The position numbers and the translations under genes are program-made. From the human T2T-CHM13v2.0 reference genome, Homo sapiens: 64,000 nucleotides of DNA. The DNA is taken from assembly GCF_009914755.1 (NCBI RefSeq), contig NC_060930.1. One strand, given 5' to 3'. The notes under the pieces were generated by a model that saw only the letters and a program-made list of their open reading frames with translations, had not been told where the DNA came from and did not search any database. Positions within the stretch are counted from its first letter, which is position 1. Every line of letters starts with the position of its first letter. Shown piece after piece: positions 1 through 64,000 of this stretch.

Positions 1-249
1 TTTTTGTGTGTTCATTATATAAAATGGACATTTTCTCTGTGTCCATTACACAAAATGGGTCATGCTATGTTGCCCAGTCACATTATCAATTTATATTCTT
101 GGCAGAGTTATCTAAAATGTCCATTTGTCTGCGTTCTTACCTATGAACAATATTAACATTTATTTTAATTTTCATTGCAAAGGAAAAAAACTACTTACCT
201 AATAAAGATTTTTTAAAGGGGATAGTTTAAAAAATTTTTAATATAATTT

Positions 250-2060
<1,811 letters not shown>

Positions 2061-4894
2061 GAATGAACTCCACTTGCTAATTTCAGAGTGTGTTAATGCA
2101 GTCATCTTCTTGTTATTTGCAAAGGGCCCATGATTTCAATTTTAAACTTTTAATGTTAAACTTTTACTCTTTGTTCCTTCAAGGTTATGTGATGTTTACA
2201 TTCTTAGCTTGAATGGAGGAAAGATTTTGAAAACACTTATAAAATAGAAGTGCATAACAATTTATAACCCCATGTTTCACAAAAATATTTACACAATGAT
2301 CTGTAAAAATTTATAACATGGGGAAATTGTGCTACTTATATTGGTATTATAAGCAGTTTTATCCCATACGTATTTATTCACTTTATAAGCATTTTAATAG
2401 AATGTCTGACGGATTGAAATTACTTACCCAACTTGTTTATACAAAAGGATTTACTAAAAACTGTTAAACACTACTACATAATGACACTGTCACACCAGGC
2501 TTTTAACATAAGAATTGCTCTGCAATACTAGGAGAAGGGGCATAAAAGACAAGTTGATTTTGCAGCATAGCAACTAAAAATATAACAATGAAAGCAACTG
2601 TTAAAAATGAGAACTCAGAACTTAACATTAGAGGGACCCAACATCATGCCTCCATTTAGCTAATTGATACAAAAGATTTAGTTTAACTGCTATTAACAGG
2701 TGACAGGAGCCACTCTCAAATGATTCTTCAAATTGGAAAGTACTGTCTTACAACCTGTTGTTGCAGATAAGAAGTAAATGAAATCATTTTGTATGGTTTG
2801 CAGCTGTTTGGATAACCACCTGGCCTAGATACTTTCCCATAATCATTCTGCTAGTTACCACTTATTACCCAAGACCTTCCTGAAAATCCTCCTTTAGGCC
2901 CTCACTATTGTTGCTGATACTGTTCCTTTGATACAGCTGCTTTTATTTCACATTTATTAAGCCCATCATAGTAGTATTTATTTTCCATTATTTTCTTCAC
3001 TTGTTTCTGTTCGTTAACGATAATGCAGAGCCCATGTCTCCTTGTTGGTCTTTTCCATGGGAGTTTTATAGATTTTACCACTCCAAAAACAGCACTTGGT
3101 TCATTTATTAAGATAAATTATGAGGCACATAACAAAGCAATTCTCCAGAATTGCTTTATTTGTTTATTAACAAATGTGTCTGGTATCATACAACCGAAGT
3201 AAGAAAGAATAAGAAGGGTACAAAAACTGAATTTTCATCCCCCACAATCTATTCTATTCAGAAACCTTTTTTTATTTTTTGAGATGGATAATATTTTAAT
3301 TTAAATGAGACTTAATTCAAGTTACATACATTCACTAAATTCTTATTTGCCTTTGAAATATTTACATTAAAAAACAATTAAATTTATATTCTATTTATAT
3401 TACATTTATAATTTCTAATATCCCATTTGCTGGGCTTTGATAATATAATTGATAGGATGTAGTTTAATAATTGTCAAGGAAGGAACGATGTTATGACTTT
3501 TTATATCTGCAAAGCATCAACTTTAAAATATTAACTCTAAATGCTCAGAAGCTGAGTGTTTATTTATAAACTTCACTGAAGCCAAGATTTCTCAAGTTAG
3601 AATAGTTGAAAAGTATCAGATATGTAAATGACTTCATACAATTTCAGAATCACCACAGTTCTTTTCCGTGATTTATCTTCTTTTTTAATAATTAGTGACC
3701 ACAACTACATATAACTTATTTTCTTAAGATATGCAAAAAATTATAAGTATATATCTCTGTGAATAGTACTCTATTAGTAACTGATCATACTTAATCATGA
3801 ATAGGAAGCCTCCAGTTAGAAATCTACACACCTCGGATATTACTTCTGCTTAATTTTATTTACCTGTGCTGTAGCCAAAAATTTTGACGGTTTGGAATTT
3901 TTGCCTTGTTTTTACATAAGAAACTATAGTTCTGAGGAATAACCATAAACCAAACCAAACCAAACCATTTTACACTTCACTTACCCCTGTGTCCTGACCT
4001 CTTCTCTGTCCTGGATGATATACCAGAATATCTAACTGGATCAGAAATTGTCATCTAGGTCATAGGAATTCACATATTTCTATTTATATTCATCCTTCAG
4101 ATGAATGGCCATGGGCTTACAAATTTGACATATTTTCTTTTTTAAAATGTTATTTTTATAGATGATATTGTAAACTTCTATGTTTCTGGGAAACACAATA
4201 GGAGCATCAGGTTGATAAGTAGGGGATATTCAGTGAATAGGCAAAGCCAATGATCTGAGCAGAATGGTCTTGATTATGAGTTCAATATTATACTGCTTCT
4301 CATTTCAGTATTTTTATTACTATTCAATTGATCACATTATATGCTCTAAATTTTTAAAAATACAGGTATTTTAAACTCATTTCATTGCTTTGTTGCAGAG
4401 ACTGTGATAGATTGGAATCTAATTATTAAATGTATTTTCAAATGTGTAATTTAATTTTATTATAGTCAAACTGCATAAAGCATAATCCAAACTGAATTAT
4501 AAAATAAGTAATTTTAGTGTTGTTTATATTATGTATCTTGAAGGTCATTTTAATTTAACATTTTTACTTTTATCCTGAGTAATTCTATTGTCACTATCAA
4601 TTATGCATACAGATTAAGAGGAGTTATTCTTAGCAATTATTGTAACATAAACCAAAGTTTCCTGAAACCACTTTAAAAACTAGAATATTGTCTAAATAAC
4701 TGTTGAAATTGTATGTAGACATATACAAAGATTTAGGTAAAAAGGACATTAACTACACCTGTCTCTGTAGTTATGAATGAATGAAACTCAAAGTAGTTCC
4801 TTTTTATAGATGATATTATTTCGTATCACTTTTTAGTAAAACATTGCTTTATATATTGATATTGACAGTATTTAAACTTCATTAATTTGAAATG

Positions 4895-5070
4895 ATCCAT
4901 ATGCAGAAATTAAGACAGAGCTGGGTGCAGGTTGTTTATTTAGAAGGTGATCCAAGTAAGCAGAAATGAAGGAGTGGAAAGAACAAAACAGGGAAAAATA
5001 AAAGTTAAATAAGAATGCATTATTTAGCAGTTTGTCACATTGAGCAACTGGGACTCAGTCTGACTGCAGT
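4895..5070. mobile_element. ERVL LTR16/LTR33-like fragment
   Basis: gggtgcaggttgtttatttagaaggtgatccaagtaagcag resembles the LTR16/33 motif; heavily diverged. Confidence 0.4.
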
Positions 5071-5149
5071 AGTTTTCACATTCTTTCATACTTTTCTCAG
5101 CAAAAAAAAAAAAAAAAAAATGGAGCCTAAGCCCCCTTTTAACCCCCAT

Positions 5150-5822
<673 letters not shown>

Positions 5823-6354
5823 TACAAAATGAGGACTAATTGAAAAATCTGTAAAGAAGACAAATCAGAAACTACCTCAGAACCACTGATGAACAAAGCA
5901 ATTATTCACTGATTCTTATTCCCTACTAGCCATGGATAGCTCATAGGCTAATACGGGCAAACTTCTGGGCTGATTTATGAGTGGCTATCTTGTGCGTATA
6001 CTCAGTAAGATACCCTAGCTTCCAAAAAAAAAAAAAAAAAAGAGCCCTAAGGCACAAAAGTACAAAATATTGAAGTGTGGTATAGTCAATATACTTGGGA
6101 ACTGTCCAGCACAGCTGGGATGAGATGAAAAGCATTAAAAACAACTGCTCCACATGCCATGTGAGGATCCCCAACCTATTTCATATGTCAAAAAACATCT
6201 AAGAAAAAATGAAGAAGGGAATTTAATAAATTCAAACTACACTGAGAACTTTGGTTAAGATAATTTTTCTCTTCTATATTCCACTTTTAAGAACATTCAA
6301 TATAAAAGAAATTAGATTTTTATTAAGGGGACTATTTTTAAGAGATAACAAGCA

Positions 6355-9090
<2,736 letters not shown>

Positions 9091-9220
9091 AAGAGATAAC
9101 AAGCAAATGGCCAGAACCAACCTGGACAATGAAACTTACCTCAATCTATCACCACGTCTACATTACTCTACAGTGATCAGAAATCTCTTCTCAAGGCAAA
9201 ATTCTCAATTATTATTGTCA

Positions 9221-9400
9221 GTGTGGGGAGGGAGCTGGGAGAGGGAGAGCATCAGGAAGAATAGCTGGTGGATGCTGGTCTTAATACCTAGGTCATGGGT
9301 TGATCTGTGTAGCAAACCACCATGACACACGTTTACCTTTGTAACAAACCTGCATGTGTACCACACATAAAATAAAAGTTTATGGTAAAAAAGAAAAAAG
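9221..9400 (+). mobile_element. Older L1PA (PA16/17-like) 3' end fragment
   Basis: gagagcatcaggaagaatagctgg...ttaatacctaggtcatgggttgatctgtgtagcaaaccaccatg followed by an A-rich tail. Confidence 0.8.
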
Positions 9401-10424
9401 AAATTTTTTTGTTCTTTTTTTACAGTAGCATGCTATTTCTAGATCACCTTTTTAAAAAAAGAGAATGAATACAACTCCACCAGGCACCCTGATGGACCAA
9501 ACCCAACACAATTCAAATATACTGAACTTAAGGATACACTGAGCATTTCAGAGCAACCCACTGTCCTGAACTGACAGTTCAAAAATGTATAGGAGTGCAT
9601 TCTGAGAATACAACTATATGATATTTTAAAAATTCTTTATTTTATGAAAAAACAATTTTAAACACAGGCAGACTACTTTGAACTTTGGATATAAATGTTG
9701 GGAAGAATGTAGGACCTTCTGAGGCAGGGACAGAACTAAACTTTAAACAGAACTAGCTTATTCCTGAAAGTGTTTAGTTATAGGTAGATACATTGTTCCT
9801 TTCTAAAGAAGCTATGACTAGACTCTCTATTAAATCTAAAATAGTGAGAATATGAATTGTATTTACAATAGAATACAGAAATTAATAAATTAAATGATTA
9901 TTAAAATACACGCATAATGTTGTAATGATAATTATTAAGAGCTGTGAATTGTCATTCATCTAGTTACCTCCACAACATAAAGCTCCTGTCTTAGTTCAGT
10001 CCATCTTTCATTTTCTTTTAATTTTTAACATGTGTCTTTTTCATTATTTGGGAGAGTTCTAGAATGAGCAAGACATCTTGCCTGTGTTCTTTTTAGACTA
10101 TCTTCACCCTGAGACAACAAAATCCTCCCTGACACATCTATCTCATATATACTTTGTAGTGGGGGGTTTAAAGCCATGGCCTCAAAATATTCAAGTGCAG
10201 TCATTTTCAAGCAATTTTCTCTGACTATCTTTTCCTCTGGGTTTTTTGAGGGTGTTAAGAACATGGTGCTGATGTTTCTACTTCCCTACCAAATGCTGTT
10301 CTAATGTTACCAGTTACCAACATATTCAAGCCACTCATTTTGTCTTTAACCACTTGATGTGTTTAACAGTTCCTTGGTTGCTTTAGTAAATTCTTTCCTT
10401 GTTTACCTCCCTGCCCCCTCTAGT

Positions 10425-10750
10425 AGATTTTCAGGGTTGCCATAAGAAAGCACCACAGATAAGTGGCTTGAACAACAGAAATTCATTTTCTCACAGTTCT
10501 GGAGGCCAGATGTCCAAAATCCATGTGTGGGCAGGATGACAGGATTGGTATCCTCTGAAGCCGTCTCCTTGACTTGTGAGAGACTGTCTCCTCCTTGTGT
10601 CTTTGCATGGTCTTCCCTCCATGCATGTTTGTGTCCCCATTTCCTCTTTTTTATAAGGACACCAGCCATGTTAGATTGAGGCCCACCTTCATGACCTCAT
10701 TTTACCTAACTTACCTTAATTACCTCTTTAAGAGACCTGTCTCCAGTCAC
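10425..10750 (-). mobile_element. MLT1B/C-like MaLR LTR
   Basis: aacaacagaaattcattttctcacagttctggaggccag...ttttataaggacaccagccatgttagattgaggcccacc. Confidence 0.8.
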
Positions 10751-11009
10751 AACCTTAAAGCAGGTCTTGGAAAATTACAAAATCAATTTTCAGAAACTTC
10801 ATGAACATTTATGTTTTCAAGCATGAGTATTATATGTAAATATACATCTCTTTTTTCATCAATTTGTGGCTTTTAAAATCATGCTCAGTTATAAGCATTA
10901 TACAAATTTTTCCCATTTCTTAATATACAAACCTTGAAACATTCTATAAATTAAAAAGCGTTTTGCAGCTTTTAGTGAAAAGGCATTGCATGGGAGGCCC
11001 TTATGCTAA

Positions 11010-12211
<1,202 letters not shown>

Positions 12212-12550
12212 AAAGATTAAAATTCATGCAAAGTATTAAATAAAAACATTCTTAAGCTTCATGATGAAAACAAAACAAAAATAGCTTTGTATTCTTTTCT
12301 CGTTCTTTGTAACCACTAAACACATTTAGTGTCTCATTTTGGATAAATGCCATTGGAACACGAAGCTCAGAATCTAAGGTAAGCTGCCCTATTCAAGAGG
12401 CTTAGGACTTCTGGATCCTCTCATTCATTAATGACATGACATTTCTACTTTATACAAAATATTCAGTTGAAATTAAATTCTCCCTAACCAGGTAGGGCAG
12501 GCAGAATTTGTTTTTAACTCCAAAGCTATATCTTCACAATAGAACTACTT

Positions 12551-12905
12551 GGTATTAGTCCATTTTCATTCTGTTGATAATGACATACCCAAGACTGGGC
12601 AATTTACAAAAGAAACAGGTTTAATTGGACTTACAGTTCCATGTGGCTAGGGTAGCCTCACAATCATAGCAGAAGGCAAGGAGGAGCAAGTCCCTTCTTG
12701 CACAGATGGCAGCAGGCAAAGAGAGAGTTTGTACAGGGAAACTCCCCTTTTGAAAATCATCAAATCTTGAGAGACTCATTCACTATCACCAGAATAGTGC
12801 AGGAAAGAACCTCCACCATAATTCAATTGCCTCCCACCAGGTGCCTCCTACAACATGTGGGAAATCAAGATGAGATTTGGGTGTGGACACAGCCAAACCA
12901 TATCA
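12551..12905 (-). mobile_element. THE1 (THE1B/C) solo LTR
   Basis: gtattagtccattttc...ggacacagccaaaccatatca termini; 5-bp TSD tactt/tgctt. Confidence 0.9.
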
Positions 12906-13136
12906 TGCTTATAATAGTTTGCCAACTTTACATGGTACAGATTGCATGGTACAGTAAGAAGACCAAATCAATGAATGGGTTCCATGCATCAAAATAGCAT
13001 CAGAAGGGAATCTCTTGCTCTCTTTCTCTCTCTCTTTCACAGAGACATTGTGGTTGGGGGTGAATTTCACTTTGAGATAAAAACTGATTTCACTAACAGT
13101 TTCCCTTTCATACTTAAAAAACTTTACTGTGTAAGG

Positions 13137-13475
13137 CAGAGGTCTCCAACACCCAGGCTGGGGACTGGTACAGGTCCATGGCCTGTTAGGAACTGGGCTG
13201 CACAGCAGGAGGTGAGCGGTGGGTAAGGGAGCGTTACCTCCTGAGCTCTGTCTCCTGTCGCACCAGCAGCCACACTGAATTCTCATAGGAGCGTGAACCC
13301 TATTGTGAACCTCATATGCAGGGGAATTATGTTGTGTACTCCTTATGTGAATCTAATGCCTGATGATCTGAGGTAGAACAGTTTTATCCCCACACAACTA
13401 CTCCTTCCTCCCATATGTGAAAAAATTTTCTTCCAAAAAACCAGTCCCTGGTGCCAAAAAGGTTGGGGACTGCTG
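13137..13475 (+). mobile_element. MER1B (hAT-Charlie) DNA transposon
   Basis: TIR-like ends cagaggtctccaac...gttggggactgctg; perfect 8-bp TSD gtgtaagg at 13129-13136 and 13476-13483. Confidence 0.9.
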
Positions 13476-14312
13476 GTGTAAGGATGAGATAGCTGTTACT
13501 ACCACTGTGTCCACAAAAAGAACAATGTAGTTAGACTGGAAATAACATGAAGACAGAAAGATTCTGGCTCCTTGATGGCATCATCAAGCTGCTGAAAGAA
13601 ATCTGGAATCACCAACTCTTAAGTTTCTGATTTTGGGGAAAAAAATTAATCTGTATTGTTTGTCCATTAGTCAGTTTGTTGTTCTGGTGGTTACTTAAAG
13701 TTAAAAGCATCTTGAATTATAACATTTTTGTTTTAAATTTCATTCGTAATTTATCTTTATATTTAACATTCATCTTAATAAACTTTTTTAATAATTACCA
13801 GTTTTCAGAACACATAGAAATATGATATTTGAAAAATTATGGTAGCTGAGATTTAATGTGCCATTATATATTATGCTCTGTATTTCTCCATGGTTATATA
13901 CACATATTTTCCTATACTTACAATCGATATATTCTTTTCTTCCCCTAGCTTATAAGGTTATCCTACTGTGAGTGAAGATGAGAGATATGACATAGCCCTT
14001 TCTGTGCTGTGCTCTTGTCTCCATATCATTTTGTCCACATTATTTATTTCAACATATATAATTTTCCTCTTCTTTGGAGAAATCATAAATGAAATGCTTC
14101 CTGTGAGGAAAACTTACATTCAATTTTTGAGTAGCCAGGGTTCCTGCCAGAGAGATAACACTTGTCCAGCTAATGCATTACTAAAAAGCAAACAAACAAC
14201 AACAACAAAACCTATGTATCTATTCTTTTCATTCTCTCTAAAACCCTTCTCTACATTGAGAGGATAGAAGAAATGTGCTGTGCACCCCTTCCTTTATTAA
14301 TAGATAGTACTG

Positions 14313-14676
<364 letters not shown>

Positions 14677-14738
14677 TTAGGGAGAGAAGACATGTGCTTT
14701 TATCCATAGAGTGTATAATTGGCATCTAAATTTAGATA

Positions 14739-14815
14739 TCAGGTCAGTGCAAAAGTAATTGTGGTTTTGTCATCACTTTAATGGCAAAACTGCAATTAAT
14801 TTTACACCAACCCAA
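14739..14815. mobile_element. MADE1 (Hsmar1-derived MITE)
   Basis: ~77-bp palindromic element aggtcagtgcaaaagtaattgtggttttg...caaaactgcaattaattttacaccaacc flanked by TA dinucleotides. Confidence 0.85.
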
Positions 14816-15057
14816 TACTTTGGAGGTTTAAAGTAAGTCTTACTGTTAATTGTCCTGGGCCAAAAACATGAATAAACAAAAAGAATTTCAGACAAAGTGG
14901 TATGTATGGTCATCCTACCCATAAAAGGTCTATGCTCTTTGGATGCTTGGCATCTTTTCCTCTAAGGAAATCCCACGTGGTCCTGGGCAGAGTTGGGGGT
15001 GAGAGTAGGTGTAGGGAAGTGTGTGGTGTTAACAATGATTTCCCACCACATATCCCC

Positions 15058-15425
15058 TGATACGGTTTGGCTGTGTCCCCACCCAAATCTCATCTTGAAT
15101 TGTAACTTCCACAATTCACACATGTCATGGGAGGGACCCAGGGGCTGGTTACTGAATTATGGGTGTGGGTCTTTCTCCTGCTTTCTCATGATAGTGAATA
15201 AGTCTCATTAGATATGATAGTTTTATAAGGGAGAGTTTCCTTGCACAAGCTCTTTCTTTGCCTGCTGCCATCCACGTAAGACGTGACTTGCTCCTCCTTG
15301 CCTTCCAGGATGATTGTGTGGCCTCTCCAGCCATGTGGAACTATAAGTCCATTAAACCTCTTTCTTTTGTAAATTGCTCAGTCTTGGGTAGGTCTTTATC
15401 AGCAGCGTGAGAGTGGACTAACACA
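15058..15425 (+). mobile_element. THE1 (THE1B/C) solo LTR
   Basis: tgatacggtttggctgtgtccccacccaaatctc...ctttatcagcagcgtgagagtggactaacaca; attaaa polyA signal. Confidence 0.9.
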
Positions 15426-15589
15426 TTCTGTAAGGCACTGAAGTGATCCAAGCTGTTTAATCCAAAAAGCTAGTTAATATATTTCCTGTAATTTTGTTTG
15501 CTTTGGAAGTGAGAATTTTACTCAAGTGGTATCAATTAAGTTTTCTTATATGACCTGATTTTTCTTTTGAATTGTAGCCTAAGATACAG

Positions 15590-15820
15590 TGAAGGTTACC
15601 AGCTGCAATTTTCCCCACCATATGTATACAGTCTACCTTTCAGTAAAGTCATTATATACAGGGGAGCAGAGTCAAAAGATAAATAATTTCTGGACGAGTC
15701 ATTCCTGGATCCAGCTGTGCTTGAAATTAGCATCATAATGGAGCATCCCAGTTTTATGAGCCATAAAAATTCTATATATGACTTAATTAGGCAGAGTTAA
15801 TTTTTTTTACTTGCAGTTGA
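15590..15820 (+). mobile_element. Ancient MLT1J/K-like LTR remnant
   Basis: ttcctggatccagctgtgcttgaa...cccagttttatgagccataaaaattc. Confidence 0.4.
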
Positions 15821-16949
15821 CAGTATTAAAATGGCATTTTTGTCATCTTAGGATTTAAAAGAATTGGGATGGAGTGAAGAGGGTAAGAACCAAGAGTAAG
15901 AGGAATTAAGATAGGAGATTATTTCTATTGTGAGGCTGATCATGATGAGAATGTATGAATTTTTTATATTTTAATGTGCAATATGCTTTTAGGAATGCAT
16001 ATTCTCTGGAGATATAAACTATATTCATAAGAATTATTACAAAGCTAATACATTCTGGAGATTTATACTTATATTTAACCATTTTAAATACACTAATATC
16101 CAGAGAAGTAGTAGAACATTATGATATGAAAAGATGATGAGCAAGGAAATTATATATGCATGGAAAAATATGTTTGCAAACCAATTCCTGATTTCAGCCT
16201 ACCTGAATTGATATAAATGTATATTTTAATGCAGTTAAAATAATGGTCTGGGTTCTCTTACACTGCAATTGCTAACTATAGCTCATGTCATATTCTCAGA
16301 GTTAGTGCAATCATTTACCTGTGCCAGGCAGCTCTGAATAAAAAAGATGTACATTTACTGGATGGGAGAAATTTCTATATGAGCCTACAGGATGCAGCAT
16401 CAGCATGTCAGCTTCCTGAACTCTTTTATTAGTAGTTATTTTCTGTGTAAAATTTTATTGTTTTTTAAATCTCTAATCACATTTAGTGAGTAAACAACTA
16501 GAAATAATCACTTACCAATTCATTCATCAGAATATTATTTTACATCAACTAGCCTTTAAGAAGTAGCTAAATTTCTTTGGAAAACTAAATACTGTTTACC
16601 ATTTCTCTTTGCCACCAGACTAATAGAAAGTTTTAGGTATATCTCACTGCTAAAACCCAGGCTGAACACTAAGCAATTGGGAGATTGAAATGAACACATC
16701 ATTATCCGAGCAATGAAACATTGAAAATCAGACACTGGAGCAGTCTCGTGTTTGAATCAACAAATAAAACAGCAGCATTAAGATTTCAATAAGGTGCTTA
16801 AACAACTTAAAGCAGAACGATTTTAGACAAATCACAATATTGAATCCTCTCTGGGAACATCAGTCCTGTATGTAATCATGGATCTGAAATTGACTTCATG
16901 GGAAATTCACCAGAAGACCATTTTCTAATTTAACAGAAACCAAGAAACA

Positions 16950-17240
16950 GCAGTATGAAATAGTAAAGGTGTGGAATATTAAGAGTCAGAGTTTTAAAGT
17001 TCTTGACATCAGACGGCGTGGAGATGAGTAAGATCACTGAGAATTAGATATGTGACCTTGGTAAATGACAGATGCTTTTCATCTATAAATATCCACAAGC
17101 TTTTTCATCTGTAATATTTGGATTACATTAGAACCAAAATCGTAGGTCTTTTTAAAGATGAATGTAAATAATAAGTGTAATAATAAATGAAAAAATAAAC
17201 TTATTAGAATGCTGTCAAAAATAAGGCTGCTTAAATGCTA
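16950..17240 (+). mobile_element. MIR remnant
   Basis: atgtgaccttggtaaatgac...tttcatctgtaatat core motif. Confidence 0.55.
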
Positions 17241-18002
17241 GTGATTTTTTAATTCTCTTTTTTTAGTTCTCTTTTATTGCTATGATTGTTGTTACTGAAA
17301 AATTAAATTTACATTATTAATAGTGCAACAGGCATATTGTTGAGATGACTAAGGTTAATCTGTCTCCATTTGCTTAAATACTCTAAAAGAAATACAGCTT
17401 GCTATTCTTATCACAAAAGTATATTTTTAAATCTTTTAATGTTTCTGCTAAAATAGAAAATGTGTTAAGATATTAGACAGTTACAGTTAACAAGTTTGAA
17501 ATATTAATATTGAAAAACTATACTAGGAAGTAAAAATCATTTGGGGATCCTAAATTCTCAGGGTAGCTACACTTCTTGTGTAACAGCTATAGAATCTCAG
17601 AAAAAAGAGAATCAAGAGAAACCGGCAGGGGCTACAAGGCATTTTCCAACCCAGTCGTGGAAGCATCACGTCTGCCCTGTTACTTCAGTTGAGGCATAGA
17701 GACATATATCGTATTTATAACCCTAAAATCTATTTTGAGTTGTGGATGGGCTGTCAATAAAGAATAACAAATATACATAATCAACTTTGGTAAAATGCTT
17801 GAGAAAGGGAAAAAATCAAAAGTGAATCATTCATTGGATTCATTATGAAGATTTCATTGCTCTAGACATATGATTCTGACTCATATAATGGTAAAAGAGA
17901 CATTTAACCTTCTTTTCCCAAATATTCTCATATTATAAGTACATGATTGTCTGCTTTCAGATATTTATGAAGTTTGAGATATTTATAAGAAAATTCTTTA
18001 TA

Positions 18003-18332
<330 letters not shown>

Positions 18333-19569
18333 TTATTCCTCATGAGCATAATAATACTATTAACATGGGATGAGGTCTTGGAGTGTTACCTAGTTTATAC
18401 TTCTTTGTGACAGTTATGACAAACATTTGTAAGGCATTTTAATAAAGGTGAAGAAAGAGTAGTGAATGGAATGTCAAAGATGATGCCAATAAAGAGGTAA
18501 AGTTGATTTTTTTCTAATTTTCCAACTTATAAAAGAAACCACTTACTGTGTAACTGTGAGACATATTCTACTTCAAGAAGTAATATTTACGTAATTTAAT
18601 ACTGAAGTAACTGTATGTCCCAAAACATCTCATATAAAAATGTAAATTACATCACTTGAAAATTCTTCATATCATGCCTATTTTTATGTACCAAATTTTA
18701 GTAAAGTACCTCCTGACAAAAGAATTTCTAAACAAAAATGACTACAAACAACAGTAATACTGAGAAAGGCCAAAATTAATGCAAAAAAAGAACATATTCT
18801 CACATGAAAGGCAGTTTTTAACACACACACACATATTGAGAGAGACAGAGCTAGCTATACTGAATTTCTAGAAGTTATTTAAACTCTACAAGATAAAATT
18901 ATCTTAATACAGGTAACTTTGTTTTGGAATTGTTCATTATGTTCATGAAGAATACTCAACAACTTTATAAACTATTAAATAAACAAATAGCTATGTACAG
19001 ATTTTCTATATGTATAAATCACTACAAAGGAAAGATGCTTTATGGCACTATACCAATGATTATCACTTTGTGGCAAGATTATGGCTAATATTTTTTATTT
19101 GTGCAATCCTTTAAAAATATTCTGATAATGAACATACATTGTTTCTATAGTCAGAAAATTACATGATAAATTATATTAAAACTCAGTTAAATAAAGAAAA
19201 AAAACGCTAGTATTCTTCAAACTTTTTTTCTTTACCAGAGGTTTTACTTCAAACGGCATTTGTTATTCTTTATTGGCAAAATTGTTCAACCGACTCCTTA
19301 TAGGTAGGAACCTTTTTGCTTATTTAACCTCCAGTTGGTGATCATAAGGGTTTATAGAATGCATGAGTGCCTTCATGAATAAATAAATGGTTTTAAGGAA
19401 AAAACATGCTTCCGTAAGAAAAAATATCTAATTTCCTGACATTTGCCTACTAATAATTGATGTGGTCATGCCAATCGCCCTGTGAATTACAGGGTAATTA
19501 TAACCATTGTATAGCCAGTTATGCTTAAATGGCTGATTAATTAATCATGTATTTTGCATACAAATCTTG

Positions 19570-19915
19570 TGTTCTCTGGATCCAGCTAGGTGGTGTGTTC
19601 TCTCATACACTCATAGCCTTATGATGGCTGGCATTGATGTTATCTCACCTACCTGGTATTTGGACTGAAAAGACTAAAAACTAGGGGCAGAAACAGCTGA
19701 GCTCCTTGCCCTCCCCCTGGTCTTACTAGTTTCTCTTTGTCATGGCCTCGAGGTAACCACACTGCTTGTGTGACAACCATAGACTCCCAGAAAAAGAACA
19801 TCAAGAAAAACTGGCAGAAGCTATAAGCTGTTTTCCTACCTAGCCATGAAAGCATCATTTCTACTCTATTATTTCTGTCTCTATTGGTTGAAATGATCAT
19901 AAAATTCTGTCTGTG
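19570..19915 (-). mobile_element. Ancient MLT1-type LTR remnant
   Basis: ggcagaagctataagctgttttcctacctagcc...catttctactctatt...ctattggttgaaatgatcataa. Confidence 0.4.
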
Positions 19916-20069
19916 TTTAAGAGAGTGTCATAGACATAACTTCTTGGTAAGAGAAATATCATATAATTTGGAAATATGGTCTGAAACCACTACAATCTAT
20001 AGGTTAAAGTACAATGGCTTAAGGGCACTTAAAAAACTGATTGATAATAAATTAACACAGTACTTCTAA

Positions 20070-20670
20070 GAGTGCATAATCTGAGTCAAATCATGTGGAA
20101 ATGTCAGATAAACCAAAATTGAGGCAAAATTACAAGGTAAACGATTTATAATCATCAAAAAGTAAAGGTCATAAAAGAAAGATAGACTGATAAACCGTTC
20201 AGAAGGTACAACTACTAACTATAATTTAGGAATGGATTCTGGAGGGGGAAAAGTAGAAATGGAGAAATAGCTAAAAATAATTTTATTGAGATAATTTATG
20301 AAATTTCAGTAAAGCTTGTGGATTAGCAAATTGTTTTACATGGAGTTTAATATCTTAATTGTGATAATTTACCAAGGTTATATAATTGAATATTCTTAGG
20401 AAATGCTGAAGTATTTAGGGGTAAGGCTCTGAATGTCTGCACATTTTCTCTCATGGTTCAGGAAAAACTTGTAGGCACTTGTGTGTGTATGTGTATACTT
20501 TGCACTACCTTATATATACAGAAAGAAAGGAAAATAGAAGAAATGATTTAGAAGATCTAACAGTTAAGAATTGATGAGTCCAGATGAAGAGTATACAAGC
20601 ATTTTTTTGCTCTTACTGTAATTTTCCTGTTATGTTTGAAATTATAACAAAATTTAATGAAAAAAGACAC
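20070..20670 (+). mobile_element. L1MC/ME 3'UTR remnant
   Basis: aatcatgtggaaatgtcagataaaccaaaattgagg; gtatttaggggtaagg; ttttcctgttatgtttgaaatt. Confidence 0.6.
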
Positions 20671-20825
20671 TTTACCATCATAAAACTTTTCCAGCAACAC
20701 ACTCAACATTCCAGATTTGCCACTATTTAATTTTGAATTATAAGCATATTTGTTAAATCCATACTTGTAACTTTAATAATATGCTTACATATAATATTAG
20801 GACTCCATATATTTCTATAACTGCC

Positions 20826-21118
20826 TTTTTTTTTTGAGATGTAGTCTTGCTCTGTCACCCAGGCTGGGGTGCAGTGCCACGATCTCAGCTCACTGCAACC
20901 TCCGCCTTCCAGGGTTCAAGCGATTCTCCTGCCCCTCAGCCTCCTGAGTAGCTGGGACTACAGGCACCTGCCACTACACCTGGCTAGTAGTAGAAACTTT
21001 AGTAGAGATGGGGTTTCACAATGTTGGTCAGGATGGTCTTCAACTCCTAACCTCATGTTCTGCCTGCCTCAGCCTCCCAAAGTGCTAGGATTACAGGTGT
21101 GAGCCACCACGCCCAGCC
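20826..21118 (-). mobile_element. Alu (AluS)
   Basis: Full reverse dimer; TSD core aactgc at 20819-20824 and 21119-21124. Confidence 0.93.
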
Positions 21119-21179
21119 AACTGCTTTCTTTTTATAGAAATCATAATTGCTTCTCATTTTTGTTTGCTTTGTTTTCTAT

Positions 21180-23610
<2,431 letters not shown>

Positions 23611-23620
23611 AGATGATTTT

Positions 23621-24188
23621 TAGTAGGCAGAATTCTAAGGTGACCCACAGTCATGTATATAATCTTCTCTTAAGTATAAATGAAGCCTACTAATATTATG
23701 AAATGTCACTTTGTGATCAAGTTTTATGGCAATAGAGAAATTAACTGGGGGTGGGCCTTAATCTAATCAGGTGAGCTCATTAAAAACAGTATTTTCTCTG
23801 ATGGGGCACAGAAAGGGCAGAAAGATTCATTCTGGCTGGCCTAGAAGGAAGCAATAATTTGCATTGTGAACAAGGGGGCAAGGACCTAACGATGCATCTA
23901 AGAGCTGAAAGTATTTTCTACCTGACAAAAAATGGAAACCTCAGTCCTACAACCACAAGGAAATGAATTTTGCCACCATCCTTTGAGCTTGGAAGGAAAC
24001 CCTAAGGCCTAGAGAGAAACTACAACCCCAACAAACACTCTGATTTTAGCCCAGTGAGACTCTGGACAGAGAACCAGTCACGCCATGCCTGAACTTCTAG
24101 TCTACAAAAACTGTGAGAAAATAAATTTGTTTTGTTTCATACTTCTAAATCAGTGATAATTTGTTATGCAGCAATATGAAACTAATAC
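23621..24188 (+). mobile_element. MLT1E-like LTR
   Basis: gtaggcagaattctaagg...cctcagtcctacaaccacaaggaaatgaattttgcc...ttgttatgcagcaatatgaaactaatac. Confidence 0.8.
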
Positions 24189-24427
24189 CATATTCATGAA
24201 ATCGTCATTTATGATAGCAAGTAAATGGAAACCTCCTCTACATGTAGCGATAAAGAACAGGTAAGCAAAATATGACATACTACACACAGCAATTAACTCT
24301 CATGTTTGCAAAGCCTATTTACAAACTTCGTAAGAACTATGTATAAAATTCCGTGTGTGTGTACATATATGTGTGTGTGTTTGTGCATTTTACATACATT
24401 CGCACAGTTTTGCATTGCATATTATTC

Positions 24428-24854
24428 ATTAGGGGTTGAATTCTGTCTCTCAGAAAAGGATATTTGAAGTCCTAATTCTCAGTACCCCCGTATGTAACGT
24501 TATTTAGAAATAGGATCTTTGCCGATGAAAGTAAGATGGGGTTATTAGAGTGGACTCTAATGCAATCTGACTGGTATCCCTAATTAAAATCAGAAAATTG
24601 GGCTAAATGGAGAGAAATGCACCAAGGGAAGACTATCTGGACACAGGGAGACCACCATCTATAAGCCAAGGAATGCCTGATGCTACCAAAAGCTACTAGA
24701 GAGGAAAGGAGCTTTCCCTTACAGTTCCCAGCAAAAAATCAACCCTGATAACACCTTGATTTCAGACTAGCACCAAACTATGAAACAATAAATTTATTTT
24801 GTTTAAACCACCCAGTTTGTGATAGTTTGTTATGGCAGCCAGGAAAGTAATATA
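24428..24854 (+). mobile_element. MLT1B/C-like LTR
   Basis: ggttgaattctgtctctcagaaaaggatatttgaagtccta...tttgttatggcagccaggaaagtaatata. Confidence 0.8.
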
Positions 24855-25051
24855 GATACCTCTATGTTCATGTAGATGGAATTGCAACAAAATTTAACAG
24901 TGACTGTCTCAGTTATTGGGAATATATTAGGCGGGTTAATACGCAATTTTTAATATTTGGCCACATTTAACCTATAAACGTGGCAATTTGACATGTTTCA
25001 GTTCATTAATTTCTTCTATATTTTTTGTGCTCATCTTAATTTTTAATTGTC

Positions 25052-25345
25052 TTTCTTTTCATTTTTTTGAGACAGGGTCTTGTTCCCCAGGCTGGAAGGC
25101 AGTGGCGTGACTGTGGCTCACTGCAGCCTCAACCTTTTGGGCTCAAGCAATCCTCCTGCTTCAGCCTCCTGAGTAGCTGAAACCACAGGCTCATACCACC
25201 ATGCCCAGCTATTTTTTTTTTTTTTGGTAGAGATGAGGTCTTACTATGTTGCCAAGGCTGATCTCAAACTCCTAGGCTTAAGTGATCATCCCGCCTCTGC
25301 CTCCCAGAATGCTTGGATGACAGGAATGAGCCACCACACCTAGCC
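25052..25345 (-). mobile_element. AluJ (Jo-like)
   Basis: gagacagggtct, ctcactgcagcctcaacc, gggctcaagcaatcctcc diagnostics. Confidence 0.9.
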
Positions 25346-27924
25346 TCCTCTAAATTTTTGAAGTTTTCATAATATGTGTTATTTCCATAGCCAAATAAAT
25401 TTGATAATCAAAAAAAGTAGACAACCCTCTTCAAATAAGCAAATGTTGGAGATTATTTATATTCATAAAGATGTTAAACCAAGATGAATTGCTAACTTGA
25501 AAATCATTTCCTTTCCTATATTCCTTTTTCTGCATTCAGTCTCTTCATATTTACCTTAAGATGTTTTATAGTTTATGCATTATTTGTATATGTCAGGTTT
25601 TAAATTGAAATATTAGAAACAGACATTATTGGAAACAGCAGTTTTCTGTTTCTACTAGAGCAAAATAACTAATGGGAGATTAATATTAATAGACTATGCA
25701 CTGAATTTTTCTTATAAAAGTTCAATTGTCTAATAAATTAATGATACCTCTCACTTTTACAAATAATATGCATATCTCTACTTGCTAGTGTTGATCTGAT
25801 CATTCAATAATCATTTAAGGATTCATTGAAATCCAAAAATTGGCTAAGAAACATGCTACTGTTGTCTAGAGGGAAAGACAGGCATCAAACAAGCAATTAC
25901 AAAAATGTATGGTTAGTCTTATAATGGGAAACATGAATTATATGGAACTAACCAAGTCAAAGGTGAGAAAATGCCCTCTGAGGAAGTGATTTGCAAGGTG
26001 AAGTTTTCCGATTTGGCAGGATAAGTAGGACCAAGTTGCAGAGGGAGCTGGGGCTTGCACTGTATAGAATGATTAAAAATAGAACAAATGTTGCTTGACA
26101 AAGTTCTGTGATTTTAGTTACAACACCTGAAAAATGTTATGATGCTATTGTCTTTTAAATACATGATTTCTTTTGACATGAATCCTGATTTTTTAGAAAT
26201 ATTTTCAAATCTGCATTTTCTGTCACGAATAAATCTCATTAACTGCTCCACTCCAAATGGCCACTTCTGTCACTGCAAATTTATATAGGGACAGCTATAC
26301 ATTATTAACAAGCTATGAAAAGTCACCGGCTAAATGTCACCAAAGCTGAGGTATAGCTGCACCTTGGGATTCATATAGCAAACAGTTTAGTTTTAATCAT
26401 CCCGGACCACAGGATGTCTTGACATTTGAGCAGCAACTTTTTCCTCTTTAACTTGCTCTGGAATCAGACCTCTATTATCTCAGCCATAATTTTTAGCTTA
26501 AATTGTGATAGAAAGTTTTACCTTCTAAATTAAAAACGTGAAAAAAATCGATCCATCAAAGAACTTATCATTCATGTAATCATTGCTCACCTGCAGCCCT
26601 CTTCCTCTTAACCCCCACTCCAAGAAAGGTGATCAAGGACAGCTATAAAATTCAAACATCTTTAGACCTGCCAGAAATTTTTTGAGCTAAATGCTTTTCT
26701 GTTACATTAAGACCTACAAGAAATGACCTTGCTGAACTGCATTAAGAGAGATGATTGATTTTACCGTGAAATATTTTTTATTTTGATAAAATAAGTAGGT
26801 TTCATATTTTTAAAATATGCTTTTGAATCTTTTTCTGCTCAAAGTCTAATAATGTTATCAGGATATCAATCTTTGATGCCTACAAAGTGTCTAAATTTAT
26901 TAATATTTTATAAAAAATATCTAATGCATATTATATATTTGAGTCTTCTTAAGATCTATCATTTTAGCCCTTCATTGTGGAGCATTCACAGTAATTAACA
27001 TAGTAATTAGAAAAAAAGGGAAACAGACATATCAATAAAGATAATGTTTGCTATATATATGTGTCTTATAACCTCATGCTGTATACCTTAAAATGGTCAT
27101 CAATACAATACTACAAATGCATTACATAACCTGTTCTGAACAAATATGACTGGCTTACTGATAATTTTTCTATATATATAATAAGTCATGGATAAGCAAT
27201 TATTAAAAAAGGGCTTATTGTCAAATAAATTGGCTTATTGGTATCTATCATACAGCTCTTACTTTATTTAATAATAAATATCATATGGTCCATAATGAAT
27301 AGTATAGTGAATGCATACATCAAAATAAAAGTAGATGATGGAATTTAAAACAATGATCATAGCATTGTTTCTTAACTGTTTTATGAGTTAACACCTAAAA
27401 ATATGTAAATTTATAATATGTCTTCTTTTTATTTCACCAAAAAATACATGTGATGGAAAATTGTCTATGGTTGTCTTCACCTCTTTGAAAAGTTAACAGC
27501 ATCACTTTTATGTTTGCTTCTATTTTCTCTATTTTATGAACAACATTCAAGTAGTATTTGTCAATTACCTATTATGCTATGAGGTATTGTAGGTTTCATA
27601 CAGTGATGAGCACCATGGACAAGATCTTTGTAGATATTACAATCAAATACAGAGAGAAAAATTAGTATCACAGAAAAAAAAATAAATGCTGCTATGTTTT
27701 ACGATGGTGTCTAATGAGAGATACAACTTTATTGAGTGGGTTGGTGGGAGGTGGGGAAAGAAGATTTTCCCATACCTGTTCTTTTGAGAGTGAGTTAGGG
27801 GAGCATTAGCAATTATTCTTGAATAACAGGCTTAACTCAGGCACATATTTAGTCAACTAACCCTACAACCTTGACTGATTGATGGAGAATATGGTAGGTC
27901 TTGAGAACCTTTCCAAGACAGGAA

Positions 27925-28400
27925 TACCTTAGTTGGGAGTCTCCAGAAACAGACCTTGAGCAAAAAGTTTGAGTAGAAGTAGTTTTTTAGGAGATATAAA
28001 ACACACCTAAAGTTGAGTAAGTTGGTAGATGAAAGAGAATGTAGAAAATGAAATTAAATCAACTATTAAAGTGGGTGCTTAGAGGTTATTCCCCTAGGAA
28101 ACTCTGATCAACCGTAAAAAACACACACTTCAGAATTATCCCACCTGATAGACTAAGAAAGCTAAGGTGTGTATACCCAAACTTCCATCAGTAATTGTTG
28201 GGGGCTGCATCCTGGATTGGGAGGATGAGAAGGGGAAGGGGGTTAATTCACCAGAATTTCTGTTCTGCTTTGCATGAAAGTAGTTTCTGAAATAAACAAG
28301 CTCATAAATAAATACACAGTTTGCTGGAAATTGGCTGTAAAAGGTTGAAATGGTAGGATGAGAGGAGTAGGAGTGATAGCCACCCATTAGACAACAGCAT
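27925..28400. mobile_element. ERVL LTR16-like remnant
   Basis: ccagaaacagaccttgagcaaaaagtttgagtagaagtagtt...cacttcagaattatcccacctga. Confidence 0.45.
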
Positions 28401-28441
28401 GACAGAGTGAGCTAAGGTATTTGCATCTATTAAGATTATCA

Positions 28442-28876
28442 GTCTCCCATTATTATTGTGTGGGAGTCTAAGTCTCTTTCTAGGTCTCTAAGGACTTGCT
28501 TTATGAATCTGGGTCCTCCTGTATTGGGTGCATATATATTTAGGATAGTTAGCTCTTCTTGTTGAATTGATCCCTTTACCATTATGTAATGGCCTTCTTT
28601 GTCTCTTTTGAACTTTGTTGGTTTAAAGTCTGTTTTATCAGAGACTAGGATTGCAACCCCTGCCTTTTTTTGTTTTCCATTTGCTTGGTAGATCTTCCTC
28701 CATCCCTTTATTTTGAGCCTATGTGTGTCTCTGCACATGAGATGGGTTTCCTGAATACAGCACACTGATGGGTCTTGACTTTTTATCCAATTTGCCAGTC
28801 TGTGTCTTTTAATTGGAGCATTTAGCCCATTTACATTTAGGCTTAATATTGTTACGTGTGAATTTGATTCTGTCAT
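28442..28876 (-). pseudogene. L1 ORF2p endonuclease N-terminus, cut by the inversion
   Basis: MTESNSHVTILSLNVNGLNAPIKRHRL...IIMGD. Confidence 0.9.
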
Positions 28877-28939
28877 TATGATGTTAGCTGGTTATTTTGC
28901 TCATTAGTTGATGCAGTTTCTTCCTAGCATTGATGGTCT

Positions 28940-29955
28940 TTACAATTTGGCATGTTTTTGCAGTTGCTGGTACTGGTTGTTCCTTTCCAAGTTTAGTGCT
29001 TCTTTCAGGAGCTCTTTTAGGGCAGGCCTGGTGGTGAGAAAATCTCTCAGAATTTGCTTGTCTGTAAAGGTTTTTATTTCTCCTTCACTTATGAAGCTTA
29101 GTTTGGCTGGATATGAAATTCTGGGTTGAAAATTCTTTTCTTTAAGAATGTTGAATATTGGCCCCCACTCTCTTCTGGCTTGTAGAGTTTCTGCCGAGAG
29201 ATCAGCTGTTAGTCTGATGGGCTTCCCCTTGTAGGTAACCCAACCTTTCTCTCTGGCTGCCCTTAACATTATTTCCTTCATTTCAACTTTGGTGAATCTG
29301 ACAATTATGTGTCTTGGAGTTGCTCTTCTCGAGGAGTATCTTTTTGGCATTCTCTGTATTTCCTGAATTTGAATATTGGCCTGCCTTGCTAGATTGGGGA
29401 AGTTCTCCTGGATAATATCCTGCAGAGTGTTTTCCAACGTGGTTCCATTCTCCTTGTCAATTTCAGGTACACCAATCAGATGTAGATTTGGTCTTTTCAC
29501 ATAGTCCCATATTTCTGGGAGGCTTTGTTCACTTCTTTTTACTCTTTTTCCTCTAAACTTCTCTTCTTGCTTCATTTCATTCATTTGATCTTCCATCACT
29601 GATACCCTTTCTTCCAGTTAACAAATCGGCTACTGAGGCTTGTGCATTCGTCACGTAGTTCTCCTGCCTTGGTTTTCAGCTCCATCAGGTCCTTTAAGGA
29701 CTTCTCTGCATTGATTATTCTAGTTATCCGTTCGTCTAATTTTTTTTCAAGGTTTTTAACTTCTTTGCCATGGGTTCGAACTTCCTCCTTTAGCTCGGAA
29801 GTTTGATCGTCTGAAGCCTTCTTCTCTCAGCTCATCAAAGTCATTCTCCGTCCAGCATTGTTCTGCTGCTGGTGAGGAGCTGCATTCCTTTGGAGGAGGA
29901 GAGGTACTCTGATTTTTAGAGTTTCCAGTTTTTCTGCTCTCTGTTTTTTCCCCAT
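28940..29955 (-). pseudogene. L1 ORF1p, frameshifted
   Basis: ATG GGG AAA AAA CAG at 29955 to TAA at 28940 is 1016 nt, not a multiple of 3; ORF track shows the C-terminal part (IWDYVKRPNL...LQKHAKL). Confidence 0.9.
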
Positions 29956-30083
29956 CTTTGTGGATTTATCTACTTTTGGTCTTTGATGATGGTGACGTAC
30001 AGATGGGGTTTTGGTGTGGATGTCCTTTCTGTTTGTCAGTTTTTCTTCTAACAGTCAGGACCCTCAGCTGGAGGTCTGTTGGA

Positions 30084-30212
30084 GTTTGCTGGAGATCCAC
30101 TCCAGACCCTGTTTGCCTGGGTATCAGCAGCGGAGGCTGCAGAACAGCGGATATTGGTGAGCAGCAAATGTTGCTACTGGATCAATCCTCTGGAAGTCTT
30201 GTCTCAGAGGAG
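30084..30212 (-). promoter_or_regulatory. L1 5'UTR ~129-bp segment carrying the ZNF93 binding site (present in L1PA4-6, deleted in later L1PA3/PA2/HS)
   Basis: gtctgttggagtttgctggagatccactccagacc...ctcagaggagtacccggc is retained where L1HS reads gtctgttggaataccctgcc; limits approximate. Confidence 0.7.
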
Positions 30213-30280
30213 TACCCGGCCATGTGAGGTGTCAGTCTGCCCCTACTGGGGGGTGCCTCCCAGTTAGGCTACTTGGGGGT

Positions 30281-33658
<3,378 letters not shown>

Positions 33659-34107
33659 ACAATGAGAACACATGGACACAGGAAGGGGAACATCACACAC
33701 TGGGGCCTGTTGTGGGGTGGGGGGAGGGGGGAGGGATAGCATTAGGAGATATACCTAATGTTAAATGACGAGTTACTGGGTGCAGCATACCAACATGGCA
33801 GATGTATACATATGTAACTAACCTGCACGTTGTGCACATGTACCCTAAAACTTAAAGTATAATAAAAAAAGATTATCATTTAAAAGTCCCAGATTTAGTT
33901 TGCTTATAGACTTTTGTCCAGTAGAGATGCAAATACTTTCTGTTCAGAAGAGAAAAATAACCCCAAAGTTATAATTTATTGTCCCGTGGGACAGCAAGCA
34001 GATATGCATCTAATCCAGCAAATATTATTCTGAAATGCCTTTATTAAACTCCCAGTGAATACACAACTCTTCAAATGCTCTCTAGTCTGTTTGTATAATA
34101 GTTTGTA

Positions 34108-34209
34108 ATTTCAAACTATTATAGGCTAAATCAAATTTAGCCTTGCTTCGCTCATAGACTTTTTTTGTTTAGACTATGTTTTAGGTTCCAGGTTTTGTAT
34201 AACATTTTA
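34108..34209 (+). repeat. 102-bp direct duplicate, copy 1
   Basis: Matches 36850-36951 with 2 mismatches. Confidence 0.95.
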
Positions 34210-34224
34210 CATAATATATTGAGA

Positions 34225-34360
34225 TAGTTCCTACTCTTATTTTTGTTTTATAAATGAGAATGATTGTGTTTTAATAAGGTTAAGTAATTTCCCAAGATCA
34301 CGCAGTTAGCAAATAATGGATTTAGATTCTGACTCAAGGAATTCTGACTTGAGATCCTTC
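34225..34360 (-). mobile_element. MIR remnant
   Basis: ttttataaatgagaa...aggttaagtaatttcccaagatcacgcagttagcaaat. Confidence 0.7.
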
Positions 34361-34884
34361 TGATATACCTCCACCCCATTTTTGAGAATTACTGCTCTAG
34401 ACCTTTTCTGAAAGGAACCTAGACTGTTTATATCTAAACACACAACTACCAAGTATCTGTGCAATTCAGGTCAGAAATTACATAAAGTTGCAGATCTTTG
34501 AATAGGAATGTATTCAAGAAAATAGCTTTTTATTGAAGAGGGCTAGATTTTTTAAAATCTGTAAGAGTTAATCAGAGCTTAGCGAATTGATGATTTTCCT
34601 AAAAAATAATAGAATTAGACTTCCCAATGTTACTAGTTATCTTGATAACAATTTTGCTAAAAATTCAAAATCCACTGACAACAATAATTATGTATGCTTG
34701 TAAAACAAAAAAGCCATATTCTGACGAAATATACCATTGGTAATAAGGGAAAATTGCTCAGTTTTTATTCTCATTAAGTCTCAAGAAAGTCTGAGTGAGG
34801 AAAACTTTAATTGGATACCACTTCATTTGGTAACACCATTAATTGGACAGTTAACAACTTTTTCAAAAGGTTGATAAGTAAATT

Positions 34885-36000
34885 GGTCATGGTAGACTAA
34901 CTTATGCTGTTTGAAAAAATAATCCCCAAATCTCAGAGGCTAAAGTAACAAAAGCTTATTTCTTGCTTATAAGACAAAGCTATCACGGGTTCACTAGAAC
35001 TACATTCTTCGGATCATTGTCCTCCCTTTGGACCTGGCTGATGATGTATTACCAATGTCCATATCAGCAAAAAAAGTGAGCCTGCAATTCTCTCATGAGT
35101 ATTTAATTGCTCTTCCCACAGAGGAACACGTTACTTCCAGCCAACTTCTCCCCTTAGTGAAAAATATTGATGTTGCCTCAACCAAACAGAAGGAAGCTAG
35201 ATGTACCGTCATACTGTTAGCAGCGGGTCTTTGCTCCCAGAGCCCCCAAGATGGCAGCAAGCCTCTTGCACTCTGACCTGGGGTTCTTGGCCTCAAGGAT
35301 TCCAAGGAATAGAACCTTGGGCCATGCAGTAAGTGTTATAGCTCTATTAGAAGCCCTGGGTCACGGAAGAGAACCATGGAACCCAGCGACTAGTGTTAAG
35401 CTAGATTAGGATGAACCTGGGCACTTAGCTGCACAGAATAATGGCGAGCCTCTAGCCCGATCAGGAGTGGCATTAGGCGCCTTGCTGGATTAGAAGCGCA
35501 GCAGACACCCTGCCCGATCTGGAGGGATGGAAGTAAGCGGCAGGTCTGCAACGCAGGGATCAGTAGTGGTGGACGGCGAGTGATAACTCAGCTCCAGCTG
35601 GAACAAACATGGACCAGCAGAGTATGCAGTTGCATGATTTAATAGAGTGAAAACAGAGCTCCCATACAATGGGAGGGGACCCAAAGGGGGTTTCCCACTC
35701 CCCACTTAATGGCTGGGGTTTATATCCCAATCATTGTCCCTTCCCCTGTGCTCTCAGATGATAGATGATGTGACTATTTCTTTACCTCCTGTTTTTAGCC
35801 TAATTGGTGTTTTAGTGAGCCCTCTTTACTACCTGATTTGTTGGGTGTGAGCTGAGTTACAAGCTCCGTGTTTAAAGGTGGATGCAGTCACCTTCCCAGC
35901 AAGGCTTAGGAATTCTTAGTTGGCCTAGGAAATCCAGCTAGTCCTGTCTCTCAATATGATATGTCTGGAAAGAGGGGAAGTGGGATATTTGGCCAAAAGA
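34885..36000 (-). mobile_element. Ancient MLT1(L/N-like) LTR remnant hosting LTR17
   Basis: aatccccaaatctcagaggct...aaagcttatttcttgctt; resumes after LTR17 with ggaaagaggggaagtgggatatttgg. Confidence 0.45.
35215..35953 (-). mobile_element. LTR17 (HERV-W group) solo LTR
   Basis: Reverse complement starts tgagagacaggactagctggatttcctaggcc and ends gacccgctgctaaca; TATA (gatataaa) near 35719-35726; attaaa at 35638-35643; 4-bp TSD atac/atat. Confidence 0.85.
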
Positions 36001-36012
36001 GTTAAAAAACAC

Positions 36013-36394
36013 TGCAGTGAGCTGAATGTTTATTTCCACCTCCTCACCCGCCCCCAAATTCATATGTTGAAATCTTAACCTTCACAGCTGGGTTTAATTG
36101 GGAGGTGAGACTTTTACCAAATGATTAGGTCCTGAGGGCTTTGCTCTAATGAATAGGAGTATTATTCTTATGAAAGAGGCCAGAGGGAGCTCATTTGACC
36201 TTTTCATCATGAGAACACAGTAAGAAGACAGCTGACTATCTATGAACTAGAAAATGGGTCCCCACCAGACATGAATTTGCTAGCATCTTGATCTTGGACT
36301 TCCCATCCTCCAGAAATATGAGAAATAAATTTTTGTTGTTTACAAGCCGTCCAGTTTAAGGTGTTTTATATAGCAACCTGAACAGACCAAGACA
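36013..36394 (+). mobile_element. MLT1A-like LTR
   Basis: ctgaatgtttat...caaattcatatgttgaaatc...atagcaacctgaacagaccaagaca. Confidence 0.85.
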
Positions 36395-36849
36395 AGTACC
36401 ACAACATGAAATGAGGTGATTATGTATACCTATATTAATATACATCTATTACTATAGAGTACATCAATTTCTTGCATATTTCTGCACATGTGTGAAAAAA
36501 GAGTCACATGAAAAGTCTTATCTTTGTAAATATACATATGTGGGAATGTGTAAACATGATACAACTGTGATACAAATAATATAGACTTTGAAAGTTTTCA
36601 TAAATGAAACGCTTGTTTTCCGAAACTTTGTCCACTGTAATAATGTTCTGGCATTTATAAAATACTGCATGTGAGGTTTTTAATAATTAGTAAATTCACA
36701 TATGTGTTTTAAATAACAGAGTAAAATAATCTTTTTAGGTAATGTGGAACAAATTGTGAAAAAAATGCAAGAGTGAAGTAGAAATGATAAAAATAAAACA
36801 TAATTTAATTGTTGTAAGTGCTTTGAGTAAGGGATTTATCCAAAATTGG

Positions 36850-36951
36850 ATTTCAAACTATTATAGGCTAAATCAAATTTAGCCTTGCTTGGCTCATAGA
36901 CTTTTTTTGTTTAGACTATGTTTTAGGTTCCAGGTTTTGTATAAAATTTTA
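36850..36951 (+). repeat. 102-bp direct duplicate, copy 2
   Basis: Matches 34108-34209. Confidence 0.95.
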
Positions 36952-37420
36952 ACTTGGAGAAACAGCCCTAGTCACCATTAATATGGTCATTCTAAGTTTT
37001 TTGGATGTTTCAAAATTATCGTTATGCTAAAAGTGCATTTGTATTATATTTAAATGTCTTAAGTTAATAGGTCTGAAAATTATCTGTATATAGACATTTA
37101 AAACAAATTTAGAAATTATTATACTGGTATAAAAAGCACACTTAATACTATGCTTCAATTGAACCAATTGTCACGTTTTCACTTCCAAGACCCCCTCCCG
37201 CTTTTCTTTTTTCCATACTGAGTTCTGTTCCTACTGTTCTGAGAAAGCTATGCTCTTACTGTTTTGCAAAGCTGGGCCTCCATATTTGTGAACATGCCAT
37301 ATATTTGTCACTCCATTCTAAAGAGAATGCCCGATTTTCCTACCTATTACCCAATTTGCTGTTTTCCCTTCATCATCAACATAATGTGTACTCTAGTGAG
37401 GGGGTGGCTGGAGGCCCAGG

Positions 37421-37747
37421 AACTTGGATGGAGCTGGAGGCTGTTATCCTTAGCAAACTAATGCAGGAACAGAAAACCAAATACTGCATGCTCTCACTTA
37501 TAAGTTGGAGCTAAATAAAAACATATGAACACAAAGAAGGGAACAACAGACACTGAGGTCTAAGTGTGGAGAGTGAGGAGAGTGAGGAGAGGGAGAGGAG
37601 CAGAAAAATAACTATCGAGGACTGAGCTTAATACCTGGCTGATGAAATAATATGTACAGCAAATCACTGTGATGTGAATTTACCTATGTAACAAACGTTC
37701 AAGTGTACCCCCAAACCTAAAACTTAAAAATAAAACAAAACACAAAA
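37421..37747 (+). mobile_element. L1PA13-15-like 3' end
   Basis: tggatggagctggaggctgttatccttagcaaactaatgcaggaacag...gagaggagcagaaaaataact...A tail. Confidence 0.85.
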
Positions 37748-37769
37748 CCTGTACTCACTGCTTTGATTT

Positions 37770-38420
37770 TTAATTTCCCATTTACTTCTCAACTCATGAC
37801 AACATATCTTTCACCTCTAATGTTTAAATTGCTCTAACAAAAATCATCCAATCTAATGATTACAAAAGTCAAGACTCTCTGCTAATCCTGACTTCATTTT
37901 GGGATCAATGCAATAAATCAATCTCTCCTTGAAGTTAATTCTCCCCTAGTTCCCATGACATTCCCATTCCAATCTTTTGCTACTTGTTTATTTACTTTCA
38001 CTGTGTCAACTTCAATCACACACTTCTTAAATGTTACTGTTTCTTTGGGCTGTAATGTCTGTTGTCTTCTTTTCATTAAATTATTGCTAAATAATACCAA
38101 CCAGAAATCAATGTTATTTATAACTGATATGACAATGACTACTAACTTGTGTTTCCAGTCCTAACTGCTCTCATTAAACTAGATCTATATTTTCAGTGGC
38201 CACTTAGTTATCTCCACATGGATGCTCTACACACATCTCAGAAGGAACCTACCAATAACCAGTCTGTTTATCCTACTTTCTCCTCACAACCTGATTCCAT
38301 ATATTTAATGGGCTATGTAAGAATTATTTTTTTCTTATTTCATCCTCATCAGTCGACTCCTTTGAGAGTGTTTGAAATATTTCTCAATTCTTTCATTTTC
38401 CTAGACTTTTGTGTTTTTGT
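37770..38420 (+). mobile_element. L2 remnant
   Basis: Pyrimidine-rich decayed L2 motifs (atctccacatggatgctctacacacatctca). Confidence 0.5.
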
Positions 38421-39390
38421 TTTATTTTCTCCCCTGGAGATCAATGGGCAGACCAGAATAGTTTTATTACAGTTCAATGGCATTTAGGGAAAGGAGCAAA
38501 TCATCATATTCACTGTGACATCACAAAAAGAATCACAGAAATCAAGAGGAGTTTCATAGTTGATATTTAAGAACACCAAGAACTTTCCCTATATCCTCAC
38601 TCAGGATTCTCTGCTTAATGAAATGTGTAAGAGCACAGAGAACTTATTAAATATTTAATAATATTTATAATATATAATAATATAAAATATATTATTTCCT
38701 CTTAAAATGATTAACATCATTTATTGGTATCTAAGTTTTTAATATAAAAATTAATTTATTTGATCTCCTAATTTCTTAAAGATGCCAAATACATGGAGCC
38801 TTCCCCTGATGTCCTGATGGCAGAATCCCATTTTGTTACACCGTGGGTGGAGAGAGCAGATGCCCCAGTGCCTCCTTGCAGCTTTGGACACAACGTGCAG
38901 ATGGCATCATTATCTCTTTTACATCTTGGATGGATTGCTGGGAAGGACATTCTGTTAAATAGTTATTTTAAAAGATCATTTGGGAACTTATGACTTTTTT
39001 TTTTGCTATTTCCTTATATATTTTATGACTAACATATATTGTTATTTTTAATTTTTTTCTGAGTTCATTCCCTTAGTTTATCATGTTAAATTTCTCTAAA
39101 GAGTAGTAGTTTTCTTTCATTTATTCAGAATATTATATTTTCATATAGAGGGAGATCCAGCACCCATAAAACATTAGAAACACTCAAAAGGTAATTTACA
39201 TATTGTTTTTTAAGATTTTTAATATTATTGAAAATACATTGTGGTCATTTTATTGTCCATCACAAATGAATAAATTCATACACAAATATATGATAATAAA
39301 AAATGCTCTACAAGCAGGTAGAGGAGTGAAAGGACTCCATGTATTCAGCTAAAGACTTTGAGCCAGTATTTGCAGGTAAGTATCATAAGC

Positions 39391-39565
39391 CAAATGTCTC
39401 AAACTTTAGCATGCATCATAACATCTGGAGGGCTTAAAAATTCAGCTTATGTTACCCATCCCAGAGTTTTTCATTCAGTGAGTCTACAGTTGGGCGTAAG
39501 AATTTGCATCTATAATAACTTCTCAGATAAGGTTACTGCTGCTCAAAATGTGGGAACTACTGCTT
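39391..39565. mobile_element. MER5A (hAT-Charlie)
   Basis: tctcaaactttagcatgcatcataacatctggagggctt...cccagagtttttcattcagtgagtct...aagaatttgcat. Confidence 0.75.
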
Positions 39566-40026
39566 GAAGTCACCTATAGAATATTTGGAAATATTGAAAA
39601 ACCAAAAGCAACCTGAAACTAGCAAATATAGTTAATACAGACAATAATACTAATAAATTGCAATGTTAAGATATCAATTATTTTAATGCTTTCATGCTAA
39701 AAGGACTAACAGAACAAAAGTGTTTAATGATCAAAATAAAACAAACCTTTTGGAAGTAATAGATGAAAACAAAACCTTTCATGATAACATTTTGTGTTGT
39801 TTTAAACGTACAGAAAAGTGCGAATTACCTTCAAAATATACTTCACAAAAAGGTCCCCTGCGGTGTAGACATTGGAAAAGGTCAAAATAACTATTTTCTC
39901 TAAATGCTTATCATATTTGTTGCTTTCACCTATTTTAGGTGACACAATTTGCTCCTTTTTTAGTGTCTTATTTCCCTATTTATGGCACTACCCTCACCCA
40001 GCCTTCCAGCTAGTACCACAATTCTT

Positions 40027-40349
40027 TTTTTTTTTTTTTTTTTTTTTTTCGGGACAGAGTCTCGCTCTGTCGCCCAGGCTGGAGTGCAGTGGGCTGGAGT
40101 GCAGTCACGCAATCTCGGCTCACCGCAAGCTCGGCCTTCTGGGTTCACACCATTCTCCTGCCTCAGCCTCCCAAGTAGCTGGGACTACAGGTACCCGCCA
40201 CCACGCCCAGCTAATTTTTTGTATTTTTTTAAGTAGAGACGGGGTTTCAGCATGTTGGCCAGGATGGTCTCAATCTCCTGACCTCGTGATCCACCCGCCT
40301 CAGCCTCCCAAAGTGCTGGTATTACAGGTGTGAGCCACCACGCCTGGCC
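40027..40349 (-). mobile_element. Alu (AluY/Sc-like) with internal 15-bp tandem duplication
   Basis: 18-bp TSD gctagtacca(c/t)aattctt at 40009-40026 and 40350-40367; long pure T tail. Confidence 0.95.
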
Positions 40350-41352
40350 GCTAGTACCATAATTCTTGTGAACACTGACTGGCACTCTGACCATCATTTT
40401 TCCCAATTTATTTAGTTTAAATAAATCACGTGTTTTGCCAATTGTAGTTGGTTATCTGTGTGCTTTTCTTTCTTCTTAGCTTCTGCCTGTACCTTCCAAT
40501 ATTTCTTCTCTGAAGTAAATTAAAGAAGAACCCTCACAATATCTTCTATAATGCTGTAAAAAATAGCATTTTAACGTGGCCTTTATATACTCACTCGTTT
40601 CTTAGAAAACAAGTTGGCTTATTTCAGTTTGAAACATAAGTAATTGATCCTTACCAAACAGGATTAAAAATAGTAGCAACTGTAATAGAAATTTTGATAT
40701 TGACCACATAACAATCTTATCTTACTTTACAGATTAGTCTAAGATGCTAGGAGTTGCAAAGAGACTTAACAGGCTTGAATGGATATAATCTGTACAGATT
40801 CTGATCTTTATCTAAAAAAACTGATATTCACCCTTTGATGCAAAAAAGAGAGAGAGAGATAGGTTTGCAGAGTGGGGGAAAGATGAAGAGAGAGAGAGAG
40901 AAACGACCTCAGATTTGGGCTTGTGTAAGAGTTTTGTGGAATTCAGTGACTGAAGGGCCCTGGACCAGTTCTTTGAATGAGAGTACTGGGGAGAAAAGGG
41001 GGCTTTGAGAAGTGATTACATGAATAATGAAATGAATTTTCTGTAATGTTCCTTAAGACACAATTAAGTGATTGCATTTATTTTTATTTGTGCAATGGAC
41101 TGTGCTTTAATAAGTGCAAATCTCTGCAGAGCCTTGGTTGCTTGGGCCTCAGGATTTATAAAAGCTATGTGTTTTTTATTTGTTCTTAAAATGACATTTT
41201 CTTGATTTTAGTTATTTTCAGAATGTTGAGAGTGGGAATGAAAGGCAACTTTAGAATCAGAATTTGACAGTAGTAGGAAAAAAGTGATAATTATACTGAC
41301 ATGGTCAAATTCACAAAATGTTCTTAACCTTGTGGTACTTAATTTTGCATAT

Positions 41353-41870
41353 TGACCAAAAAAGGCCTTAACATTCTTCTCAGCTTAACGTTAGATAGGT
41401 TGTTTAAGTTCCTCACCTTCCTTTTCTTAGAGCAATTAACATAGAGAACTTTTAACTTTCTAGCCTTTGACATGTAAATCTTTTAAAAACTCTTATAAGC
41501 TTTACAACCTAGGACTAAGTTTCTCCAGGATCCGGGAGCCACCCTTTTGAAATATAATCACCATAGAGATAATGCCCTGATCTCCCCGTCTCTAAGGGAA
41601 AGTAGGAGCCTAACTTTGGTGGGCACCTTACTCCAAGTTGTAAAACTCCCTCCTGTCATGAAGAAAGTCTATTTTTCCTTAGGGTAAAGCCAATTAACAA
41701 ACACAGATGACTCGTGGATCCTTCTCGCCCTCATTTTTAAAAGATCGTCCACGCTTTGTCTTAGAGGAGTTCAGCTCAGACTGAGTTATGGCCTCTCCCC
41801 TATTTCAACAGCCTTGAACGAAGTCTACATTGCCTGATTAACTTTGTCCAGTGCATTTTTTACTTTAACA
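41353..41870 (+). mobile_element. ERV1 solo LTR, MER67-like
   Basis: TG...CA ends with 4-bp TSD atat at 41349-41352 and 41871-41874; gtaggagcctaactttggtgggcacctt motif. Confidence 0.7.
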
Positions 41871-41885
41871 ATATGAAGTGGCCCA

Positions 41886-41888
41886 AAA

Positions 41889-41927
<39 letters not shown>

Positions 41928-41929
41928 AT
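41886..41929 (+). repeat. (AAAT)n microsatellite, about 11 units
   Basis: Direct reading. Confidence 0.95.
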
Positions 41930-42657
41930 GAAAAAAAACGTTAATAGCACTAGAAAAACTACAGGCAGAACCGTGTTACGTTTGACCTTTGCTTTATTAT
42001 TATTGCATTCGCACAGCTTCAGTTGTTTACACTTCAAAACATAGAGTATGAGACATTTTGCATTTCTGTATTTCACTACACCACAGTCAGGATCTTTTGT
42101 GTCCCCAGCTTCCAGGAAGCAGGAAAATGCAATCTTGCTTGTTTTAGGAACTACCCTTCGTCTGCTAACAAGGGCTTATTTAAGAATCTTGGTTGTCCTA
42201 GTGCCAAAAAATGGCCAAAGACATAAATACATTTCATGGAGAATGCTGTACTTTTGTTCCCAGGCTCTACATTGCTCAGGAACTCAGGTTTATACTATTT
42301 TTTTCCTCAGGAGTTACTCCTTCAGGTATATTAAGGATAGTAACTCACAGTAGACCCTCTCCTTCACCAGCAGCCTCCCTCCCCCACCCTCCAATTCTAA
42401 ATGATAAGTAAAAGTGGAGTCCTAGACTCTGCTGCTGGAACCCATTTCTTCTCCCAATATTGGAAAGACCTCAAATTCATTCCCAGACCTACTATTTCCT
42501 CCTCCCACAGGAAGAAAGTACTTTATTTTGCATTCATTCCCTCAAGGCTAGAAAAACTTCCTCAAATTTATTCTACTTTCAAGTTCTAAAACACTGAAGA
42601 AATGTATCTACTTTTTTACCTGGAGGAGGGTTAAGGAAGATAAAGCGTCAGACCATC

Positions 42658-43017
42658 TGCCATGGTCTGAATGTTTGTGTCTCCCCAAAATTCATACATT
42701 GAAACCCAGTCCCCAGTGTGATGGTATTAGAAGGTGGAGCCTTTGGGAGAGGATTAGGTCAGGAAGATGGAGCCCTCATGAATGAAACAGTACCCTTATA
42801 AAAGAGACCCCAGAGAGATAGCTGGCATGTTCTACCATGTGGGGACACAGCAAGGAGCCATTTAAGAACCAGAGAGAGAGCCCTCACCAGACCCTGAGTC
42901 TGTTGGCACCTTGAGCTTGGACTTCCCAGACTCCAGAACTGTGAGCAACAAATTTCTGTTGTTTATAAGCCGCCCATGTATTATATTTTTGTTGTAGCCG
43001 ACCAAAAGAGCTAAGAA
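42658..43017 (+). mobile_element. MLT1A0-like solo LTR
   Basis: tgccatggtctgaatgtttgtgtctcccc...gagctaagaa; perfect 5-bp TSD ccatc at 42653-42657 and 43018-43022. Confidence 0.9.
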
Positions 43018-46000
43018 CCATCTTTTTGAGACAGTATGTTGGTGTGTCATTTCAGGGATGAGGAAGGAGCTTCAACCTGGTTATATTTTGTTTTTAAGAC
43101 ACTCTAAACTGATGATACAATTTAATGATGAAAATAACAGCAAATACACATCTGACAGTTCTGTTGCAAACATTATCCTAAGGCTTCTCAGTTGTGTATT
43201 ATAATAGAATTTAAAAAAAAACCAAACATAGTTTTAGAAGAGGGAGACACTCAGTGCATAAGAATATGGCTACTAATATATTCCTGCTCAGTGTTTGAAA
43301 AGTATTCATTTCCCCTGATATGCACATGATTTTCTACATGTCCAAAAACAACATTATTATTAAGTATGTTGATAGAAAAAAAACAATAATTTATGATCAC
43401 CTCACTGTAATTGCATACAAAAATTAATATGTGGAAACCCACCAAGAAGAAGTTATGTATCTTCAAAGCGCAATTATTTTATTGAATTCTTAGAAGAAAT
43501 TAAAATGAATATGGCATTTTATTACTGAATTATTCTGGTTTTAGATCATACCTAGATACCTTTAAAGGAAAGTCATTTCGTAGCTGTGTCTTCCAGAGGC
43601 TTTTCAAATATATATTTAGCTTGTGAGATTTTTCTTTTGAATAACCTTTCCCTTTTAACTGATGCCCTAGTCTCTGATTACCCACTCCCTGGCCTCTGCC
43701 CTTTTCTCAAATCATCTTACTCAGCGGTAATGAAACAGCAGCCACAGAACAGCAGTGTTGCAAGACTCAAATGCATTAGCCTATCACGGAAAAACACAAG
43801 ACCTTTGTTTAGATACAAGTACGTACAATCTGAGTTCTCTTTTTTCCCCCGTCATGAACTCTATATATCTTGATGACTTTGAAAACTAAACTTTCTTCCT
43901 CTTTTCTTAGACTAGGATTCTAATTTAGGTATAATGGGATTTGAACCTCCCTCAAGCCTTTTAAAGTATTCAAGGGAGGCATAAAAGAAATAGCAGAGAG
44001 ACATTCACTTTTTATTACTCTCTATGATGGGGATATTGTATTGCTCACATACTAATGTAAATTCCTCTAAAATATATAATTTCAACCCTTTTATTCTCTC
44101 ACTATTCCCTTTCCACTATCAATTTGGATTTCTGAGACCTTACGCAACTAAACTAAATCGTTTCCTGAAGCTTATGTGCCTTGGTCTTTTGAGTACAGTA
44201 ACTGCACAATCGACAGAAGTTACAACTAATAAATTTCTCTTTGTGACTCTTCCTGACAACCAGAAAAAAACAGTAATTTAACTTTTCTGGTTAAACTTGA
44301 ACCAAGGCCTAAAAAGTAGATAAGTGACTCAAACTATTTATCTTACTACTCCTACCCTATAACCCTCACAGGGAAATGAAATATTGCCAGCATTCTAAAA
44401 CTTGTTGAAAGGGAAGCATTCATATTTAGGAAAAAGTTACAGATAGAGATCATTAAAATTTAGAAACATTCCTTTTCAACTTCCGCATAACTTCTATCTT
44501 TATAGTTAGTCTTGCTCTGCTTAAAGCTATACTGAGGAATGTATTTTAAATTTAGAACCAATTTTACCCTTTCTTTTATAATTCAAAAAGTTGGAATATT
44601 TGTTTTAATAATTTCTGTAAAAACAAAATGCCATAGAATTTCATATTCAGGATATTAGTATATACCTCACTATCTTGATAGACTCTTTTAGAATCTTCTC
44701 ACTCCTCACATAGAGAAACAGTGCATAGACATCCAGGACACAGAAGCGACTGTAACAATTATTTTGATAAGACATATATGAGATGGAAGATGAACATTAT
44801 TTATGTTGACCATAGGGACAGCACAGTATAATTGAGTTATGATAACACTAACTCCTTCATCATGTGAACAGATGCTAAGAAGCAACATGTTCAATTACTA
44901 TTTGAATACATTATCTCATTCTTTGCCCTTAATAAAATATCCTAGTGCCACAATTTCAAAATGAGTTGAAACTTTGATGTACTGCTGCCAACAGCCACAG
45001 AACTTTTAAAAGTCACTGTCTAGTTATTTTGCCTCTAACAAGGAAACACATTTGCTGAGAATTAGAATGAATTAATATTATACTTATCCAGACTATTCAT
45101 GATAAAGCTGTCTCTTCAGGATCTTTATAAATGATCAACCTCTCCTGGATGTGATATTTTCTGCTAAATTCAGAAATAATCAGAAGAGACAATCTTTATC
45201 TCATTGATATCAATGCTGGTTTTAATGCCTACTACAGTACCTACAGACAACTAAACCACATTCTTACAATGTTTTAATGATGCCTACTATGGTACCTAAA
45301 AACAATCAACATTAGGAAAAAGTAACAGTTAAATAAATAGAAACCTGTACTTTGCACTATTAGAAAAATTTATGTTTTAAATAAAATCAGCATGTAAATT
45401 AAATAATGAATGCAATATGTGTTCTAAACCATGCTACAATTTAAAGATTTAAACAAATGTGTTGAGATGTAACTAATAGAAATACAATGAAGCAGTTCAC
45501 ATACTTGAAAAACCAAAAAACTTAATAAAAAATATATATGCAGATGACATTTCTTGACTAGTGATACAGAGAAATGTCCTATAAAAGTTGCATAGAGGCC
45601 TATGAACTTCAATAAATATTTAAAATCTATTCTTTACTGAGAATAGATCTTATCATAAATTTATCCATCTCTTTTATTGGCAGAGGAGAGAAGCAGTACA
45701 AATATCCTTGGAATGCTTTACCTTTTTAGCAGAGGGCAGCTGATACATCATGTAGAGAATTGTTCAATAGGTGCTCTGAGAAGACAAAATGTCCCTATTT
45801 CTTTGAGACTTTATTCACTAATATTTCAATTTGGCAAAGTGTGTCCATTTTTTTTTCTTATGTGATGGGAAGGGATTTAAGAACTTTATAAGTCAGGATC
45901 TCTATTTATACAGGAAAAGTACAATTACTGTCAGTAAAATGAAAGTCTTCTATATTCAGCTGGCAACCCTAAGAGGCAGTTCAGAGAGTTTCTTAAAGCA

Positions 46001-46206
46001 GAGAAAGGTTTAAAATTATGAAGTGATGGATATACTTTATCCAAATTCCTGCTGTCATATTTACTATTATCTTTAATATACCAACACACTGTTAATTGCC
46101 TAAGGAATAGAAAGTCCTTGGCTTATCTTGCTTTCTTGCCTGCATAGAAACCTCTTAAAACTATACTTTTCTTTTATCTGTTATGCCTCTAACATTTCTG
46201 TCATTA

Positions 46207-46207
<1 letters not shown>

Positions 46208-46237
<30 letters not shown>

Positions 46238-46299
46238 TATATACATACACACACACACACACATATATATACACACACATACATATACTTACACATACA
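46208..46299 (+). repeat. Compound (CA)n/(TA)n microsatellite
   Basis: Direct reading. Confidence 0.95.
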
Positions 46300-46839
46300 T
46301 TTCTACGTTTGGGGCTTTGTTATACTCCAATTGCTTGGAGAAAAAAAAATCAAAGTTTTAACGCTTGAAAACTTTTGCCAAACTTTCTTTTTCCATATGC
46401 TCTACCATTAGGGATTTCTTTATTTTCAGGGACTCAAAAGTTTATGACACTCCAGCCCTGACCTGACATCATGCTGAAATTGTCAATAACCCACTTTTAT
46501 TTCTACTGTTGCCCAAATCAACATGTCCAACATAAAATTTGTTTTGCCATCCCCCCAAATTCTAATACAAGTTTTAATTAATGGCTGTACCACATTTTAG
46601 TAATGCTAAGCTTTAAGCATTTTTGGCTCATTTTTTCTATCTTAAATTTTAGTCAGATTCCAAGTCATGTATAGTATATATTCAAAATGTCTTAGGCTTT
46701 TGCTCCCCACCTTACACTCCTACACTCGGTATCTTCTATCATGTACCATCTGTTCACTATAATGTTTCCTAAGTATTTTACAGCTGTCTTCCCTGACTTC
46801 AGTTCTTAATAAATGCAATAGCAAAATAAATCTTCCTAA

Positions 46840-47210
<371 letters not shown>

Positions 47211-47214
47211 TGTG

Positions 47215-47773
47215 ATTGGAAACTTTTCTAGGGTACCATCACATATGGAATTAATTACAGCTTTCTCTACCTATCCTGTAAGTACTTTACCTGCACTATG
47301 GTCTCTTAGAAAGTTGCTTAACTACTTAATCCCTTAGTTACTATTTGTAAAAGGGAATAATAATATGAAACTTTTAGACATGTTGAGAAGATTAAATGGC
47401 TCTCTCTCTCTCCCTCTTTATATATATCTAGATATATCTATCGATATATCTATTGATCGATAGATCTATATATGGACAGATTCTATATATCTAGATATAT
47501 ATCGATAGATATATATAGATATACATATCTATATATATGGATAGATCTATATATAGATAGATAGAGAGAGAGAGGGAGAGAGAGAGAGCCATTTAATCTT
47601 CTCAACATGTCTAAGACTTTCATATTATTATTCCCTTTTACAAATAGTAACTAAGGGATTAAGTAGTTAAGTAACTTTCTAAGAGACCATAGTGCAGGTA
47701 AGGTACTTACAGGATAGGTAGAGAAAGCTGTAATTAATTCCATATGCAGTGGTACCCTAGAAAAGTTTCCAAT
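47215..47773. repeat. Large inverted repeat: 203-bp arms (47215-47417 and 47571-47773) around a 153-bp TA/GA spacer; arms include a MIR core
   Basis: Arms are reverse complements with about 7 mismatches by manual alignment. Confidence 0.95.
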
Positions 47774-47880
47774 ATATCTATATCTATATCCAATATATCT
47801 ATATATATATATCTATATATCTATATATATATAGAGAGAGAGAGAGGGAGAGAAAGAGGGAGAGAGAGCAAGAAGAGAGG
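47774..47880 (+). repeat. (TA)n(GA)n compound microsatellite
   Basis: Direct reading. Confidence 0.9.
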
Positions 47881-48094
47881 AGCATTATAGGTACTCAAAA
47901 ATTGACACTTTATTATCTACGTTTCTGGCCTCACTTTTTAAAATAACTTATTCTTTTGATTTGTTTATAATTGTTATTACAAATAATTTTCAACATACAT
48001 AAAAATTTTAAAAATAGTGCAATACATACCAGTAAACCTACAACCAAAATTAAATAACTGTTAACATTTTGCCATACATTTTGTATATATATGT

Positions 48095-48455
48095 TGTCTT
48101 AGTCTGTTTGGGCTGCTATAGCAAAACACCATAGACTGGTAGCTTATGAATAATAGAAATTCTTTTATTACAGATCTGGAGACAGGGAAGTCTAAGATCA
48201 AGGCGTCAGCAGACTCAGTGTCTGGTGAGGGCCCGCTTCTTCATAGATGGCCTTCTTTTCACTGTAACCTCTCATGATGACAGGAGCTCTCTCTGGTCTT
48301 TCATAGCACGAATTCCTTTCATGAAGGCTCTGCTCTCAAGACCTAATCATCTCCGAAAGGTCCCACCTCTTAATACCGTCACCTTGGGAGTTAGGATTTC
48401 AACATATGAATCAACGTATGAATTTTGAGTGGGCACATAAACATTCCATCCACTT
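48095..48455 (-). mobile_element. MLT1A-like LTR
   Basis: tgtcttagtctgtttgggctgctatagcaaaacaccatagactgg...ggatttcaacatatgaat. Confidence 0.85.
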
Positions 48456-49615
48456 TATATGTTAAAGTGCAAATGCATGCTTTTTGAACTGTTTCAAAAC
48501 AAGCGGAAGACACTTTAATAAAGCAGATGATACTTTATCCTTAAATACTCTAACATTCATCTGTTATTAATAATCAGAATATTCTCCATGCTGCCTAGGC
48601 CATTATCACATCTAACAATATTAATCATAAATATTGAGTATTAGCTATTATCTAAGTCTTATCACAATCTCCCCAACTGTTCCTTTAATGCATTTCATAA
48701 CTGTTTTGCCTTCAGTTTAGTGTTATTTTTTAACCAGGATGCAATTAAGTTTCATATGGTTGTTAGAAATGTTCTCTCTCTCTCTTAATTTAAAGGAGCT
48801 CTACTGGTTTTTTAAAAAAACGCAATGCTACTTTATTAAATATCTGAAATTATGGATTTTACCATTTGCTAACTCAGTTTTTCTAAACTCCATATTTCTG
48901 CCAAATTGGAAATTAGATCTAAGACCAAATTAAATCATGTTAGCCACTTTCGGTAAGCATCTTTCATGAGCTTTTCATAAAATATTACATCAAGACAAAT
49001 ATATCATGGTGTCTTAAAGGTAGTAATGCTAAATTTGACTGATGATTTAAGATGACCTCCATATCACTTTATTTTATAGTTTGGTAATTTTCTTTGCAAT
49101 TAGAAAATATGCAGTGAATGATACTTTTACTATGTTGGTTTATGAAATAAAACATTTCTTCTAAAAGTTTCAGTATCCACTGAGGGTTCTGTAAAAATCA
49201 ACTATTTAGTTATAAATTTAAAAAAAATGTCTAATTCTGTCATTTTCATACATAACAAAATGGGGTTTCTTTTTTCACCTCATCAAATCAATATGAACTA
49301 CAATTTGTCTTAAAAAGAGAAGGTAAAAAATTATCTCCCTTTAATTACTAATGCTAAGAACAAGGAGTTGATATATACCTACTAGGTATACACAAAATTT
49401 AAAAGTAAAAAAAAAAATGACTATAAAGGAATAAGCAGTTGAAGTAATAGTAATTTTCAAAGATAGTAAAACTTTTTCCTCTTTTTATTTTAGTAACACT
49501 AAGAAATCAGGATTTTTCCCCCTTGCTGTTTTATATTTACTTATGCCCATTATTCTTTCTCATGCTCACATTATGTCATATTTGGCCACTGAGTCCATTC
49601 AGGCTGGCTCCTGTG

Positions 49616-49752
49616 TCCTTTTGTCACATCTCTACTAGCTTTTGAGTATCAAAAAGAGTCTGGCTTACATGTACTACTTTTTGTCCTCAAAATATATTGT
49701 ACTTACTTACTATTTTTGATACTCAAAAGCTAGTAGAGATGTGACAAAAGGA
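49616..49752. repeat. Perfect 40-bp inverted repeat (49616-49655 and 49713-49752), 57-bp spacer
   Basis: tccttttgtcacatctctactagcttttgagtatcaaaaa and its exact reverse complement. Confidence 0.95.
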
Positions 49753-49762
49753 TACTGTGTTA

Positions 49763-50161
<399 letters not shown>

Positions 50162-50186
50162 TCACAATTCAAACATATCATTTTGA

Positions 50187-50492
<306 letters not shown>

Positions 50493-53093
50493 TTAAAATG
50501 TGTTCAATATGTTATACACTTACATAATTTAAAGTTTATATATTCATAATCTATAAAAAGCTGTACTATAAAAAGTTACACTTTCATTTCTATCCTCTTC
50601 TCTGCAGTCTCTACCCCAACTTCACATCTTGTAGAGATTTCCCTCTTTAATTAGTTTCTGGTTTATCGTTCTGATGGTTCTTTTTTTTATGGATGTATGA
50701 GTGTATTGTTGGGTATGTTTGTAAGTGTGTATGTGCATATGTGTGTGTTGCCCTTCCTTCCTTAGAAAAAAGGCTGCATAGCTTTTCTCGGGCACTTTAT
50801 CTTTTTGGATATATATAGCCTAAGGATTATTCAAGTACTCCATAATCTTCCTTGTGCTTTTTACACCTCCTTATTACACCTTTATGTAGCTTTATTTTTT
50901 TCCCACCAAGTCAACTATTGGTAGTCATTTGGATTGTTTCCAATCTCTTACCATTATATATAATACTGCTGGGAAAAGTCTAATGCATACATTGATTCTA
51001 TCTGTAGAACCGCATTTTCAGTATAGAGTCCTGGAAGTGGAACTATGAGTCAGTGGTTATTTAATGTGATCATGTTAAAAACATGACCAAATTTCCCTTG
51101 ATATGATTAAATAAGTCTCCACACCCAACTGCAGTGTGTGGGAGGGCATTTACAGCTTTGACAACTGAGTGTGTTGTCATCATTTTGGTTATTTGCTGGA
51201 GATATAACTTTAAAAATATATTTTAATACCATTTTAATTATTTTTTCTTTATTATGAGTGAGATAAGCGTATTTTCACATGCTACACACATTTACTTTCT
51301 TTTTCTGAACATTTTATGCATGTATTGTAACCTTTTTATTCTACCAGAACTCTTTTTATATCCTAGAGATTAGCTCTTTGTCTTAAGTTACTTTCTCCCC
51401 TTATATAACTTCTAACTTTACTCTTATCTCTTCTACAACAGGTATCCTACTGTCCAGGCCAAATTTTTACATAGGGAAAATAAATTAGGTTCCACATGTG
51501 TCAAAATAAAATAATTCTTTTTTTGCATTAAAATAAAGGAATTATTTTTTAAACCTAGATGATGGAAAAAAAAACCTATTCAATAAATAAAACAGATAGT
51601 CCCTTAAACATAAAATAAAGAGGGTTTGGGAAAGACTATTTGTATGCCAAAAGTGAGTGATGAAGAAAGGAAAAGCTTAAGAAAGCAATGGGAACAGACT
51701 GCCTTAGTAGTAAAGTGGAGAGGGGTCCACCTCCAGAGTGCCAGCATGAGCTTCCCTGTTGATGCCATCCCCAGTGAAACGACCATAACTGGTAAAAACT
51801 ATAACAAAATGATCATTTTATGTTCTACAGGCAGGAATACAACAAATAAGGAAACTTTTGTTTAAGAAAATGTACTAATTCAAATGAGTGCTGAGAGTCT
51901 GTGACACTTGAACCACAACCCATTAACCACAACTTCCAGCTGACTGTGTTGGAATCTCTACTTTCAGTGAATATGGCTGAGAAGATGAAGCTAACTCTCT
52001 TCTCAACTCCCAATCAACAGATATTGTATCTCACTGGAAATGGAAAGGCCACCAGCATTTATCTGCTTAAACGTTGAGTTGCAGAGGTTAAGATCCTGGT
52101 TAGTGTGACTAAGAGTTTACGGCTTCCTTTTCTACACCCAACCCCAACTCATAGGGCAGAATTATTTACCTTAGTTTCAGCAGGCCAAGAATATGTGGAG
52201 ACCGATTACCTTAGCCCTAGTTTGCTTGTACTGTGGGGGTTTCACATGCAGAGAAGTTCAGAGGCTCTCACCTTCACGCAGGGCCTGGAGGAGTGACTCA
52301 GAGATTTTGCCCCGGGGAAAACACAGTCCATAAAACAGAGTTCCCAAACCCTCTCCAAGAAACTAATTTTTATTTAAAACGTAATGTGAGGTAGTGCAAA
52401 ACCAAAGGCAATCTTGATGACAAAGAAAATTTTGGGGGTAAGTATTTAAGAGGAGGCTGGTATATATAGCAGAGCAACAAACTAATCCTTAGGCCAATTA
52501 GCTTACTGGAGAGAAATGGGGAAAAAAGCAGCTAAGAAGAGCCTGGGACAGGAGGAAAGTGTTAAAACATATCTCAAATACTAGCCTCACAAATGACTAC
52601 TTTGGCTATTGGCACAGTAGTTTATCTCAGAATTACTGTCTTTAAAAATCTGGAGAAAATATAAAAACATAACTGAAGGCACCAGAACATGACCAAAGAC
52701 AGGAAGAAACTGAAGAAGATTCAACCCTTGAAAGAAGAGAATTGCACCTAGTGAGTAGAATTTTTTATTGTATGACTATTGCTTGAGGGTAATTTCTGGT
52801 CCCCCGTGCCCTTTTGTGTTTGGGTTGCTAGAGATCAAGTACAAAGTTGCAATTTCACTGGCTTAATAGAGTGTGACAATAACTGAAAGAATAACTAAAA
52901 GATGAGGGGGGAAAATACTAGGGCAAATACTAGAAAGGAAACAGCTGTTTGATGTAGCTCAAAATGCTACAATTTAGGTAGTTAGGCAGTTAGACAGGCA
53001 TGAGTGGGGCTGGCGAGGGCTCTTCCCTCGTCCACTAGGAATGTCAGGTGATGGTTCCGCAATGATCACCTGGCCTCGCTAAAAGTGATTCAC

Positions 53094-53950
<857 letters not shown>

Positions 53951-55228
53951 TTAATTGGATGCAGGCACCAGGGAGATGTAACTTCCTGGGCATGTTCATT
54001 AAGAGACAAAATGGCAGAGTATGACCTTCCAGGGGCAGTTCATCAGAAAAGTGAAGAAAGCCTCACATGGACATGCCTACAACTTCCTAAACACACTGTG
54101 CGCCCTCACCTTCCAAGGGTAAGGAGTACTTTGCATGCAGGCAGCCCACCCTAAGGGAGTAGTATTGAGAAAGAAGACAGTCTGTGAAGTCTTAGGATCA
54201 AGGTTGAACATCGCACTTGGCCTTCACATACCCACTTGGATTTCTTCCAAACGTACCTTCCTTTTTTTCCTGTTCTAAAGAACCTTTTTAAATAAACTTC
54301 CGCTCCTGCTCTGAAACTTGCCTGGGTCTCTGTTTCTGCCTTATGCTGCTCAGTTGACTTATTTCTTCTGAGAAGGCAAGAATTGAGGTTGCTTCCTGAC
54401 CCATATGGATTCACAGCCAGTAACTCGGATACCTAACACCCCTAAGAAAAATCTTTACCCAGCTCCTTAACTAATACAGAAATAGTTCATGTATAGGAGA
54501 GAGCATGAGGATATAGAAGGAAGCAGTAGCTGCAAGGCTGAGAGAGCCCAGCAGAGACTTTAGCTGCTGTACACTCTAGGGAAGGCAGAGTTTAGAGTAG
54601 TAATCCTTCCATGTCATCTGTCTGCTAAAGGCAGAATCAACATTCTTTATAAAAAGAATCCAAAGGCTCAATAGCCTATCATTCACAATCCATTTTTTTA
54701 AACATGGAAAGAAATAAGAAAATGTGATCTACATGTTAATTTTGCACTGAGCTCATAAATGTTTTAGCCATTTCTGATAGCAGAGAAATAATTAAAAGGA
54801 GCCAATATCAATATATTTAAGGAGTTAAAAAAAAGGCTAGGGCCACATGAATTAACAGATGGGGAACATCCATGGATAAATAGAAACTATAACAAAGCAC
54901 CAAATGAACATTTTAAAACTAAAATTTGTATTATCTAAAATGAAAAATTTATTGAATTTGCTTAATATTGGATTAGAGAAGGCAAAAGAAACTATCAGTG
55001 AAATTGAAGTCATATAAACAGTAATTTATAAAGTACTGAAAATACAGGAGAGAACAAGTTTGAAAATAAAATGGAGTCTAGATGTCCTAGGATAGGAGAT
55101 AAAGAATAGGGCAGAAAATTGTACTTAATGGCTGACATTTTCCCAAACATGGTGAAAAGTGCAAATTACACACAAAAAGCTCAGCAAATCCAAAGAATTA
55201 ATACAAAGTCAAAATTGCAACTTAGGCA

Positions 55229-55575
55229 TGTTAGCTCAAGTTGCTCCAGTTTGTACAACCCCACCATTGTGCAGACCGTGGTGAGAGTGGAAAATTCCAC
55301 TAGGGTTGGGACCATGAGAAACATCCTCCTGGACAAGTCCCAGGCCTAACCGCCTGACCACAGGAAATTCCTCCTTATCAGCAGCCAACCTCGCTGCCCA
55401 CCCCATTTCACAGTAAGCCCAGAGCTTCCCCCGCCCTAGTCTGTAAACGAAGGCAGGCTCCTGCACTAGCTGGTGTCCGCCTCCGCAGGTCTTTGTTCAA
55501 TAAACCTGTGTTGCTGTTGAGCTGCCAACTCTCTCACTCTTCCTTTTACCTTCACCTTCGTTTCAGAGCCTTACA
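55229..55575 (+). mobile_element. LTR18-like (HERV-S/ERVL class) solo LTR
   Basis: TG...CA ends, 347 bp, aataaacctgtgttgctg motif, 5-bp TSD aggca/atgca. Confidence 0.65.
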
Positions 55576-56844
55576 ATGCATATCTTAAGAGATAAAGAAA
55601 ATATCTTAAAAGCAATACAATATCTTGTATTCTATACAAGAGAATAACTGTATGAATGGTATCTGACTTCCGGTCAGAGAAAACAAAAAGGTAGGCTGGA
55701 AGACAATGAAATGATATCTTTTAAGTGCTGAACAAATTACCATGAACAACAACAGAAATATAAAACCTGTCAGCTCAGAAATATGTTATCCATCAAAAAT
55801 ATTTTTAAAAAATGAAACCTAAGTAAAAAAAGATATTTCTGAATACAAACCTCTTATTTTCTTTGAGTTTCAATAATAATTCATTTCAGTGGACCTGCAT
55901 TTCAGTAAATGCTAAAAAAAACACAACTGAAGAGAAATTATACTGAAAACTACACTAAGAATAAAGAGCACCAGATATGGCAAATTTGTAGGTAAAGTCT
56001 TATATTTTCTCCTTATTTTTTAAAATACACAATTTTTAAAGCAACAATTATAACACATAATTATAGGAAAAAAATATATATATAGAGAGAGATATATATG
56101 TATATGAGTGGACACACACACATATACACTATAACATAATGGCCTGGTAAGGATATGGAAATATAGTATGACAAGTTTTTGACATTTTATAGGAAGTGTT
56201 ACAATATTAATTCTAGGTGGACTGCAATAAATTAAAGATTCAATCCCAAGGACGTTAATAAAAATGGAATGTATAAAGATATAGTCAATAGAAAAATTAA
56301 AATAAGATATTAAAAACTTTCAGTTAACTGAAAAGAAGACAGAATAGGAAGTAAATTATCAATACCAGATGGGATAAATAGAAAATTAATAACATGATAA
56401 ACCCAAATCCAACCATATAATTGTTATAATAAATTAAATGGCAATTAACTAATAAGTGCATATAAAAGGTAGACATTTTCCAAATAGATAAGTCTCAACT
56501 ACAGACTAATATAAGAGATGTACTTTAAATATAAAATGTTGAAAGCAAAGGTAAAAGATGAAAAACAGTATGTTGTGGAAACAAAAAGTATAAGAAATTT
56601 GGCCTGATTATAATAATATCAGACAGAAAAAGTCAAGATGGGAAACATTACCAGAGATAAAGAAGGGGATTTCATAATGGCAAAAGGAAAAATTTATCAG
56701 AAAAATATATTAATCCTAAATATGCACATACTTAAAAGAATAATTATAGTTGGACATTTCAAAGATTCTTTATAAATATTTGATTTAAAAAAATCTCAAA
56801 TTCTTATTAATGATACAGAAGTTGTGAATTAAATTATTAACCAC

Positions 56845-57241
56845 TGCTATCATTTGTATGTTTGTCTCCTCCAAATTTGATCCGTATTGTTGAAGTTGGG
56901 ATCTGATGGGAGGTGTTTGGGTCATGGGGGTAGATCCCTCATGAATAGACTAATGTTTTGGGGTGGTGGTGAGTGAGTTCCAACTCTGTAGTTTCCAGGA
57001 GAGCTGGTTGTTTAAGAGTCTGGCACCTCCAGTCTCTCTCTTGCTTCCTCTCTTGCCATGTGATCTCTGCACCTGCTGGCTCCCTTTCACATTCCTCCAC
57101 GAGTGGAAACAGCCTGAGGCTTTTGCTGGAAGTTCAAGCTTCCAGCCAGCAGAATCTTCAGCTGCTGCTGGCATTTTTTTCTTTATAAATTATTCAGTTT
57201 CAGGTATGCCTTTATAGCAACACAAATTTACTTGTAAGAGA
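56845..57241 (+). mobile_element. MST (MSTB/C-like) LTR
   Basis: tgctatcatttgtatgtttg...gggaggtgtttgggtcatgggggtagatccctcatgaat...ctttatagcaacacaaa. Confidence 0.85.
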
Positions 57242-57941
57242 CCCACACTCAGTATACTTCAGAATACACTATTTTTTCAAGTACCTTTGAATCATTATAT
57301 ATTTTCAGAATTGAATCAAAATACCCTATCTTTTCAACTACATTTGAATCATTAACCAAGGGTGATAACATGCTGGGCTACAGAATATATCTCAGTAAAT
57401 TGTAAGAGTTTGAAATCTTATAGAGTATGTTTTCTGACCATGATAAACTCAATGGAAAGCAATAAAAATAAAGTATGGAAAAAAGTCAGACATATTTGGA
57501 AATTACACAATGCACGTCTAACTCACCCAAGAGCCAAATGAAAAAAACAAGAGAAATTAGAAAATACTTTTAACATTAAAAACATTAAAAAAAAACAGGA
57601 AACTGTTAAAGCAGTGCTTAGGGAAAAAATTACAGCTTTAATAGCAATTATGAGAAAATAAGAAAAATTTAAAGTTAATGACCTAAATTCCTATCTGTAA
57701 GAAGATAGAAATAAAAAGATAAATTTCAATAAAATAGAGGGAAGTAAATACACATCAGCAAATAAATTATTTAAATTTCTAATAAGAGAAATCTTTTATA
57801 AATAAAAATGTTGATTTTTTGAAAAGATAAATGAAATAAATAAATGCCTGGAAATACTGATGAAGTAAAAAGGAAATAAAACAAACATTACCAATATGAT
57901 AAATGAAATAGAATTATATAAATATTAAAATGATTATAATA

Positions 57942-58225
57942 GGGTGAGCGCGGTGGCTCACGCGTGTTATCCCAGCTCTTTGGGAGGCCGAGGCGGGCGG
58001 ATCACGAGGTCAGGAGATCGAGACCATCCTGGTTAACGCGGTAAAACCCCGTCTCTACTAAAAATACAAAAAATTAGCTGGCCATGGTGGCCGGCCCCTG
58101 TAGTCCCAGCTACTCGGGAGGCTGAGGCAGGAGAATGACATGAATCCAGGAAGCGGGAGCTTGCAGTGAGCCAAGATCGCACCACTGCACTCCAGCCTGG
58201 GCGACAGAGCAAGATTCCATCTAAA
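57942..58225 (+). mobile_element. AluY
   Basis: ggatcacgaggtcaggagatcgagaccatcctgg; gagcttgcagtgagc; tail replaced by a microsatellite. Confidence 0.95.
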
Positions 58226-58237
58226 TATATATATATA

Positions 58238-58270
<33 letters not shown>

Positions 58271-58597
58271 GTGTATATATATATATATATGTGTGTATAT
58301 ATATATGTGTGTGTATATATATATGTGTGTGTATATATATATGTGTGTATATATATATGTGTGTATATATATGTGTATATATATACGTGTATATATATAT
58401 ACGTGTATATATATATACACACACATATATACGTGTGTATATATGTGTATATATATACACACACATATATACGTGTATATATATATACACACACATATAT
58501 ACGTGTATATATATATACACACACATATATACGTGTATATATATATACACACATATATATACGTATATATATACACATATATATACATAGATATATA
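58225..58597. repeat. Compound (TA)n/(TG)/(CA) micro/minisatellite with ~28-30-bp units
   Basis: Direct reading; unit tatatatatatacacacacatatatacgtg is repeated in the second half. Confidence 0.95.
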
Positions 58598-59031
58598 ATT
58601 TTATTCTAAAAACCTAGAAAAACTGGATAAAATAAACTAATTCCTAGAAAAACACAATTTTCCTAAATGAGAAACATTTGAATAGAAAACCAGAGTAGTC
58701 CTCATATGTATTAAAGAAATTGGTTTCACTGGCATATTCTATGAAACATTTAATGTAGAAATAATGCTAATTCTACATAAACTCTCTAAAACTAGAGAGA
58801 AAGAAGCACATTCCAAGTAACATTAAGTGGCCAAAGTAACTCTGATACTGAAATCTGACAAATATATTTTAAGAAAATATGATTACAAACCAATATTTCT
58901 CATGAACATGATTGTAAAAATTATTATATTAGAAAATTAAATCAAGTAATATGTTACAAAAATAACATATTTGTATTAATAGATGCATTGGAAGAATGCA
59001 TGAGAGTTTAAATTGTTTAAAAGTCATGCAT

Positions 59032-62641
<3,610 letters not shown>

Positions 62642-63139
62642 TAAAAGTCATGCATATATAATATTAAAAGAAGAAAATATAAATATATCATCACCTCAAT
62701 AAATTTAAAAAATCATTTGAAAATTTTATCATCCATTCATGATTTAAATAACTATTAGCAAATTACAAATAAAAATAAACTATTTCAGTCTAATAAAGGG
62801 CAATGATTAAAAAGTACGCATGTAACATTAGATTTCATAGTGAAATATTAACTATGCAGTCTTTAAGGTCACGAACAGGGCATGGATGACTACTCTCCAT
62901 CTTCTATTTAACATGTTACAAGTCTTAGTCAGTATAAACCACAAAGTTTGGATAAAAAGAAATAGAAATGCGTCTATACACAGAGAACAAGATTTACTTC
63001 CCAGAAGTTTTATGGAACCTACAGAACAGCTAATAATAACTAATGAATAGAGTATTTTTCAGAATACAGTATATATGTACATATAGTCAATGAATTTTTA
63101 TATGCAACAGGAACAGTTTGGAAAATAAATTTTAAAAAT

Positions 63140-63985
63140 TTCAGTTTCAACTTCTCTTTAAGATACAGCAGTTACATGTGCAGATTTGTTACACGGGAAT
63201 ATATGCTGCTGAGCTTTGGAGTATGGATCCTGTCACCCAGGTAGTGAGCATAGTACCCTATAGGTCATTTTTTTAGCCCTCCCACCTTCCTCCATCCTCT
63301 AGTAACCTACAGTGTTTATTATTCTCATATATATGTCAATGTGTGTTCAATGTTTAGCTCCCTTTTGTAAGTGAGAACATGCAGTATTTGGTTTTCTGTT
63401 TCTGCATTAATTCGCTTCTGGTTATAGCCTCCAGCTCCATCCATCTTGCTGCAAAGGACATGATTTCATTCTTTTTTATGGTAGCATAGTATTCCAAGTG
63501 TATATGTATCACATTTTCTTTATCCAATCTATAATTGATGGGCACCTGGATTGGTTTCACGTTTTTGTTCTTGTGAATAGCACAGTGACAAACACACGAG
63601 TCCATGTGTCTTTTTGGTAGACCAATTTATTTTCTTGTGGATATATACCCAGTAATGAGATTGCTGGATTGTATGGTAGCTCTACTTGATGTTCTCTGAG
63701 AAATATCCACACTGCTTTCTACAGTGACTGGACTAATTTTATATTCTCATCACCAGTAAATAAGTGTTCCCTTTTCTCCATAGCCTCACTAGCATCTGTT
63801 GTTTTCTGACATTTTAATAATAGCCATTCTAATGTGAGATAATATCTCACTGTGGTTTTGATTTGCATTTCTCTGATGTTTAGTGATGCTAAGCATTTTA
63901 TCTTATGTCTGTAGGCCACTTGTATGCTTTCTTTGGAGAAGTGTCTGTTCATGTCCTTTGCCCATTTTTTAACGGGGTTATTAGT
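63140..63985 (-). mobile_element. L1PA16-like 3' end
   Basis: acatgtgcagatttgttacacggg...ggatcctgtcacccaggtagtgagcatagtacc; ORF2 C-terminal peptides on -. Confidence 0.85.
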
Positions 63986-64000
63986 TAAATTCTCAATATA

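What the first reader, a model, noticed from the sequence alone, without database searches (positions are those of the whole stretch)
47215..47773. 559-bp quasi-palindrome: a MIR-containing 203-bp segment copied in inverted orientation into an adjacent TA/GA microsatellite
Seen: arms 47215-47417 and 47571-47773 are ~96% reverse complements, far above the similarity of independent MIRs, and include non-MIR sequence up to the Alu TSD. The 153-bp spacer is rich in self-complementary motifs (tctaga, atcgat, agatct, TA runs), and the microsatellite resumes after the right arm. Inference: fold-back or template-switch duplication started at the TA repeat. It could extrude a cruciform (fragility) or, if transcribed, form ~200 bp of dsRNA, a substrate for ADAR or Dicer.
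Basis: partly seen in the sequence, partly recalled or inferred. Interest (0 to 1): 0.7.

Follow-up and report, generated by a model that had tools for sequence, protein, structure and literature searches.

The report
Microsatellite that copied its flank backwards
Deep in an intron of the human eye gene EYS, a 203-base stretch is repeated backwards inside a neighbouring CT/TA/AG microsatellite, likely an old and harmless DNA-copying slip, and the same layout turns up at 4 to 5 of 35 similar microsatellites elsewhere in the genome.

Summary
Confirmed. Arms 47215-47417 and 47571-47773 are gapless reverse complements, 196 of 203 identical, found only here in the genome. The right arm is the copy: it holds 15 of the Alu's 19-bp target duplication and sits inside a CT-TA-AG microsatellite that splits one dispersed repeat (MIR by recall). 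Seven differences (3.4%, CI 1.4-7.1%) point to an old, likely ape-age event and argue against an assembly artefact.

Best reading: a short-range template switch (fold-back) in the self-complementary microsatellite, returning into the TA tract. This is a known mutation class; human inverted duplications have a median of 284 bp (PMC12350158).

The layout recurs. 4 of 35 CT-TA-AG loci carry an inverted copy of their own non-Alu flank, against 0 of 110 background windows (p=0.003) and 0 of 12 GT-TA-AC loci. One copy is 198 bp. No matched non-TA control was obtained.

Function is unsupported: the spacer is 153 bp, the longest pure TA run is 13 nt, no Rfam family reaches its threshold, and there is no wobble bias on the EYS strand. 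The locus is ordinary; the recurrence is a modest, testable lead.

The parts
46863..46881 (.). Alu target-site duplication, tail-side copy (~19 bp)
   Evidence: 20 of 22 identity for 46860-46881 vs 47208-47229; the first 3 bases of the other copy are the Alu head
46882..47210 (-). Alu element (tail 46882-46929, body 46930-47210), older than the duplication; not copied
   Evidence: SRP-like Rfam hits; 7.9% (20/252) from the majority of 39 local Alus, against 1.7% per arm
47211..47229 (.). Alu target-site duplication, head-side copy; its last 15 bp are in the left arm
47215..47417 (+). Left arm, the original (template) sequence: part of the TSD, ~60 bp unique DNA, 5' part of a dispersed repeat, CT tract
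   Evidence: continuous with the full TSD and co-oriented with the downstream part of the repeat
47290..47399 (+). 5' portion of an old dispersed repeat (MIR by recall; left edge approximate)
   Evidence: Motif at 47390-47398 lies 31-49 bp from the motif of 47888-47898 at 9 other genomic places, 0 in the reversed control
47400..47419 (+). CT tract with a CCC interruption; likely pairing partner for the first switch
   Evidence: sequence; 3' AG ends pair with it in folding, though in a slipped register
47418..47570 (.). 153-bp spacer: interrupted TA/TATC/GATA microsatellite with an inner imperfect hairpin (47419-47464 / 47482-47527, 85%)
47541..47586 (+). End of first TA tract plus first AG tract; direct near-copy (41/46) of 47815-47858, possibly the direct repeat left by a return switch upstream of the departure point
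   Evidence: low complexity, so weak
47571..47773 (-). Right arm, the inverted inserted copy, 196/203 identical to the left arm
47768..47804 (+). Return junction: a 16-bp word spanning the arm end and the TA tract recurs 21 bp later (47768-47783, 47789-47804); 2 bp of microhomology certain, up to 6 bp possible
   Evidence: sequence
47774..47832 (.). Second TA tract, where the microsatellite resumes; longest pure TA run 13 nt
47833..47869 (+). Second AG tract; its last 17 bases mirror the left CT tract apart from two repeat units (read by eye), suggesting an earlier short fold-back
   Evidence: sequence; one search aligns 47400-47427 with 47825-47852 at 25/28
47870..47915 (+). 3' continuation of the dispersed repeat (MIR by recall; right edge approximate)

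Best explanation
A 203-bp inverted copy of the left flank sits inside a CT-TA-AG microsatellite; it was likely made in one short-range template switch during DNA replication in an ape-age ancestor and is probably a neutral passenger in an EYS intron. Inferred steps: (1) a self-complementary microsatellite grew inside an old dispersed repeat beside an older Alu; (2) the growing strand stalled in the microsatellite and its 3' end paired back on the CT/TA tract of its own strand, or on the opposite template; (3) synthesis ran backwards through the CT tract, the repeat fragment and unique DNA to 47215; (4) the end re-annealed by 2-6 bp of microhomology in the TA tract, probably upstream of where it left, so that part of the TA/AG tract was copied twice; (5) both arms then decayed independently. 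Shown: the copy, its direction, its junctions, its divergence, and the recurrence of the layout. Inferred: strand, switch point, date and neutrality.
For: Gapless 196/203 arms with a sharp outer end. Two matches in the genome. The copy holds only 15 of 19 TSD bases and interrupts a repeat whose two ends are 31-49 bp apart at 9 other places but 489 bp apart here. The junctions lie in low-complexity, self-complementary DNA, and the TA-to-AG end is duplicated in direct orientation at 41/46. The layout recurs at L003 (198 bp, 193/198), L060 (72/73), L051 (52/56), L067 (46/51, two copies) and L048 (25/26). With Alus masked: 4 of 35 CT-TA-AG loci vs 0 of 110 background windows, Fisher p=0.003; cross-locus null 1 of 1000. 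The unique arm parts of L003 and L060 each match only their own locus. Size and junctions fit human inverted duplications: median 284 bp, mostly 1-15 bp microhomology, replicative origin suggested (PMC12350158, passages). [quoted passage not shown]
Against: No outgroup genome was available, so the pre-event allele and the date are inferred. Folding today's sequence pairs the AG end with the CT tract (p about 0.7) but in a register slipped by 8 nt, so the exact priming register was not reproduced. The direct TA/AG repeat is low-complexity and could be convergent. The copied length exceeds the longest gold-standard ape event (128 bp, PMC7954356), though human candidates up to 318 bp are reported (PMC9435742). 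Genome-wide counts of palindromic compound tracts are near independence (CT-TA-AG 50, mixed 420, GT-TA-AC 1354; 37 expected for the first), so most such tracts do not need a fold-back origin. CT-TA-AG vs GT-TA-AC is not significant (5/35 vs 0/12, p=0.31).
Confidence: 0.62

Rival explanations
1. Break repair rather than fork slippage: the TA tract, then longer, was cut; the resected left end folded back, was extended about 200 nt, unwound and joined to the right end by NHEJ or microhomology-mediated joining. Same product, different trigger.
For: Yeast fold-back inversions at breaks run 2 to ~150 bp with 0-5 bp microhomology at the capture end (PMC11724301, passages). TA repeats are cut and repaired by MMEJ (PMC13645644, passages). 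Return junctions at L003 and L060 show no microhomology by eye, and this junction carries a 21-bp-period repeat.
Against: Most yeast events are under 14 bp. A direct duplicate of the TA-to-AG end is more natural for a return switch than for a two-ended break. Present TA runs are 13 nt at most.
Confidence: 0.25
2. The structure is today a cruciform or hairpin fragile site that drives breaks or rearrangements in EYS.
For: Long near-perfect arms (longest perfect run 54 bp); the AT-rich spacer folds as single-stranded DNA.
Against: 153-bp spacer: a 52-bp spacer already abolished frequent fork stalling at inverted Alus in eukaryotic cells (PMC7999016, review passages). Labile Alu pairs are under 20 bp apart, and the arm/spacer ratio here is 1.3 against more than 16 for strong recombinogenicity (PMC5414712, passages). 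Seven differences accumulated without loss or homogenisation.
Confidence: 0.07
3. The hairpin has been kept because its RNA acts as an edited or diced duplex (proto-miRNA or endo-siRNA) in EYS-expressing cells.
For: It lies inside the EYS transcription unit (hub annotation) and a ~200-bp stem is predicted. Template switches have produced miRNA hairpins, mostly intragenic (PMC10710096, first part and passages).
Against: No Rfam match reaches gathering score: best 55.7 bits against 200, structure-driven. No annotated RNA gene. The stem is far longer than the 30-55 bases that paper used for miRNA-like stems. On the EYS strand 2 of 7 differences are wobbles and 5 are mismatches. Ordinary inverted Alu pairs lie within 3 kb of each other in the same window.
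Confidence: 0.05
4. The arms are terminal inverted repeats of a transposon (MITE) or two independent repeat insertions.
For: The arms contain a fragment of a dispersed repeat.
Against: No further copies in the genome search. The arms include unique DNA and part of an Alu TSD. No target-site duplication flanks the pair. 96.6% identity is far above that of independent repeat pairs in the window (73-83%).
Confidence: 0.01
5. Assembly or sequencing fold-back artefact.
For: It lies in low-complexity DNA; reads were not available.
Against: A chimeric read would give identical arms. These differ at 7 scattered sites, 6 of them transitions, including a CA/TG pair that fits opposite-strand CpG decay.
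Confidence: 0.01

Closest known systems
Short-range template-switch mutations, four-point model (PMC5453318, PMC7954356, PMC9435742; passages read)
   Same: Reverse-complement copy of nearby sequence creating an inverted repeat. The order with points 3 and 2 upstream of 1 allows an intra-strand switch; return upstream gives direct plus inverted repeats.
   Different: The copied part is about 200 bp (median 12, maximum 128 in the ape gold set; up to 318 among unfiltered human candidates). Those scans removed masked or low-complexity loci, so a microsatellite- and repeat-embedded event like this one falls in the excluded part.
Human polymorphic inverted duplications in long-read SV sets (PMC12350158; passages)
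   Same: Size (median 284 bp) and microhomology-only junctions.
   Different: Those segregate today; this one is 3.4% diverged and probably fixed. The passages read do not mention a microsatellite association.
Small inverted triplications, DUP/IN/DUP (PMC13334657; abstract, sections 2.4 and Discussion)
   Same: Central inverted piece of 100-200 bp, short junction homology, 3'-end fold-back model; breakpoints near microsatellites in yeast rad27 mutants.
   Different: There is no third copy of the arm here; only the microsatellite end appears duplicated. The spacer is 153 bp against a median of 30.
Fold-back templated insertions at double-strand breaks in yeast (PMC11724301; passages)
   Same: Inverted local copy primed from inverted microhomology and captured with 0-5 bp homology.
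   Different: Induced breaks in yeast, mostly under 14 bp; no evidence of a break here.
Long inverted repeats and fragile palindromes (PMC5414712, PMC7999016; passages)
   Same: Meets the definition of a long inverted repeat (>30 bp, >85% identity).
   Different: The spacer is too long and the TA runs too short for the labile class.

Membership tests
Short-range template-switch mutation | Inserted segment is the reverse complement of nearby sequence | tested here: met
   196/203, 153 bp away; no other genomic source found
Short-range template-switch mutation | Four switch points explain the descendant from an ancestral allele better than a forward alignment | not testable with these tools
   No primate outgroup; ancestral state inferred only from the split repeat and the TSD
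Short-range template-switch mutation | Pre-existing inverted homology that can prime the first switch | tested here: inconclusive
   The AG end pairs with the CT tract at p about 0.7 but in a slipped register
Human inverted duplication (SV class) | Local inverted copy of at least 50 bp with junction homology of 15 bp or less | tested here: met
   203 bp; return junction 2-6 bp; class figures
Human inverted duplication (SV class) | Presence/absence polymorphism | tested here: inconclusive
   No row with these coordinates in the readable, cut part of one supplement, which holds no full SV list
Small inverted triplication | Three copies of the segment (direct, inverted, direct) | tested here: not met
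   Two copies of the arm only
MITE / DNA transposon | Dispersed copies with terminal inverted repeats and a target-site duplication | tested here: not met
   2 matches, both local; no flanking duplication
MIR SINE fragment in the arm | Belongs to a dispersed repeat family whose two ends flank the microsatellite | tested here: met
   9 places vs 0 in the control; single-sequence nhmmer in 146 kb of held DNA found no other significant copy
MIR SINE fragment in the arm | Match to the MIR consensus or profile | not testable with these tools
   No Dfam or Repbase library; the name is recalled
miRNA precursor | Match to a curated family or miRNA-sized stem | tested here: not met
   0 of 27 Rfam hits in 46500-48500 reach gathering score; stem about 200 bp
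miRNA precursor | Expression and precise processing | not testable with these tools
   No RNA data
Cruciform-forming fragile TA repeat or palindrome | More than 20-22 perfect AT units, or a spacer under about 20 bp | tested here: not met
   Longest pure TA run 13 nt; spacer 153 bp; thresholds

The most novel reading that the evidence does not exclude
Self-complementary CT-TA-AG microsatellites are recurrent germline hotspots that copy 25-200 bp of their own flank backwards into themselves. Roughly one in eight such tracts carries one. They form a blind spot of published template-switch scans, which mask repeats, and a steady source of new long hairpins in introns.
Probability: 0.45. Interest if true: 0.5.

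Novelty: new member of a known kind. Interest (0 to 1): 0.33.

Why it matters
The locus itself probably does nothing: it is a deep-intronic fossil of a known mutation type. Its value is as a readable record of how a microsatellite can prime a 200-bp inverted duplication, longer than the curated ape template-switch events. If the recurrence holds genome-wide with proper controls, it names a sequence trigger for human inverted duplications, whose origin is now only called replicative. It would also show that masking simple repeats hides a class of events, and give a cheap list of loci to test in pangenomes, ape genomes and RNA-editing data.

Tried and rejected
(1) Excess of palindromic compound microsatellites as a genome-wide fold-back signature: CT-TA-AG 50, mixed 420, GT-TA-AC 1354 matches; 37 expected under independence, nominal p=0.013. 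The 50 reduce to 45 places, 4 of which may be acrocentric paralogues, so the excess is not relied on. (2) Register test of the priming hairpin: not reproduced. (3) Finding repeat-family relatives by single-sequence nhmmer in 146 kb of held DNA: nothing significant. (4) Rfam: only sub-threshold, structure-driven miRNA hits and Alu-SRP hits. (5) ORFs: three of 63-74 aa, all starting in or at the Alu, judged spurious. (6) A first border-based scan and an unanchored scan were confounded by Alu-Alu matches (20 of 500 null pairs scored 15 or more) and were replaced. (7) L061 passed the automatic filter but was dropped as AT-rich low complexity. L067 was missed but found. L048 drops out because its arm is Alu. 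L027 (7 unique bases) is not counted. (8) A matched non-TA control, (CT)n(CA)n, was located (70 places) but its flanks were not examined, so TA-dependence is open; incidental tracts were too few (0 of 6 non-TA, 0 of 2 TA, 0 of 3 poly-A). (9) 12 of the 45 places were not examined. (10) Polymorphism look-up in a supplement was uninformative; that paper's main supplementary PDF was too large to read and may bear on a microsatellite link.

Full report
Observation. The window is human chr6 (T2T) inside a very long EYS intron; EYS is on the minus strand and no exon lies in the window (hub annotation). Positions 47215-47417 and 47571-47773 are gapless reverse complements, 196 of 203 identical, with an abrupt outer edge. 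A search of the whole genome with the 185-bp non-microsatellite part returned 2 matches, both here. In the window it is the only near-identical long inverted pair with arms under 3 kb apart; the other long close pairs are 73-83% identical, and one 30-bp near-palindrome lies at 34094-34123.

Anatomy. From left to right: an Alu on the minus strand with a ~19-bp target-site duplication (46863-46881 and 47211-47229); the left arm, starting 4 bp from the Alu head; a CT tract; a 153-bp interrupted TA/TATC/GATA spacer; an AG tract running into the right arm; a second TA tract; a second AG tract; then ordinary sequence. Two short motifs, one ending the non-microsatellite part of the left arm (47390-47398) and one after the second AG tract (47888-47898), occur 31-49 bp apart at 9 other genomic places with related sequence between them, and at 0 places in the reversed control. 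Here they are 489 bp apart. So the microsatellite and the inversion lie inside one dispersed repeat. I recognise it as MIR from memory; no library was available, and single-sequence nhmmer found no other copy in 146 kb. The left arm is the original because it is co-oriented with the rest of the repeat and continuous with the full TSD, of which the right arm holds only 15 bases.

Age. The arms differ at 7 sites, 6 of them transitions; two adjacent ones fit decay of one CpG on opposite strands. That is 3.4% pairwise (Poisson 95% interval 1.4-7.1%) or 1.7% per arm, against 7.9% for the Alu from the local Alu majority (CpG columns only partly removed, subfamily sites included). The Alu therefore came first. 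By recalled primate divergences (about 1.2% human-chimpanzee, 3% orangutan, 6.5% macaque) the event is likely of great-ape age, with a range from the chimpanzee split to the Old World monkey split. This pattern of decay is not what a fold-back read or assembly artefact would give.

Junctions. At the departure side, arm identity starts at 47571, inside the AG tract. The stretch 47541-47586 resembles 47815-47858 in direct orientation (41 of 46), as expected if synthesis passed the TA-to-AG border, switched to the inverted CT tract, copied backwards and returned upstream in the TA tract. This is weak evidence because the DNA is low-complexity. Folding a strand that ends in the AG tract pairs its end with the CT tract (p about 0.7) but 8 nt out of the observed register, so the switch point is not fixed. 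At the return side the arm joins the TA tract with 2 shared bases, and a 16-bp word spanning the junction recurs 21 bp later, either native 6-bp homology or a second slip. The spacer holds an inner imperfect hairpin (46-bp arms, 85%; z -2.56), and the second AG tract mirrors the CT tract, suggesting smaller earlier fold-backs.

Recurrence. I searched the genome for CT-TA-AG tracts; this locus does not itself appear among the 50 matches. I examined 35 distinct places: 33 of the 45, plus 2. Five carry an inverted copy of their own flank: L003 (193/198), L060 (72/73), L051 (52/56), L067 (46/51, present twice) and L048 (25/26). In the first four the far end of the copy re-enters TA or CT-TA microsatellite, as here; L003's copy ends in a long pure TA run and its 367-bp spacer includes an Alu. 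The unique arm parts of L003 and L060 match only their own loci. An anchored scan gave 5 of 35 (including L061, dropped as low complexity, and missing L067), 0 of 12 GT-TA-AC loci and 1 of 1000 cross-locus pairs. An unanchored scan with Alus masked gave 4 of 35, 0 of 12, and 0 of 110 background windows (p=0.003).

Limits of the recurrence test. Selecting on CT...AG enriches for fold-back products by construction. The contrast with GT-TA-AC is not significant (p=0.31). No matched non-TA control was examined. Genome-wide counts of the compound classes are close to independence (50, 420, 1354), so most such tracts arise without large fold-backs.

Mechanism. The most likely cause is a short-range template switch at the self-complementary microsatellite during replication (0.62). 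Fold-back repair of a break in the TA tract gives the same product (0.25); yeast events of that kind reach about 150 bp but are mostly under 14 bp (PMC11724301, passages), and TA breaks are repaired by MMEJ (PMC13645644, passages).

Function. The EYS-sense RNA is predicted to fold into a stem of about 200 bp, so ADAR could act on it if the intron folds locally; this is untested and inverted Alu pairs in the window offer similar substrates. There is no sign of selection for pairing: 2 of 7 differences are wobbles on the sense strand and 4 of 7 on the other. None of 27 Rfam hits reaches its gathering score. Cruciform fragility is unlikely: pure TA runs are 13 nt at most, perfect AT tracts need more than 20-22 units (PMC11797062, passages), and spacers of 52 bp already suppress stalling at inverted Alus in eukaryotic cells (PMC7999016, review passages).

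Comparison with known work. It works like, and is best filed as, a template-switch inverted duplication. Human inverted duplications have a median length of 284 bp and mostly 1-15 bp microhomology (PMC12350158, passages; supplement index, first part and one search). Ape template switches have a median of 12 and a maximum of 128 bp, with RepeatMasker-masked donors excluded (PMC7954356, passages). Human candidates reach 318 bp before masking, and low-complexity hits were removed despite evidence that VNTRs evolve by template switching (PMC9435742, passages; PMC5453318, passages). Small inverted triplications lie near microsatellites in yeast rad27 mutants (PMC13334657, abstract and two sections), but this locus lacks a third copy. 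Template switches can found miRNAs (PMC10710096, first of six parts and passages). Ten full-text searches (listings only for papers not named above) showed no description of this locus or of CT-TA-AG tracts as sites of inverted flank copies; the 15 rows listed had no EYS mention. Subscription papers and unseen supplements may cover it.

Verdict. A real, old, probably neutral member of a known mutation class. The recurring microsatellite-embedded layout is a modest new lead (probability 0.45, interest 0.5 if true). Overall interest 0.33.

Noticed in passing
L003:1000-1197 / 1565-1762 (G000:C1:3497237-3497999): Second large case: 198-bp inverted copy (97.5%) of unique flank plus an Alu monomer, starting after a CT-TA-AG tract and ending in a long pure TA run.
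   Followed up: yes
L060:269-341 / 541-613 (G000:C10, near 2234123-2234467): 73-bp inverted copy with one mismatch, inserted between TA tracts; mirror-image layout and probably young.
   Followed up: yes
L051:405-553; L067:156-551; L048:322-522; L027:1494-1580: Shorter inverted flank copies at CT-TA-AG tracts. L067 has two identical 48-bp copies; L051 also has a 10-bp island once inverted and twice direct; L048's copy ends in unique DNA; L027 has only 7 unique bases.
   Followed up: partly
L025:908-959 / 1858-1909: 52-bp inverted pair (92%) about 900 bp apart, spanning an Alu and a microsatellite but not embedded in it.
   Followed up: no
G000 genome-wide pattern counts: Strong polarity of compound microsatellites: CT-TA-AG 50 matches vs 0 for the reversed pattern; GT-TA-AC 1354 vs 343; mixed 420 vs 8.
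   Followed up: partly
window 58216-58604: About 390-bp TG/TA/CA array at an Alu tail that is quasi-palindromic as a whole (about 75% self-complementary); no flank copy seen.
   Followed up: no
window 12552-12905 and 15058-15424: Two LTR-like repeats (THE1/MaLR type by recall) in inverted orientation, 289 of 372 identical, 2.2 kb apart.
   Followed up: no
window 46930-47210 with 49780-50077 and 50197-50480: Oppositely oriented Alus 2.6-3 kb apart (80-83%), ordinary candidates for intronic dsRNA beside the finding.
   Followed up: no
window 49613-49755 and 34094-34123: A 143-bp self-complementary stretch (78%) and a 30-bp near-palindrome (93%).
   Followed up: no
L055:300-600: Microsatellite holding islands of non-repeat sequence, including a short word present twice; source not traced.
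   Followed up: no
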